The translations under genes were made by a program, and so were the position numbers. Source: an uncultured Gemmatimonadales bacterium (GTDB lineage: Bacteria; Gemmatimonadota; Gemmatimonadetes; Gemmatimonadales; GWC2-71-9). From it: DNA of 64,000 nucleotides. Positions 1 to 64,000 of this stretch are shown here, one piece after another. How positions within the stretch are numbered: the first letter of the stretch is position 1; each line of letters opens with the position of its first letter. The stretch is taken from NCBI GenBank assembly GCA_963730185.1, contig CAVSQW010000012.1, positions 96,001-160,000 on the forward strand, written 5' to 3'. The notes below the pieces were generated by a model. The model was not told the DNA's origin. It worked only from the letters and a program-made list of their open reading frames with translations, and searched no databases.

Positions 1-429
1 GTTCTCCGGTTTGATGTCGCGGTGGACGATCCCCAGTTGATGGGCGTAGCCGAGGGCGTCCGCCACCTCGAGCGCGACCTGCAGGGCGTCGTCGATCGGG
101 AGCTGGCCCTCGCGATCGAGCCGGTCGCGGAGTGACTCGCCCTGCACGAACGGCATCACGTAGTAGAGGAGGCCGTCCGCCGCGCCGGAGTCGTAGAGGC
201 CGAGAATGTGCGGATGCTGGAGCTTGGCGGCGAGCTTGATCTCCCGCTCGAACCGGTCGGCGCCGATCGTCGCGGCCAGCTCGGGGTGGAGCACCTTGAT
301 TGCGACGTCGCGGTCGTGCTTCAGGTCCTTCGCCAGGAAAACGGTGGCCATGCCGCCCCGGCCGAGCTCCCGCTCGATCGCGTACTGATCACTCAGCAGA
401 GCCCGGAGCCGTTCCTGGATCGTGGACAT
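1..429 (-). CDS. Serine/threonine protein kinase (Hanks type), N-terminal part; runs off the window edge
   Basis: Manual translation from ATG at 429: [47 protein letters not shown]...HRDIKPEN (Gly loop, VAIK, catalytic loop). Not in the ORF track. Confidence 0.95.
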
Positions 430-543
430 GGCTTTCGCAGCGGGATTGGAAGATATCGGGCGATCAAGGATCGCCGGATAGAATATGCCGATCGCCCGAA
501 TGCGCGCCAGCAATGCCCGGAACCGGGGGCTGGCCGGCTTCGG

Positions 544-936
544 CTACAAGGGCTTTTCGACCAGCCCCCGCACCGTCTCCTTGATCCCGTCGGAGAGGTG
601 CTCGCCATAGTGGAGCAGGAACACGCCCCGCGATCGGCGGGCCAGGATGAACCCGAGGAACGGCATGTCCGCCTTGGCGGCGTTGCAGGTCTTGCAGGCG
701 AGGACGAGGTTGTCGGGGCGGTCGTAGGCCGACTTGCCCCGGCGGGGCTGGACATGATCCAGCGTGATCTCTTCGAGCCGATAGGTCAACCCGCAGTACG
801 CGCACACGGGCCCGTGCACCTCCATCAGTGCGTCACGATGGGCCTGGTACGAGCGGCTGCCGGTACGGCGAAGAGTCTTGGAGACTTGCGGGGCCGCGGT
901 GACTCCGCGGCGGCGCGGACGAGGGCTTCTACCCAC
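544..936 (-). CDS. HNH endonuclease family protein
   Basis: CAYC...[10 protein letters not shown]...[14 protein letters not shown]: Zn-binding CxxC pairs plus H-N-N motif. Confidence 0.88.
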
Positions 937-1080
937 TCTATTGATTCACTCCGAACATACGCCGTAAAGCTAAGCGACCAGGGCTGGAAAGGACAGGGAC
1001 GACCCTGCGGCGCCCTTTCCCGCCTGTTATCCTTCGGAAGCGTCCCGCCGTTCCACCCCAACCGAGGAAAGGAGCGCGCC

Positions 1081-3116
1081 CTGTCGGTTCCAGCCGCTTC
1101 TCCCACCAGCCCCACCGCCACCGCCGACGCCACCGCCTGGCTCGCGATCAATACCATCCGCACCCTTGCCATGGATGCCGTGGAGGCCGCCAACTCCGGC
1201 CACCCCGGAACCCCCATGGCGCTCGCGCCGGCCGGATACGTCCTCTGGACCCGCTTCCTCGAGCACGCCCCGTCAGAGCCCGGCTGGGCCAACCGCGACC
1301 GGTTCGTCCTCTCGTGCGGCCACGCGTCGATGTTGCTCTACTCGTTGCTCCACCTCACCGGATACGACCTCCCGCTCGAGGAGCTGAAGGCCTTCCGGCA
1401 GTGGGGCTCGAAAACGCCCGGACACCCCGAGCGCGGGCACACGGCCGGCGTCGAGACCACGACCGGCCCTCTGGGACAGGGGCTCGGTAATGCCGTCGGG
1501 ATGGCCATGGCGGAGCGGTTCCTCGCGGAGCGGTTCAACCGGCCGGGCCACGAGCTGATCGACCACCGGACCTGGGTGTTCGCGAGCGACGGCGACCTGA
1601 TGGAGGGCGTCGCCAGCGAGGCGGCGTCCCTGGCCGGCCACCTCCGCCTCGGCAAGCTGGCGGTGGTCTACGACAACAACCACATCACCATCGACGGGTC
1701 CACCTCCCTCTCCTTCAGCGAGGATGTGGGACGCCGGTTCGAGGCCTACGGGTGGCACGTGCTCCGCTTGAGCGACGGCAACGACCTGGCCGCGATCGAC
1801 GCCGCGCTGGCCGCAGCCCGGGCCCAAACTCAGCGTCCGACCTTGATCGTGATGCGGACCATCATCGGGGACCCGGCGCCCACCAAACGGGACACGCCCG
1901 GAGCGCACGGCGCTCCCCTGGGCAAGCGAAGAGGTGGCCCGCACCAAGGAGATCATGGGCTGGCCCGCCAAGACCTTCTATGTCCCCGACGAGGCGCGCG
2001 CCGACATGGGCGCCTGCCGGACCCGGGGCGAAGCCCGGGTGGCCGAGTGGAACCAGCGCCTCGAGGCGTACCGGGCCGAGCACCCCGACGCCGCGGCCGA
2101 GCTGGACGCGTGGCTCGAGGGACGCCTCACCGACCGACTGGGATGCCGTCCTGCCGGCGTTCGGCCCCAAGGACGTGCTGGCCACCCGACAGGCGTCGCA
2201 GAAGACGCTGGTTCCCCTCGCCGATGTGCTCCCCAACCTCGTCGGCGGCTCCGCCGATCTGGCCGGCAGCACCGGCACCGGCATCAAGGGTGCGGCCGAC
2301 TTCGGCCCCGGCTCGGCCGGGCAGACGATCCACTGGGGCATCCGCGAGCACGCGATGGGCTCCACCATGAACGGCATGCTGGCCCACGGCGGGGTCCGCC
2401 CGTATGGGAGCACGTTCCTGGTGTTCGCCGACTACATGAAGCCGGCCATCCGGCTCGCCGGCCTGATGCACCTGCCGGCGATCTACCTCTTTACCCACGA
2501 CTCCATCGGACTCGGTGAAGACGGCCCCACCCACCAGCCGATCGACCAGCTGGCGATGCTCCGGGCCATCCCCAACCTGACCGTGATCCGGCCGGCCGAC
2601 CCCGGCGAGACCGCCCAGGCTTGGCGAGTGGCCCTGGAACGGACCGACGGGCCCACGGCCCTGGTCCTGACCCGGCAGAAGATCCCGGTCTTCGAGCGCC
2701 AGCACGGCCCCGACGGGCTCCAGGCCGGCGGCTACGTCGTCGTCGACCCGCCCACGCCGGCCGAGGCAATCGTCATCGCCACCGGGTCCGAGGTGGAGCT
2801 GGCGTCCCGCGCCGCGCGGAGCCTCACCGAGAGCGGCCTTCCCACCCGCCTGGTCTCGCTCCCGTCGTGGGAGCTCTTCCAGCGGCAGCCGGCGGCCTAC
2901 CGGGACGCGGTGCTCCCGCCGGCCGTTCGCTGCCGGGTGTCGGTCGAGGCCGCGTCCACCTTCGGGTGGCGCACCTGGGTCGGCGACCAGGGCGAAACGC
3001 TGGGCATCGACCACTTCGGCGCCTCGGCCCCGGCCGAGCGTCTCTTCCAGGAATTCGGCTTCACCCCAGAGCGCATCGTCGAGCTGGTCCGGCGGTCGCA
3101 CGCGCGGAGGTCCTGA
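1081..3116 (+). CDS. tkt: Transketolase (frameshifts near 1925 and 2130, probably sequencing errors)
   Basis: [57 protein letters not shown] spread over three frames; probable CTG start at 1081 after an AGGAG RBS. Confidence 0.93.
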
Positions 3117-4228
3117 TGAGCACCAATCCCCTGATCCGACTGGGCGAGCTGGGACAGAGCCCCTGGCTCGACTTCATAACCCGTGACCTGGTCGCCTCCG
3201 GCGAGCTGGCCCGCCTGATCGACGAGGACGGTCTCCAGGGCATGACGTCCAACCCGACCATCTTCGAGAAGGCCATCACCGCCAGCGCCGACTACGACGC
3301 CGACATCCGCCGGCTCACGGCCGACGGCCGAGACCCCGCCCAGGTGTTCGAGGCGCTTGGCCATCCACGACGTGCGGGCCGCCTGCGACGCCTTCCTCCC
3401 GCTCTACCGGAAGACCGACGGCCGCCACGGCTTCGTGTCGCTCGAGGTGTCGCCCACGCTGGCCCACGACACCGAGGGCACCATCGCCGAGGCCCGCCGG
3501 CTCTGGAAGGAGCTGGACCGGCCCAACGCGATGATCAAGATCCCCGGCACCAAGGCCGGTCTTCCGGCCGATCACCCGGGCGCTGACCGACGGGATCAAC
3601 GTCAACGTGACCCTGCTCTTTTCGGTGGACCGCTACCGGGAGGTCATCGAGGCGTTTCTGGGCGGGCTCGAAGCTCGGGTCGCGGTGGGTGACCCGATCG
3701 GCCACCTCGCCTCGGTCGCGAGCTTCTTCGTGAGCCGGGTGGACGGGAAGGTGGACGCCCGGCTCGACCAATCGGGCGATCCTGCACGGGCTCCGGGGCA
3801 AGATCGCCATCGCCAACGCGGCGATGGCGTACGCCACCTTCGAGCACCTGCTCCGGACCGATCGGTGGTCGGCGCTGGCCGACGCCGGGGCCCGGCCCCA
3901 GCGGCCGCTCTGGGCCTCGACCAGCACCAAGGACCCGAAGTACCCCGACGTCTACTACGTCGAGGCGCTGATCGCGGCCGACACCGTCAACACCATGCCA
4001 CCCGAGACTCTCGACGCCTACCGCGACCACGGCAAGCCGATCCACCGAATCCAGTTCGAGATCGACGGCGCGCCGGCCCGGCTCGAGGCCTTGACCGGCC
4101 AAGGCATCGACCTGGGCGAGGTGACCCGGCTCCTCGAGGACGAAGGGGTCAAGAAGTTCGCCCAGTCCTACACCTCGCTCCTGAGCGGGATCGAGGCCAA
4201 GATCGGTGCGGTGGCGGGGCGTCAGTAA
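3116..4228 (+). CDS. tal: Transaldolase (frameshifts near 3357, 3560 and 3790)
   Basis: [55 protein letters not shown] across frames. Confidence 0.92.
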
Positions 4229-5493
4229 CCCGGCGGCCCCGCCGGCAGCTGCCCCTCGCTCTTCGCCACCCAGAGGCTGGTCAGGAGATCGCCCGTCACG
4301 TTGGGCATGGTCCGGGTCATGTCGAGGATCCGGTCCACGCCCAGGATCAGGGCGATCCCCTCGCCCGGCACCCCGACCATCCCCAGCACCATCACCAGGA
4401 GCGGGATCGACCCGCTCGGCACCCCGGCCACGCCCACGGCGGTGATCACCGCCATCACGACCACGATCAGCTGGGTGCCGAGGCTCAGGTGGACCCCGAA
4501 GACCTGGGCCAGGAAGAGCACCGTGATCCCCTCGAACAGCGCGGTGCCGTTCATGTTCATGGTGGCGCCGATCGGAAGCACGAACCCGGCGATCTCGCGG
4601 GGCACCCCGAACGCCTCCGCCGTCCGGATCGTGGTGGGCAGGGTGGCGTTGGAGCTCGAGGTCGAGAAGGCGGTGACCATCAGGTCGCGCGCCCCGCCGA
4701 AGAACCGGCGCGGGCCGATGCCTACCAGGAGCCGCGCCAGCCCACCGATCACCAGGAACTGGTGGATCAGCAGGGCCCCGATCACGGTCAGCACGTAGAC
4801 CAGGAGCGACCGGAGCAGGTCGAGCCCGAAGCGGGCCGTGACCGAGAAGATCAGGCAGGCCACGCCCAGCGGGGCCAGCCGCATGGCGAAGCCGATCATC
4901 ACCACGACCGCGTCGCTGATCCCCTCCAGTACCCGGACCACGGGCGCGCTCCGTTCCACCGGAATGAGGGTGAGCGCGATGCCGAACACGAGCGAGAAGA
5001 AGATCAGCCCCAGCATGTCGCCGTTCGCGGCCGACCCGACCGGATTCCGGGGCACGATGTTGACGAAGGTGTTGACGCCGAACCCGGTCTGTCCGGCCGC
5101 CGCCACCCGCTCGCCCGCCTGCTTGGAGAACTGGGCCATCAGCGACTGCTGCACCGCCGGGTCGATCCCGTCCCCGGGCCGGACCAGGTTCGTGATCGTC
5201 AGCCCGATCGCCACCGCCAGGGCGGTCGTGACCAGGAAGAAGAGCAGGGTCTTGGCCCCGATTCGCCCCACCCGGCGCACGTCTCCGAGCGAAGCCACCC
5301 CAAGCGAGACCGACGTGAAGACCAGGGGCACCACCACCATGAACAGCAGGCGGAGGAAGATCTGGCCGATCGGCTGGGTGACGGTGTCGATGGTCCAGTC
5401 GAGGGCGCCACGACCGCTCCAGAGCAGGTTCGACAGGACGCCAAGGACGACGCCGGCCACCAGGCCGAGGAGGATCTTGGTGTGCAGGGGCAT
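4222..5493 (-). CDS. Dicarboxylate/amino acid:cation symporter (DAACS, GltP-like)
   Basis: AFSTSSSNATLP, GATMNMNG, DRILDMTRT motifs; multiple TM segments; start taken at MPLHTKIL. Confidence 0.93.
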   Translation of the reverse strand: MPLHTKILLGLVAGVVLGVLSNLLWSGRGALDWTIDTVTQPIGQIFLRLLFMVVVPLVFTSVSLGVASLGDVRRVGRIGAKTLLFFLVTTALAVAIGLTITNLVRPGDGIDPAVQQSLMAQFSKQAGERVAAAGQTGFGVNTFVNIVPRNPVGSAANGDMLGLIFFSLVFGIALTLIPVERSAPVVRVLEGISDAVVVMIGFAMRLAPLGVACLIFSVTARFGLDLLRSLLVYVLTVIGALLIHQFLVIGGLARLLVGIGPRRFFGGARDLMVTAFSTSSSNATLPTTIRTAEAFGVPREIAGFVLPIGATMNMNGTALFEGITVLFLAQVFGVHLSLGTQLIVVVMAVITAVGVAGVPSGSIPLLVMVLGMVGVPGEGIALILGVDRILDMTRTMPNVTGDLLTSLWVAKSEGQLPAGPPGY

Positions 5494-5659
5494 GCCCCCG
5501 CGATTGGTTTCGCTGGTCACGGGATGGCCGGTCGCTGGGGAACAGGGTGGGCGCCGAAGACGACGGGAACGCCGAGCTCCGGCCCGCGAACCCGCCACGA
5601 AACCGGCGCTACAAGCTAGCGCCGCGGGAGGGCGGCGCCAGTCCCCGATCGGAGATCGA

Positions 5660-6948
5660 TCAACCGGCGGGGGCGCCCTTGGGCGGCGGCACCAGCGACT
5701 CGCCCTCGCTCCGGGCGATCACGGCCGCGGCGGTCAGGTCGCCGGTCACGTTGAGAGCGGTGCGCATCATGTCCAGGATCCGGTCCACGCCCAGGATCAG
5801 CGCGATGCCCGCCTGCACCTGCCCACCCATCCCCACCGACTGGAGCACGATGATCAGGGTGATGATGCCCGCGCTCGGCACCCCGGCCGCCCCGACCGAC
5901 GCCAGCGTGGCGGTGAGGACGACCGTCAGCTGCGCCCCGAATCCGAGCGGGATCCCGTAGATCTGGGCGATGAACATCACGGCGACCGCCTGGTAGAGGG
6001 CGGTGCCGTCCATGTTGATCGTGGCGCCGAGCGGGAGGACGAAGCTCGAGACCTCGGGCGAGACCCCCACCTCCTTCTCGGCGGTCTCGATGGTGATCGG
6101 CAGGGTCGCGTTCGACGACGAGGTCGAGAACGCGATCAGCGGAACGTTCCGGATCCGCTTGAGGAAGGTGATCGGGTTGAGCCGGGCCAGGAACCGGAGG
6201 GCGAGGCCATAGGTGATGACCAGATGGAGCAACAGGCCCACAACCACCACCAACGAATAGAGCAGCAGGCTCCGGAGCACGTCCAGCCCGAACCGGGACA
6301 CGATCCCCGCGATCAGCGCGAAGACGGCATAGGGCGCCAGCTTCATCACCCAGTCGATCACCGTCATCGAGGCGTCGTTGACCCCCTCGAAGAAGGTCAG
6401 CACCGATCGGCGGCGGTCCTCCCGGCACGGTGCTGATCGCCGCGCCGAAGATGATGGTGAACACGATCAGGGGGAGGAGATCCATCTCCGCCGCGGCCTG
6501 GATCGGGTTCCGCGGGATCATGTGGAGCAAGCGTCTCCACCGTCGACGGCTTCTCGGCCGCCAGGCTCACGTCGCCCGCCGCCTGGTCCGCGAACTGCGC
6601 CGACAGCGCATCCCGGGTGCCGGGGTCGATCCGCGACCCGGGTTGAATCGCCTGCGAGAGCACCAGACCGATCGTGACCGCGATCGCGGTGGTCAGGATG
6701 TAGTACACGATCGTCTTGCCGCCGATCCGCCCCACCTTCCGGAGATCACCGAGCGACGCCGTGCCGACCAGCAGGCTGGCCACCACCAGCGGGATCACGA
6801 TCATCGTGATGAGCCGGATCCAGCCGGTCCCGAACGGCTCGATCGCCGCGAAGACCCGTTGGAGCGACTCGATCCCCAGGACGTTGGCGAGAACCCCGGC
6901 GAGAACCCCCGCCACGAGGCCAATCAGGATCTTGGTGTAGAGTTGCAT
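5660..6948 (-). CDS. Second DAACS symporter (frameshifts near 6410 and 6530)
   Basis: MQLYTKIL..., AFSTSSSNATLP, GATINMDG, DRILDMMRT across three frames. Confidence 0.9.
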
Positions 6949-7153
6949 GGGCCGGCGTCACCTCGGCGAGAGACAAGGGAGCGGGAGCGGGCCGGCATCG
7001 TGTCGGAGCGCGCGGAGCGCGCCCCGGCCTCTCGAACACCGTGCCTCGGCGGAAACCAACGGACGGGTGGACGGCCGGGTCGGGCCGACCCGGCCGGCTG
7101 GGCAAGTTATTCCGTTTCGCGGCCGACGCCAGAGCGGCGCCGGACCATTCCGG

Positions 7154-7963
7154 TCAGGCCAGCGGACCCGCGGCCCGTGGCACTGTGCGGGTGGTGTCCG
7201 GGGCCGGCTTCGGCTTGGGCTCCTTGGGCCGGCGCGGCGGCGGGGTCCGGGTCCAGATCACGATCACGCCACACCGGGCCTGGTAGCTCTCGAGCTCGGG
7301 AGGCGTCTGGGCCGGCCCCGAGTAGATCTCCACCCCCTCGACTTCCTGGATCGGCGTGAGCCAGGCGATCGCCGGGTCCGAGGGAACACCGTCCATGAAG
7401 AAGGCCGGGTTACAGCCTCGGGGCGCCCGGGTCATCCGGACCGCGCACTGCATCCCGTTTCGGCACTCCACCCGGACGCCCGGAACCATCCGCATCACGT
7501 CCGGCAGAGTCGCCGCCTGCCGCCGCTCGATCTCGGCCCGGTCGATGTAGCGCCCCCGGCCTTCGCTCTTTCGGCGGAGCCAGTCCATCGGCCCGTTGGT
7601 CGCCTCGCCTTCCACCGTGACCTCGGGGAGGTTGACCGCCTCGGCCTCGGTGTTGAACTCGAGGTCCATGGTCTGGCCGCTCTTCAGGTCGATCGGGGTG
7701 GTGACCGTCGCATACCCGATCGCCGCCACCCGGATCAGGTAGCGGCCGGCCTCGAGCCCGGTGAACTCGAAGCCCCCCGTGGCACCGGTCCGGGTCGCGA
7801 CGGTGGTGCCGACCAGCGAGATCCGCGCACCTTCGACCGGCCGACGCTCCCCGGTCGTCAGCAGCACGCCGCGAATCACTCCGGTCGACTGGGCCTGGAC
7901 CGCTCCGGGGCCGAACGCCCCGGCCGCCAGCGCCGCGATCACTCCAATACCGATGGTGCGCAT
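7154..7963 (-). CDS. Secreted carboxypeptidase-regulatory-like domain + TonB plug-like domain protein (no barrel)
   Basis: Signal peptide (AQA), PVEGARISL..TGATGGF, IDRAEIE..DVMRMVPGV, C.P.FFMDG, VEIYSG..CGVIVIWTR. Confidence 0.8.
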   Translation of the reverse strand: MRTIGIGVIAALAAGAFGPGAVQAQSTGVIRGVLLTTGERRPVEGARISLVGTTVATRTGATGGFEFTGLEAGRYLIRVAAIGYATVTTPIDLKSGQTMDLEFNTEAEAVNLPEVTVEGEATNGPMDWLRRKSEGRGRYIDRAEIERRQAATLPDVMRMVPGVRVECRNGMQCAVRMTRAPRGCNPAFFMDGVPSDPAIAWLTPIQEVEGVEIYSGPAQTPPELESYQARCGVIVIWTRTPPPRRPKEPKPKPAPDTTRTVPRAAGPLA

Positions 7964-7981
7964 GTTCCCTCCCTCCGCGCC

Positions 7982-8749
7982 CTACGGCGCGAGCCCCCGG
8001 CGAGTCCAGATCACGATCGCGCCGCCACAGCGGGCCGCGTCGACGTTGATCTCCGGCGGGGTCTCCGACGGACCGCGGTAGATCTCCAGTCCCTGCACCG
8101 AGCTGGGGCTGGTGGCTTCCAACACGGCCATCGTCGTCTGGACGTCGTCGATGAACACCGCGGGCCCGCAGTCCCGCGGGTCGTGGTTGAGCCGAACCTG
8201 ACAGGTCAGGCCGTAGCAGTTGGTCCGGACGCCGGGGAGGAACCGGATCAGATCGAGCAGGCGGCTCGGATTCCGCTGGCGGATGTCGTCCCGGGTAATG
8301 AAACGGCCGGTGCCGGTCGCCTGACGCCGCTCGAACTTGGTCAGCACCTTGATCAAGGTCGGGCGCGACTCGCCGTCGACGTAGATCGTCGGCAGAAGCT
8401 GGCCCGCGTCGTCGGTCCGAAACTCCACTTCCTTGGTACCGCCCGCCGACAGATTGACGACCGCGGCCAGGGGCGTGAGCCCGATCAGCGCCACCTCGAG
8501 CTGATAGACGGAGGGCTTCAGTCGCTCGAAGGTGAACCGCCCCAGCGAGTCGGTCGACACCGACTTGCGGGCGCCGAGCAGGGTGACCCGAACGCCGGCG
8601 ACGGGCGTTCCATCCGTGGACGTTACCACCCGCCCGACGATGGTGCCGTGCTTGTCTTGTGCTTGGGAGCACTTCGGAAGGACGCCCAGCAGAGCGACGA
8701 GGGCCAGCGCCCTCGAAACCCAACGTCCTACGCTACCGCGATCCATCAT
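7982..8749 (-). CDS. Paralogous carboxypeptidase-regulatory-like + TonB plug-like protein
   Basis: Same architecture: PVAGVRV..TDSLGRF, FITRDDI..LPGV, CGPAVFIDD, LEIYRG..CGGAIVIWTR. Confidence 0.8.
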   Translation of the reverse strand: MMDRGSVGRWVSRALALVALLGVLPKCSQAQDKHGTIVGRVVTSTDGTPVAGVRVTLLGARKSVSTDSLGRFTFERLKPSVYQLEVALIGLTPLAAVVNLSAGGTKEVEFRTDDAGQLLPTIYVDGESRPTLIKVLTKFERRQATGTGRFITRDDIRQRNPSRLLDLIRFLPGVRTNCYGLTCQVRLNHDPRDCGPAVFIDDVQTTMAVLEATSPSSVQGLEIYRGPSETPPEINVDAARCGGAIVIWTRRGLAP

Positions 8750-8777
8750 ACCACACCCCGGGGGGCGGGGGTCCGAG

Positions 8778-8849
<72 letters not shown>

Positions 8850-8955
8850 GGGTCCGGGAAAGTGCCATCCCGCCCCATCGATGGCAAGGTGTTTGGCGCC
8901 GGCTATATGGCTCGGTTCCACACCCTACGGAACGGAGCCCGAATGGGGTTCGATC

Positions 8956-11551
8956 TCACATTCCGGGGCCCAGAAACACGGCGTTCGCGAAGAGGGGGAG
9001 CAGCCCCCGCCAGAGATCCCGAAAGTTCGGGTCGCCCGCGAACGCGATGACCCGGCCCCGTCCCACCCGCTCGGTCCAAAGGAAGGGGGTACCCCCAAGC
9101 CGGGCTGGCACTTCGGGCCAGAGATAGCCCGCCAGCCGGAGCCTCGGCGCCGGCTCGTAGGCCACCACCACCTCGCCGGGTTGGACATCCTTCGGCGGAT
9201 CCAGGATCAGGCCGCCGTCGGCCATCACCGCAAGCTCCGCCGTCTCGAGTCCGGCCGAGAGCCGTGACAGGGTATCGACGGTAGCCCGGACGATCGCGCC
9301 GGGCACGTTGGACGGGAGCGGAGCCTGTCCGCCCGAGGCCGAGTCGCGCCGGATCCGGAGCCGGCCGATGCCCGAACGCTCGCTCGCCAGCCAGGCGGTG
9401 GCTCCCGCGATGGTCACCAACGTCCCGCCGGCGGCGACCCATTCACGGAGGTGAGCCCGGCCGTCGTCGCCCAGCAGCCGGGCGAAGGCGCCGGCCTGGA
9501 GGGTGGGCAGCACGATGACGTCGTACCCGCTCAGATCGGCGCCGACGAGGCGGTCGGCGTCGATCGTGGTCACCGGATACCGGAGGCGCTGATCGAAGGC
9601 GTACCAGGCAAAGCCGAACCCGTTCCCCGACACTGGCGAGCCCCCGACCAACGCCACCGTCGGCGCTTTGACGAACCGGACGCTGTTGCTCCCCAGATCG
9701 GTGCCGCTGTCGGCGGCGGCGGTATTGAGCGGCTGCACCCGGGCGCCGCTTTCGGTCGCCACCCGGCTCATCACCTCGTGCACGCTGTCGGGGTTCGCCG
9801 CCACCCGGACCAGGAACGCGCCCCGCGGAAAGGAGGTGCCGCCGACCGCGAACGCCTTGGGCGCGAACCAGACCCGGACCCCGCCGGCCAGGAGTCCGGC
9901 CAGCATCCGGAGGCTCGGCTCGGAGCCCGGCTCGAACGCGTAGGCGGCCCGGGCGCGGTCGATCGACGACGGCCGGGACGTGATCCACCCCACCGGCTCG
10001 TGGGCGGTGGGCATCGTCCCCAGCGACCAGGCCCGAACCCGGAAGGTGTAGGGCAACGACCAGGCGGTGATGTCGTAGAACCGGTCGGGCTGCCCGGTGC
10101 GCCGGCTCTCCAGCTCGGCCGCGATGAACGACGAGTCGAGCTTGGCATCCGGCTCGAGCAGCGCCTTGGCGAGCCGGCCTTCGGGCTGCGCCAGGTCCAC
10201 CAGGTAGGTCCCGGCCCGGAGCCGGGTCGGGCGCGCGGCGGCCTCGCCGTACCCGGTGGCCGGGACGGTCACGTCGGTGGTGAGCCGGGTGACCGCGATC
10301 CCGTTCCCGGCCAACCGCTGGGCCAGCGAGTCGGCCCGGCCGTCCCGGTCCCGTTCGAGGGCGACGGCCCGGAAGGACGAGGCCAGGGCGTCGGTGACGG
10401 CGCTTTGCCGGAAGGCCAGGAAGTCGGAGACCCGCTCGCGGGCCCGCCGGGCCGCCGTGACCAGCGTGGCCCAGGCGGTGGTGTAGTGGTGGAGGGCGGC
10501 GTCGTGCAGCGTCAGCACCGTTCCGTCGCGCCGGAGAATCGCGCCGCCGCGGCTCGAGGCCTGCTCGTAGGTCATCCCCACCGCCCCGGTGAGGATCGGC
10601 CACGACACTCCATAACCCGGGTAAAACTCGTCGTAGCCCTCACGCGCGGAAGTAGGGCCACCCCCGGGCGTCGAAGGCCCGGGCGTTCGAGGCGGCGAAG
10701 ATGTCCCACCACTTGAGGATGGTCTGGTGCACGTTGGGGTTGATGGGCTCCATCGGCGGGGCGAAGAAGTAGCTCGCCTCGCTGCCCTGCTCATGGAGAT
10801 CCACCGCGACCTGGGGCCACCAGCGGAGGAAGGTCCGAACCCGGCCGCGGGTCTCCGGGTGTGACTGGATGAACCAGTCCCGATTGAGATCGAAGTCGTA
10901 GTGGCTGGTCCGCGCCCCGGGCCAGGTTCCCTGGTGGATCATCGCGAGCGGATCGGTCGGCACGCCCCAGGCGCCCCGGGCCCGGATCACGTCCTGGACG
11001 TGGCGCTCGTGCCCGTCGGGATTCTGGGCCGGATCGATCAACACCACGGTGCTGTCGAGGACCATCCGGGTCAGGTCGTCGCGACCGGCGGCCAGCTGAT
11101 AGAGGAGCGCGATCCCCGCCTCCACCCCCGAGGCTTCGCCGCCGTGAATCGAGAAGCCCAGCCAGACGATCGCCGGGAGACGGGCGGCGGCGGCCGCCAC
11201 CTCCCCCTCCGGCGCCCCCACCGGGTTGGCGACCAGGCCGGCGTCGTGACGAATGGCCTCCAGCCGGCCCTGGTTCGCTTCGCTCGTCACCACCACCAGC
11301 ATCACCTCGCGGCCTTCGAACGTCGTCGCCACGGTATCGAGCCGGACCCGCCGACTGGTCGCCGCCACCCGCTCGAGATAGCGCATCAGCAGAGCATGCG
11401 GGGTGAAGCGCTCCCCCACCGAGTAGCCGAGCACCGACGCCGGGGTCGGCACCGCGGAATCGAACGGCCCGTCGGGGTTGAATGCGTGCTGAGCCCGGAC
11501 GACGGACGGAACGGCGAGCAGGAACGCGAGCAGAAGAGCCTTCATGACCAT
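8956..11551 (-). CDS. M14 family zinc carboxypeptidase (frameshift near 10640)
   Basis: SIHGGE, QNPDG, DLNRDW, VDLHEQG, YPGYG..W, GMTYEQ; signal peptide; C-terminal class-I GATase-like domain. Confidence 0.88.
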
Positions 11552-11580
11552 GGGGGGTAGGGGCGGAACGAGGACGACGA

Positions 11581-12042
11581 CTACTGCGAGTCGGCCGGGA
11601 CCAACCGAAGGCCGTCGACGAAATAGTGAGTCAAGCCGAAGCAGGTGGTCGGCACCCCACGGTGCTCGGTGTAGTGGAGCGCCACCTTCCGGCCCAGCGC
11701 CTCATTGATCTGCCTCGCCACCACGGCATCCCGAACCGAGAACTCCCAGATCTGGGGCGGCACCCCGGGGTAGGTAGGCATGGCCAGCTCACCCTCCCAG
11801 GTCTTACAGAGCCAGCCTTTGTGGGAGAACTTCTGGACGATGCCCGCTCGGTCCCCGTCGGAATAGCTCCAGGTCAGCACCAGCCAGGTGTACAGGGACC
11901 CGGCGACCAGCGGGGTCAGGAGAACGAGGGCCAGCACCCACCGCCACGGAACGTGTCGCCGGGGCGGGCGCGGCTCGGCCCGGGGCTGGGATGCCGCCGG
12001 GTCGGCGGCCGTCGGGTCGTTCGGGGAGGCGTCGTCAGGCAT
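11581..12042 (-). CDS. Conserved-looking hypothetical membrane-anchored protein
   Basis: One TM helix, then YSDGDRAGIVQKFSHKGWLCKTWEGEL...F.V.D...PTTCFG. Confidence 0.75.
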   Translation of the reverse strand: MPDDASPNDPTAADPAASQPRAEPRPPRRHVPWRWVLALVLLTPLVAGSLYTWLVLTWSYSDGDRAGIVQKFSHKGWLCKTWEGELAMPTYPGVPPQIWEFSVRDAVVARQINEALGRKVALHYTEHRGVPTTCFGLTHYFVDGLRLVPADSQ

Positions 12043-12196
12043 GGTGGTTGCAAACTGGATGAAAGGTGGAGCCCGCCGTCACCGGGGGCAAGAGCGGGCC
12101 CGGATAGATTTGGGGCGGTGACCGGTGGCGGAGAATCGGTCGGGCAGCGGGCCCGAGATCGCCGCCCCCCGCGAGACAGAGGCGAGATCGGGATCG

Positions 12197-12955
12197 ATGC
12201 ATCGTTCGAGCTGGTGGATACTGATCATCACGGCCGTCGCGGCCTGCCGCGCCAGCGGACCCGATACCGGCGAGGAAGGCGGCCGGTTTCGGGCCACCTA
12301 CGGACCGGCGACGGCGGAATTCGCCGAATTCCGTGATCGGTTGGTCACCAACCAGTTCCTGGACACCGTTGCCATCCGGCTCAACGACTCGCTCCGAATC
12401 CCGAAGGACATCACCCTGGCGACCTCGCACTGCGAGGAACCGAACGCGTCGTACGACCCGATCACCCGCCGGGTCACCCTCTGCTACGAGCTGTTCGAGA
12501 GCCTCGGCGAGCAGTTCGGCTCCGAGACCGGGGGCGAGTATCTCGTGGCGGGGACGATCGTGTTTGCGCTCATGCACGAGACCGCGCACGCCCTGATCGA
12601 CGTGCTCGACCTGCCCACCACGGGTCGGGAGGAAGACGCCGCCGATCAGCTGGCCACCCTGCTCCTCCTCGACGAGGGCGCCACCGGCGACTCGCTCGCC
12701 TTCGGCGCGGTGGGCTGGCTGGCCACCAACGCGCACGCCAACCCGCTCGACACCCTGGCGTTCGCCGACGATCACGCGCTCGACATCCAGCGGGTGTACA
12801 ACATCCTCTGCCTGATATACGGACGTGACCCGTCGAAGTACCCGGAGGTAGTCGAGGACGGCTGGCTCCCGGTCCAGCGGCGCGACCGCTGCCCGGCGGA
12901 ATACCAGCGCCTTCGCGACAACTGGCGCCAGCTGCTGGCTCCCTACCACCGCTGA
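12197..12955 (+). CDS. DUF4344-like putative metallopeptidase lipoprotein
   Basis: Lipobox VAAC; CEEPNASY, LCYEL, HETAH (HExxH), GREEDAAD, R.YNILC..YG. Confidence 0.82.
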   Translation: MHRSSWWILIITAVAACRASGPDTGEEGGRFRATYGPATAEFAEFRDRLVTNQFLDTVAIRLNDSLRIPKDITLATSHCEEPNASYDPITRRVTLCYELFESLGEQFGSETGGEYLVAGTIVFALMHETAHALIDVLDLPTTGREEDAADQLATLLLLDEGATGDSLAFGAVGWLATNAHANPLDTLAFADDHALDIQRVYNILCLIYGRDPSKYPEVVEDGWLPVQRRDRCPAEYQRLRDNWRQLLAPYHR

Positions 12956-12967
12956 CCCGGCTCCGGG

Positions 12968-14569
12968 CTAGCGATTCAGCCGCCCCGAGGTGTTGAAGAC
13001 GAAGCCCTTCCCGATGGCGAGCTCCCATCGCGGCCGGCCGATGCCATCGCCGCCGATCCGGGCCAGGTCCACCCGAACCGGCTCGAGCCCCGAGGCGATG
13101 GTGAGGCCGAACCGGAGCCCCACCCCCACCGAGTAGCCGGTCCTCCGGGGCGAGCCATGATACCAGGCCCCTCCGTAGTCCGCGAACGCCGCCAGGCCGA
13201 GCCCCGCCGAGCGGAGCAGGTTGTCAGTCAGGGTGTAGCGATACTCGGTCGTGAGCAGGAAGGCCCGGTCGCCGGTGAAGGCGTGGGCGTTGAACCCCCG
13301 TGGGCCGACGTCCAGCCCGAGATCGAACTCGGCCCCCGGCGCCGGGCGCCGCTGCCATCCGTGGGAGGCGTGGAAGACCACCATGTTCCGAGGATTCGGC
13401 TTGATCACCGCCATCCCGCCGACGCTGACCGACCCGGAGTCGAGCCCGGCGCTCGTGAACCGTCCCAGCGCCGAGGCATTGAGCCGGGCGAAGCCGCCCC
13501 GCCAGCCGATTCCGGTCCCCAGGACGACGTTGGGCACCACCCCATCCTCGGCATACCCGAATGCCCGGGGCGTGAGGTAGACGCCGACGTGCACCAGGGT
13601 GCTCAGGTCGATGTCCTCCTGCCGCCCGAAGCCGGCGAACCCCTCGCTGACCAGAAAGCGCGCCGACCGCCACTGGAGGTAGGCGCCGACCGCCCCGGTC
13701 AGGGTGTGGGCCAGCGTGTCGCGGACTCGCTCCACGGCGTAGTCGTCGCGGCGAATCTGGCCCGCCACGCCCCACCGGACATAGCCCCTGGGACTCGCAA
13801 TCGGCGCGAACGACACCCCGGCCGACCCGAGCCAGAACCGCCGGGACAGGGTATCCCGCGCCACCGGGTTGCCCTCGAAGAACCGAAGGATCCGCTCGTC
13901 CCGCTCTTCGCCGGTCGCGTACCAGCTCATCGGCGTGGAGAGCGAGAAGAACGGCTTGGTCAGGGCCGCGTATTCCACCCGCCCGTCGGAGCGGCGGTCG
14001 TAGAGTGCCGAGATCCCCACCGTACCGGCGATCAGCCGCTGGCGCTGGAACTGGGTCAGGACCGCGGTCCGGTCGGGCTCCTTCCGGTAGCGAACCCCGA
14101 GCAGGGTGGCGGTGCCGAGGAGATTGAGCTCGTCCAGGGCCACCGACCAGGTGGTGCTGCCACCCGAGAGCTTCAGGCGGGCATCGGCTCGGGTGCTGAA
14201 CGCGTCGCGGGTCCGGACCTGGAGAATCAGCCCCGAGTCGGTCCGGACCGAGTCGATCCGCACCAGCTGGAACACCCGGAGCGCCCGGAGGTTGCGCTCG
14301 GTCTCGGCCACCCGGGCGGAGTCGTACACGTCGCCGGGGCGGAGGAGGAGCTCCCGCCGGACGATGCCGTCCCGGGTGGTAAAGTGGAGTCCGTTGGCGA
14401 GAGCGGGGATCAGCCCGTGCGCCTCGGAGTCGGGGAAGACGTCGTCGGTCCGGATCTCGATGGCGCGGATTCGCGCCGAGCTGGAATCAGGTGTTTGCGC
14501 CGCCGCGGTCCGGGCGCCGAGAACAAGGGCGACCAGCGCTCCGATCGGGGCGAGTCGAGACGGCGTCAT
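12968..14569 (-). CDS. Omp85/BamA-TamA-like outer membrane protein (POTRA + beta-barrel)
   Basis: Signal peptide, TR..IVRRELL..GD.YD..ETERNLR POTRA motif, PRGF loop, EYRY, FADYGGAW, GVGLRF. Confidence 0.8.
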   Translation of the reverse strand: MTPSRLAPIGALVALVLGARTAAAQTPDSSSARIRAIEIRTDDVFPDSEAHGLIPALANGLHFTTRDGIVRRELLLRPGDVYDSARVAETERNLRALRVFQLVRIDSVRTDSGLILQVRTRDAFSTRADARLKLSGGSTTWSVALDELNLLGTATLLGVRYRKEPDRTAVLTQFQRQRLIAGTVGISALYDRRSDGRVEYAALTKPFFSLSTPMSWYATGEERDERILRFFEGNPVARDTLSRRFWLGSAGVSFAPIASPRGYVRWGVAGQIRRDDYAVERVRDTLAHTLTGAVGAYLQWRSARFLVSEGFAGFGRQEDIDLSTLVHVGVYLTPRAFGYAEDGVVPNVVLGTGIGWRGGFARLNASALGRFTSAGLDSGSVSVGGMAVIKPNPRNMVVFHASHGWQRRPAPGAEFDLGLDVGPRGFNAHAFTGDRAFLLTTEYRYTLTDNLLRSAGLGLAAFADYGGAWYHGSPRRTGYSVGVGLRFGLTIASGLEPVRVDLARIGGDGIGRPRWELAIGKGFVFNTSGRLNR

Positions 14570-14596
14570 GTCCCGGCACCGCGCCCTGGGCGCGGG

Positions 14597-14866
14597 TCAG
14601 GCGAGGCTCTCGAGCAGCCGCCACAGCTCCTGGGCGCTGAACTCGTTGAATCGTCTGAGCAGATCGTCCTCGGTCCACTCGACGAAGATCCAGCCGGTCG
14701 AGCGAGAGGCGTCGTCGTCACCCACGAAATGCACCCGGGCGCGGACCGGCCGGGTGTCGGTTCGGGTCTCGAGATACACCCGCCACGCCGCCCCACCTCG
14801 GGCCAAGTCGCCGAGGTGTCGCGCGCCGGGAAGATTGGGGAGCTCTGCGGGCGACGTCTGGGTCAT
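14597..14866 (-). CDS. Hypothetical protein (89 aa)
   Basis: MTQTSPAELP...RSTGWIFVEWTEDDLLRRFNEFSAQELWRLLESLA; GGAG RBS; protein-like composition. Confidence 0.7.
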   Translation of the reverse strand: MTQTSPAELPNLPGARHLGDLARGGAAWRVYLETRTDTRPVRARVHFVGDDDASRSTGWIFVEWTEDDLLRRFNEFSAQELWRLLESLA

Positions 14867-14977
14867 GGCGGACTCCGCGAGAGTGCTCTGGATGGTAGCG
14901 GCCCCACGGAGGCCAAACAAGCGGCCCGGACGGGACGCTGGCTCCGATCCCCCTGTCGGGACTAGATTTTCGGCCCC

Positions 14978-15748
14978 ATGACCGCTCCCGTTACCACCCC
15001 GTGTCCCAACTGCGGCGCGCCGACCTCGGGCAACTTCTGCACCGAGTGCGGTACCCCGGTGGGACGACGCCGCTGCCGGGTCTGCGATGCCGACCTGAGC
15101 CCCGGCGCCCGCTTCTGTCATCGTTGCGGTGCCGAAGACCGACCCGGCGTCGCGCCCCGGCGCGAAAAGACCGCCTGGTACTTCGCCGCCGTCGCCTCCC
15201 TGCTCGCTGTGGCCCTGGTCGGTTATTTCCTCGGCCGCGGCAACACCCCCAAGCCGGTGGTCCCCGACATGGAGAACGCCGGGAACGCCGGGGGCGTGAC
15301 CAGCGCCCGGGCGCCCGACATCAGCCAGATGACCCCCCGAGAGCGGTTCGACCGCCTCTTCGACCGGGTGATGGGCGCGGCCGAGCGTCAGGCCACCGAC
15401 ACCGTCACCATGTTCGCGCCGATGGCGATCGGCGCCTACCAGCAGCTGCCCCAGGTTGACGACGACGCCCGCTATCACGCTGCCATGATCTACCTGGCCG
15501 TCGGCGAAATGGCCCAGGCCAAGGCCCTCGCGGACACGATGTTGACCGACGTGCCCAACAACCTGCTTGCCTACATGGTCCGGGGTGAGGCGGCCGAGCG
15601 CGAGAACGACAAGGCGGCGCTGGCCAAGGCCTACCAGGGCTTCCTGACCCACGTCGACGCCGAGCTCAAGTCCGGCCGGCAGGAATACGCCCAACACCGG
15701 CCGGTCATCGACGATTTCCGGATCCGGGCCGAAGCCCAGACGCGGTAG
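14978..15748 (+). CDS. Double zinc-ribbon membrane protein with TPR-like C-terminus
   Basis: CPNC/CTEC/CRVC/CHRC, one TM helix, helical C-terminal region. Confidence 0.8.
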   Translation: MTAPVTTPCPNCGAPTSGNFCTECGTPVGRRRCRVCDADLSPGARFCHRCGAEDRPGVAPRREKTAWYFAAVASLLAVALVGYFLGRGNTPKPVVPDMENAGNAGGVTSARAPDISQMTPRERFDRLFDRVMGAAERQATDTVTMFAPMAIGAYQQLPQVDDDARYHAAMIYLAVGEMAQAKALADTMLTDVPNNLLAYMVRGEAAERENDKAALAKAYQGFLTHVDAELKSGRQEYAQHRPVIDDFRIRAEAQTR

Positions 15749-15767
15749 CCCCCAGCCCCCGACTCGC

Positions 15768-16604
15768 ATGCTGATTCGCGTTGCCCACAGCCCCGACTCC
15801 GACGACGCCTTCATGTTCTACGCCCTGGCCGAAGGGCTCGTCGACACCGGTGATCTCGAGTACGTCCACGAGCTCTCCGACATCGAGTCCTTGAACCGGC
15901 GGGCCCTGGCCGGGGAGCTGGAGGTGACGGCGGTGTCGATCCACGCCTACGCCCATCTCGCCGACCGCTACGCCCTGCTGAACAGCGGCTCGTCGATGGG
16001 CGACGGCTACGGCCCCCGCCTCGTGTCCAAGGGCCCGGCGCCCACCGACCTCCGGGCCGCTCTCCGGGGCCAGCGGGTCGCCGTGCCGGGCACCCTGACC
16101 ACGGCGTATCTGGCCCTGAAGCTCCTCCAGCCCGACATCGAGCCGGTGGTGATGGCCTTCGACCAGATCGAGGACGCGGTCCTGGCCGGCAAGGTCCCGA
16201 TCGGCCTTCTGATTCACGAAGGCCAGCTCACCTACACCGACCTGGGCCTGAATCTCTGGGGCGACCTCGGCGCCCTCTGGCTCGAGGAAACCGGCCTCCC
16301 CCTCCCCCTCGGCGGCAACGTCGTCCGCCGGGACCTGGGGCCCGAGGTGATCGCCCAGATCGCCCGCGACCTCAAAGCGAGCATCGAGTACGCCCTCGAT
16401 CATCGGGCGGCCGCGCTGAGCCATGCCAAGCAGTTCAACCGGGGCATCAGCGACGAACGGACCGACACCTTCGTCGGGATGTACGTCAACCAATGGACGG
16501 TCGACTACGGGCCCCGGGGCCGGGAGGCGGTCCAGCGGCTGCTCGATCGGGGGTTCGAGGCCGGCCTCCTGCCCCGCAAACTCGAGGTCGACTTCGTGGG
16601 CTAA
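15768..16604 (+). CDS. mqnD: 1,4-dihydroxy-6-naphthoate synthase (futalosine menaquinone pathway)
   Basis: AHSPDSDDAFMFYAL, DIESLN, GDGYGP, PGTLTTA, LLIHEGQ, LPLPLGG, MYVN. Confidence 0.9.
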   Translation: MLIRVAHSPDSDDAFMFYALAEGLVDTGDLEYVHELSDIESLNRRALAGELEVTAVSIHAYAHLADRYALLNSGSSMGDGYGPRLVSKGPAPTDLRAALRGQRVAVPGTLTTAYLALKLLQPDIEPVVMAFDQIEDAVLAGKVPIGLLIHEGQLTYTDLGLNLWGDLGALWLEETGLPLPLGGNVVRRDLGPEVIAQIARDLKASIEYALDHRAAALSHAKQFNRGISDERTDTFVGMYVNQWTVDYGPRGREAVQRLLDRGFEAGLLPRKLEVDFVG

Positions 16605-16693
16605 CCCCACCCCGAGCCTTGCCGCCCCGGGGCAAACCCAGCAGATTCCGCCACTTAGACCTGACCGCGAGCCTGCCAGTGGGATCGACTCCC

Positions 16694-17791
16694 GTGGAGT
16701 CAGCTGCAGCGCCATATCCGTCGCTTTCGGGCGGCCACAAGGGTCCGGTCACCGTCCTCGTGGTCGACGACGAGGAGCCGATCCGGAGCGCCCTCAAGCG
16801 CTTCCTGTCGCAACAGAGCTTCGAGGTCTTCACCGCCGCTGACGGGGTGGAGGCGCTGGAGGCCCTGGAGCGCCACAAGATCGCGTGCGTCCTGCTGGAC
16901 GTCAGGCTCCCGGACGCCAGTGGGGTCGATCTCGTCCCCAAGGTGATCGAGCTCGAGCCCAACGTGGCCGTGCTCATGCTCACCGCGGTGAACGATGCGG
17001 CCAGCGCTGCCCTCTGCATGCAGCGGGGGGCCATGGACTATCTCACCAAGCCGGTCGACCTCACCGACCTGCTCCGCGCCATTCAGCGGGCGCTCCGACG
17101 GCGGGACACGATGATCGAGAGTCAGCAGATCAACCACTGGCTCAAGGAAGAGGTCGCCATCCGGACCGCCGAGCTCCGGATGGAGCGGGCCAACCTGGAG
17201 CGGATCTCCGTCGCGACCCTCGAGGCGCTGGTCAACGCCCTGGAGGCCAAGGATCCCTACCTCCGCGGCCACTCCGCCCGGGTGGCCGACCTTGCCGCCA
17301 CCGTGGCGGCCGAGCTCCGACTCGACGAGGAAGAGGTGGAGCTGGTTCGGACCGCCGGCCGGCTCCACGACATCGGCAAGATCGGGATTCGCGAGGAGAT
17401 CCTGAACAAGCAGGGTCCGCTGACGGACGAGGAGTTCGAGCACGTCAAGCACCACACCATCACCGGATCGCAGATCCTGGCGCCGCTCGCGCACCTCAAG
17501 CACATCATCGACATCGTCCGAAGCCACCACGAGCGGTGGGACGGCAAGGGCTATCCCGACGGTCTGACCGGCGAAGCGATCCCCCTCGGCGCCCGGATCA
17601 TCGGCGCGGTGGAGATCTACGACGCGCTCACCACCTCTCGACCGTACCAGGAAAAGATGGTCCCCGAGCTCGCCATCGAGCGGCTCCGCGACCTGGTCGG
17701 CACCGTCATCGACCCGAAGGTTCACCGCGCCCTCCAAGCCGTCGTCGCCCGCCGAGAGGCTCTGATCTTCCTCGACGACTCGCGTGGCTGA
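16694..17791 (+). CDS. Response regulator with HD-GYP cyclic-dinucleotide phosphodiesterase domain (RpfG-like)
   Basis: REC (VVDD, LLDVRLP, KP) followed by GHS.RV, HDIGK, HHERWDGKGYP, DAL..RPY; start estimated. Confidence 0.92.
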   Translation: MESAAAPYPSLSGGHKGPVTVLVVDDEEPIRSALKRFLSQQSFEVFTAADGVEALEALERHKIACVLLDVRLPDASGVDLVPKVIELEPNVAVLMLTAVNDAASAALCMQRGAMDYLTKPVDLTDLLRAIQRALRRRDTMIESQQINHWLKEEVAIRTAELRMERANLERISVATLEALVNALEAKDPYLRGHSARVADLAATVAAELRLDEEEVELVRTAGRLHDIGKIGIREEILNKQGPLTDEEFEHVKHHTITGSQILAPLAHLKHIIDIVRSHHERWDGKGYPDGLTGEAIPLGARIIGAVEIYDALTTSRPYQEKMVPELAIERLRDLVGTVIDPKVHRALQAVVARREALIFLDDSRG

Positions 17792-18836
17792 TCCCGCCGC
17801 CCTCCGGGTCCTCGTCGTCGAAGACGACCCCGCGATGGTGGCGATCGTTCGACATCTGCTCCAATCGGCTGGGTATCAGCGGATCACCACCGTGACCACG
17901 GGCGCGGAAGCGCTGGCGCGGGCGGACGACACCGACCTGGTCCTGCTCGACCACCAATTGCCCGACACCACCGGCATCGACCTGGTGCCCCGTCTGGTCG
18001 CCCGGCCCGATCCGCCGTCCGTCATCATGGTGACCGGCGCGGGCAACGAGACCCTGGCGGCGGCCGCGCTTCGGGCCGGCGCCGAGGACTACCTCGCCAA
18101 GGACGGCAACCTCCGGGCCCTCCTGCCCCAGATCGTGGAGCGAACCCGCCGGCACCGAGCCCTCCGCGAGGCCCAGACCGCGGTAGAGGAAGAGCTGGTC
18201 CGGGCCGAGCGGCTGGCGGCGATCGGCGAGATGACGGTCACGCTGCACCACGAGATCAACAACCCGCTGATGACCGCCTCGGCCGAGGTGGAGCTGCTGC
18301 TGGCCGATCCCGGTTTGGACGAGGCCCGGCGAGAGTCGCTCGACTCGGTGCGGCTCGCCCTGGGCCGGATCCGGGACATCATCCGCCAGGCCGGCGAGCT
18401 CCGTCAGGCGGCGAGTGACGACTACCTGGCCGGACTCCGGATGATCCGGCTGTCGTCGGACGCCGCGACGATGCCGCATCGAGGTCGGGCCCTGCTCTGG
18501 ATCGCCGACGAAGAGGTGGCCCGGCTCACCGCGCTGTTACTCCGCCACCACGGGTTCACGGCCGAGCGGGTGAGCTCGCCCCGCGAGCTGGCCACCGGGG
18601 CGGAGCGACTGGGGGTCTCGCTGGTAGTGTTGTCCGCGGCGGGCTCCGCCGACCCGGCGGATGCGCTCGCCGGCTTCACGCCCGCTCCCGAGCGGAGCTA
18701 CGCTCTGGTGGCCCTGGTCTCCGGCGACCTGACCGGCGCGCGGGCGGCCGGCGCCGACCGAGTCGTCTCACTCCCCTTCGATCCCGCCACCTTGGCGGAC
18801 GAGCTGGTCGGCGCGGTCGACGGACCGCGGGGCTGA
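17784..18836 (+). CDS. REC-HisKA-degenerate REC signalling protein lacking a HATPase domain
   Basis: VVEDD..LLDHQLPD..YLAK; H-box HHEINNPL; no N/G1/G2 boxes; C-terminal GADRVVSLPF receiver-like end. Confidence 0.8.
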   Translation: MADPAALRVLVVEDDPAMVAIVRHLLQSAGYQRITTVTTGAEALARADDTDLVLLDHQLPDTTGIDLVPRLVARPDPPSVIMVTGAGNETLAAAALRAGAEDYLAKDGNLRALLPQIVERTRRHRALREAQTAVEEELVRAERLAAIGEMTVTLHHEINNPLMTASAEVELLLADPGLDEARRESLDSVRLALGRIRDIIRQAGELRQAASDDYLAGLRMIRLSSDAATMPHRGRALLWIADEEVARLTALLLRHHGFTAERVSSPRELATGAERLGVSLVVLSAAGSADPADALAGFTPAPERSYALVALVSGDLTGARAAGADRVVSLPFDPATLADELVGAVDGPRG

Positions 18837-18846
18837 GGCCGGCCAG

Positions 18847-20286
18847 TCAGGCGCGGGCCAGCCGCGGGAGCGACGGATCGTCGCCCGCGGTCGGGCTCCG
18901 TTCCCAACGGCGCTCCTCGGGGACCAGGTGCCGGATGCTGTTGGCGTAATACTCCAGCAGCGGGCGCGCTCCCGGCTGGATTACCAGACTCTCTCCTTCG
19001 CGCATCACCCACCGCCGCCGGTGCAGGGTTCGCCAGGCCCGGTCCCAGAGGTCGGCCGAGGTGCGCTCGGCGCCGACCAACCGGGAGTTGAAGGCGCTGA
19101 GCCATTGGCGGAGCTGGTCGATCCGCGGCCCCAGCGCCGCGACCGGCACCACGCTGGCCTGGAACGAGAGGAGGGCCGCCGCCACCAGGGGCACCGGCGT
19201 CACCGGGAGAATCGCGCCGATCCGCGCCATCAGCTCGTCGGCCAACGCCCGGACGGCTGGACGCCTGGCCTCCCAGGCCTGGTCGAGCACCCCAGCCCGC
19301 CCGGATCCGAACCAGGCCCGCACCGAGACCGGAACGCCGACGTTGACCGCCACTCGCCCGTAGCGCCGGCGCTGGCCGACCAGAAGCCGAACCAGGTTGC
19401 CACCCACGAAGCCCAGCACGCCGAACAGCTGGGCCCCTCGTGAGGGCGGCCGGTCCCCGACCACAAGCTCCCGGGTCAGCGATCGATCCTCCAGCACCCG
19501 GTCGTAGTTGAGGCCGATCGGCACCAGCCAGACGTCGCCCTCGAAGGCCGGGTCCCGAATGGTGCGGACCACCGCGTCGAGCAGGCCCACCTTCGGCGGA
19601 CGGAGGGTCCCGTCGCGGGTGAGGCCGCCTTCGGGAAAGATGCCCTGGGTAACCCGGTTGCGGGTGATCAGCTGCACGTACCGCTCCAGGACCACGTGGT
19701 AGAGCGGCTCCCGGAACCGGCGTCGCACGAAATACCCCCCGCAGGTCTTGAAGAGGTACTCCAGCGGCCAGGTCCGGGCCCACTCACCCACCGCCCAACT
19801 GATGCTCACCAGGCCCGCCAGCACGTAGACCAGCACGACGTAGTCCATGTTCGAGCGGTGATTCACGAGGTAAACCACCACGTCGCGACGGGGGAGAGTC
19901 CGGATGCGCTCCTCGTCCTCGTAGTCCACCGACACCCGGTAGAACAGCCGGCTCAGGAAGCGCGACACCCCGTAGGCGAGCTTGTAGTAGGAGAGCACCT
20001 TGAAGAACGGGACGATCTCGTCGACGTACCGCTCGACCTTCCGTCGCGCCTGGTCCGGCGCGACCCTCTCGGTCTCGACGTGCCGCCGGGTCGCCTCGAG
20101 GACGAGGGGGTCGTCGAGCAACGAGGTGCGCACCACCCGGCGGTCTTCCAGCTTGTAGCGGTCGAGCCGGGCCCGGAACCGGAGCACCGTTTGCCGGGCG
20201 TTACGGCGGAGCCAGCGGCGGAACAGCACGGCCAGCGCCAGGAGAGCCAGCAGACCGCCGACGGCAAGGGGAACGAGTGGCGGCAC
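18847..20286 (-). CDS. Glycerol-3-phosphate acyltransferase-like (PlsB/PlsC family) protein
   Basis: NHRSNMD (HX4D), GGYFVRR, IFPEGGLTRDG, VPIGLNYD; GTG start estimated. Confidence 0.85.
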   Translation of the reverse strand: MPPLVPLAVGGLLALLALAVLFRRWLRRNARQTVLRFRARLDRYKLEDRRVVRTSLLDDPLVLEATRRHVETERVAPDQARRKVERYVDEIVPFFKVLSYYKLAYGVSRFLSRLFYRVSVDYEDEERIRTLPRRDVVVYLVNHRSNMDYVVLVYVLAGLVSISWAVGEWARTWPLEYLFKTCGGYFVRRRFREPLYHVVLERYVQLITRNRVTQGIFPEGGLTRDGTLRPPKVGLLDAVVRTIRDPAFEGDVWLVPIGLNYDRVLEDRSLTRELVVGDRPPSRGAQLFGVLGFVGGNLVRLLVGQRRRYGRVAVNVGVPVSVRAWFGSGRAGVLDQAWEARRPAVRALADELMARIGAILPVTPVPLVAAALLSFQASVVPVAALGPRIDQLRQWLSAFNSRLVGAERTSADLWDRAWRTLHRRRWVMREGESLVIQPGARPLLEYYANSIRHLVPEERRWERSPTAGDDPSLPRLARA

Positions 20287-20300
20287 GCCGGCGGCGCGGC

Positions 20301-21314
20301 TCAGGCGCTCACGGCCTTCGCCTGCTGATAGGCCATGCCCTTGAGCCGGGTCACCCGCTGGGCGATCGCCGGGTGGCTGGCGAAGGCGCCCAGGAAGCCC
20401 TCCTTCTGCGCCAGCCGGCTGGCGGCCGGATCGACGATGCACATGTGAGCGGCGCCCCGAGCGATCGAGCGGGTCGGCGCCGTCGCGGCGTCGAGCTTCT
20501 CGAGGGCGCTGGCCAGGGCCATCGGATTCCGAGTGAGCTGCGCCCCGGTGGCGTCGGCGAGGAACTCCCGCTTCCGGCTCACCGCCATGGCCAGGAGCCG
20601 GGTGACGATCGGAGCCACCAGCAAGGTGATCAGCCAGAGGCCGAGCACGATCAGGCCGAGCGGGTTACCACCCTTCTTGCCGCCCCCGCGCGACCCACCT
20701 CGACCGCCCATCCGGCCGCCGAACCGGAGAAAGTTGCGCATCAAGTCGGACATCAGAACGATGGCGCCGATCATTCCGGCCAGCAGCGTCATCAGCCGCA
20801 CGTCGTAGTTCCGGATATGGGCCATCTCGTGGGCGATCACGCCTTGGAGCTCGTCCCGATTGAGCGCCTGGAGCAGCCCTTCGGTGACCGCGATGTTGGC
20901 CCGCATCGGGTCGGCCCCGGCCGCGAAGGCGTTGGGATCCGGATCGGGCACGATCCAGATCTTGGGCTTGGGCGTGCCCGACGCGATCGCCATCTCCTCC
21001 ACCACGTTGACCAGCTGCTTCTGCTCGGGCGTCGCCGGCTCCATCAGCTCCCACGCCCCCGCGGCCTTGAGCACCTGGTGAGCGCCGTTGTGCCAGGAAA
21101 ACCAGGCGATGCCCGCGGCGAGCCCCATCGCCGCGAGCCCGATGAAGGGAATCACGTGGTGGTAGCGGTCGGGCGGCAGGTCGCGGGTCAGGAGATAGAA
21201 CGCAAGATCGCCACCGAACCCGACCCAGGCGGTGAAGAGGACGAACCCCACCGTGAGCCAGGTCGAGCGGCGGCGATTCGCGGCCTGCTGCTCGAATAGG
21301 TTCGGTTCGTTCAC
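20301..21314 (-). CDS. htpX: M48 zinc metalloprotease HtpX
   Basis: PNAFAAG, ELQGVIAHEMAH, SRKREFLADA, SHP. Confidence 0.92.
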   Translation of the reverse strand: MNEPNLFEQQAANRRRSTWLTVGFVLFTAWVGFGGDLAFYLLTRDLPPDRYHHVIPFIGLAAMGLAAGIAWFSWHNGAHQVLKAAGAWELMEPATPEQKQLVNVVEEMAIASGTPKPKIWIVPDPDPNAFAAGADPMRANIAVTEGLLQALNRDELQGVIAHEMAHIRNYDVRLMTLLAGMIGAIVLMSDLMRNFLRFGGRMGGRGGSRGGGKKGGNPLGLIVLGLWLITLLVAPIVTRLLAMAVSRKREFLADATGAQLTRNPMALASALEKLDAATAPTRSIARGAAHMCIVDPAASRLAQKEGFLGAFASHPAIAQRVTRLKGMAYQQAKAVSA

Positions 21315-21886
21315 GCCGCCGGTGGCTTATTGAACCCCAGGTCGACCTTCGGCACTGCGCGCTCCGACTCGTCCTCGATCTGCCACAGCTCCGCCGGTGA
21401 CGCCTTGGCGAGCCCCGCGACCAGGTTGGTCGGGAACTGCATCTGCTTGGTGTTGTAAAGGGTTGCCTCGTCGTTGTAGAGCTGACGGGCGAACGCGATC
21501 TTGTTCTCGGTGCTGGTCAGCTCCTCCTGGAGCTGGGCCACGTTGCCGGTGGCCTTGAGGTCGGGATACGCCTCGGTCAGCGCGAAGAGCCGGCCCAGGG
21601 CCTGGGTCAGCTCACCCTCCGCCTTGGCCGTTTCCTTGACGCCCTGCGCGCCGATGGCGCGGTTCCGCGCGGAGATGACCGCCTCGAGAGTCTCCTTCTC
21701 GAAGTTCATCGCTCCCTTGACGGTCTCAATCAGATTCGGGATCAGATCGTGGCGCCGCTTGAGCTGCACGTCGATCTGCTTCCACGCGTTGAGCACCCGG
21801 TTCTTGAGCGCGATGAGGTTGTTGTAGGCGCCGATGACCCAAAACACCAGCACCACCACGACCACCAGGAAAATCAGCATCCCCAT
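21311..21886 (-). CDS. lemA: LemA family protein
   Basis: YNNL, W.QIDVQLKRRHDLIPNL, EAYPDLKA, TENKIAFARQLYN, FPTNLVA. Confidence 0.95.
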   Translation of the reverse strand: MGMLIFLVVVVVLVFWVIGAYNNLIALKNRVLNAWKQIDVQLKRRHDLIPNLIETVKGAMNFEKETLEAVISARNRAIGAQGVKETAKAEGELTQALGRLFALTEAYPDLKATGNVAQLQEELTSTENKIAFARQLYNDEATLYNTKQMQFPTNLVAGLAKASPAELWQIEDESERAVPKVDLGFNKPPAA

Positions 21887-22050
21887 CGTGGAGGCCTCCA
21901 CCTCGAAGGTGAACCTGCCAAGCTGCGACCGACCGACCACCAAAGATGGGGCACCCGGCCCCGGGGGGGGAGGGGCGGCCGCGCAATCGGGGTCCGCGCT
22001 GTACAAAAAGGATGACGGCGCGGGGGGTCCGTCGCCCGATGTTGCCTAGC

Positions 22051-22491
22051 ATGGATCGCGGAACTCGAGGTATGACGCTTCTGGAAGTTCTTGTGGCGCT
22101 TTCGCTTATTGGCGCTTTGGCCGGGCTTGGGTTCGCCACCGCCGCCCGCTGGCGCGACCGGGAGTCGGTGGAGACGGCAGCAGGGCGGCTGCTCGAAGCG
22201 TACCGGAGGACCCAGTCGGTGGCGCGCGCCTGGGGTCGGCCGGCGGAGCTTCTGGTCACGCCGGACTCGCTGATCATCCGGGCGGTCTGGCTGGGGGAGT
22301 CTACCGAGGTCTGGCGGGGGCCCGGTCCGGGGCTGGCGGGCGTCGGGCTAGCTCCCAGCCGACACGTCGCCGCGTTCCTCCCGAGCGGACTGGCCACCGG
22401 GGCCTCGAACGTGACCCATGTGTTGACCCGTGGAGCGGCACACCGACGGGTGGTGGTGTCGCGGATCGGGCGGGTGCGGGTGGGGCCGTGA
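22051..22491 (+). CDS. Type IV prepilin-like protein (GspH/FimT-like)
   Basis: Class III signal RG-MTLLEVLVAL with E5; C-terminal VVVSRIGRVR. Confidence 0.8.
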   Translation: MDRGTRGMTLLEVLVALSLIGALAGLGFATAARWRDRESVETAAGRLLEAYRRTQSVARAWGRPAELLVTPDSLIIRAVWLGESTEVWRGPGPGLAGVGLAPSRHVAAFLPSGLATGASNVTHVLTRGAAHRRVVVSRIGRVRVGP

Positions 22492-22565
22492 TGTCGGGCG
22501 GGGCCGAAAACCGGCGCTCGGGCCGGGAGTCAGCCGGCCCGAGCGTCGCGAGTCAAGAGTCGCGC

Positions 22566-22997
22566 TCAGCTCCGCGAGAGCGCCGAGTCCCGGTCCAAGC
22601 CGTACTTACGAATCTTCGCAAGCAAGGTGGAGCGGGCGATGCCGAGCAGGTGGGCCGCGTTGCGCCGGTTACCGCGCGTGTGGCGCAGCATCGCCCCGAT
22701 GTGCCGCTTCTCCACGGCCTCGAGCGACTCAGGCTGGCCGCCGGCCCCGGAGAGCACGGCCCGGAGCTGATCCCAGTCGAGGCCGGGCAAGCTCGGATCG
22801 ATCAGGACGGCATCGATGGCCGGCGACGCCAGCGCCGCGCTGGCGCCCTCAGCGGTCTCCTGGACCACGGGCTGATGTCCCTGGCTCCGGATCGCGTCCG
22901 CGAGCGATTCGATGACCGGAGCCCGGGCGCTGGCGATCAGCACGTTGAGCCGCCGGCCCGTCGTAACCTCCGGGATGGTTGAACCAATCATGAGCAT
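22566..22997 (-). CDS. Fis-type HTH protein with degenerate receiver-like N-terminus
   Basis: SLEAVEKRHI..L..TRGNRRNAAHLLGIARSTLLAKIRKYGL; IDAVLIDPSLPGLD REC remnant; no AAA+ domain. Confidence 0.85.
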   Translation of the reverse strand: MLMIGSTIPEVTTGRRLNVLIASARAPVIESLADAIRSQGHQPVVQETAEGASAALASPAIDAVLIDPSLPGLDWDQLRAVLSGAGGQPESLEAVEKRHIGAMLRHTRGNRRNAAHLLGIARSTLLAKIRKYGLDRDSALSRS

Positions 22998-23139
22998 AAT
23001 CCTCGAAGCCGGGGTGGATCGCAATGCCGGGACCCCACTGGCGCCCGGGATGTGACGAATGCTGGTCGATGTAACTTATGACGTTCGAGGCGGGGTGATC
23101 TTGTACGCGCCAGGTTGAGCGTCAGGATTCTAGACTGAC

Positions 23140-23186
23140 AAAAAAGTGAACGGCCGCACAGGCTTGTGACCTGTCGCGGCCGCTCA
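23140..23186 (-). terminator. Intrinsic terminator
   Basis: Minus strand TGAGCGGCCGCGACAGG-tcacaag-CCTGTGCGGCCGTTCA-C-TTTTTT: long GC stem with a G-U pair, followed by U6. Confidence 0.85.
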
Positions 23187-23570
23187 GCGGACGGACTACC
23201 CGAAGTCGGGGCTTTCACCGCCGTTCTTCTTCCTGCCGCCGCCTCGAAGCTGATCCGCTCCGGAGGTAGGGCACAGGAGCTTCGGGATTCGATTCCCAGG
23301 CCGGAGGGCCTCCCCCACCTGGTTCATCCATCCCGGCGCTGCGAGTCGGATCGGGTCGCGGACCGACCCTTCGCACTGCACCCCGAGGCGCCAGATCGGG
23401 GCGGGTGAAGCACGCGACCGGCTTCACCAACTCGACCGGAGTGATCACCGGGATCGACGGTCCCCCCACGAACGGGTTCGACTGGGGTCCCTCCCCCGAC
23501 TGTTCGATCGAGCCGCATCTCGCGGTTCGCGTCGTGGCCGGAAAGCCACGACCCTGCCACGCGACGCCCT
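23140..23570 (-). ncRNA. Candidate large structured non-coding RNA (~430 nt), family not recognised
   Basis: Promoter upstream, terminator downstream, at least 9 consecutive hairpins with minus-strand G-U pairs, no credible ORF. Confidence 0.6.
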
Positions 23571-23573
23571 TCC

Positions 23574-23601
23574 AAGCTAGGGGCTTCCGAAAACTCCGCA
23601 A
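23574..23601 (-). promoter_or_regulatory. Sigma70-like promoter for the candidate ncRNA
   Basis: TTGCGG (23601-23596), 16-nt spacer, TAGCTT (23579-23574). Confidence 0.55.
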
Positions 23602-23703
23602 GCGCCTTTGTTTCTTCGGGTTACGTCATTCGATGTGCTTCGGTCAGGAGCCCGGAATGACCCCGCCGACACGGGCTTACGACGCTTCACCACGCCGTGT
23701 GGA

Positions 23704-23719
23704 AATGTGTATCCACATT
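23704..23719. promoter_or_regulatory. Palindromic putative transcription-factor site
   Basis: AATGTG-tatc-CACATT, an AT-rich perfect inverted repeat in a GC-rich background. Confidence 0.45.
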
Positions 23720-23776
23720 GCCAGTGGAGAACTTCCTGCTGGGAGGGAGAAACCGCGGTCCCGTGAGCTGCGGCGG

Positions 23777-24391
23777 TCAGCTCTCGAGGCCGACTTCGAC
23801 GTACCGGTAGGACGCTTCCTCGTCCTTCGGGGCGAAGAGCGCACCCGCCGCCGTGGCGGCGAACCACCCTCCCACCCAGGGCCGGGGCGCATCGAGCTGC
23901 TCGACGATCGCCCGAAACCATCGGTGGATGTGCCGCACCTCCGGCGCCCGTCGTCCCAGCAAGGCCAGCAGGGCCCCAGCCCCGGAAGTGGCCCGAAGGA
24001 AGTGCGCCAGGGCATGGGCTCGCTGCGAAAACTCGACCGCCTTGACCCCCGGCTCGTCGAACAGCACCCGGCCCTCGAAAACATCCATCGGCGGGGCGTC
24101 GAGCCGGGGACCGAGATAGACGTAGTTCCGACCCTCCGGCGTCCGCCGCTCCACGACCGCCGCAGCCGTCTCGCTGGTGAGGCGAACCGCCTGCACCATG
24201 TCCTCGTCCTGGAGGATCCCCACGGCCTGGGTCCACTCCAGCGCCGCCAGGGCGGTCTCGATCGGGCAGCCCGTCGCGTCGTCGAAGGCGATCAATCGGG
24301 GGGCCTCGCCCGCCCGGAGCAGAAAATGGGACAGCCCCTCGGCTCGGTCCAGAAAGGTGCGAACGGCGAGGCTCCCAGGGGTCGGTGTCAT
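23777..24391 (-). CDS. Hypothetical protein (204 aa)
   Basis: Protein-like ORF with GC3-biased codons; internal repeat-like segments (RAEGLSHFLLRA / RAHALAHFLRA). Confidence 0.75.
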   Translation of the reverse strand: MTPTPGSLAVRTFLDRAEGLSHFLLRAGEAPRLIAFDDATGCPIETALAALEWTQAVGILQDEDMVQAVRLTSETAAAVVERRTPEGRNYVYLGPRLDAPPMDVFEGRVLFDEPGVKAVEFSQRAHALAHFLRATSGAGALLALLGRRAPEVRHIHRWFRAIVEQLDAPRPWVGGWFAATAAGALFAPKDEEASYRYVEVGLES

Positions 24392-24449
24392 TCCGCAATG
24401 ATAGACGCCGGGAAGCCGGCGCGCGAGTGGGCGGGGTCTCGAGTCGTTA

Positions 24450-24481
24450 TTGACAAACCCCTAACCGCCGGAGACTATATC
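24450..24481 (+). promoter_or_regulatory. Putative cspA promoter with a long 5' UTR
   Basis: Perfect TTGACA at 24450 with GACTAT/TATATC downstream; about 120 nt to the start codon. Confidence 0.5.
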
Positions 24482-24606
24482 GAAGCGAGCAAGCCTTTCC
24501 GTCTGAGCCCAAGCGCCCGCACCCGCGCGGCCAATCCGGCCCGGAGTCAGGTGTACTCCGGCCACGTTTCGAGCCCCTGGCTCCAACTCTGACGAGGTCG
24601 ACTGTG

Positions 24607-24816
24607 ATGGCCAAAGGCACCGTCAAGTGGTTCAACGATGCAAAGGGATTCGGCTTCATCTCTCAGGACGGCGGCAAGGACGTCTTCGTCCATCACACCG
24701 CGATCATGATGGACGGCTTTCGCTCCCTCGCCGAGGGCGACCAAGTGGAGTTCGAGGTGGTGGATGGTCCCAAGGGCGGGCAGGCGTCGCACGTCAAGCG
24801 ACTGCAGCTGAACTGA
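24607..24816 (+). CDS. cspA: Cold-shock protein
   Basis: [24 protein letters not shown] (RNP1 and RNP2). Confidence 0.97.
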
Positions 24817-24834
24817 CGGGGCGGGCCCGGCCCG

Positions 24835-25254
24835 CTACTTGGCGCGGCGGCGGCCCGCGGGCTTCTTGGCGGCCTTGACCGCCTTCTTGGCCCGGGAGGC
24901 CGGCTTGGCCTTGGCCTTGGGCTTGGTCGGCGCCTTGGCCTTGGCCTTGACCTTGGCCTTCGAGGCTCCGCTCTTCCTGGCTTTCTCGCGCTCCGCCGCC
25001 CGTTCGGCCCGCTTCTCGGCGGCCGCCTTGACCTCGGCGACTACCCGCTCGGTTTCTTCCTCGGCCATCAGGTTGCGCCGAACCGCGTAGTGGAGGACCT
25101 CCTCGGCGTCGGCGATCTGGAACTCGCCCATCCGGGCAGCGGCCTTGATGAGCCCCACGAAAGCATCAGCGACCGGGTTGCGCAGCACCGACGCGATCCC
25201 CGGCAGGGTTTCCAACAGCGACGTGATCTGGGTGCCGCCTAGCTCCGTAGCCAC
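24835..25254 (-). CDS. Hypothetical protein with histone H1-like Lys/Ala/Pro-rich tail
   Basis: Helical N-terminal domain plus KAKVKAKAKAPTKPKAKAKPASRAKKAVKAAKKPAGRRRAK. Confidence 0.8.
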   Translation of the reverse strand: MATELGGTQITSLLETLPGIASVLRNPVADAFVGLIKAAARMGEFQIADAEEVLHYAVRRNLMAEEETERVVAEVKAAAEKRAERAAEREKARKSGASKAKVKAKAKAPTKPKAKAKPASRAKKAVKAAKKPAGRRRAK

Positions 25255-25353
25255 GAGCCCTCCTTAGCCGACCGTCCCGTCCGATCGGGGGGGCAACGTA
25301 TCACGCGGGACGGCGCCCCGTCAAGAAACATCGTTAGGCGTGCCTGGGAGTAG

Positions 25354-26463
25354 TTAGAACGACTTCCGAAGAAACACCGAACCACCGATCCCCTTGATGC
25401 TCTGGCCCACCCCGGATACCTCGAGCCTCCCGGTGTCGATCCGGGCCGCCGGTGAGAGCGTCAGCCCTCCGCCCAGCTCCAGCCCCAGACCCACTTCACC
25501 ACCGCCCATCCAGCCCGTGGCCGGTCCCTGGCTGGTCCAGCGAGCTCCGAGCCCCAGCTGGACACTGACCCGCGGTCCCTGATCGATCCTGAGGATCGCA
25601 TCGCCGGCGGTCAGCTTCTCCGCGTTCGCGACCACGACGCCTACGGTATCGCCTTGGCTCCGCTGAAAATGCCACCCGCTCAAAGTCAGCAGGGCCCGCC
25701 GGCCCACCGGGGCCGTGACCGAAGCCTCGCCGATCCACCGGGGGCCCGGTTGATACAGTCCCTCGGCCGCCGTTCCCGACGAGTACTGGTCGGTGCCGAA
25801 GGTGCTGTAGGTGAAGCCGCCTTCGATCCGGGACCTGCCGATCGAGCGGTCCACCCCGACCCGGATCCGACCTTCGACCCCCGGCCGATAGCTCAACACT
25901 CCGGTCGGGTCGTCGAACGGGGTATACCGGCTGCTCACCCGCACGCTCCCCGCCAACCCGACGTTCCAAGCCCCGGCCGGCAGCGCCAGCGCCAGTCCGC
26001 TGGTGGCGGAGAACCCGCTCCCGTAGGCGTTGACCGGGAGGGCCAGAAAGCTCGAGGAGATCGCGCCCAGGACCGGAAAGTCGGCGAGGGTCAGCCGGTC
26101 CAGCCCGGTCGGGAGGTTGAGCATCACCGTGACGACCGCCAGGTCGCGGCCGAGCGTCAGGCTCCCCCGCACTTGGGTATCGGTCAACCCGGAGAGGGTC
26201 CGCTCGCCGCGAGGCCCGAGGGAGAGAGTGCTGGACGCGTACCCGCCGCCGATGTCGACCACGAACCGCCCGAGCGTCGCCACGGCGCCGAAGGGGACCA
26301 CCGACTGGCGGACCGTCGCCCCGGTGGAGTCGTCGCCGATCTTGAAGCGGCGGAACTCCGCCCCGGCGACGACGGCCGAGCTCCGCACGGGCGCTTGGGC
26401 GCGCACCGCCCCGGGCAGGGCCAGCCCTCCGGCCAGCGCCACGACCAGCCTTCGCCGGATCAC
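25354..26463 (-). CDS. Putative outer-membrane beta-barrel protein
   Basis: Signal peptide (VRA-Q), alternating amphipathic strands, C-terminal Phe (VFLRKSF). Confidence 0.7.
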   Translation of the reverse strand: MIRRRLVVALAGGLALPGAVRAQAPVRSSAVVAGAEFRRFKIGDDSTGATVRQSVVPFGAVATLGRFVVDIGGGYASSTLSLGPRGERTLSGLTDTQVRGSLTLGRDLAVVTVMLNLPTGLDRLTLADFPVLGAISSSFLALPVNAYGSGFSATSGLALALPAGAWNVGLAGSVRVSSRYTPFDDPTGVLSYRPGVEGRIRVGVDRSIGRSRIEGGFTYSTFGTDQYSSGTAAEGLYQPGPRWIGEASVTAPVGRRALLTLSGWHFQRSQGDTVGVVVANAEKLTAGDAILRIDQGPRVSVQLGLGARWTSQGPATGWMGGGEVGLGLELGGGLTLSPAARIDTGRLEVSGVGQSIKGIGGSVFLRKSF

Positions 26464-27788
26464 GGGCGGGGGATGGTGATGAGGATGTCGCCGAGCGCCC
26501 CGATCGTCGACGGGTCGTCCTGCCCCAAGGCCTCGCTCAGGCGCGACTTGACGAGCGGGCTCCGGCTCAGCATTCGCTGACCCAGCCGCCCGCCCAAACT
26601 CGGCGCGATGACCTGGAGCGCATCGCGAAGCGACTGGATCCGACCGATCCGGATGCCGTCGAGCCGGGGGATCTGTCCGGCGGCGATCCCGGCGAGAATT
26701 CGAGCCGGCTCACGCAGGGCGGCCGAGAACCGGATGGCGTCGCGGGCCCGGGCCCGGGCGGCACCGAACGACGGATCGCGGCGGGCGGCGGCGTCGAAGG
26801 CGGCGGCCGCCGCCGTGTAGTTGCCCCGGTCTTCGTCGAGCAGGCCCCGGCTGAAGGCCAGGAACGCCTGGAGATCCTGGGTCGGGCGCTCGGAGATCGC
26901 CTGGCGCTCCACCGGCGAGAGCGTGACGCCCAGCTGATCCAGCAGGGAAAACACCACGGTCTTTTCCATCGCGAACAGTTGGGCCAGCTGGTCGGTCGCG
27001 CTCCCGCTCGCCGCCACCGCCCCCGAGGTCGTCGTGACCGCGGAGGCATCGAGCCGGAGCCCGCGCTGGCCGCCGGCCTCTCGGAGGGTGCCCTCCACGA
27101 CCCGCGCCGCCCCGAGCAGCCGGCCGGATCGGGCGGCGGTCCGGGCATCGACGCGGGCGCCGTCCCCGAGCTTCAGCTCGTCGACCAGGGCCTGGACCCG
27201 CTCGCGCTCCAACAGGCGGAGCGAGCGCACTTGGGAAAGATCGGTGACGACCAGGTGCGCGAGCCCCCGTTCCAGTGGACGGAGCGAATCGGCGCTGCCG
27301 AGATACGTCCACGGCAACACCGCGATCGCGTTCGGGACGGGAGCCGCCCGGGACAGCTCCCGCTCGCGGGCGATCGCATCGCGCGCCGCCTGCGACAAGG
27401 CCTGTCGGGTCACCGCGATCCGCCGCGTCTCGAGCTCCCGCCGCTCGTCGCCGGAGCCGGCCAACGGCTCCGCTCGCTGATAGACGGCCAGGGCGCTGTC
27501 GAACCGCGCCAGTCCCTCGTAGCTCAGCCCCAGATAGGTGAGCATTGGAAAGGAGGGGTGGAGCGTCGCCCCGGCGGCGAGCACGTCGCGCGATCGCTCC
27601 AGCTGCCCGGCGCGGTAGTAGGCAACGCCCAAACGGAGCTCGAGCTGGGCGTCGTTGGGGTGCTGGGCGTGATCGGCTTCGAGAGCCGCGAGCTCCGAGG
27701 GAGACGGCGCGACGTCGGGCGGCCGGACGGCGGAGGCACAACCGACCAGCGGAAGGGCGAACCAGGAGAGGAGGATTTTCGATCGCAT
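26460..27788 (-). CDS. TPR + CsgG/HfaB-like lipoprotein
   Basis: Lipobox LVGC; TPRs; IAVLPW..GLAHLVVTDL..L.LLER..ELKL..AARSGRLLGA..V.G. Confidence 0.78.
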   Translation of the reverse strand: MRSKILLSWFALPLVGCASAVRPPDVAPSPSELAALEADHAQHPNDAQLELRLGVAYYRAGQLERSRDVLAAGATLHPSFPMLTYLGLSYEGLARFDSALAVYQRAEPLAGSGDERRELETRRIAVTRQALSQAARDAIARERELSRAAPVPNAIAVLPWTYLGSADSLRPLERGLAHLVVTDLSQVRSLRLLERERVQALVDELKLGDGARVDARTAARSGRLLGAARVVEGTLREAGGQRGLRLDASAVTTTSGAVAASGSATDQLAQLFAMEKTVVFSLLDQLGVTLSPVERQAISERPTQDLQAFLAFSRGLLDEDRGNYTAAAAAFDAAARRDPSFGAARARARDAIRFSAALREPARILAGIAAGQIPRLDGIRIGRIQSLRDALQVIAPSLGGRLGQRMLSRSPLVKSRLSEALGQDDPSTIGALGDILITIPRP

Positions 27789-27866
27789 GGGCGTAGGCGA
27801 CCGCGATCGGTCGAGTCCTCGGGAAGTTAGGCCGGCCGCCGGCCTGGTGAAAGGCCGTGCGAGACG

Positions 27867-28565
27867 CTATTGAGGCACCGTGAAGAGGCGGCCCCAGCGC
27901 ACGTTGGTGATAAAGGGCAGCGGCTTGTAGGTGTCGGGATTGTAGCTGAAATAGACCAGGAGCGGGCGACCCCGGACGTTGCCCCGGGGGAGAAAGCCCC
28001 AGTAACGGCCGTCGTACGATCCGTCCCGATTGTCTCCCATCATGAAGAAGGAGTCGGCCGGCACCACGATCGGGCCCCAATTGTTGGCATCCGGGTGGTA
28101 GCTCGCCGTGTCGCCGCCGAGGTAGTGGCCCAACTGCCAGCGCCGCATCTGGGCCCGACCGAGCGGATCGGCATTGGCCGTCGGGTCGGTGCGGATGACC
28201 CAGGGCTCCTTGGCCTGATGACCGTCACGGTAGAGCAGCCCGTTCTCCATCATCAGAGTGTCGCCGGGCACGCCGATCAGCCGCTTGACCACCTTGAGGC
28301 CCTTTTCCTCGACCGAGTCGAAGACCAGGATCTCGTTGCGGCGGGGCTCCCGAACGGCCGGCAGACGCTCGTGCACCAGCGGGATCTCGGCGCCGTAGAG
28401 CAGCTTGTTGACGAACAGGAAGTCGCCGATCAGCAGGGTGTTTTCCATGCTGCCCGACGGAATCCGGAACGCCTCGACCAGAAACGTCCGGAGGAAGAAC
28501 CAGACGATCAGCGCGACGACGATCGACTTGAGCCATTCCCAGAGCCAGCGGCCTGCGCGTGACAT
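27867..28565 (-). CDS. lepB: Signal peptidase I
   Basis: IPSGSMENTL (catalytic Ser), VVKRLIGVPGD (catalytic Lys), GDNRDGSYDGRYWG. Confidence 0.96.
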   Translation of the reverse strand: MSRAGRWLWEWLKSIVVALIVWFFLRTFLVEAFRIPSGSMENTLLIGDFLFVNKLLYGAEIPLVHERLPAVREPRRNEILVFDSVEEKGLKVVKRLIGVPGDTLMMENGLLYRDGHQAKEPWVIRTDPTANADPLGRAQMRRWQLGHYLGGDTASYHPDANNWGPIVVPADSFFMMGDNRDGSYDGRYWGFLPRGNVRGRPLLVYFSYNPDTYKPLPFITNVRWGRLFTVPQ

Positions 28566-28577
28566 GCGGTTCCCGTC

Positions 28578-29681
28578 CTACTCGACCCAGTCGGCGATGA
28601 AGAGGTTGGTCTCGTGGGGCGAGTTGCCGTGGCGGTTCGACGCCCACACCAGCTTCTTGCCGTCCGGGCTCCACATCGGGAAGCCGTCGAAGCCCTCGAA
28701 CGTGGTCACCCGCTCGAGGCCGGTGCCGTCGTCGTTGACCAGGTAGAGGTCGAACTTCCCGCTGTGCGGCTCGGGGTGGTTGCTCGAGAAGATGATCCGA
28801 TGCCCATCGGAGTTCCAGAACGGCGCGAAGTTGGCGCCGCCCAGGTGGGTGATCTGGTGGGGATCGCTGCCGTCGGCGTTGGCGACCCAGAGCTCCACCT
28901 TCGCGGGCCGGACCAGGCGCCGGGCCAGAAGCTGGAGGTAGTCGGCCGAGTCGGCCGCGGTGACCGGATACCCGGCCCGCCACACGATCCGGGTTCCGTC
29001 GGGAGAGAAGAACGCGCCCCCGTCATACCCGACCCGGTTAGTGATCCGCCGGACGTCGGTGCCATCGAGGTTCATCGTGTAGAGCTCGATGTCGCCGTCG
29101 CGGGTGCTGGTGAAGATGATCTTCTTCCCGTCGGGCGAGACCGTGGCTTCGGCGTCGTAGGCGCTGTCCGAGGTCAGCCGCTGGAGATCGGAGCCGTCAA
29201 GCTTGGAGGTGAAGATGTCGAAGTAGCCGAGCGGCCAGACGTAGCCCGCCGACTGGTCCGGCGGCGGTGGGCAGGCCGAATCGTGCTGAAAGCTGGAGCT
29301 GTAGAGTACCCGGGTGTCGTTGGCGTAGAAGTAGCCGCAGGTCGTGCGCCCCAGGCCGTTGGAGATCCGCCGCATGCCGGAGCCATCGACGTTCATGATG
29401 TACTCCTGATCGCACGCCGAATCCACCTTCTCCTGGCGCTGGAAGATCAGTTTGGTGCCCGAGCCAGAGAAATACGACTCGGCGTTGTTCCCGCTGAAGG
29501 TCATCTGCCGGATGTGCTCGAGGTGGGTCTCGCCCGAATCGGGGTCGACGAAGACCTGGCTCGCCGCGGAGCCGCCCGCGGTGTCGGCGACCGAGGAAGA
29601 GCCGGCATCGGAGCGCCCCGAGCCGCCGCAGCCGATCATCGCCGCGAGGCCGAGCACCGACGCCATCGAGAATGTACGCAT
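28578..29681 (-). CDS. TolB-like PD40 beta-propeller lipoprotein
   Basis: Lipobox MIGC; repeated (F/V/W)SPDG, YDAEA, YDGGAFF. Confidence 0.88.
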   Translation of the reverse strand: MRTFSMASVLGLAAMIGCGGSGRSDAGSSSVADTAGGSAASQVFVDPDSGETHLEHIRQMTFSGNNAESYFSGSGTKLIFQRQEKVDSACDQEYIMNVDGSGMRRISNGLGRTTCGYFYANDTRVLYSSSFQHDSACPPPPDQSAGYVWPLGYFDIFTSKLDGSDLQRLTSDSAYDAEATVSPDGKKIIFTSTRDGDIELYTMNLDGTDVRRITNRVGYDGGAFFSPDGTRIVWRAGYPVTAADSADYLQLLARRLVRPAKVELWVANADGSDPHQITHLGGANFAPFWNSDGHRIIFSSNHPEPHSGKFDLYLVNDDGTGLERVTTFEGFDGFPMWSPDGKKLVWASNRHGNSPHETNLFIADWVE

Positions 29682-29735
29682 GTATTTGACAACCCTGGCC
29701 GAGAGAAACCGGCCGCAATATAGAGGCATCGGCCG

Positions 29736-31907
29736 CTACGGCGCGACGACCTGGAAATGGGTGAGATGACCGGCGGGGCCACTCGCCTCGACGGAGACGA
29801 GGCCGGACGCCCCCGGCGTGAACCGGACCCGGGCCTGACCCTGGGCGTTGGTGGTGCTGGATGGCACGTCGAACGAGCCGCTGGGCGCGCTCCAGAACAC
29901 AGTGACGCCCGGGATCGGGTTCCCGAAGCCATCCACCACGAGGACGACGAGATCGGCGCCGAGCGGTGTTCCGACCGCGCCGCTCTGCCCGTCACCGGCG
30001 AAGGGATCGAGGTTGCTCACGCCGGCGGGCACGATGTCCCAGATGCCGACCGCCGCGACCCCGCTCACCGGCTCACTGACCCGTCCCACCTGGCGGCCGG
30101 CAACCGGCCCCGCCGTGTAGGTCTCGACCGACTGGCCGCTGCCGTTGGTCACGGCCGGCAGTGGGGCGAACAACCCGCCGCCCGTCGCGACCGACCAGGT
30201 CAGCGGGACGCCCGTCAACGGCCCGAAGTCGGAGTCGCTCAGGTCGGCAACCACCGATGACGGGAGCGGCTGCCCCACCACCCCGCTCTGGCTCGCGCCC
30301 GCGACCATCGCGATCCGCGTGTTCGGCGTCCCCTGCGAGATCGAGAAATCGGCGAAGGCGGTCGGCGTTCCCGAGACCACCACCCGGGCTACGCTGCTCC
30401 CGCCATTGACGTCCGGCTGGAAGGTCGCGCCGACCAGTCCTCCGGCACCCGAGGTCGAGCTGGCGCTCAGAAAGGCCCCGAACCCCGAGGGCAGTTGCCA
30501 CACGACGGGAACACCGGAGACCGGATTGCCGAACCCGTCGCGGACCTGGGCCAGGAGGCCGACCGTCGGCGCGCCCTCGGTGTCGCCGGAGCCGGCCAAC
30601 GGCACGACCGCGCCCGCCGGCCCCGGCCGGACCAGCGCGGCGAAGCGATACGCGAGAGTGGTGCCGGCCGCGGCCGCGGCCGCCAGGTTCGCGACGGGCA
30701 GCGAACCCGCCGTGAGCCGGGCCCGGGCAACCCCCTGCCCATCGGTGAGACCGGTCGAGGGCGTCACGCTGCCGCCACCCGCCACCGCCGACCATTGGAT
30801 CGTGACGCCCGGCACCGGATTGTCGAACTGGTCGAACGCCTGGACCGCGAAGAGCGTCCCCAAGGGCGTCCCGACCGTACCGGTCTGACCGGCCCCGGCC
30901 GCCGGACTCAGCCGGCTCACCAGCCCCGGGTCGGCGGTGAGATGGAACGTGGCCGTGTCAGCGAGCCCGGCGACCGTCGCGGTCACCGAAGCGGGGCCGG
31001 GCCGGATGCCCAGCGTGACCGGGAGTGAGGCGGTCCCGTCGACCTGGGTGGTGACCACCACGTCGGAGGGGGTGATGCCGGCGCCCGCCTGGAACCGGAC
31101 CGCCGCCCCGGGCACGCCACCACCATCGAGCGCCGCGACCCGGACCACGAGCGGCAGGGGAAGCGCGGCGCCCACGAAACCGTGCTGATTGTCGCCGCCC
31201 GTGATCGCGAAGGAGGTGGCCGGCGGCGCCACGAGGATGGTGGTGGTCGCGGACACGCCGGTCGGCGTCCGCGCCTCAATGGTCACCAGGGCGCGGTCGG
31301 ACGGGAGTGCGATCTGGCCGTCGAGGCCGACCGTGACCCGGGGATCGGACGAGCTCCAGCTGAGGTAGAAGGCCGGCACGGGGCTCCCCGAGGCATCGAA
31401 TCCCGCGGCGCTGAGCGTGAGGGTCGACCCCGGCGCGACGGTCGGGTCCTTCGGAGTGATCACCAGCGAGGCCACGTTCGCGCCGGGCCCGACGTACTGC
31501 AGCGGGATGGTCGGTCTGGCGGGCGAGCCGCCTCGCTCGGCGCTGACCTCCACGGGCGCGCTGCCGGCAAAGAGCAGCGTCGGACCGCCGAGCAGGGCGA
31601 GACTCACCTGGAGCCGCTCGACCCGGGACTCGAGCGGGACCCGGAGGGAGAGAGAGATCGAGGCGGCCGAGGCCGGAAACGCCACCGTCGTGTCGAGCAC
31701 CACCACGGTCCCGCGCTGCACCCGCACTCGGGCGGCGTCGACCACCAGGCCGGCGAACGTTCCCGCCGCGGCCGCCGGGTACTCGGGCACGACGGCAAGT
31801 TGGCCGACGAACGGCCCTTCGGTCGGAGCTCCGTCACCGGCGCACGCCAACGCACCCGCCAGCAGCGCCAGCGCCGGAACCGCGCGGGAACGGACCCGGA
31901 CCCTCAC
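29736..31907 (-). CDS. Ig-like (Big) repeat surface lipoprotein
   Basis: Lipobox ALAC; repeated GD.Q.G.VG.PL...V.D..GNPV.GV.V.W...T...G.A units. Confidence 0.82.
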   Translation of the reverse strand: MRVRVRSRAVPALALLAGALACAGDGAPTEGPFVGQLAVVPEYPAAAAGTFAGLVVDAARVRVQRGTVVVLDTTVAFPASAASISLSLRVPLESRVERLQVSLALLGGPTLLFAGSAPVEVSAERGGSPARPTIPLQYVGPGANVASLVITPKDPTVAPGSTLTLSAAGFDASGSPVPAFYLSWSSSDPRVTVGLDGQIALPSDRALVTIEARTPTGVSATTTILVAPPATSFAITGGDNQHGFVGAALPLPLVVRVAALDGGGVPGAAVRFQAGAGITPSDVVVTTQVDGTASLPVTLGIRPGPASVTATVAGLADTATFHLTADPGLVSRLSPAAGAGQTGTVGTPLGTLFAVQAFDQFDNPVPGVTIQWSAVAGGGSVTPSTGLTDGQGVARARLTAGSLPVANLAAAAAAGTTLAYRFAALVRPGPAGAVVPLAGSGDTEGAPTVGLLAQVRDGFGNPVSGVPVVWQLPSGFGAFLSASSTSGAGGLVGATFQPDVNGGSSVARVVVSGTPTAFADFSISQGTPNTRIAMVAGASQSGVVGQPLPSSVVADLSDSDFGPLTGVPLTWSVATGGGLFAPLPAVTNGSGQSVETYTAGPVAGRQVGRVSEPVSGVAAVGIWDIVPAGVSNLDPFAGDGQSGAVGTPLGADLVVLVVDGFGNPIPGVTVFWSAPSGSFDVPSSTTNAQGQARVRFTPGASGLVSVEASGPAGHLTHFQVVAP

Positions 31908-33436
31908 GGGGTGTCTCCGTACTTCCGGAGGTGCGCCCGCCGGGCCGCCGCCATCCAATCGTCACGCCGAATCCGGTGCCCCACCGCCCCGAGCGCCCGG
32001 GCGAAGCGCTCGATGTCGGCTTCGCTCCACCCGGCGATGTCCCGGAACCGGTAGACTCCGCGGACGTTGAGGCGCCGGGCCAGGATCGGCCCAATCCCCT
32101 TGATCGCCGTCAGGTCGTCGGCATCCGGCGCGGCGTGGCCGTTGGCGTGCCGACGGTGCCCGTTGCCGCCGTTGCCCCGCCGCGCGGCCACCCGGGCGGC
32201 GAGGGCGTGCTCGAGCTCCCGCCGGCGCCGCTCCAGCCCGCCGACCAGCTGCTCGTTCTCGGTCGCGAGGCGGCGGAACCGCCGATCCCGATCGCGCCAT
32301 TCGGCCCGGAGGGTTTCGACCTCGTGCGCCCGCCGGCCCTCGCGACCGAGGGCGTCGTCGCGCTCCCGCGCCGTCTGCGCCATCCGGCGCTCGAGGGCCG
32401 CGATCCGCTGGTCGCGGTCGGCGATCTCAGGCTCGAGCCGTTCCAGGCCGGCGATCCGTGACCGGAGGATCCGGAGCGAGTTCTGGTGCTCCCGCTCGGC
32501 GTCGACCAGGCGCCGCTCGGCTTCGTCGCGCTCGAAGAGCGCCGCGCGGAGCAGCGCCTCCCGATCCTCGAGCTGGCGAACCAACGAGTCGAGACGCTCC
32601 ATCCGGGCCCGGAGGGAGCCGAGCTCCGCGTCCTTGGCGGCCACGTCGTCCTGGCGGGCCACCTCCTCCTGTCGGATCCGGGTGCGGGCGTCCCTGAGCT
32701 CGGTCGCCATTCGCTCCGCTTCGACGGTGGCCGCGTCGCGCTCGGCGGCGAGGGCTTCCATTTCCCGGGTCAGGTCGTCGACCTGGGCGCCGAGCGCGTC
32801 AGTCTCCCGCCGGGACCGAACGACCAGGGCGTTAGCGGCTCGGATCGCGGCCCGCTGGCCATCGAGCTCGCGCTGTCCCTCGTCCCGGGCGCGGTTCAGC
32901 TGACCGTCGAGCGACTCCACCCGGGCAGCCAGGCGGGTCACTTCGGACTGGAGCCCGATCCGCAACCGATCGAGTTCGCCCACCCGCCGGGTCAGGGTCT
33001 CCCGCTCGCGCTCTGCCTCAGCGAGCTCCGCCTCCCGGGTGGCCAGCGTGTCGCGCAGGGGCGCCAGCTCGGCGACCTCCCGTTCCCGGGCGGCAAGGGT
33101 GTCGGTGGCCAGGTCGGCCTCCGCCCCAGCACGCTCGAGGCGATCGAGCGCCGTCCGGAGCTCCGCCGTCCGCTCATCGAGGGCGTGCCGGGAGGCCGAC
33201 AACCCGGCCTCTACGGTCCCGAGCCGGCTCCGGAGGGTCTTGATCTCGTCGCCCGACCGCGAGGTTTCCCGCCGGGCCACCTCGGCCGCCAACGTTTCGA
33301 CCTTGAGGCGGTCTTCCCAGAGCCGGGTCTGAAGGGCGTAGGCCCGACGGGAGTTGGCGCGGGCCACCAGCCAGCCGGCGCACGTGCCCAAGGCGAGCAG
33401 GGCGGCGAGGAGTCCCGCGACGACTTCAATCGGCAT
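31904..33436 (-). CDS. Membrane-anchored long coiled-coil protein with C-terminal helix-hairpin-helix domain
   Basis: N-terminal TM, ~400-aa heptad-rich region, DDLTAIKGIGP..L...G..RF.DIA.W. Confidence 0.8.
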   Translation of the reverse strand: MPIEVVAGLLAALLALGTCAGWLVARANSRRAYALQTRLWEDRLKVETLAAEVARRETSRSGDEIKTLRSRLGTVEAGLSASRHALDERTAELRTALDRLERAGAEADLATDTLAAREREVAELAPLRDTLATREAELAEAERERETLTRRVGELDRLRIGLQSEVTRLAARVESLDGQLNRARDEGQRELDGQRAAIRAANALVVRSRRETDALGAQVDDLTREMEALAAERDAATVEAERMATELRDARTRIRQEEVARQDDVAAKDAELGSLRARMERLDSLVRQLEDREALLRAALFERDEAERRLVDAEREHQNSLRILRSRIAGLERLEPEIADRDQRIAALERRMAQTARERDDALGREGRRAHEVETLRAEWRDRDRRFRRLATENEQLVGGLERRRRELEHALAARVAARRGNGGNGHRRHANGHAAPDADDLTAIKGIGPILARRLNVRGVYRFRDIAGWSEADIERFARALGAVGHRIRRDDWMAAARRAHLRKYGDTP

Positions 33437-33439
33437 GGC

Positions 33440-34693
33440 TCATCGCAGTCCGGGTCGTTGGGCCAGGGTCTGGTCGTCGTGGACCACGCGGCCGGCCTTC
33501 ATCACCAGCAGAACCCGTTGGAGGGCGGTGATGTCATCGAGCGGGTTGCCGTCGACCACGATCAGGTCGGCCTGCATCCCGGGCTCGATGGCGCCGATCC
33601 GATCGGCGAGCCCCAAGGCGGTCGCGTTGGTGGACGTGGCCGCGACGATCGCGTCCATCGCCTTCTGCCCCGCCTGGCGGACCCGGCAGACGAGGTCTTC
33701 GGCGTTGTGCCCGTGGGCGCCGGCCACGGCGTCGGTCCCGAAGACCAGCTTGAGGTCGGGCGTCGCCAGCGCCTGGCGGATCACGGCCACCGCCACCGGG
33801 ATGGCCTGCTCCATGGCCTCGAATCCCTCGGCGGTGAAGTTCCCGATCCCCTGGAACCAGTTCCGGTGGTCGAGGTAGTTCCGAAAGATCAGCGAGCACT
33901 GAGGATCGAAATAGGTCCCTCGCTGGGCCATCAGCCGGAGCACTTCGGGGGTGGCAAAGACCCCGTGCTCGACCTGATCGCAGCCCGCCAGGGTGACGGC
34001 CTGCATGCTCGCGGCACTGTGGGCGTGGACCACGGTGCGCAGACCCTGGGCATGCGCTTCCCCGCACAGGGCCTGGAGCTGCGCGTCGCTCATCGTCTGC
34101 GCCCCGCCGTCCCGAATGCTTTTCGACGCGAAGATCTTGATCAGGTCGGCGCCGGCCCGGGCCCGGGCCCGGACCAGCTCCCGGAGCGAGTCGGGCGAGA
34201 GCGAGGCGTCGGCGATCGGGTCGAGCGACGTCAGGATCCGAGGGCCGGTCAGACCGCCGTCGGCGATCCAGTCGCGGAGGTCCCGGTCATCGGCCGAGCC
34301 GACGCTCTGCACCGTGGTGAAGCCGGCCGCCAGAGTGCGGGCGGCATTGGCCGCCTCGGAGAGCGCGACCTGGGCGGGGGTATCGCCGTCGCGACCGGTG
34401 TGCATCCGGCCGGCCCGGTTCACGTAGGCGGTGATATGGACGTGGACGTCGATCAGACCCGGGAGGAGCGTCGCGTCGTCGAAGCGGAAGGTCGGGTGCT
34501 CGATCGGTCGCGGCTCGAGCCGAAGGATCCGACTTCGATCCACGAAGACGGTGACGTGCCGCATCTGGCCACCCCGCCCGTCGAACAGGCGATCGACGAC
34601 GATGGTGACCGGCTGGTCGCGTCGCTGCGCCGCGAGCGGCGGTGCCAGCAGCGCGACGGCCGCGAGCAGGGCGAAGGGGCGAACGGTGCGCAT
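33440..34693 (-). CDS. Amidohydrolase family protein (secreted)
   Basis: PGLIDVHVH, IKIFA, HAH, VEHG, FGTDA, G.I.PG..ADL. Confidence 0.9.
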   Translation of the reverse strand: MRTVRPFALLAAVALLAPPLAAQRRDQPVTIVVDRLFDGRGGQMRHVTVFVDRSRILRLEPRPIEHPTFRFDDATLLPGLIDVHVHITAYVNRAGRMHTGRDGDTPAQVALSEAANAARTLAAGFTTVQSVGSADDRDLRDWIADGGLTGPRILTSLDPIADASLSPDSLRELVRARARAGADLIKIFASKSIRDGGAQTMSDAQLQALCGEAHAQGLRTVVHAHSAASMQAVTLAGCDQVEHGVFATPEVLRLMAQRGTYFDPQCSLIFRNYLDHRNWFQGIGNFTAEGFEAMEQAIPVAVAVIRQALATPDLKLVFGTDAVAGAHGHNAEDLVCRVRQAGQKAMDAIVAATSTNATALGLADRIGAIEPGMQADLIVVDGNPLDDITALQRVLLVMKAGRVVHDDQTLAQRPGLR

Positions 34694-34852
34694 CCGAAGT
34701 CTCAACGTAACGTAAGCTCGTCACGGCAACCACGACCAGTCGACCTCCGGGCCGGTGCTCCGGCGACGCCGCGTGCGGCGGAAGGACGAGGAGGCAAGCG
34801 CTCCGTCGCCCCCGACCGGAGCCCCTGCTCTATCGAGCGGCCGGCGGAAGGA

Positions 34853-36292
34853 TCAGAACTGGCCCCAGAGGTACTGGTTGGTCACCTCATGATGGAACTG
34901 AATCTCGGGCACCTTGATCAGGGACCCGAGCGCCTTGGGGCAACGCTCCGCGGACGCCAGCTTGAGGTCGGCGTACTTCTTGTGGACCGGATCGCCGAGC
35001 AGGTCCGCCGCGTACTTGGAGCTCTTGAACAGCCGGATGGCGTCGAAGACGTTGTCGGGCAGGAACTTGGTTCGATCCCGCTTCTTGTCGCCGTTGTCCC
35101 GGTCGATCGGCCCCTCAAGGCCGGTCCGAATCAAGGAGTAGATGGCCAGGTAGGGGTTGGCGTCGGGCCCGATCGACCGGACCTCGATCCGGGCCGACTT
35201 CTCGTTGCCGATCGGGATCCGGACCATCGACCCCCGGTCGACGGCGGAGGCCTTGATCTGGTTCGGAGCCTCGAAATGGGGATCCAGCCGCCGGTAGGCG
35301 TTCACGCTCGGGTTGAGCACCAGACAGAGCTCCTGACCGCTGCTCAGAATCCGGTCGATGAACTTCCACCCCATCTTGGACAGCCTGTCCTGTCCCTTGG
35401 CGTCGTAGAAGAGGTTCTTGCCCTTCTGGCTGACCGACAGGTTGGTGTGCATGCCGGAGCCGTTGACGCCGGTCACCGGCTTCGGCAGGAAGCTGGCGGT
35501 CATGTCCATCTTCGCGGCCACCTGGCGGCAGACGAGCTTGTAGAGCAGCACCTGGTCGGCGGCGATGCTGGCCTCGGTGTAGCCGTAGTTCATCTCGAAC
35601 TGCGACGGCGCCACCTCGGGGTGGTCCTTCTCGTTGCCGAAGCCCATGGCCCGCTGGACCTCGGCCGCGGTGTCGATGAAGCGGCGGAGGAGGTCACCGG
35701 GCAGCGAGTGGTAGTAGCCGCCGGTGGACGGGAACTCGAACTTCCGGGTCTCGTGGTAGCGGCGCTCGGCGTCCCGGCCGGCGAAGAGGAAGCCCTCGAT
35801 CTCGTTGGCGGCATTGCAGGTATATCCCTGCTTCCGGTAGAGCTGATCGAGGTAGGCCTTGAGACGGGCCCGAAGATCGCCGACGTAGGGGGTGCCGTCC
35901 TTCTCGAGCACCTCACCGAAGACCAGCACCTTGCCGGGCCCGAAGACGTCGGACGGCATCCAGTAGAAGGCCGGCCAATCGATCCCCAGCCGCAGGTCGG
36001 ACTCCGACTGGGCCGAGAAGCCTCGGATGGACGATCCGTCGAAGGTCAGATTGTCGGCCGTCTTGAGGAGGAACTTCTTGTCGTAATCGAGCACGTGGAG
36101 CCGGCCCTCGAGGTCGGCGAAGCAGACGGTCACGGCTTTGATCCGCTTTTCATCGGCGAGGTACTTCATCCGCGCCTCGCGGACCTTGTCGGGCGAGGTC
36201 CGGGCCAGGCGCTGGGCCTTGGCCTCGAGGTTCATCTCTTCGAGCTGGTCGTACGGGATCTCCAGGAAGTCGCGGAGGGGGGAGCCGTCCAT
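34853..36292 (-). CDS. glnA: Glutamine synthetase (type I family)
   Basis: FDGSSI, EIE, HPEVAPSQFE, NGSGMHTN, NAYRRL..FEAP, RIEVR..PDANPYL. Confidence 0.9.
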   Translation of the reverse strand: MDGSPLRDFLEIPYDQLEEMNLEAKAQRLARTSPDKVREARMKYLADEKRIKAVTVCFADLEGRLHVLDYDKKFLLKTADNLTFDGSSIRGFSAQSESDLRLGIDWPAFYWMPSDVFGPGKVLVFGEVLEKDGTPYVGDLRARLKAYLDQLYRKQGYTCNAANEIEGFLFAGRDAERRYHETRKFEFPSTGGYYHSLPGDLLRRFIDTAAEVQRAMGFGNEKDHPEVAPSQFEMNYGYTEASIAADQVLLYKLVCRQVAAKMDMTASFLPKPVTGVNGSGMHTNLSVSQKGKNLFYDAKGQDRLSKMGWKFIDRILSSGQELCLVLNPSVNAYRRLDPHFEAPNQIKASAVDRGSMVRIPIGNEKSARIEVRSIGPDANPYLAIYSLIRTGLEGPIDRDNGDKKRDRTKFLPDNVFDAIRLFKSSKYAADLLGDPVHKKYADLKLASAERCPKALGSLIKVPEIQFHHEVTNQYLWGQF

Positions 36293-36299
36293 GGGGGCC

Positions 36300-36410
36300 T
36301 CGATTTTCGCTAGTTGCTGCGCAGAATAGCCAACGGATATGGCGCGCTAATATAGTTGTCGCATGATTTAAGTCAAATCGGCACAAATTTACACTAAATC
36401 CGACTATGGA
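36300..36410. promoter_or_regulatory. AT-rich divergent promoter region upstream of glnA
   Basis: Marked drop in GC; inverted repeat GATTT-aagtc-AAATC near 36365-36379. Confidence 0.5.
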
Positions 36411-36492
36411 TGAGGACGAGAGTCGGTCGCGACCCCGGGGGGAGCGGGCGGGCACCGACTACCTTTCGGCCAGCCTCCAAATGGAGATCGCG

Positions 36493-36864
36493 ATGCCCCC
36501 GAAGCTCAGCAGCAGGCAGCTCACCAAGTTGGCGATCCTGGAGACGTTTCCGGCGAAATTCGATCACATCCATCGGGCCATCGAGGAGCTGGGGACACTC
36601 CGTGTCGACGAGTCGCTGGTGCGCCGGCTGGCTCGGATGTTGGACGAGATGAAAGCGGGGGCCGCGTCGATCGGCGAGGGGGCACTGGCCGAGACGCTGG
36701 GCATCATGGGGACCTTGGCCCGCCGGGGGGGCGGGCATCAGATGAAGATGCGGGGGCTTCGGGAATCGTTCGGCTCCCTCAAGACCAACTTCGAGGGAGC
36801 CATGAAGGCGGCGACCCGGGAGGAGACGGCCGCGGAGGAGGAGGAGCCTACCGCTTCTCCTTGA
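36493..36864 (+). CDS. Hypothetical helical protein, HPt-fold-like but lacking the phospho-His
   Basis: GGAG RBS; RMLDEMKAGAASIG..LAE aligns by eye to the HPt motif RxxHxLKGxAAxLG. Confidence 0.7.
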   Translation: MPPKLSSRQLTKLAILETFPAKFDHIHRAIEELGTLRVDESLVRRLARMLDEMKAGAASIGEGALAETLGIMGTLARRGGGHQMKMRGLRESFGSLKTNFEGAMKAATREETAAEEEEPTASP

Positions 36865-37006
36865 GCAGCTTGTCGACGATGGGCCCGGAGATGAGGGTGA
36901 CCATCGAGTTGACCAGGACGCCGATGAGGAGCGTAACGAAGGTCAGGGCGCAGAGGATCATCCCCGCCCCGAGCCCCGCAAAGACCCGCCACAAGAGTTG
37001 CGACAT
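36848..37006 (-). CDS. Small hydrophobic membrane protein (52 aa; below ORF-track cutoff)
   Basis: MSQLLWRVFAGLGAGMILCALTFVTLLIGVLVNSMVTLISGPIVDKLLKEKR*; GC3-biased codons. Confidence 0.65.
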   Translation of the reverse strand: MSQLLWRVFAGLGAGMILCALTFVTLLIGVLVNSMVTLISGPIVDKLLKEKR

Positions 37007-37110
37007 TGGTACCGGCCTGGTCCGGATGAGTCGTGAGCCCTTATTCTACAGTGACGTGCCCTCCCCGGGCAACCGAAGCCGTCCCCCCTGGGTTTTTGGA
37101 GGTTCCGACC

Positions 37111-37707
37111 ATGATTCGACGCATCGTCCCCCTGCTCCTGCTATCGGCCGCCCCGGCTCTGTACGCCCAGGGCCTTCCCTCCGGTTGGATGGCCCGTCCC
37201 GACCGGGGTGACGCCTCGGGTGTGCATTTCATCACCATGGGGCCGGGCTTCCACGTCCATCCGGGCACCGCCGCCGTGCTCTATCGGGAGAGCGACAAGG
37301 TCACCGGAAAATTCCACGCGGTCGTGAAGTTCGTGCAGACCAAGGCGCCGACCCATCCCGAGGGCTACGGCATGTTCTTCGGCGGGTCGGACCTCCAGGG
37401 GCCGAACCAGAAGTACACCTACTTCCTGGTCCGCGGCGACGGGAAGTACCTGGTCAAGACGCGCGAAGGCGACGAGACCTCGAGCGTGGTCGGGTGGACG
37501 GACTCCGACGCGATCGCCAAACAGGACGCCGACGGCCAGTGCACCAACACCGTCGAGATCGACGCGACCGGCGCCAAAGTCGCCTTCAAGGTGAATGGGA
37601 AGACGGTCTACGAGATGGACGCCCCGAGCCGCGACGGGATCGTTGGGCTCCGGGTGAATCATAACCTTGACTTGCATCTGGACGGCTTTGGCGTCCACCA
37701 GATGTGA
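37111..37707 (+). CDS. Secreted hypothetical beta-sandwich protein
   Basis: GGAGG RBS, signal peptide (LYA-Q), HPEGYG.FFGG, Y.YFLVRGDGKYL, GLRVNHNLD. Confidence 0.8.
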   Translation: MIRRIVPLLLLSAAPALYAQGLPSGWMARPDRGDASGVHFITMGPGFHVHPGTAAVLYRESDKVTGKFHAVVKFVQTKAPTHPEGYGMFFGGSDLQGPNQKYTYFLVRGDGKYLVKTREGDETSSVVGWTDSDAIAKQDADGQCTNTVEIDATGAKVAFKVNGKTVYEMDAPSRDGIVGLRVNHNLDLHLDGFGVHQM

Positions 37708-37911
37708 GGTAGGGATTAGTGAGTTGGGAGTCGTGATTAGGGAGTGAGTGGTGAGTGGGCGATAGTGTTTTCACGGACGCCTGGTCACGACTCGCTCCCC
37801 GATCGCCACTCACGGGCCTCCTCCTCCGCACCTACTCACGACCTACTCCCAACTCCCTCCCTATTCACCACTCCCGAATCCCAATTCACCACTCCGACTC
37901 CCTAATCACTC
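37704..37911. repeat. Degenerate heptamer tandem repeats in two inverted arms
   Basis: Left arm NG(T/G)GA(G/T)T units, right arm complementary; GTGATTAGGGAGT (37733-37745) pairs with 37897-37909. Confidence 0.8.
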
Positions 37912-39035
37912 GCTTTGATCTCCGTCCAGATTCGATCCCAGAGCGCCGTGTCTCTCCCCAGATCTCTCTGGTACTCGAGTCGGGCCAGCTCCTCGTCCGA
38001 CGGGTAGGCCATCTTCGCCTTGGTGAGCGGCACTGCGGCGTGGTTGGGCGTGCCGTAGCCGGTCTTGTCGGCGATCCGGGCGGCCACCTCGGGACGGAGG
38101 ACGTAGTTCATGAACTCGTGGGCCGCCCGCGGGTGATCGGCGGTCCGCGGCAAGACCATCGCGTCGACGAAGATCATGCTGCCCTCTTTCGGCAGGGCGA
38201 ACTCGATCGCCGGTTGCTCGGCCCGGGCCTGCGCGGCGTCGCCGTTCCAGAGCTGCGAGATCCAGACGTCGCCGGTGATCAGCTGGCCTTTGACGGTCGC
38301 GGAGATGAAGGCCCGGAGATTGGCCTTGGCGGCAATGGCGTCGGTACGGGCCTGGGCGAGCTCGGACGGGTCGACCGAGTTGAGCGAGTGGCCCCGGTAC
38401 GTGAGGAACGCCCCGATCACGTCGCGCAGGTCGTCCAGCATGGTCATCTTGCCGGCGTAGGTCGGATCGAGAAAGATCTCCCAGCTGTCCGGCGCCTGGG
38501 CCACCCGGTCGCGCCGCCAGGCGATGCCGGTCATGCCCCATTGGTACGGCACCGAATGTTCGTTGCCGCGGTCCCAGACCGGATCGCGGAACAGGGGCGC
38601 GACGTTGTCCCAGTTGGTGAGGTACTTCCGGTTGAGCGGCGCCACCAGGTCGTTGGCGAAGAGGACCGGAAAGACGTAGCTCGACGGCACGACCACGTCG
38701 TAGCCGCTGGCGCCGGCCAGCAGCTTGGCCACCATGTCCTCGTTGCTCTCGTAGGTGTCGACCACCACCTTGACGTTGAACTCGCGCTCGAAGTCGGGAA
38801 CGGTGCGGTCGGCGAGGTAATCCGACCAGATGTATATGTTGAGCCGGTCTTCGATCGGGCCCAGGTCGCCGCCGGCCCTGGCCGGCGGCCGCTTTCCGCC
38901 GCAGGCCTCGAGCACCAGGCCCAGGAGGCCAACCCCCGCCCCGGCCTTCAGTCCAGCTGCGACGAAGGTCCGACGGTCGATGGTCCCCCGTCGGAGCCCG
39001 TTCAACAGGCGGTCGAGACTGGAGGTGTCGGTCAT
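37902..39035 (-). CDS. potD: Spermidine/putrescine ABC transporter substrate-binding protein
   Basis: RR-containing signal and LEAC; LNIYIWSDY, YESNE, YDVVVPS, PYQWG.TG, PKEG. Confidence 0.92.
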   Translation of the reverse strand: MTDTSSLDRLLNGLRRGTIDRRTFVAAGLKAGAGVGLLGLVLEACGGKRPPARAGGDLGPIEDRLNIYIWSDYLADRTVPDFEREFNVKVVVDTYESNEDMVAKLLAGASGYDVVVPSSYVFPVLFANDLVAPLNRKYLTNWDNVAPLFRDPVWDRGNEHSVPYQWGMTGIAWRRDRVAQAPDSWEIFLDPTYAGKMTMLDDLRDVIGAFLTYRGHSLNSVDPSELAQARTDAIAAKANLRAFISATVKGQLITGDVWISQLWNGDAAQARAEQPAIEFALPKEGSMIFVDAMVLPRTADHPRAAHEFMNYVLRPEVAARIADKTGYGTPNHAAVPLTKAKMAYPSDEELARLEYQRDLGRDTALWDRIWTEIKASD

Positions 39036-39063
39036 CGGCAGACCTCGGCGCTGGAAGAGACGG

Positions 39064-39852
39064 TCAGCGGGCGGCGAGCGGGTGGTCGGCGCGGAACCGA
39101 TCGGCCAGGTAGAGCAGCACCGCCGTTACCAGCACGATAATGGTGCTGACCGCATTGACGCTGGGCTCGATGTTCCGTCGCACCATCCCGTAGACCACCA
39201 CCGGGAGGGTCGACGACCCGGATCCGGCCACGAACGAGGTGATGACGTAGTCGTCGAACGACATCGTGAAGGCCAGCAGGGCGCCGGCCACGATCCCGGG
39301 CGCGAGCTGCGGCAAGGTAACCTTCCAGAAAGCGCTCCACTCGTCGGCCCCGAGGATCAACGCCGCCTCCTCGAGGCTCCGATCCATGCCCCGAAGACGG
39401 GCACCCACCACCACGGTCACGAACGAGATGCAGAAGGCCACATGGGCCACGGTGATGGTGCCCAGCCCGAGCGGCACCCCGACCAGGGCGAACAAGCTGA
39501 GGAGCGAGATCCCCATGATGATCTCGGGGGTGACCAGGGGCAGATAGAGGAGGCTCTCCACGGCCTGGCGGCCCCGGAACCGAAGGCGCGCCAGCGCCAG
39601 CGCCATCAAGGTCCCCAGGGCCGTCGACACCGCCGTGGCCACCAGGCCGACGACCAGACTCCGCCCCAACCCGGCCAGAATGTCGTCTCGGGTCAGGAGC
39701 CGCCGATACCATTCCAGCGTGAAGCCGGTCCAGCTGACCGAGAACTTCGAGCGGTTGAACGAGAACACCGCCAGGGCGACGACCGGGGCATGGAGGAAGA
39801 GATACACCAGGGTCGCCAGGGCGGCGACCCACCGAGGCACCCGGCGGGTCAC
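39064..39852 (-). CDS. potC: Polyamine ABC transporter permease
   Basis: FSFN..W.GFTLEWY, PLVTPEI, LEEAA..LGA, FTMSFDDY. Confidence 0.92.
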   Translation of the reverse strand: MTRRVPRWVAALATLVYLFLHAPVVALAVFSFNRSKFSVSWTGFTLEWYRRLLTRDDILAGLGRSLVVGLVATAVSTALGTLMALALARLRFRGRQAVESLLYLPLVTPEIIMGISLLSLFALVGVPLGLGTITVAHVAFCISFVTVVVGARLRGMDRSLEEAALILGADEWSAFWKVTLPQLAPGIVAGALLAFTMSFDDYVITSFVAGSGSSTLPVVVYGMVRRNIEPSVNAVSTIIVLVTAVLLYLADRFRADHPLAAR

Positions 39853-40730
39853 GAGATCTCCACCTCGCCCAGGTCCCGCCGGCGGAGATAGGCCAGCACG
39901 GGCACGAGCACCAGGATCATCAGCACGAAGGACGCCGCCGAGCCGAACGGCCAGTCCCGCGCCACCGTGAACTGATTCTGGATCAGGTTGCCGATCATCA
40001 CCTGCTTGGCCCCGCCCAGCAGGTCGCTGGTGACGAATGAGCCCAGCGCCGGGATGAAGACCAGGAGCGATCCCGCCACCACGCCGGGCATCGAGAGCGG
40101 CAGGATGACCCTGGTGAACCGGGCCCAGGGCCGGGCGCCCAGCACTTCCGCCGCTTCGAGCAGGGCGTCGTCGAGCTTCTCCAGCGAGGCATAGATCGGG
40201 AGAATCATCAGGGGCAGGAAGCCATAGACCAGCCCGAGGACGACGGCGAAGGGCGTGTACAGCATCGCGATCGGCCGGTCGATCAGACCCACCGCCTGCA
40301 ACACCGTGTTGACAAAGCCGGTGTCGCGGAGGAGGAAGATCATCGCGAACATCCGGACCAGGAAGCTGGTCCAGAACGGCAAGACCACGAGAAAGAGGAG
40401 CCGCGACCGCCACCGGCCGGCCCGGGCGATGCAAAACGCGACCGGATAGCCGAGCCCGAGGCAGAGGGCCGTGCAAGCGAGCGACCAGAGCAGTGTTCGC
40501 CGGAGAATGCCGAGGTAGAGGGGATCGAAGAAGCGGCGATACTGCCGGGTAGTGAGCTCGGCGATCACGCCGCCGTAGGTGCCGCGCTCCATGAGGCTGT
40601 AGGCGAGCATGATCGCGATCGGGACGGCGAAGAAGAGGAGGAGCCAGAGCGCTCCCGGTCCCAGCAGCGCGATCCCGCGCGCGCCCGGCCGCCCGGCGAA
40701 CCATCCGAGGAGGCGGCGGCGCCGGCTCAC
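39849..40730 (-). CDS. potB: Polyamine ABC transporter permease
   Basis: LPFWTSFLVR, LPLMILPIY, LLEAA..LGA, LLGG, DWPFGSA. Confidence 0.92.
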   Translation of the reverse strand: MSRRRRLLGWFAGRPGARGIALLGPGALWLLLFFAVPIAIMLAYSLMERGTYGGVIAELTTRQYRRFFDPLYLGILRRTLLWSLACTALCLGLGYPVAFCIARAGRWRSRLLFLVVLPFWTSFLVRMFAMIFLLRDTGFVNTVLQAVGLIDRPIAMLYTPFAVVLGLVYGFLPLMILPIYASLEKLDDALLEAAEVLGARPWARFTRVILPLSMPGVVAGSLLVFIPALGSFVTSDLLGGAKQVMIGNLIQNQFTVARDWPFGSAASFVLMILVLVPVLAYLRRRDLGEVEIS

Positions 40731-41863
40731 GGCTCGGGCTCCAGGACCTGGCAGTCCTCGGGGAGCCAGGCGGCGACGGCCCGGGCGCCGGCCCGCCACG
40801 GCACCGGCTTGATCAGCTGTCCTTCGTTGCGAAGGGCGACCTTCACCACCCCGCCGGCGTCCAACGCGACCAGGACGTGGATAGTCTCGCCGAGATAGAT
40901 CACGTCGCGCACGGTTCCGGGCAGGCCGTTCTCCTCGGGCGGCACCTGATCGGGCGGAAACACGTCCATCCACTCCGGCCGGATGGCAATGCGCACCTCG
41001 GCGCCGTCGGCCAGAGTCGGATGGTCCGGGACCAGGTATCGGGTCCCGTGTCCGGCCACCTCCCGGAGCACCTGCCCCGCCCGCCGATCGGTCCGTCCGT
41101 CGGCCCGTCCCACCAGCACGTTCGACTCGCCGATGAACGAGGCCACGAACTCGGTCCGGGGATCCTCGTACACTTCGGCCGGAGTGCCCAGCTGGGCGAT
41201 CCGGGCCTGGCCCATCACGGCGATCCGGTCGGACATGGTGAGGGCCTCCTCCTGGTCGTGGGTCACGTAGATGAAGGTGATCCCGAGCGACCGGTTGAGG
41301 GCCTTGAGCTCGAGCTGCATCTCCTTCCGGAGCTTGAGATCGAGCGCGCCGAGGGGCTCGTCGAGGAGGAGGATCCGGGGCTCGAGCACCAGGGCCCGGG
41401 CCAACGCCACGCGCTGGCGCTGCCCGCCCGACAGCTGCGAGGGCATCCGCCTGGCAAACCGGTCCGGCGCCAGGCGCACCAGGTCGAGCGCCCGCCGGAC
41501 CCGGTCGGGCACCTCGGCGCGGGGAATCCGGTGCTGCTCCAGGCCGAAGGCGACGTTCCGCTCGACGCTCAGATGAGGAAAGAGGGCGTAGCTCTGGAAG
41601 ACCATCCCCACGCCGCGCTCGTAGGGACGGAGCCGGTTGACGAGCCGACCGCCGATCCGGATCTCGCCGCCGTCGGGATCGGGACGCTCGAACCCGGCGA
41701 TCAGGCGGAGGGTCGTGGTCTTCCCGCATCCCGAGGGGCCGAGGAGCGAAAAGAACTCGCCCCCCTGGACCTCGAAGGACAGGTCGTCGACGGCCCGGGC
41801 CTCACCGAAGGTCTTGCTGACGCGGGCGAACTCGACCACCGCCCGGCGCGGGGTGTCGTCCAT
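40727..41863 (-). CDS. potA: Polyamine ABC transporter ATP-binding protein
   Basis: GPSGCGKT, LSGGQRQR, LLDEP, VTHDQEEA, TOBE domain. Confidence 0.95.
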   Translation of the reverse strand: MDDTPRRAVVEFARVSKTFGEARAVDDLSFEVQGGEFFSLLGPSGCGKTTTLRLIAGFERPDPDGGEIRIGGRLVNRLRPYERGVGMVFQSYALFPHLSVERNVAFGLEQHRIPRAEVPDRVRRALDLVRLAPDRFARRMPSQLSGGQRQRVALARALVLEPRILLLDEPLGALDLKLRKEMQLELKALNRSLGITFIYVTHDQEEALTMSDRIAVMGQARIAQLGTPAEVYEDPRTEFVASFIGESNVLVGRADGRTDRRAGQVLREVAGHGTRYLVPDHPTLADGAEVRIAIRPEWMDVFPPDQVPPEENGLPGTVRDVIYLGETIHVLVALDAGGVVKVALRNEGQLIKPVPWRAGARAVAAWLPEDCQVLEPEP

Positions 41864-43221
41864 CAGCCCAGCGCGGCGCCGACGGCGGTCTCGAGCACGG
41901 CGAGGCCCTCCTCGAGCACCGGGTCGTCGATGGTGAGCGGCACGAGCACCCGGACCACGTTCCCGAAGGTGCCGGCCGTGAGCAGGACCAGCCCCCGGGA
42001 CAGCGCCTCCGCGACCACCCGTTGCGCGAGGTCCTTGCGAGGCGCCTTGGTGTCCCGATCCACGAGCTCGATGGCCAGCATGGCCCCGAGCCCTCGCACG
42101 TCGCCGATGGCCGGGTGCTGGCCGGCCAGATCGCAGAGGGTGCGCCGGATCCGGGCGCCGACCTGGGCGCCCCGCTCGGGGATCCGCTCGGATTGCATCA
42201 GGTCGAGTACGGCCAGGGCGGCGGCGCAGGCGAGCGGGTTACCGCCGTAGGTTCCGCCGAGCCCGGCCGGGTGAACCGCCTCCATCAGCTCGGCCCGGCC
42301 GGTCACGGCTGCGAGCGGGAGGCCGTCGGCCAGCGACTTGGCGGTGGTGATCAGGTCGGGCACCAGGCCGTAGTGATCCGAGGCGAAGAGGCGACCGGTC
42401 CGTCCGAACCCGGTCTGGATCTCGTCGGCGATGATCAGGATGCCGTTTTCCCGGCAGAATCGGGTGAGGGTCCGGACGAACTCGGGGGGCGCCGGGATGA
42501 ACCCGCCCTCGCCGGCCTCGAGCTCCACAATGACCGCCGCGACCTGGCTCGGGTCCACGATCGGGGCGAGCGTCTCCTCCCAATACCCGTCGCGGGCCCG
42601 GCAGCAGGGGCCCTCGGCCCGTCCACCCGCCGGCCCGTCCACCCCTCCGGCTTCACACCGATAGCAGTACGGGAAGGGAACCCGATAGACCTCCGGCGCG
42701 AAGGGGCCGAACCCCTTCTTGTAGGGCATCGCCTTGGAGGTAAGGGCCAGGGCGAGGTTGGTCCGACCGTGGAAGGCATGCTCGAAGGCGAGCACCGCCG
42801 GACGGCCGGTCGCGTACCGGGCGATCTTGACGGCGTTCTCGACCGCTTCCGCGCCGGAATTGACGAGCAGGGTGCGTTTCGGGTGGTCGCCGGGGGTGAG
42901 CGCGTTGAGCCGCTCCGCCAGCGCGACGTACGGTTCGTAAGCGGCGACGGAGAAACAGGTGTGGACCAAGCGGTCGAGCTGTTCGCGGACGGCCCCGACC
43001 ACCGCGGGGTGCCGGTGCCCGACGTTCAGGGTGCCGATGCCGCCGGCGAAGTCGACGAGGCGATTGCCGTCGGCGTCGATCAGCACGGCGTTCTCGCCGC
43101 CGACGACGGCGAGGGCGCTCGCGGTCGCCACGCCGCGCGGCACCGCCTCCGCCCGTCGGCGGGCCAGGGCTCGGCTCTCGGGGCCGGGGACCTCGGTCTT
43201 GAGCTGGATGGTCGGGGTCAT
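41863..43221 (-). CDS. gabT: 4-aminobutyrate--2-oxoglutarate aminotransferase
   Basis: DFAGGIG, NSGAEAVENAVKIAR, FHGRT, YKKGFGP, DEIQTGFGRTG, AKSL, GGTYGGNP. Confidence 0.9.
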   Translation of the reverse strand: MTPTIQLKTEVPGPESRALARRRAEAVPRGVATASALAVVGGENAVLIDADGNRLVDFAGGIGTLNVGHRHPAVVGAVREQLDRLVHTCFSVAAYEPYVALAERLNALTPGDHPKRTLLVNSGAEAVENAVKIARYATGRPAVLAFEHAFHGRTNLALALTSKAMPYKKGFGPFAPEVYRVPFPYCYRCEAGGVDGPAGGRAEGPCCRARDGYWEETLAPIVDPSQVAAVIVELEAGEGGFIPAPPEFVRTLTRFCRENGILIIADEIQTGFGRTGRLFASDHYGLVPDLITTAKSLADGLPLAAVTGRAELMEAVHPAGLGGTYGGNPLACAAALAVLDLMQSERIPERGAQVGARIRRTLCDLAGQHPAIGDVRGLGAMLAIELVDRDTKAPRKDLAQRVVAEALSRGLVLLTAGTFGNVVRVLVPLTIDDPVLEEGLAVLETAVGAALG

Positions 43222-43364
43222 GGCAGTCGGGTGTCGGGTCTCGGCGGGAATGTGCGGCCCAGGTCCCCCGGGGGCAAGCGGCGCGGGAGCTCCAGCGGGC
43301 GTCTGGCCCGACCGGGGCCGACGGCGATAGGTTTGGAGCGACTCGCCCCCGAGCCGAGGTACCG

Positions 43365-44042
43365 GTGGCCCACTCGGTCTCCCGACATCTGAATCTCGCG
43401 ATCCAGGACTACGACGTCCTGATCCGCCGTTTCATCCCGAGCTACGATCGGATGCTGGACGAGGTGGTGGAGCGGATCGGCGCGGCCTCGCCCAGGCTGG
43501 TGCTGGACCTGGGATCGGGCACCGGGGCGCTGGCGGAGCGGTTGCTGGCTCGGATTCCGGGCGTCGTCGTGGAGCTCTGGGACGTCGACCCGGCAATGCT
43601 CGACGTGGCGGGCGAGCGGGTCCGCCGCTACGGCGAGCGCGCCCGCCCCGTACTCCGCTCGTACGACGAGGCGCTGCCGGCCGTCGGCGGCGTGATGGCG
43701 TCGCTCTCCCTCCACCACCTGCCCTCGATCGAGGCCAAGGCGGCGCTCTTTCATCGAATCGGAGCTGCCCTGGGGCCGGGAGGCGTCTTCGTCAACGGCG
43801 ACGTGACCATGTCGGCCGACCCGGCGGAACGGGCGGTCAGCTTCGATCGCTGGGAGGCCCACATGGCGACGCAAGCGATCGACGCCGCCGAGGCGCGAGG
43901 ACACTTCGCGGACTGGGCCGGCGAGGACACCTACCTGCCGCTCGACCAGGAGCTCTCGGCCCTCACCACCGCCGGGCTCGAGGCGGAGCTGGCGTGGCGG
44001 GACGATCCGCTGACGGTCATCGCCGGGAGGAAACCATCATGA
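43365..44042 (+). CDS. Class I SAM-dependent methyltransferase
   Basis: VLDLGSGTG motif I, SLHHL, PGGVFVNGD. Confidence 0.88.
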   Translation: MAHSVSRHLNLAIQDYDVLIRRFIPSYDRMLDEVVERIGAASPRLVLDLGSGTGALAERLLARIPGVVVELWDVDPAMLDVAGERVRRYGERARPVLRSYDEALPAVGGVMASLSLHHLPSIEAKAALFHRIGAALGPGGVFVNGDVTMSADPAERAVSFDRWEAHMATQAIDAAEARGHFADWAGEDTYLPLDQELSALTTAGLEAELAWRDDPLTVIAGRKPS

Positions 44043-44593
44043 TGGATCGACGCGATTGGCTCGCCGCGGTCGGGGCGGCGGTCTCGACCGCCATGCTGGC
44101 GCCGCTCACGCCGCTGGAGCGGATCGAGGTCGGTCGCCGGGTGCACGGGCTCGCGGCCGCGGGTCGAGCCGGCGTACTCGCCGATCACGAGCTGGCCCTG
44201 GTGGGGACCCTCGCCGATCTGATCATTCCCCGGACCGACACCCCGGGCGCCACGGACGTGGGAGTCCCGGCCTTCGTGGATTTCCTGATGGCCGACTGGT
44301 ACGACGACCGGGAGCGGAGCGACTTCCGCCGCGGCCTCGCCGGAATCGACGCTCGAGGCACCCAACGCTTCGGGGCGACGACCGACGGGCTCACCCCGGC
44401 TCAGCGAACGGAGCTGCTGACCTCGCTCGACGGAGCCCAGGGAGACGCCGCCAGCGCCGAGGGCGCCTTCGGGCGGCTCAAGTCGCTCACCGTCTACGGG
44501 TACTTCACCTCGGAGCGAGTCCAGGAGGAGGTGCTCCACACCGTGATCATCCCCGGTCGGTTCGACGGCTGCGTCCCCTTCCCCGTCCACTGA
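44039..44593 (+). CDS. Gluconate 2-dehydrogenase subunit 3 family protein (Tat)
   Basis: MDRRDWL twin-Arg; IIPRTDTPGA..GV..F.D; LK.LT..GYFTSE. Confidence 0.88.
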   Translation: MMDRRDWLAAVGAAVSTAMLAPLTPLERIEVGRRVHGLAAAGRAGVLADHELALVGTLADLIIPRTDTPGATDVGVPAFVDFLMADWYDDRERSDFRRGLAGIDARGTQRFGATTDGLTPAQRTELLTSLDGAQGDAASAEGAFGRLKSLTVYGYFTSERVQEEVLHTVIIPGRFDGCVPFPVH

Positions 44594-44606
44594 CCGGCAG
44601 CCGCCC

Positions 44607-46212
44607 ATGCAACGAGCGACGACCAGATTCGACGCGATCGTGGTGGGGTCGGGCATCACCGGCGGCTGGGCCGCCAAGGAGCTGACCGAACGGGGGCTCC
44701 GGACGCTGGTCCTGGAAGCGGGGCGCAACATCACCCCGGCCAAGGACTACGTCGAGCACGTCCAGGCCTGGCAGATGCCGTTCCGCGGCTACGGCGACCG
44801 GCGGACGCCGGAGCGCGACCAGCCGATCCAGAAGAACTGTTACGCCTGCGACGAGCTAGGCTCCCGCTTCTTCGTCAACGATCGCGAGAATCCGTACGTC
44901 TTCGACGAGGACAAGCCGTTCCACTGGATTCGGGGACGGCACCTCGGGGGACGGTCGATCACCTGGGGCCGGCAGGTGTACCCGCTGGAGCGATCTCGAC
45001 TTCGAGGCCAACCTGCGAGACGGCATCGGCGTGGACTGGCCGATCCGCTACGCCGACATCGAGCCCTGGTACGGCCACGTCGAGCGGTTCATCGGGATCT
45101 CGGGACAGGCGGAAGGGTTGTCGCAACTCCCGGACGGCGAGTTCCTCCCCCCGATGCAGCTCCGCTGCGCCGAGGAGGTGGTCCGGGACGCGGCCGCGAA
45201 GAAGTGGGGCCGGGAGCGGGGCTGCATCACCCACTCCTACTTCTCCAGCCTGGGCTCGACCCTCCCGGCGGCGCGAGCCACCGGCCGACTGACCCTCCGC
45301 CCGGACAGCGTGGTGGAAAGCGTCCTCTACGATCCCAAGCGTGGCCGGGCCCGTGGCGTGCGGGTGATCGACGCCGTGACGATGGCGGTGACCGAGTACG
45401 AGGCCCGGCTCGTGTTCCTCTGCGCCTCGGCGCTCGAATCCGCCCGGATCCTGCTCAACTCCACCAGCGAGCGCTGGCCGGCCGGACTCGCGAACTCGAG
45501 CGGCGAGCTGGGACAGAACGTGATGGATCACTGTTTCGGCGCGGGCGCGAACGGCGAGATCCCCGGGATGCTGGACCGCGACTCGTACGGCGCCCGTCCG
45601 AACGGGGTCTACGTGCCCCGGTTCCGGAACGTCACCCGGAAGCACCCGGACTTCGTCCGAGGCTACGGGTTCCAGGGCGGGGCCTCGCGCTCGGGATGGG
45701 GCCGCGGCGGCAAGGGCTTCGGCGCCGACTACAAGGAGAGTCTCATTCACGACAAAGGACCCTGGCGGATGGGACTCGGCGGGTGGGGTGAGATGCTGCC
45801 CCGGGCGGACAACTACGTGGCGCTCGACGCCACGCTCAAGGACAAGTGGGGGGTCCCGGCCCTCCGGGTCCACTGCACCCACGGTCCCAACGAGCGAGCC
45901 ATCCTCGAGGACGTGCAGCAGACCGCGGCCGAGATGCTCGACGCCGCGGGAGCGAAGAACATCTCGACCTACGACAGCCACCTGCCGCCCGGCCTCTGCA
46001 TCCACGAGATGGGAACCGCCCGGATGGGACGCGATCCGAAGACCTCGGTGCTCAACGGCCACAACCAGTGCCACGACGTCCCCAACCTCTTCCTGACCGA
46101 CGGCGCCTGCATGGCGTCCTCGGCCTGCCAGAACCCGTCGATCACCTACATGGCGCTCACGGCCCGGGCCGCCGCCTGGGCGGTCGGCCAACTCAAACGA
46201 AACGCCCTCTGA
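44607..46212 (+). CDS. GMC family FAD oxidoreductase (glycoside 3-dehydrogenase-like); frameshift near 44985 and apparent internal deletion near 45215
   Basis: GSGITGGWAAKEL, GGRSITWGR, DWPI.Y, IHEMGTARMG, QNPSITYMALTARA. Confidence 0.88.
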
Positions 46213-46214
46213 GG

Positions 46215-47042
46215 ATGCGACGCCGCGACCTGCTCCAGGCCCTGGCCGCGATCGGCCTCCTGCCCCGCTTCGGACGTCGGGTCGACCGGCTCGAGCGGAT
46301 CGGGATCCAGCTCTACACCGTGCGCGACCCGGTGGCGAAGGACTTCGAGGGCACGCTGGCCGCGCTCCATGCGATCGGCTTTCGCGAGGTCGAGTTCGCC
46401 GGCTATCCGAAGGGGCTGAGCGGCCCCGAGGTGGCGGCGATGCTGGGTCGGGTCGGTCTGACCGGGCCGTCGGCCCACATCGGGATGAGCGAGATCCGCG
46501 ATCGGTGGGAGGCGACGCTCGACTTTGCTCGGGCGGTCGGTCATCGCTACCTCGCGGTGGCGTCGGTGCCCGCGCCCGACCGGAGCTCGGCCGAGGCCTA
46601 CCGGCGGCTCGGCGCCGAGCTGAACCGGGCGGGCGAGGCCGCCAGGGCCAAAGGCATCCAGCTCTGCTACCACAACCACGACGTCGAGTTCGAGCGGTTC
46701 GACGGACGCCTGGCCTACGACCTCCTCCTCGAGGGCGTCGACGCCGACCTGGTGACGTTCGAGCTCGACGTCTACTGGATGATCCACGGCGGCGAGGATC
46801 CGGTGGCCTACTTCTCCCGGTGGCCGGGACGGTTCCCGCTGCTCCACCTCAAGGACATGGACCGGACGGCCGCGCGGGACTTCACCGAGCTGGGCCGGGG
46901 TCGAATCGACTTTGCCCGGATTCTCGTAGGGTCCAGGCAGGGTGGTGCTCGACACTACTTCTACGAACAGGACCGCACTCCGGGAGATCCGCTCGCCAGC
47001 GCCCGGGTGAGCTACTCCTACCTCGAGTCGCTACGCTTCTAG
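46215..47042 (+). CDS. Sugar phosphate isomerase/epimerase (AP endonuclease 2 TIM barrel), Tat signal
   Basis: MRRRDLL; GIQLYTVR, YHNH, ELDVYW, HLKD, YEQD. Confidence 0.88.
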   Translation: MRRRDLLQALAAIGLLPRFGRRVDRLERIGIQLYTVRDPVAKDFEGTLAALHAIGFREVEFAGYPKGLSGPEVAAMLGRVGLTGPSAHIGMSEIRDRWEATLDFARAVGHRYLAVASVPAPDRSSAEAYRRLGAELNRAGEAARAKGIQLCYHNHDVEFERFDGRLAYDLLLEGVDADLVTFELDVYWMIHGGEDPVAYFSRWPGRFPLLHLKDMDRTAARDFTELGRGRIDFARILVGSRQGGARHYFYEQDRTPGDPLASARVSYSYLESLRF

Positions 47043-47075
47043 ACTCGGGCTCGGCGCGGTCCGGGAGACCGCATC

Positions 47076-47990
47076 ATGGGCCCGTCGATCCTCTGGATAA
47101 CGCTCGCCCTCGCTTGGCTCGGCCAAGGCCCCCGCCCGCCGGAACCCGGCCGGGTGCGGACCATCGCCGACTCGATCCCGGTCGGCACCGGAGGGCTCGC
47201 GCTGGGCCCCGACGGCAACCTCTATCAAGCCGACTTCGGCGCGACCCTGAACCGGGGCCCGGTCGGCACCCGGGTAATGCAGATCCGGCCCGACGGTCGG
47301 ACGAGGGTGTTCGCGACCGGGTTCCGCGGCGCCTCGGGCAACACCTTCGATCCCGACGGCAACCTGCTCCAGTCGAACGTCGCGGGAAATACGCTGAGTC
47401 TGATCCGGCCGGACGGCACGGTACGCACCGTCGTCGATTCGGGCCTCGTCAACCCGGTGGGGGTGACCCGCGGGCCGGACGGCGCCTACTACGTGGCCAA
47501 TTGCGGCAACAACACGATTCGCCGGGTAACGCTCGAGGGCGCCTCGACCGTCTTCTCCACCGACTCCCTCCTCCAATGCCCGAACGGCATCACGCTGGCC
47601 GGTGACGGCAACCTCTACGTCGCCAACTTCAGGAACGGCGACGTGGTGCGAATCGACCGTCAAGGTCTCGGCTCGCGCCTGACAACGCTGCCCGGCCACA
47701 ACAACGGTCACCTGATCTTCGGAAACGGGGTGCTCTACGTCGTGGGTCGGAAGGCCAACCAGCTGTTCGAGGTCACGTTGGACGGTCGGTACCGCGCCAT
47801 CGCCGGCACCGGCGAGCGCGGGGGCCGGGACGGGCCGGCGGCCGAGGCCACCCTGTCCCTCCCCAACGACGTGGCCCTGAGCCCCGACGGCCTGACGCTC
47901 TACTTCTGCGAAGTGGCGGCCGCAGGGCCTGGAGACCAGGTTCTGGCGCCGACCCGGGTCCGAGCCCTGACGCTGCACCGGTCCCGATAG
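47076..47990 (+). CDS. SMP-30/NHL beta-propeller secreted protein
   Basis: Repeated P.G....DG.LYVA blades; signal peptide. Confidence 0.82.
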   Translation: MGPSILWITLALAWLGQGPRPPEPGRVRTIADSIPVGTGGLALGPDGNLYQADFGATLNRGPVGTRVMQIRPDGRTRVFATGFRGASGNTFDPDGNLLQSNVAGNTLSLIRPDGTVRTVVDSGLVNPVGVTRGPDGAYYVANCGNNTIRRVTLEGASTVFSTDSLLQCPNGITLAGDGNLYVANFRNGDVVRIDRQGLGSRLTTLPGHNNGHLIFGNGVLYVVGRKANQLFEVTLDGRYRAIAGTGERGGRDGPAAEATLSLPNDVALSPDGLTLYFCEVAAAGPGDQVLAPTRVRALTLHRSR

Positions 47991-48068
47991 GCGCTTGCCC
48001 CCGGGCAAAGACGGCGGCATTGTCCCTGACACCGGCGCCGACCGGCGCCGTCGCGTCAGGAGACCACC

Positions 48069-48927
48069 ATGCCCCCGATCAGCCGCCGGGCCGCGCTCGC
48101 CGCGATCGCCGGTTCCGCCGTCGCGCTGCCCCACGCCACCCACCTCGTCGCGGCGCCGGCCACGAGCCGACCCGGCCGACTCCGGCAGTCGGTGTGCCGT
48201 TGGTGCTACGCCGACCTTCCGCTCGACGAGCTCTGCCGGAACGCCAAAGCGATCGGGCTGAAGTCGGTCGAGCTCCTGAGCGAGTCGGAATGGAGCGTGC
48301 CGGCGAAGTACGGACTCACCTGCGCGATGGCCAACGGGCCGTCGACCATCCCGGTGGGCTTCAACCGGCCGAACGAGCACGACCGGCTGGTGGCCGAGTC
48401 GGAGCGGCTGCTGCCGCTCGTGGCGGCGGCGAGGCTGCCGAACATGATCGTGTTCTCGGGCAATCGCGGCGGGATGGGCGACGAGGAGGGGCTGGAGAAC
48501 TGCGTCCGCGGTCTGGGCCGGATCATCCCGACCGCCGAGAGGCTCGGCGTGACGGTGTGCATGGAGCTCCTCAACAGCAAGGTGGACCACAAGGACTACA
48601 TGTGCGACCACACGGCCTGGGGCGTGGAGCTGGCCCAGCGCGTGGGCTCGCCGCGGTTCAAGCTGCTGTACGACATCTACCACATGCAGATCATGGAAGG
48701 CGACGTGATCCGCACCATCCGCGACAACGCCCCGTTTCTCGGGCCACTTCCACACCGGCGGCGTTCCCGGCCGCCACGAGATCGACGACACTCAGGAGCT
48801 CAACTACCCCGCGGTGATGCAGGCCATCGCCGAGACCGGCTTCAACGGGTTCGTGGCGCAGGAGTTCATCCCGACCCGCGACCCGATGACGTCGCTCCGC
48901 CAGGGGGTCGCGGAGTGTACGGTTTGA
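48069..48927 (+). CDS. Hydroxypyruvate isomerase-family TIM barrel, Tat signal (frameshift near 48740)
   Basis: SRRAAL; QSVCRWC, MELLNS..DH.DY, LYDIYHMQI.EG, H(T)GGVPGRHE..QELNY. Confidence 0.85.
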
Positions 48928-48951
48928 CGGTGGACCGCTCCGGCGAGCGGG

Positions 48952-50286
48952 TCAGGCGAGTCGGATGGCCGGCGGGGCCGCGCGGGTGGCCACGAACCGG
49001 GCGACCTCGCGGTGTTGGGGAAACTCGGTGAGATAGGCCTCGCGCCACGCGATGAGGAGGCGATCGCGGTCGGTCGATGCGATCAGGGCCCAGACCGCTC
49101 CGCCGAAGCCCGCGCCGAAGGCCGAGGCGGCGACGGCGCCGAACTGGCGGGCCGTCCGGGCCAGGGAGATGGTTTCGGGAATCTGGTTGCCCAAGCCGCG
49201 CTCGGCGCCGGCCTGGGACGCCGCCACCACCTGGCCGAGCTCGGCGAGATCACCGCGGGCGAGGGCATCGGCGGCGGCCGGGATGAGCACCCGGGTCTCC
49301 CGGTCCAGCTGCTGGAGCCGGCGGAGCATCCGATCGCGGCGCTCCGGGTCGACCTCGCGGGTCGCGATGATCTCGCGAAACCGGTCGGCCGATTCGGGTC
49401 CCCGGTCGAGCGCCGCTCCCAGCGTGGGAGCACCGTCGGCCGCGTGGCCCACCACCGCCCAGATCTCGGCCGTGGTCCGGGCGATGGCGTTGTAGTGCTC
49501 CAGAGCCCGTCCAGTCTTCTCCGCCACCACCCCGCTCGACGCGATCACGAACTCGAACCCGGCCGGGAGCGGGACCGCGCCTTCGAAGCGGACCGGATCC
49601 CAGCCGTACCGCACCAGGGCCCCGGGGCGGGAGCAAAGGATGGCCGTCTGGTCCTGGCTCCCGCTCATGGTGCCGACGCCCTCGTACTCGTCGAACCCCC
49701 CGAACGGGCGGCCGCTCTCGAGGGCGCCGAGATATCCGGCCAGGTGCTCGAGGTCGGGAATCGCCGAGCGGAACCGCTCCGTCTCGCGGATCCCGGCCCG
49801 CTCCAGCAGCACCAGCGCCAGACCGACGACCAGGGCGCTCGAGCTGCTCACCCCGGCGGCCCGAGGCAAATCGCTGGCGAACGCGACGTCGGCGCCTTGC
49901 CAGGCGATCGGAAAGTCGCGAGCCAGGCGGCGGACAACGGTGATGGCGTAGTTGCCCCAGTCGCCGGGACGGGGCGGGACGGCGGGGTCGATCTCGATCC
50001 GCCGCGACTCGCCGGAGACGGCGTCGATCACCACCAGCAACGGTTCCGGCCGGGGGCGGGCGGCGAAGGCAATGCCCTGCTCCGTCGCGCACACCAGACT
50101 CCGGCCGCCGGCGTAGTCGGTATGCTTGCCGAGAAACTCGATCCGCCCCGGGGCGTGCAGGGCGATCTCGACGGCGCCAGGGTCGCCTCGCAGTCCGCTT
50201 CGCGCCCGCTCGAAGAGTGCCTCCCGTCGGCCGGCCTCGGCCTCGCCGAACCCGGCGGCGCGGAGGGCCGGGTCGAGAGTCGCCAT
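48952..50286 (-). CDS. Galactokinase-like GHMP sugar kinase
   Basis: APGRIEFLGKHTDY, P.AAGVSSSSA, SQDQ, AFGAGFGG. Confidence 0.88.
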   Translation of the reverse strand: MATLDPALRAAGFGEAEAGRREALFERARSGLRGDPGAVEIALHAPGRIEFLGKHTDYAGGRSLVCATEQGIAFAARPRPEPLLVVIDAVSGESRRIEIDPAVPPRPGDWGNYAITVVRRLARDFPIAWQGADVAFASDLPRAAGVSSSSALVVGLALVLLERAGIRETERFRSAIPDLEHLAGYLGALESGRPFGGFDEYEGVGTMSGSQDQTAILCSRPGALVRYGWDPVRFEGAVPLPAGFEFVIASSGVVAEKTGRALEHYNAIARTTAEIWAVVGHAADGAPTLGAALDRGPESADRFREIIATREVDPERRDRMLRRLQQLDRETRVLIPAAADALARGDLAELGQVVAASQAGAERGLGNQIPETISLARTARQFGAVAASAFGAGFGGAVWALIASTDRDRLLIAWREAYLTEFPQHREVARFVATRAAPPAIRLA

Positions 50287-51101
50287 CAGAGACGGACCTC
50301 CAGATGCTCCACCCGGCGACGGACCCGCTCGATGTCGGACCGGCTGGAGAGATCGAGCACGATTCCCCGCCAGGGAACGACCTGGAAACGGACCCCGAGC
50401 TCCGTCAGGGCCAGCATGACCGCGCTCTGGAGCTCGAGCTCCCCGCGGGGCGACGGGGTGATCCGCCGGCAGGCCTCGAAGATCTCCGGGCCGAACCGCC
50501 AACTGTTCATGCTCACCGGCGCCCCGGGCCCGAGCACCCGAGCCGTGGCCGGGTCGGGTTTCTCCACGATCCGCTCGAGCGCGCCGTCGGCGGCCACCTG
50601 GAGCAGGGCGTACTTCGCGATCCGCTCCGGCTCGATGTCGCCGCTCTCGATCAAGGCGGTCCGATCGTAGCCGATCAGCCCCGGGCCGTCGAGCTCGCCC
50701 AGGGCACGGAGGGCCCCCACCGGATAGAGGTTGTCGGCGTTGATCACCACGAAGGGATCGTCCCCCACCACGGGGCGCGCGGCCGCCACGGCGTCCGCGG
50801 TGCCGAGCGGCTCGGCCTGGACCGCGAAGGTCAGCCTGACCCGGTCGAGCTGGACCTCGGCGCCATAACGGCGCCGGAGAGGCTCGTGGTCGGGGGCGAC
50901 CACCAGGCAGACCTGGTCGAGGCCGGCCTCGGCCAGGCTGTGCAGCACGTAGTCCAGAAACGGGCGGCCGACCGGGACCAGCGCCTTGAGGCCGCGATCG
51001 GCCATGGCGGCCTGATCGGCCGTCAGCCTCACGCCTTCCGCGGCTTTCCGCATCCGGGTCCCCAGCCCCCGCGCCAGGACCACCGCCCGATCGGTGGTCA
51101 C
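50286..51101 (-). CDS. Sugar-1-phosphate nucleotidyltransferase (NTP_transferase family)
   Basis: VVLARGLGTRM, K.LVPV, Q.EPLGTADA, NADN, IVEKP, SPRGELEL. Confidence 0.88.
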   Translation of the reverse strand: MTTDRAVVLARGLGTRMRKAAEGVRLTADQAAMADRGLKALVPVGRPFLDYVLHSLAEAGLDQVCLVVAPDHEPLRRRYGAEVQLDRVRLTFAVQAEPLGTADAVAAARPVVGDDPFVVINADNLYPVGALRALGELDGPGLIGYDRTALIESGDIEPERIAKYALLQVAADGALERIVEKPDPATARVLGPGAPVSMNSWRFGPEIFEACRRITPSPRGELELQSAVMLALTELGVRFQVVPWRGIVLDLSSRSDIERVRRRVEHLEVRL

Positions 51102-52882
51102 GATCCGACTCCAGCGGCTTCGCTCCCCGACCAGATCCGGGGGACCAGCCAGAGCAGCCCGGCGCCGGTCGCCACGAAGACCACGGCCCAGAGGGTCGCC
51201 GGGCCGTTCCGCCCGTAGAGCCAGCTCCCGAACCCGAAGAGGGCGGCGAAGACGAAGGTGCAGCCCAGCACCCAGGCCAGAAAGGCATGCGGCAGGCTGT
51301 CGGGGGAGGGCGGCAACCCGGTTTCGGCCCGGATCGCCCGCCAGCCCGGACCGGCCGGCCGGGTCAGGCGATAGAACCGCTCCAGGGTGGATCGATCGGT
51401 CGGCCGGGTCAGGAAGGTGGCCGCGAGCCAGACGACGGTGGTGATCGCGACCGTCACGAGGAGGGACACGTGGGCCGGCACGCCCGCGCCCAGCCGGGCC
51501 GCGATGAAGAACCCGACTGCCACGACGAACGAGCTCACCATGGCCGCGATCTCGCTCCAGGCGTTGATTCGCCACCAGAACCAGCGGAGGAGATAGATCA
51601 GGCCGGTGCCGGCCCCGACCGACAGCATCAGGTCGAAGCTGGCTTTGGCCGAGTCGAGCACGAACGTGATGCTCGCCGCCACCAGCATCAGCAGCGCGGT
51701 GGTGATCCGGGCGACCAGGACGTAGTGGGCCTCGGCGCGGCCCGGCCGAAGGAAGCGACGATAGAAGTCGTGGACCAGGTAGGACGTTCCCCAGTTGAGC
51801 TGGGTCGAGATGGTGGAGACGTACGCCGCCAGCAGTCCGGCGATCATCAGTCCGAGGAACCCGGCCGGCAGGAACCGGAGCATGGCGGGATAGGCCATGT
51901 CGTGCCCGATCAGCCGGGGATCCACCCAGGGCAGCGTCCGGGCGATGTCGCCGAGGCTCGGGTAGACCAGGAGCGAGGCCAGCGCCACCAGGATCCAGGG
52001 CCAGGAGCGGACCGCATAGTGGGCCACGTTGAAGAACAGGGTGCCGGAGAGGGCATCGCGCTCGCTCCGCGACGCGAGGATCCGCTGGGCGATATAGCTG
52101 CCGCCACCCGGCTCGGACCCGGGATACCAGACCGACCACCATTGCACCGTGAGCGGGATGACCAGCACCGTCAGCGTCAGGCCCCAGTCGCCGAAGTCGG
52201 GCAGCAAGTTCAACTTGGCGGGATCGAGCCGGGTCAGGAGGCCGGAGAGCCCGCCGACCTCGGGCTGCTTCAAGGCGAAGTAGGCCGCGGCGATGGACCC
52301 GGTCATCGCGATCCCGAACTGGATGAAGTCGGTCACCAGCACGCCCCACAGGCCGGACGTCGCGGCGAACGCGATGCAGACCACCGCGGCGATGGCCAGC
52401 GTCTTTTCCATCGGCCAGCCGAGGACCACGTTCGCGATCTTGGCGGCGGCGAGGTTGACCGACGCCATGATGACGCAGTTGAAGAAGAGCCCCAGATAGA
52501 CCGCCCGAAAGCCGCGCACGAACGTGGCCGGCCGACCGGCATAGCGGATCTCGTAGAACTCGAGATCGGTCAGCATCCCGGACCGGCGCCAGAGCCGGGC
52601 GTAGAAGAAGACGGTCATCACCCCGGTGAGGAGAAACGACCACCAGACCCAGTTGGCGGACACGCCGTTCTCGCGGACCAGGTTCGTGACGAGGTTGGGC
52701 GTGTCGGTGCTGAAGGTGGTGGCGACCATCGACACGCCGATGAGCCACCACGGCGCCGACCGCCCCGACGTGAAGAACTCGGCCGTGCTGCTCCCCGCCC
52801 GCCGGGCCAGGAGGAGCGCCGGGGTGTAGGCGATCACCAGCGAGACGACGATGACGATCCAGTCCAGCGAGGTGAGCTGCAT
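51098..52882 (-). CDS. Sodium:solute symporter (SSS) family protein
   Basis: EFF.SGR..PWW..G.SMVATTF, SGLWGV..TD, AQR, AAYVST; many TM helices. Confidence 0.92.
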   Translation of the reverse strand: MQLTSLDWIVIVVSLVIAYTPALLLARRAGSSTAEFFTSGRSAPWWLIGVSMVATTFSTDTPNLVTNLVRENGVSANWVWWSFLLTGVMTVFFYARLWRRSGMLTDLEFYEIRYAGRPATFVRGFRAVYLGLFFNCVIMASVNLAAAKIANVVLGWPMEKTLAIAAVVCIAFAATSGLWGVLVTDFIQFGIAMTGSIAAAYFALKQPEVGGLSGLLTRLDPAKLNLLPDFGDWGLTLTVLVIPLTVQWWSVWYPGSEPGGGSYIAQRILASRSERDALSGTLFFNVAHYAVRSWPWILVALASLLVYPSLGDIARTLPWVDPRLIGHDMAYPAMLRFLPAGFLGLMIAGLLAAYVSTISTQLNWGTSYLVHDFYRRFLRPGRAEAHYVLVARITTALLMLVAASITFVLDSAKASFDLMLSVGAGTGLIYLLRWFWWRINAWSEIAAMVSSFVVAVGFFIAARLGAGVPAHVSLLVTVAITTVVWLAATFLTRPTDRSTLERFYRLTRPAGPGWRAIRAETGLPPSPDSLPHAFLAWVLGCTFVFAALFGFGSWLYGRNGPATLWAVVFVATGAGLLWLVPRIWSGSEAAGVGS

Positions 52883-52910
52883 GAAGGCTCGAGGTGGACG
52901 GGCGGACGGC

Positions 52911-52975
52911 GAGACGCCGGCGCGGGACACCGGCAGTGGACGCCGGCACGGGACGCCGGCACGGGACGCCGGAGC
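52911..52975. repeat. 13-bp tandem repeat, five copies
   Basis: GAGACGCCGGCGC GGGACACCGGCAG TGGACGCCGGCAC GGGACGCCGGCAC GGGACGCCGGAGC. Confidence 0.75.
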
Positions 52976-53035
52976 GGCGACCGGAGCCGAAGCTACCGCC
53001 ATCGCGGGGTCGGGACCAGTGGGGTACATTGCGGC

Positions 53036-53602
53036 ATGGTCACCACCCGCGGTCCGGTACGCCTCCAACGGATCGAGAGTCCGGTCGGGCGCCTGCTCGC
53101 CGGCGCCCGCGACGACGGCGCCTGCCTCCTGGAATTCGACGACCCCGCCCGGCTCCCCCGCCAGCTCCGCGACCTGGAACGCTACCTCGGCGCCCCCGAA
53201 GAGGGCTCCCACCCGATGATCGATCGGTTGGCGGTCGAGCTCGAGGAGTACTTTGCCGGCGAGCGGCAGCGGTTCGAGGTCCCGCTCGTCATCACGGGGA
53301 CACCGTTCCAGGAGAGCGTGTGGCAGGCCCTGCTCACTCTCCCTTACGGCCGGACCACCAGCTATTCGGAGCTGGCCGAACGGATCGGGCGACCCGGCGC
53401 GCAGCGAGCGGTCGGGCTGGCCAACGGCCGGAACCGGCTCGCGATCGTGGTGCCCTGTCACCGGGTGATCGAGCGGGCGGGCGGCCTCCGCGGTTACGGG
53501 GGCGGACTGTGGCGGAAGCAGTTCCTGCTCGACCTCGAGCGGCGGGTGGCCCCCACCGATCCACTGGCCGGAACGCCTCTGGGAGCGATCGCAGGCTCCT
53601 GA
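53036..53602 (+). CDS. ogt: Methylated-DNA--protein-cysteine S-methyltransferase
   Basis: GTPFQ..VW..L..LPYG.T.SY, RAVG.AN, VPCHRVI. Confidence 0.93.
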   Translation: MVTTRGPVRLQRIESPVGRLLAGARDDGACLLEFDDPARLPRQLRDLERYLGAPEEGSHPMIDRLAVELEEYFAGERQRFEVPLVITGTPFQESVWQALLTLPYGRTTSYSELAERIGRPGAQRAVGLANGRNRLAIVVPCHRVIERAGGLRGYGGGLWRKQFLLDLERRVAPTDPLAGTPLGAIAGS

Positions 53603-53623
53603 TCCCCGCCCTCGGGGCAACAT

Positions 53624-54553
53624 ATGGATATCCACGTACTGCTCAACCCGGCCGGCGACCGGGGTCGGGCCGGGGCGCACTGGGATCGGCTCGAGCCCCA
53701 AGCCCGAGTCCGCTTCCCGGACCTCACCGTGCACCGGGCAGACCACCCCGGCGACGTCGAGGCACGGGCCCGCGGGCTGGCCGCGGCGGCGAGGCCGGCG
53801 CTCTTGATCGCCGCCGGCGGCGACGGGACCTCCAACGAGGTGGTCAACGGACTGATCGCGGCCGGGCCCCCACCCGGCATCGTGATGGGCTGGCTGCCCC
53901 TCGGCTCGGGCAACGACCTGGCCCAGGCGGCCGGGACGCCGCGCGACCCGGCGCGGGCGGTGGCGAGCTGGAATCCGGCCCGGACCCGGCGGATCGACGT
54001 CGGCAGGGTCCGCTTTCGCGACCGGGCCGGCCGGAGAGTCGAGCGGATCTTCGGCAACTCGCTCACTGTCGGGCTGAGCACCGATGTGCTGGAGGAGGTG
54101 GCCCGCCAGCGAACCCTCCGCGGCCGGCTGGGCTACCTCGTCGCGGCGTTGATGGCAATCGCGAACGGCCGGGCCCGCCGGCTGACGATCCGGTCCCTCG
54201 ACGGGGCGCCGCTCTTCGAAGGGCCGAGCCTCCTGGTCGCGTTCACCAACGGGGCCCGGTTCGGCGCCGGGATGCGGATCGCCCCGTCGGCCCGACTGGA
54301 CGACGGCCAGCTCGATCTGGTCGCGGTGCCCAACCTGGGACGATTCGAGGCCCTCCGGATCTTCCCGCGGATCTACCGCGGCGGCCATCTCCGGTCGCCC
54401 CGGATCACGCACCGCGCCGTGGCCTCGGTCGTGATCGACCTCGACGAGCCCGCCCCGTTCGAGATCGACGGTGAGCTGATCGCCTGGGTGGCGTCACCCG
54501 TCGAGGTCGGCGTCCTCCCCTCGCGGCTCACGATCCTCTCGGCGGAGGGCTAG
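53624..54553 (+). CDS. Diacylglycerol kinase family lipid kinase
   Basis: LLNPAG, AGGDGTSNEV, PLGSGND, FGAG, DDG.LD, IDGE. Confidence 0.9.
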   Translation: MDIHVLLNPAGDRGRAGAHWDRLEPQARVRFPDLTVHRADHPGDVEARARGLAAAARPALLIAAGGDGTSNEVVNGLIAAGPPPGIVMGWLPLGSGNDLAQAAGTPRDPARAVASWNPARTRRIDVGRVRFRDRAGRRVERIFGNSLTVGLSTDVLEEVARQRTLRGRLGYLVAALMAIANGRARRLTIRSLDGAPLFEGPSLLVAFTNGARFGAGMRIAPSARLDDGQLDLVAVPNLGRFEALRIFPRIYRGGHLRSPRITHRAVASVVIDLDEPAPFEIDGELIAWVASPVEVGVLPSRLTILSAEG

Positions 54554-54562
54554 ATTTCCAGG

Positions 54563-56329
54563 GTGACGCTTCGCTCCTCCCCTTTCCGTTCGATCGGCTC
54601 GATCCTCCTTTGCGCGGTCCTCCCGACCTTGGCCCACGCGCAAGAGGTGCGGGTCCGGGTGGCCGACCCGACCGGTTATGCCACCATCGGCGCGATGGTG
54701 TCCCTGCTCGGCCCCGACAGCACGGTCAGCGCCCGAGGGATCGTGGGTGCGCTCGGACGGGTCCGGCTGGTCGCCGAGCCGGGCCCGTACCGGCTCCTGG
54801 TCGAGCGGCCCGGGTTCGTCGACACCATCCCAGCCAGGCTGACCATCGGGCCCGACGGCACCGACAGCCTTCTGGTCCAGGTCGGCGTCACCCGACCCAC
54901 CTTGCCGGGCCGACTCAGCCGGCTCCCCGACCGGTGCACGACCCCCGGGCTTCCGGCGGAGCTGAGATCGATGTGGCGGGAAATCCGGAAGACCTTTCGG
55001 GTCGTGCTGACCACCGAGGATGACCACCTGGCCGATCTCGGGGTCGCGGCCTTCACCCGGCAGCTCTCCAGCGGCCTCAAGATCGATGACGAGCACGTGA
55101 CCACCCTGCTGGAGGCGACCAACCGGCCCGCCAACGCGCTCGCCCCGGCCGACCTGGTCCGGCAAGGGTACTTCGTCCGGACCGCGGACAGCGCCCGCTG
55201 GGCCGCGCCCGACATCCGACTCTTCCTCGACCCCGACTTCACGGCGACCCACTGCTTCGGCCTGGTGAACGGCACCGACAAGCGAGTCGGTCATCTCGGC
55301 CTGGCCTTCGCGCCGGTCGCGAGCGGGCGAGTGGACCTGGCCGGCACCTTTTGGGTGGAGACCACCCGGCGCGAGCTCCGAGCGACGGACTACCACTTCA
55401 CCAACCTGCCGAAGGACTGGCACCCCGACCGGGTGGGCGGCTCGATCGAGACCCATACGATGCCGCCGGGGTTCTGGGTCACCCGGTTCTGGTATCAGCG
55501 GACGCCGGAGCTCCGGCTGGGCGAGGAGCCGCGGAAGGACCGGCTGACGGGCTACGCGGAGGCCGGCGGCGAGGTCACCTCGGTCACCCCGGCGATCGAC
55601 ACCACCGACCGGATGGCGGCGGCGATGCTCCTGGCCCAGCGCGAGCGGGAGCGGCGCGCGGTCGTCGCCCGGGTGGAAGGGTTGGTGACCGACACCCTCG
55701 GCTTCCCGGTTCCCAACGCCGAAGTCTCGATCCTGGGGACCGATTATCACACCCAGGCCGACAGCAGCGGCCACTTCGTCCTGGACGGGCTCCCGCCGGG
55801 CCCCCAGATCGCCCGGGCGCGGAAGATCGGCTACCGGGTCCAGTACTTCGTGCTCCGGCTGCAGGCGGGTCAGGTGTGGGACGGGAAGGTGGCGATCGCC
55901 CGGCAGCCCCCCCACCTGGGCGACATCGTGGTCACCGGGCGGTGGGGCAAGCCCGCCCGTTACGCCAACACCACCAAGTACGACGACTTCTACCGGCGCC
56001 GGGCCAGCAAGGCGGGGTACTTCATCACCCGTCCCCAGATCGACTCGCTCGCGGCGGGCCACATCTCCGAGCTGCTCCACAACATCCCCGGGGTGCGCGT
56101 CTCCTACGGCACGCCGGGCGTGAACGAAGAGGTGTCGTTCCTGACCTGCCAGCCCGACAACATCGCGGTCTGGATCGACGGCCAGCGGATGAGCGGCAAC
56201 GTGGGCGACGTCCTGCCGCTGATCGCGGCCACCGACGTGGAGGCGATGGAGGTGTATCAGCGCCAGTCGTCGGTGCCGGCCGAGTTCCGGGACGACGCCT
56301 GCGCGGCGATCGTCCTCTGGACTCGTTAG
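54563..56329 (+). CDS. Tandem carboxypeptidase-regulatory-like domains + C-terminal TonB plug-like domain protein
   Basis: Signal peptide (AHA-Q); two PxxxA.V..G.F units; FITR.QI..IPGV..WIDG..MEVY..CAAIVLWTR. Confidence 0.75.
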   Translation: MTLRSSPFRSIGSILLCAVLPTLAHAQEVRVRVADPTGYATIGAMVSLLGPDSTVSARGIVGALGRVRLVAEPGPYRLLVERPGFVDTIPARLTIGPDGTDSLLVQVGVTRPTLPGRLSRLPDRCTTPGLPAELRSMWREIRKTFRVVLTTEDDHLADLGVAAFTRQLSSGLKIDDEHVTTLLEATNRPANALAPADLVRQGYFVRTADSARWAAPDIRLFLDPDFTATHCFGLVNGTDKRVGHLGLAFAPVASGRVDLAGTFWVETTRRELRATDYHFTNLPKDWHPDRVGGSIETHTMPPGFWVTRFWYQRTPELRLGEEPRKDRLTGYAEAGGEVTSVTPAIDTTDRMAAAMLLAQRERERRAVVARVEGLVTDTLGFPVPNAEVSILGTDYHTQADSSGHFVLDGLPPGPQIARARKIGYRVQYFVLRLQAGQVWDGKVAIARQPPHLGDIVVTGRWGKPARYANTTKYDDFYRRRASKAGYFITRPQIDSLAAGHISELLHNIPGVRVSYGTPGVNEEVSFLTCQPDNIAVWIDGQRMSGNVGDVLPLIAATDVEAMEVYQRQSSVPAEFRDDACAAIVLWTR

Positions 56330-56346
56330 GCAGGCGAGACCGGGCC

Positions 56347-58977
56347 TTACTCCGCGCCGAGCACGCGGACCGGATCCACCCGGGCCGCTCGCAGGGCCGG
56401 CAGCACGCAGGTTCCCAGCGCGACCACCGCCAGGACGCCGGCCACCCCGACGAGGGTGGCCGGATCGGCCGGGGCCACATGGAACAGCATCTGCCGGAGC
56501 ACCCGGGCCCCCACGATCGCCCCGACCATCCCGAGCGCCAGCCCGAGACCGGCGAGCCGAGCCCCCCGCCCGATCACCAGACCCAGAATCGACCTCCGCT
56601 CCGCGCCCAGCGCCACCCGGATCCCGAGCTCGCGGGTCCGTTCGGCCACGCTCCGGGCCAGGAGCCCGTAGATTCCCGCCGCCGCGAGGAGCAGCGCGGT
56701 GAGGCCGAAGGCCTCGAACAGTCGCATCAACAACCGGCGCTGCTTGGTCGCCGCTCCCAACAACTCGTCGCCCGTGGCGAGCTTGCTCAGGGCCAGCTCG
56801 GGGTCGACCGACCAGACGGCCCGGCGGACGGCCGCCGCCGCGGCGGCCGGGTTATCGCTGGTTCGGACCACCAGGGCACCGTTCTCGGCGTACGGCCACT
56901 GGGTCGAAGGGACGTAGAACTGGGGGCTCTGGCGGGTATCGAGCCCGGTGTGCCTCACGTCGCCCACGATGCCGACGACCGTCCGCCAGCCGGAGCCGCC
57001 GACCTGGATCCGCTGGCCGATCGGATCCTCACCGGGCCAGGACCCCTCAGCGAAGGTCCGGTTGATCAACGCGACCGGCGGCGCGCCGGCCCGATCCGCG
57101 GCGGTGAAGCCCCGCCCTCGGAGCACCGGAATCTTCATGGTGGCCAGGTAGTCCGGTGACACGGAGTAACGGTCGGCAGCCGGCGCGTCCTCGGGGTTGT
57201 CGAGCGGCTTGGACTCGATCAGGACGCCGTAGCGATCGAAGTTCCCGCTCAAGGGGATCTGGCTCGCGAAGCCGGCCGCGACCGCTCCCGGCACGGCCCG
57301 GACCGCCTCGAGGATCTGGCCCTGGGCCCGCCAGAGGGTCGAGTCCTCACGGTACCGGGGTCCCGAGGCGTCGACCTCCATGGTCACCAGGTGATCCGGC
57401 GCGAACCCCGGGTCGACGGCCAACACTTCGCCAAGGCTCCGAACCAAGAGGCCAGCCCCGGTCAGGAGCATGACCGCGAGGGCGACCTCGGTCACCACCA
57501 GACCGCCCGTGACCCGGCGGCTCCGCCGGGAGTCGGTGACCGACCGGGTGGCCAGGCCCAGAGGCCGGCGACCAGCGCCGAGCAGGGCGGGGCCCAACCC
57601 GCCGAGCACCGTGACCGGTACGGTGAGGCCCAGGGCGAGCGCCAGGGTGGCGCCGTCGATCCGAACCAGGGCGATCCGGGGAAGCTGGGCCTCGCTGGCC
57701 AGCAACAGCTTGATCCCGAGCGCGGCGAGCCCGAGCCCGCCCAAGGCCCCGCCCAGAGCCAGGAGCCAGCCTTCGGCCAGCTGCTGGCGGGTCAGCGCCC
57801 AGCGCCCCGCGCCCAGGGCGGACCGCACGGAGAGCTCGCTCCGCCGGCCGACGGCTCTGGCCACCAGCAGGTTGGCGACGTTGGCCGCCGCGATCAGGAG
57901 CACGAAGAGGCCGGCGACAAGGGCCAAGGTCACGGCGGGCCGGGCCTGCTGGGTGATCTGCGCGGACAGGGGGACCGCGTCGAGCCCGACCGAGGCGTAA
58001 TCCTCGGGGTGATCGTGACGGTAACGGGCCTGCAACTGATCGAGCTCCGCGGCCACCACAGGCGCCGGTGTGCCGGACCGGAGCCGGGCGACCACCCGAA
58101 GGTGGCGGCAGGTCCGGCAGGCGTACGGAAGCGACACGTCGTACCCGAGCGGGCGCCAGAGCTCGGCGCCCGGCGTAATGATGCTCTCGAAAGTGCCAGG
58201 CAGCACCCCGACGACTTGGTACGGCATCCCGCTCACCGAGATCTGGCGCCCGACCACGGACGAGTCGGCCCCGAAGCGCCGGCGCCAGAGCCCGTCGCTC
58301 AGGATGACGACCCGGTTCTGGCCCCGGGCGTCCTCACTCGGCGTGAAGTCCCGACCCAGGGCCGGAGTCACCCCGAGCGTCTTGAAATAGTCGGCGCCGA
58401 CGCTCTCGCCCAGGAGGCGCTCCGGCGGGCCGTCGACCCCGCTGACGACCGGGGTCCAGTAGCTGATCGCCGCCGCGGACCGGAGGCCCCGGGCGTCCCG
58501 CTGGAGGTCGGCGAAGGTGGCGTAGCCGAGGTTGTCTTCCGAGCCGTTCGGGCCGCGCTCCCAGATCATCGCGAGCCGGTCGGGCTCCGGATACGGCAAC
58601 GGCTCGAAGAGGATCGGGTTGGCGACACTGAAGACCGCGGTGGTGGCCCCGATGCCGAGCGCCACCGTGCCCATCACCACGAGGGAGTGGCTCGGGGCCC
58701 GACGAAGCGACCGAAGCGCGGCCCGAAGATCGAGCAGAAAGCTCTGCATGGCGGAATCTCCTCGCCGGCGCCGCCGGCGTCCCCGAGCGACGAATCGCAG
58801 CTGCACGAGGGCAGTGATCGTCTGACGCCAGAACCAGCGATTGGCCGCGCGCGGGGCCGAGTCGGCGGCGAGGCGGGCCCTGGCTTCCTCCAGATCGCCG
58901 ATCAGCGACTCCCGCTCCGGCTCCGGCAGGAACCGGCCGAGCAGCCAGAGCGCCAGCCGGGGCGAGCGGTGGCTCAC
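56347..58977 (-). CDS. ADOP-type duplicated ABC permease (MacB/FtsX)
   Basis: DL..ALRSL.R.P, ALGIGA.TA.FS, two MacB/FtsX halves, R.RELGIRVALGA, PA.RA.RVDP. Confidence 0.92.
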   Translation of the reverse strand: MSHRSPRLALWLLGRFLPEPERESLIGDLEEARARLAADSAPRAANRWFWRQTITALVQLRFVARGRRRRRRGDSAMQSFLLDLRAALRSLRRAPSHSLVVMGTVALGIGATTAVFSVANPILFEPLPYPEPDRLAMIWERGPNGSEDNLGYATFADLQRDARGLRSAAAISYWTPVVSGVDGPPERLLGESVGADYFKTLGVTPALGRDFTPSEDARGQNRVVILSDGLWRRRFGADSSVVGRQISVSGMPYQVVGVLPGTFESIITPGAELWRPLGYDVSLPYACRTCRHLRVVARLRSGTPAPVVAAELDQLQARYRHDHPEDYASVGLDAVPLSAQITQQARPAVTLALVAGLFVLLIAAANVANLLVARAVGRRSELSVRSALGAGRWALTRQQLAEGWLLALGGALGGLGLAALGIKLLLASEAQLPRIALVRIDGATLALALGLTVPVTVLGGLGPALLGAGRRPLGLATRSVTDSRRSRRVTGGLVVTEVALAVMLLTGAGLLVRSLGEVLAVDPGFAPDHLVTMEVDASGPRYREDSTLWRAQGQILEAVRAVPGAVAAGFASQIPLSGNFDRYGVLIESKPLDNPEDAPAADRYSVSPDYLATMKIPVLRGRGFTAADRAGAPPVALINRTFAEGSWPGEDPIGQRIQVGGSGWRTVVGIVGDVRHTGLDTRQSPQFYVPSTQWPYAENGALVVRTSDNPAAAAAAVRRAVWSVDPELALSKLATGDELLGAATKQRRLLMRLFEAFGLTALLLAAAGIYGLLARSVAERTRELGIRVALGAERRSILGLVIGRGARLAGLGLALGMVGAIVGARVLRQMLFHVAPADPATLVGVAGVLAVVALGTCVLPALRAARVDPVRVLGAE

Positions 58978-59303
58978 GGGCGCGCCTCGCCGAGCACCTC
59001 GAGTCCGTCGGCCAGCCCGCGGATGGCGCCGACCGACGCCCGGATGGCCTTCCGCCCCGGCGCCAGGAGCCGGTAGTGGCGCTTGCGACGGCCGCCCCGG
59101 ACCGGCGTCGGCTCCCCGAAACGGGAGCTGACGTACCCTTTGCCCTCGAGTCGGCTCAGGGCCTTGTAGATGGTGCCGAGGGCCGGTCGGCGCCCGGTCC
59201 GGCGCTCGATCTCGTCGTAGATGGCGACGCCGTAGGCCTCGTCGCCCAGCCGGGCGAGGGCCAGCAGCACCAGGAGCTCGAGCTCGCCGAGGATGGTGTC
59301 CAT
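58974..59303 (-). CDS. PadR family transcriptional regulator
   Basis: LGELELLVLLAL, AYG, GTIY.AL.RLE.KG, RGGR.KR.Y. Confidence 0.93.
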   Translation of the reverse strand: MDTILGELELLVLLALARLGDEAYGVAIYDEIERRTGRRPALGTIYKALSRLEGKGYVSSRFGEPTPVRGGRRKRHYRLLAPGRKAIRASVGAIRGLADGLEVLGEARP

Positions 59304-59382
59304 CGATTACCCTGTCTTAGACAGAGTAATAGGTACGACCTCGCGGCTCCCGCCGCAAGATCGGACTGGCTTGGATTCGGGA

Positions 59383-60736
59383 TCAGCTGGCCTGGCGGAG
59401 CGCCTCGTGAAGGACGGCCAGGGCGTAGTCGACGTCGTCGGCCGTGATCGAGAGGGGGGGCTTGATCCGGAGGACGTTGCCGTCGATCCCGCCCTTCCCG
59501 ACCAGGAGGCCCATCTCCTTGGTCGCCTCGAGCACGTCGGCGGTGCGGCCAGTCGCGGGCGCCCGGGTGGCGCGGTCGTCGACCAGCTCGACGCCCAGCA
59601 TCAGCCCCATCCCGCGGACATCGCCGATCAGGGTGTGCTCTTCGGCCAGCCGGTCGAGGCCCGCCTTGAGCTTGCCGCCCACGACCCGGGCGTTCTCCTG
59701 GAGCCCCTCCTGGTCGATCACGTCGAGCACCGCGTCGGCCGCCACGGCGGCGACCGGGTTACCACCGAAGGTATTGAGATGGAGTCCGCTGGGTCAGCGC
59801 CTTGGCGATCTCGGCCCGGGTGGTCACAGCGGCGATGGTGGTGCCGTTGCCGAGGCCTTTGGCCATGGTGACGATGTCGGGGGTGACGCCCCAATTCTCG
59901 AAGCCCCAGTAGTGGGTGCCCGTCCGTCCGAACCCGGTCTGGACCTCGTCGGCGATGCAGAGGCCCCCGGCGGCCCGGGCGGCCTGATAGGCCTCGCGGA
60001 GGTAGTTCGGCGCCCCGTGGGTGGCACCGCCCACGCCCTGGATCGGCTCGGCGATGTAGGCGGCGATCTTGCCCGGGGTGGAGTAGCGGATCAGGTCGCG
60101 CATCTCCGCCACGCTCCGGGAGGCGATCTCCTCGGGCGTGCCGGTGAACGGGCTCCGGTAGGGATCGGGACAGAACGTGTGGTGGATCCCGAAGCTCTGC
60201 GGCACCGGGTGCTTCCAGGTGGAGTGCGAGGTGAGCCCGGTGGCCGCCGGCGACCCGCCGTGATAGGCGTTCCGGACCCCGATCACGTCGTAGTTGCCGG
60301 TGAAGAGCCGGGCCATCGTGATGGCCAGGTCGTTGGCCTCGCTGCCGCTGTTGACGAAGTAGGTCACCTCGAGGCCGGGCGGCATCTTGGCGGCCAGCTT
60401 CTTGGCCAGGCGGGGCAGGTTCGGATTGAGATAGACGGTCGTGGTGTGCTGCAGGGTGTCGATCTGGTCCTTGATCCGCTCCACGATCGTCGGGTGGCAG
60501 TGGCCACAGGCCACCGTCACGATCCCGGCGAAGAAATCGAGGTAGCGCTTGCCGGTTTCGTCCCAGACGAACTGCCCTTTCCCCTCCACGATCATGAGCG
60601 GGTCGCGGTAGAGCATGAACAGCGACGGGTGGAGGTACTGCTTCCGCATCGCGAGCACTTCGGCCTTGGTCGGTCCGTGATAGGGCCGGGGCTGGTGGTC
60701 GGTGGCGGGCATGGCGGGAAGGGCGGCGGTGGTCAT
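59383..60736 (-). CDS. Class III PLP aminotransferase, AGXT2/beta-alanine-pyruvate-like (frameshift near 59770)
   Basis: YLDFFAGIVT..GHCHP, NSGSEAN, EPIQGVGG, DEVQTGFGRTG, MAKG.GNG, VRG.GLM. Confidence 0.88.
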
Positions 60737-61494
60737 GGGGCAGCTCTGCGGGTCGAAGGTGGTTCCGGGAAGATAGAGGGTGGGGAGGAGCGGGGGGAGA
60801 CGAAGTCTCGCACCAGCTCGGCGAAGACCTGGGGCCGCTCCAGACTCACGCCGTGGCCCACCTCAGGCACGATCCGAAGCGTCGCTCGGCGCGCCCCGGC
60901 CAAGTTGGCGCGCTCACCCCACCGGTGGCGGCGGTCCCGAGCCCCGTTGATCAGCATGACCGGGGCGTCGATCCCCGCGAGGAGCGTCCGGAAGTCCACC
61001 CGCCGGAGCTCGGCCACCGCCTCGGCGAAGGCCGCCGGGCGGATCGCTCCTTCGACCACGGCTGCGCCGGCCTCGCAGTCACGCGGCAGCCGAGCCTCGA
61101 GGGTCCGCCGGAGGCGCTCGGCCGGGATCAGGCGCGAGAGGGCGATCTGAGCGAGGTAGAGGAGCAGCGTGGGGCCCTCGAAGCTCGCCGTGCACCCGCC
61201 GAGGACGGCGCCCCCGAGCCGCTGGCCGAGGCCGGCGGCGGCGGCCAGCGACACGTAGCTGCCGAGCGAATCGCCGACGAGCACGACCGAGGCAGTGCCG
61301 AGCCCGGACGCGGCCTGATCCACGACTGAGACCGCCCGGGAGAGGGTGAAGGCCTCGTCGGCTCGCTCGCCGTGCCCGGGGAGGTCGAGCGTGGCCGTCC
61401 GCCATTCCGACGGGAGGGCCGCGATCACGGGATCCCACATCCGCCGGTTCAGCACCGCACCGTGAACGAAGAGCAGCGCCGGGGGCGAGGACAC
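60733..61494 (-). CDS. Alpha/beta hydrolase
   Basis: FVHG, DLPGHG, GDSLG nucleophile elbow, G..D, GH. Confidence 0.88.
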   Translation of the reverse strand: MSSPPALLFVHGAVLNRRMWDPVIAALPSEWRTATLDLPGHGERADEAFTLSRAVSVVDQAASGLGTASVVLVGDSLGSYVSLAAAAGLGQRLGGAVLGGCTASFEGPTLLLYLAQIALSRLIPAERLRRTLEARLPRDCEAGAAVVEGAIRPAAFAEAVAELRRVDFRTLLAGIDAPVMLINGARDRRHRWGERANLAGARRATLRIVPEVGHGVSLERPQVFAELVRDFVSPRSSPPSIFPEPPSTRRAAP

Positions 61495-61496
61495 GA

Positions 61497-63133
61497 CTAA
61501 TGGACCCGCTCGAGGCGGACGTCGCGGACTCGACCCAGGAAGGCTCGCAGTCCCGTCACCCGTCCCCGCCGGTCGCGGTCGAAGCGGACGTGACCCGCGC
61601 CGAGGGAGAATCCGTCGGGGTAGGATGGCCGGAGAGGGATCTCATCGCCAAGCGGGAGCTCGAGTCGGAGCCCTCCGTCGCGCTCGACCGCCTCGACGTC
61701 GATCTCCAGCTCGTCACTGTGATAGCGGCCGACGTAGTCGGCGAGCCGGACGGCGGCCGAGTCGACCGGGGTCAGCGGCTGGTAGTGTCGCCAGGCGTTC
61801 TGGAACTGGGTAACCCGCCACGACCCTCCGCTCCGCTCGAACCGGAAGTCGCCCGCCACCGGGCTCCAGAACCGGAGGCCGCCCAGGTGGGTAAGCGGAG
61901 TGGGGGGCCCGTTGCCGGCGGCGGTCAGGGCCCCGTCGTGGACCGCAAAGGTGACCATCTGATCGTTGGTCGAGTCGCGGTAGCGCCCGGCCAGCGAGTC
62001 CAGACGCCGGGTGTCGATGGCCACCGCCGGAGACGGGGGCGTCTCCGAGTCCGGCAAGGCGAGCACGAGCCGGGCGAGGCGGTGCGCGTCCGCCTGGGGG
62101 TTGGCGGTCCCCGCGTTGCAGAGTATCGCCACCGAGAGGCCACGCTCGGGCCATCGGGCGAGCGCGGTTCGGTACCCGGCCGTGGCGCCGTTGTGGCTCA
62201 CCTCCCGAAGCCCGCGGAAGCTGCCGACGACCAGCCCGAGGGCGTAGCTGATGGTCGAGCCGTCGTTCAGCCGGCCCTGGGTCTCCAGCATCCGGACCAG
62301 GGGCATCCCACCCGGCACGGTGCCGGCGGTGAGGGCGGCGTTCCAGGTGAGCCAATCTCCGACGGTGGAGAGGAGGCCGCCGTTGCCGTAGACCATGGTG
62401 AAGGGCATGTCCTGGACCCAGGCGCCGTCCTCCCGTTGGTAGGCGGTGGCCCGTCCGGGCACGACCCGGCGGTAGTCGTCGCGCCACTCCGTGTGGGTCA
62501 TCCCGAGCGGCTCGAACAGCTCCTGGCGGGTGAACTCGGCCAGCGACTTCCCGGCCACCCGCCCGACCAGGATCGCGGTCAGGGCGAAGCCGGTGTTGCT
62601 ATAGAGGTATTCGTCACCGGGGCGGAAGTTGAGCCGCTGCTGGCGGCTCACCAGCCGGAGGATTCGGTCGAGGGTATGGACCTCCTCGCCCGGCGGGTGC
62701 CCCTGGAGCCCGAGCAGACCCCACTGGTCGCGAAGGCCGCTGGTGTGGGTGAGCAGATGCCGGATGGTGATGGTGACCCCGAAGTCGGGGACCTCGGGCA
62801 GGTATTTCCGGATGTCGTCGTCGAGCGAGAGCTTGCCGCGGAGGGCGAGCAGCCCGACCGCCGCCGCGGTGAACTGCTTGGCGACCGACCCCGACTCGGA
62901 GATCGACTCCGGCGAGAGCGCGATCCCGTCCTCCAGGTTGCTCATCCCGTAGGCCCGGATCGTCCGGTGACCCGCCAGGTCCACGCCGGCGACGCAGCCT
63001 GGACCGTCGGTCCGGTCCCAGCGGCCGAAGACGCTGTCGAGCGCGGTGGGCACGGCCACCTGGGCGGCGGCCGGCCGGCCACTCAGAGCGAGCGCGAGCA
63101 CGGCGAGTCGTAACCCGGATGTCGGATCGTCAT
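61497..63133 (-). CDS. Serine hydrolase, beta-lactamase/DmpB-like (probable frameshift near the start, ~63100)
   Basis: SVAK (SxxK), LLTHTSG, YSN, HNG; likely ATG at 63133 overlapping the upstream stop. Confidence 0.87.
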
Positions 63134-63957
63134 CGGAGCCACTCCTGATAGAGATCGGGGCGCCGGTCCTGCCAGAACAGCCGGCGCGCGGTGGAGGTGG
63201 CGCACCGGCTCAGGTCCACCTCGGCAACCACCAGGTCCTCTTCGAGCGACTTGCCCTGGACCACCATTTGCCCCTCGCAGTCGACCACGAACGATTCGCC
63301 CGCGAACGTGAGCCGCTCTTCGGGGCCGACCCGGTTGGCAAGGGCGGCGAAGTACCCGTTCTGGAAGGCGGCGGTGCGGACCTCGGCCTGGTACAGGCCG
63401 TCCGGCCACTCGCCGACGGAGCCCGCCTGGGGAATGGCCACCAGCTCCGCGCCGGCCAGACCGAGGGCGCGGGTGTACTCGGGGTAATGGCGATCGTAGC
63501 AGATGGCGACCCCGATCCGGCCCACCTTGGTTTGATACACGGGGGCGCCGCGGTCGCCGCCGTGGTAGTACCGCTTCTCGTGGAAGCAGGCGTAGTCCGT
63601 GATGTGAACCATCCGGGTGACGCCCAGGATCGAGCCGTCGGCGTCGATGACGGGCGAGCTGTCGAAACAGCGGCCCGCGCCGTCGCTCTCGTACAGGTTG
63701 AAGACGGTCACCATCCCGAGCGTCTTGGCTTTGGCCGCGATCGCGTCGGTGGTCGGCCCGGGCACCCGTTCGGCCAGGGCGGCGGCATTCTCGATCCGCT
63801 CGTGCTGCGGGAAGAAGCGCTGGAGGGCGAGCTCCGGGAACACGATCAGGCCCGCCCCGGCTTCGTGGGCGCGATCCATGGCGTCGAGGCCACGGCGGAG
63901 ATTCTCGGCCGCGCTCGGGCCGGCGGCCAGCTGGGCCAGGGCAATGCGAAGGGTCAC
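63130..63957 (-). CDS. Carbon-nitrogen hydrolase (beta-ureidopropionase / N-carbamoylputrescine amidase-like)
   Basis: FPEL, F.EK.YY, ICYDRHYPE, NRVG.E, F.G.SF. Confidence 0.9.
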   Translation of the reverse strand: MTLRIALAQLAAGPSAAENLRRGLDAMDRAHEAGAGLIVFPELALQRFFPQHERIENAAALAERVPGPTTDAIAAKAKTLGMVTVFNLYESDGAGRCFDSSPVIDADGSILGVTRMVHITDYACFHEKRYYHGGDRGAPVYQTKVGRIGVAICYDRHYPEYTRALGLAGAELVAIPQAGSVGEWPDGLYQAEVRTAAFQNGYFAALANRVGPEERLTFAGESFVVDCEGQMVVQGKSLEEDLVVAEVDLSRCATSTARRLFWQDRRPDLYQEWLR

Positions 63958-64000
63958 GGACGACTCGGTGGCTGGAGTGATCGGCTGAATGTGCGGGCCG

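Follow-up and report, generated by a model that had tools for sequence, protein, structure and literature searches.

A conserved structured RNA gene beside DnaA-type boxes in two families of Gemmatimonadales

The window analysed here, a stretch of 64,000 nucleotides from an uncultured Gemmatimonadales bacterium (contig CAVSQW010000012.1, positions 96,001 to 160,000; assembly GCA_963730185.1), contains a 780-bp gap bounded by a gene for a 204-aa protein of no known family (23777-24391, minus strand) and a gene for a Fis-type HTH protein (22566-23024, minus strand; PF02954). The latter is a neighbour and not part of the element. On the minus strand of the gap lies what is almost certainly an undescribed, stand-alone gene for a structured non-coding RNA of roughly 380 nt. 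We place the gene at 23144-23567, with the 5′ end predicted from the promoter and the 3′ end taken from one RNA contig. Its promoter consists of a -35 element, TTGCGG (23596-23601, minus strand), in which TTGC is invariant in homologues, and a -10 element, TAGCTT (23574-23579, minus strand), separated by a 16-bp spacer. Homologues mostly have TATATT or TATCTT at the -10 position. A conserved AT-rich element, possibly UP-element-like or IHF-like, runs into the -35 box (23598-23623, minus strand). The gene ends in an intrinsic terminator (23140-23185, minus strand), a 15-pair hairpin followed by U6. Simple promoter and terminator scans of the locus picked up neither site. Both had been read from the sequence in an initial annotation, the strings of which are all present at about the positions it gave, and both are backed by comparison. 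The AT-rich/-35 motif occurs at 63/64 homologous loci, in 53 of those 63 with an A2/T6 hexamer and the 16-bp spacer, and terminator hairpins with differing arms come after the RNA in homologues.

Parts of the stretch were found in 20 of 21 listed RNA runs from 16 studies, none of which contains half of its sequence words. In the four runs for which contigs were compared base by base, metatranscriptome contigs together span 23144-23539, including one over 23189-23519 with 3 differences (99% identity) and one over 23206-23539 with 8 differences (about 98% identity). Another contig, of 63 nt, is identical to 23144-23182 and then runs on, on the minus strand, as a tail of 24 A. This points to the minus strand as the transcribed one and to a 3′ end inside the U-run of the terminator, an end that is defined by this single contig, the A tail of which may stem from the library. 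The contigs are assembled, from libraries that may include DNA; they give neither an expression level nor a 5′ end. Contig depth was not used for ranking expression, runs outside these four with small shares of the stretch were not drawn on, and the absence of RNA contigs on the flanking genes was not counted as evidence. The transcript originally proposed, from ~23567 to ~23140, is therefore covered over most of its length and at its downstream end, and its upstream end is a prediction.

The minus strand, already favoured as the RNA strand, also folds better than the plus strand (z of -3.47, with 0/100 shuffles as good, or -2.89 without the terminator; plus strand, z of -2.01). Because z was as low as -3.25 in one of ten control stretches of the window, folding energy counts for little by itself and the case for an RNA gene rests on comparison.

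Covarying homologues were recovered from related genomes, where the initial annotation had suggested looking for them. By BLAST, the element was detected in 34/36 genomes of the window's family, 5/12 of its sister family and 0/12 of a third family of Gemmatimonadales. A covariance model of the core matched 71/72, 2/2 and 0/31 genomes of these families, respectively, and 0/45 genomes of nine other families; a broader model matched 13/13, 13/14 and 0/14. The two genomes of the window's family that BLAST missed contain short copies of the RNA. One genome of the window's family (G119) and one of the sister family (G058) gave no model match, possibly because of assembly gaps. The bacterium's own genome has a single copy and some other genomes have two or three; presence is vertical and mostly single-copy in the two families. 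Among named pattern matches, 78/80 belong to Gemmatimonadota, and none of those from outside the phylum (2/80 and 3/80 named rows) was confirmed. A loose core pattern returned chance matches only (0/80 loci confirmed by covariance model), model R2 had 0 matches in 40 genomes, mostly of other phyla, in a search run without a positive control, and phage and plasmid collections gave no match. In IMG/VR, one contig of a tombus-like RNA virus has ~110-150 nt of the RNA family at its end (L331:3095-3248, 63 bits) and is probably an assembly chimera with cellular RNA.

The RNA belongs to no known family at the Rfam gathering cut-off, either in the window or at 33 further loci. A search of the whole window against Rfam 15 returned only a tRNA-Cys (8777-8849, minus strand), a search of the gap at E values up to 10 returned only four chance matches, and no match on the RNA came from 18 homologue loci or from another 15, of which 14 hold divergent copies. 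The early judgement that this is not RNase P, tmRNA or SRP RNA also holds in that RNase P was located elsewhere in the genome (contig C9), as were a short SRP-type match and tmRNA (both on contig C15). Ro60 (TROVE, PF05731) was not found in the genome, which is 82% complete; this argues against a Y RNA. No published description was found in a literature search that covered subscription journals thinly, and supplements of raiA and motif surveys may list the RNA unnamed. Literature linking DnaA to such an RNA was not present among the matches listed.

The alternatives that the RNA serves the Fis-HTH gene as an attenuating leader, or that the region codes for protein (a 128-aa ORF at 23215-23601), are hardly tenable. 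A codon heuristic was used to pick downstream ORFs, which it did for 40 of 55 loci; a same-strand Fis-HTH gene, in favour of a leader, is found in 10 of the 40, but 16 of the 40 are convergent genes identified by Pfam (9 HD-domain, 7 other) and the rest are varied or unassigned. We did not see a gene of constant kind downstream on the same strand, or an anti-terminator, which argues against any riboswitch or attenuator leader. The frame of the 128-aa ORF is open in only 15/54 homologues and has no Pfam match, and variability by codon position (0.14, 0.14, 0.09) has no third-position excess, in line with the original view that the gap is non-coding. Convergent HD-domain genes 3′ of the RNA occur, for example, at L012, L015, L026 and L038; the one at L026 also has an OB-fold match, and is presumably a YhaM-like exoribonuclease. 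At one locus, RtcB is encoded downstream of the RNA.

The core of the fold (23335-23428, minus strand) comprises hairpins A (23428-23404), B (23403-23379) and C (23375-23340) and two pseudoknots. PK1 is a kissing loop of 6 bp between loop A (23418-23413) and loop C (23360-23355). PK2, of 5 bp, joins loop B (23392-23388) to the strand after C (23339-23335). Alignment rows were drawn from 30 BLAST loci, with short forms and near duplicates left out; genomes G035 (L020) and G102 (L041) enter alignments and tallies as single rows, and no claim hinges on either. In a plain MAFFT alignment of 27 core sequences (26 distinct), 98.6% of cells are paired and 18/39 pairs are compensatory, values matched by 0/500 shuffles, with slid controls at 34-44%. 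The shuffle control ignores relatedness, so shuffle fractions here and below are not probabilities. With paralogues included, in a model-fitted alignment (n = 52), 97.2% of cells are paired and 24/39 pairs are compensatory. In the latter alignment PK1 is 96.5% paired, with G-C to A-U and C-G swaps, and PK2 is 100% paired, with three compensatory pairs. The junction bases of the core are near-invariant.

Covariation extends to about 105 pairs in total. Domain 2 (23430-23513, minus strand) has a closing stem (23513-23505/23438-23430), a kink-turn (GA at 23493-23492, bulge at 23458-23456, GA at 23455-23454) and a small hairpin; 90.4% of cells are paired and 20/26 pairs are compensatory, with 0/500 shuffles as high (n = 18 sequences), on a structure that RNAalifold derived from the alignment on which it was scored. 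The kink-turn pattern occurs in 37/48 full-length copies versus 9% in shuffles, and the window's own kink-turn misses the strict pattern by one G.A pair in the canonical stem. The 3′ domain (23189-23333, minus strand) is built of P6 (23333-23326/23196-23189), P7, P8 (23286-23280/23205-23199), P9 (23278-23231), a purine linker and P10, arranged in two three-way junctions (86.9% paired, 33/42 pairs compensatory, 0/500 shuffles as high, n = 23 sequences). Domain 1 (23515-23567, minus strand) is a variable 5′ hairpin with no consensus structure in the alignment, and is deleted in several homologues (L008, L011, L019, L022, L027). A tRNA-like T-loop at 23295-23284 is not conserved.

The detailed fold in the initial annotation is about half wrong. 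Its hairpins at 23404-23428 and CCCCGA/TCGGGG (23403-23379), its TGCGA/TCGCA stem and its CCAGG/CCTGG helix are all supported by covariation. Its CGAAC/GTTCG and TCGA-CCGG/CCGG-TCGA helices (56% of cells paired, 157/500 shuffles as high) and CGAAGCT/AGCTTCG (50% paired, 136/500 shuffles as high) did not survive comparison. The ACGG/CCGT junction has a pair probability of 0, its strands belonging to other covarying helices, and the GGGTCG/CGACCC register is replaced by one that leaves CGCGAC free for the kissing loop. The pairing of UCCUGUGCC with GGCGGCAGGA, put forward as a possible pseudoknot, is real, but it forms a nested helix and the true pseudoknots lie elsewhere. Neither of these two was in that annotation, and the kink-turn, the DnaA-type box array and the link to the protein gene upstream were missing from it as well.

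Upstream of the promoter, DnaA-type boxes occupy fixed positions. Box a, GTATCCACA (23709-23717, plus strand), has 1 mismatch to TTWTNCACA and lies at -116 from the -35 element; its position is constant across homologues, and the same 9-mer occurs in the putative oriC at C15:291.7 kb. Box b, ATTTCCACA (23698-23706, minus strand), lies at -105, and its TCCACA hexamer is ~90% conserved among 117 unique upstream regions. The family consensus has five box positions, -116, -105, -93, -52 and -41, of which the last three (boxes c, d and e; 23633-23694) are worn to degenerate remains in this copy. Across the 117 regions, relaxed DnaA-type boxes average 2.5 per region versus 0.08 in shuffles. Elsewhere in the 5.27-Mb genome, the a/b pair pattern turns up just once. 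Box 9-mers recur in the oriC-like cluster on contig C15; at dnaA, a perfect box overlaps the promoter. The DnaA encoded by this genome has R..PRQ and DHSTVIH in domain IV, which we take to be the usual signature. Judged from these sequence features, the upstream boxes are probably DnaA sites.

With up to 3 mismatches allowed, the AT-rich element is single-copy in the genome. The match to the IHF consensus is perfect in 22/117 regions and has 4 mismatches in 54. At sister-family loci, the whole cassette (array, promoter, RNA and terminator) is inverted as a unit relative to the 204-aa gene, which it still adjoins (6/6 loci), and thus the boxes are part of the RNA gene. Box b has TCGACA in place of TCCACA in that family, so another regulator is possible. 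A search of 41 third-family genomes did not detect the promoter element; it detected the box pair in only 2/41, with no RNA match beside it.

Natural deletions have produced copies without domain 1, without domains 1-2, or with the core only. The shortest, of ~120 nt, have lost PK1 and most of hairpin C and retain hairpin B, PK2, DnaA-type boxes, promoter and terminator. Hairpin B with PK2 is therefore the minimal RNA element. Box arrangement differs in one group of paralogues, and another group has a different promoter and no boxes; 14/24 copies that lack the AT-rich motif have no box. Box-less paralogues with the other promoter type retain nearly the full fold, and thus the RNA has a role independent of the DNA sites. 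Seven paralogues (L189, L190, L194, L198, L199, L201, L202) have TTCA repeats, a TAG-containing -10 region and no DnaA boxes, and the regulation of box-less paralogues may have been reassigned. Four others (L186, L187, L192, L195) lack domains 1-2 and have TGTG-type boxes in a different row directly before the -35 element.

The 204-aa protein adjoins the RNA and has the same distribution (71/72 genomes of the window's family, 2/2 of the sister family and 1/31, a weak match, of the third family), and is thus a candidate partner. A profile of the protein matched 31/31 genomes of the window's family and 0/120 others. Its gene lies within about 1 kb of the core in 67/83 locus rows, in some of them duplicated; rows without it nearby are mostly paralogues or short loci. 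The protein remains intact where the RNA is cut down. It is acidic (pI 5.2-5.8), may contain an internal repeat (56% probability), and has no Pfam, NCBIfam or PDB match of weight and no usable match in the ESM Atlas. The family is narrow, with 126 clusters at 50% identity, mostly fragments, and its named relatives are Gemmatimonadota. Many genomes of the window's family have, between the 204-aa gene and the boxes, another gene with a product that looks secreted. This protein of 150-200 aa, with a signal-peptide-like start, is conserved (L005, L012, L037, L052) and absent from the window's locus. In some members of the genus, a cold-shock-type protein gene (24604-24816, minus strand, in the window) immediately precedes the 204-aa gene.

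In design, the RNA is closest to the raiA motif RNA (RF03072), yet it fails raiA membership. Common to the two are a stand-alone bacterial RNA, a compact two-pseudoknot core and optional peripheral stems (PMC12968392). Each has a 6-bp loop pseudoknot (here PK1) and a second pseudoknot (here of 5 bp), in different topologies. A hairpin, GCCAGUCGC, with a loop forming a 6-bp pseudoknot is also shared (L207). In raiA, a P1 helix with GU and GGU bulges closes the 5′ and 3′ ends, whereas here P1 is absent, the domains stand in series, and the 5′ and 3′ domains are deleted independently in homologues. The partner of PK1 lies in a hairpin loop here and in a linker in raiA. The two RNAs also occur in different phyla, and DnaA goes unmentioned in the available part of the raiA genetics paper. 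RF03072 had no match to this locus in the genome at E values up to 10. With RF03072, two true raiA genes reach 149 and 133 bits; model R1 gives them at most 7.4 bits on the sense strand. Neither model scores the other family above background, and kinship with raiA, tested on these two genes, was rejected beyond one shared 9-mer.

OLE RNA, of about 600 nt and paired with oapA, is likewise a large ornate RNA with a kink-turn and an adjoining protein gene. Unlike it, the RNA described here is ~380 nt, has no Rfam match, and neighbours a gene for a small acidic protein without a family match. GOLLD, ROOL and HEARO share with it a multi-domain build, several pseudoknots and self-complementary loops (PMC12286853). 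They differ in that this RNA has no Rfam match, is absent from the phage and plasmid collections, and adjoins neither a tRNA island nor an IsrB gene.

Given what the comparisons and RNA contigs show (conservation, the fold with both pseudoknots, the 3′ end, no tie to the gene downstream and a fixed box array), we tentatively favour a DnaA-gated, trans-acting RNA that serves as a protein-binding scaffold (probability about 0.4). DnaA bound to the upstream array would switch the promoter and so tie RNA output to the replication cycle. Hairpin B with PK2 would form the binding platform, braced by the kissing loop between A and C, and the adjacent 204-aa protein would be the specific partner. The genome encodes an L7Ae-family protein, which might hold the kink-turn by analogy with the OLE kink-turn, reported to bind OapC in the title of a reference cited by PMC12286853. 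Several observations weigh against a scaffold: the 204-aa protein is acidic with no RNA-binding fold on record, the adjacency and co-distribution of its gene may reflect shared descent only, and some lineages lose most domains and PK1 yet retain boxes, promoter and terminator, as would fit a role for the DNA. The sister family's form of box b counts against gating by DnaA. A further step, that the RNA and the adjacent protein feed back on replication initiation or growth state as a new class of DnaA-controlled ribonucleoprotein, is speculative and on balance unlikely.

The main rival of the DnaA-gated RNA is a datA/DARS-like site, at which DnaA binding to the DNA, with a bending-protein site alongside, is the primary function, transcription from the overlapping promoter gates protein binding, and the fold is secondary. 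Like E. coli datA, DARS1 and DARS2, the locus has clustered DnaA boxes away from the origin, some of them opposed, near an IHF-type site; the combination of DnaA boxes with an IHF site is described for datA and DARS2 (PMC10380432). Its oppositely oriented boxes keep a fixed spacing beside the IHF-like site. Boxes, AT-rich element, promoter and terminator persist in the ~120-nt copies, and at least 1 box occurs in 13/13 reduced copies. That this DNA cassette outlasts most of the RNA is the best argument for the rival. We nevertheless regard it as unlikely. Oppositely oriented boxes, which a tandem box accompanies in DARS, are 5 bp apart there (PMC6868365), versus 2 and 3 bp here (3 bp for the facing boxes of the family consensus). 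This copy has no perfect box, and the IHF match is partial and seldom perfect across the family. In addition, the array here heads the promoter of a conserved structured RNA, the elaborate covarying fold of which is retained in most copies, box-less paralogues included.

Three other roles for the RNA itself are less probable. The compact core, with its near-invariant junction bases, two pseudoknots and dispensable peripheral domains, could suggest a ribozyme or a small-molecule aptamer acting in trans. We consider this quite improbable: Rfam ribozymes and riboswitches give no match, in some lineages PK1 and hairpin C have decayed, and neither a constant downstream gene nor an anti-terminator was seen. 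The topology of HDV-like ribozymes includes a P3/L3 hairpin, and this is missing from the core. Slightly more doubtful is an RNA that binds RNA polymerase in place of 6S or Ms1, for which the stand-alone gene and strong-looking promoter would be appropriate, and which gains from the failure to find Rfam 6S in 41 Gemmatimonadales genomes (5/14 controls matched, and a divergent 6S is possible). 6S RNA is a long rod with a central bubble; the fold here is branched and knotted and has no RF00013 match. The third family has neither a 6S match nor this RNA, so there is no complementary pattern. We give still less credence to an RNA-only multimer assembled through palindromic loops, like OLE and GOLLD, in which palindrome swaps mark intermolecular bridges (PMC12286853). 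Of 158 copies, most have GGCC in the P7 loop; the small hairpin of domain 2 reads GUGAUCAC in 49/120, and there are rare swaps to other palindromes. Against this, about half of the domain-2 loops are non-palindromic, 15 P7 loops read GACG, the GGCC-to-GAUC swap occurs in only 2 copies, and both palindrome-bearing domains can be deleted.

Large structured RNAs are uncommon in bacteria, and the majority of those studied well have core functions. The RNA described here is uncatalogued and occurs in environmental RNA; it is nearly universal in two families of Gemmatimonadota, a phylum abundant in soil and sediment. Its natural deletion series marks a minimal core, and there is one candidate partner protein and one candidate regulator. 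If DnaA controls the RNA, replication initiation would be linked to an RNA-based output; we found no such link in print.

The locus was also considered as a replication origin and rejected, given that it has no AT-rich tract and its contig (C12) has no skew switch. A better candidate lies outside the window on contig C15 (G000:C15:291600-291910), with an AT-rich tract and, after it, about seven DnaA-type boxes plus an IHF-like site. This cluster, by its sequence, is likely the replication origin, and it lies far from dnaA, which is on contig C9.
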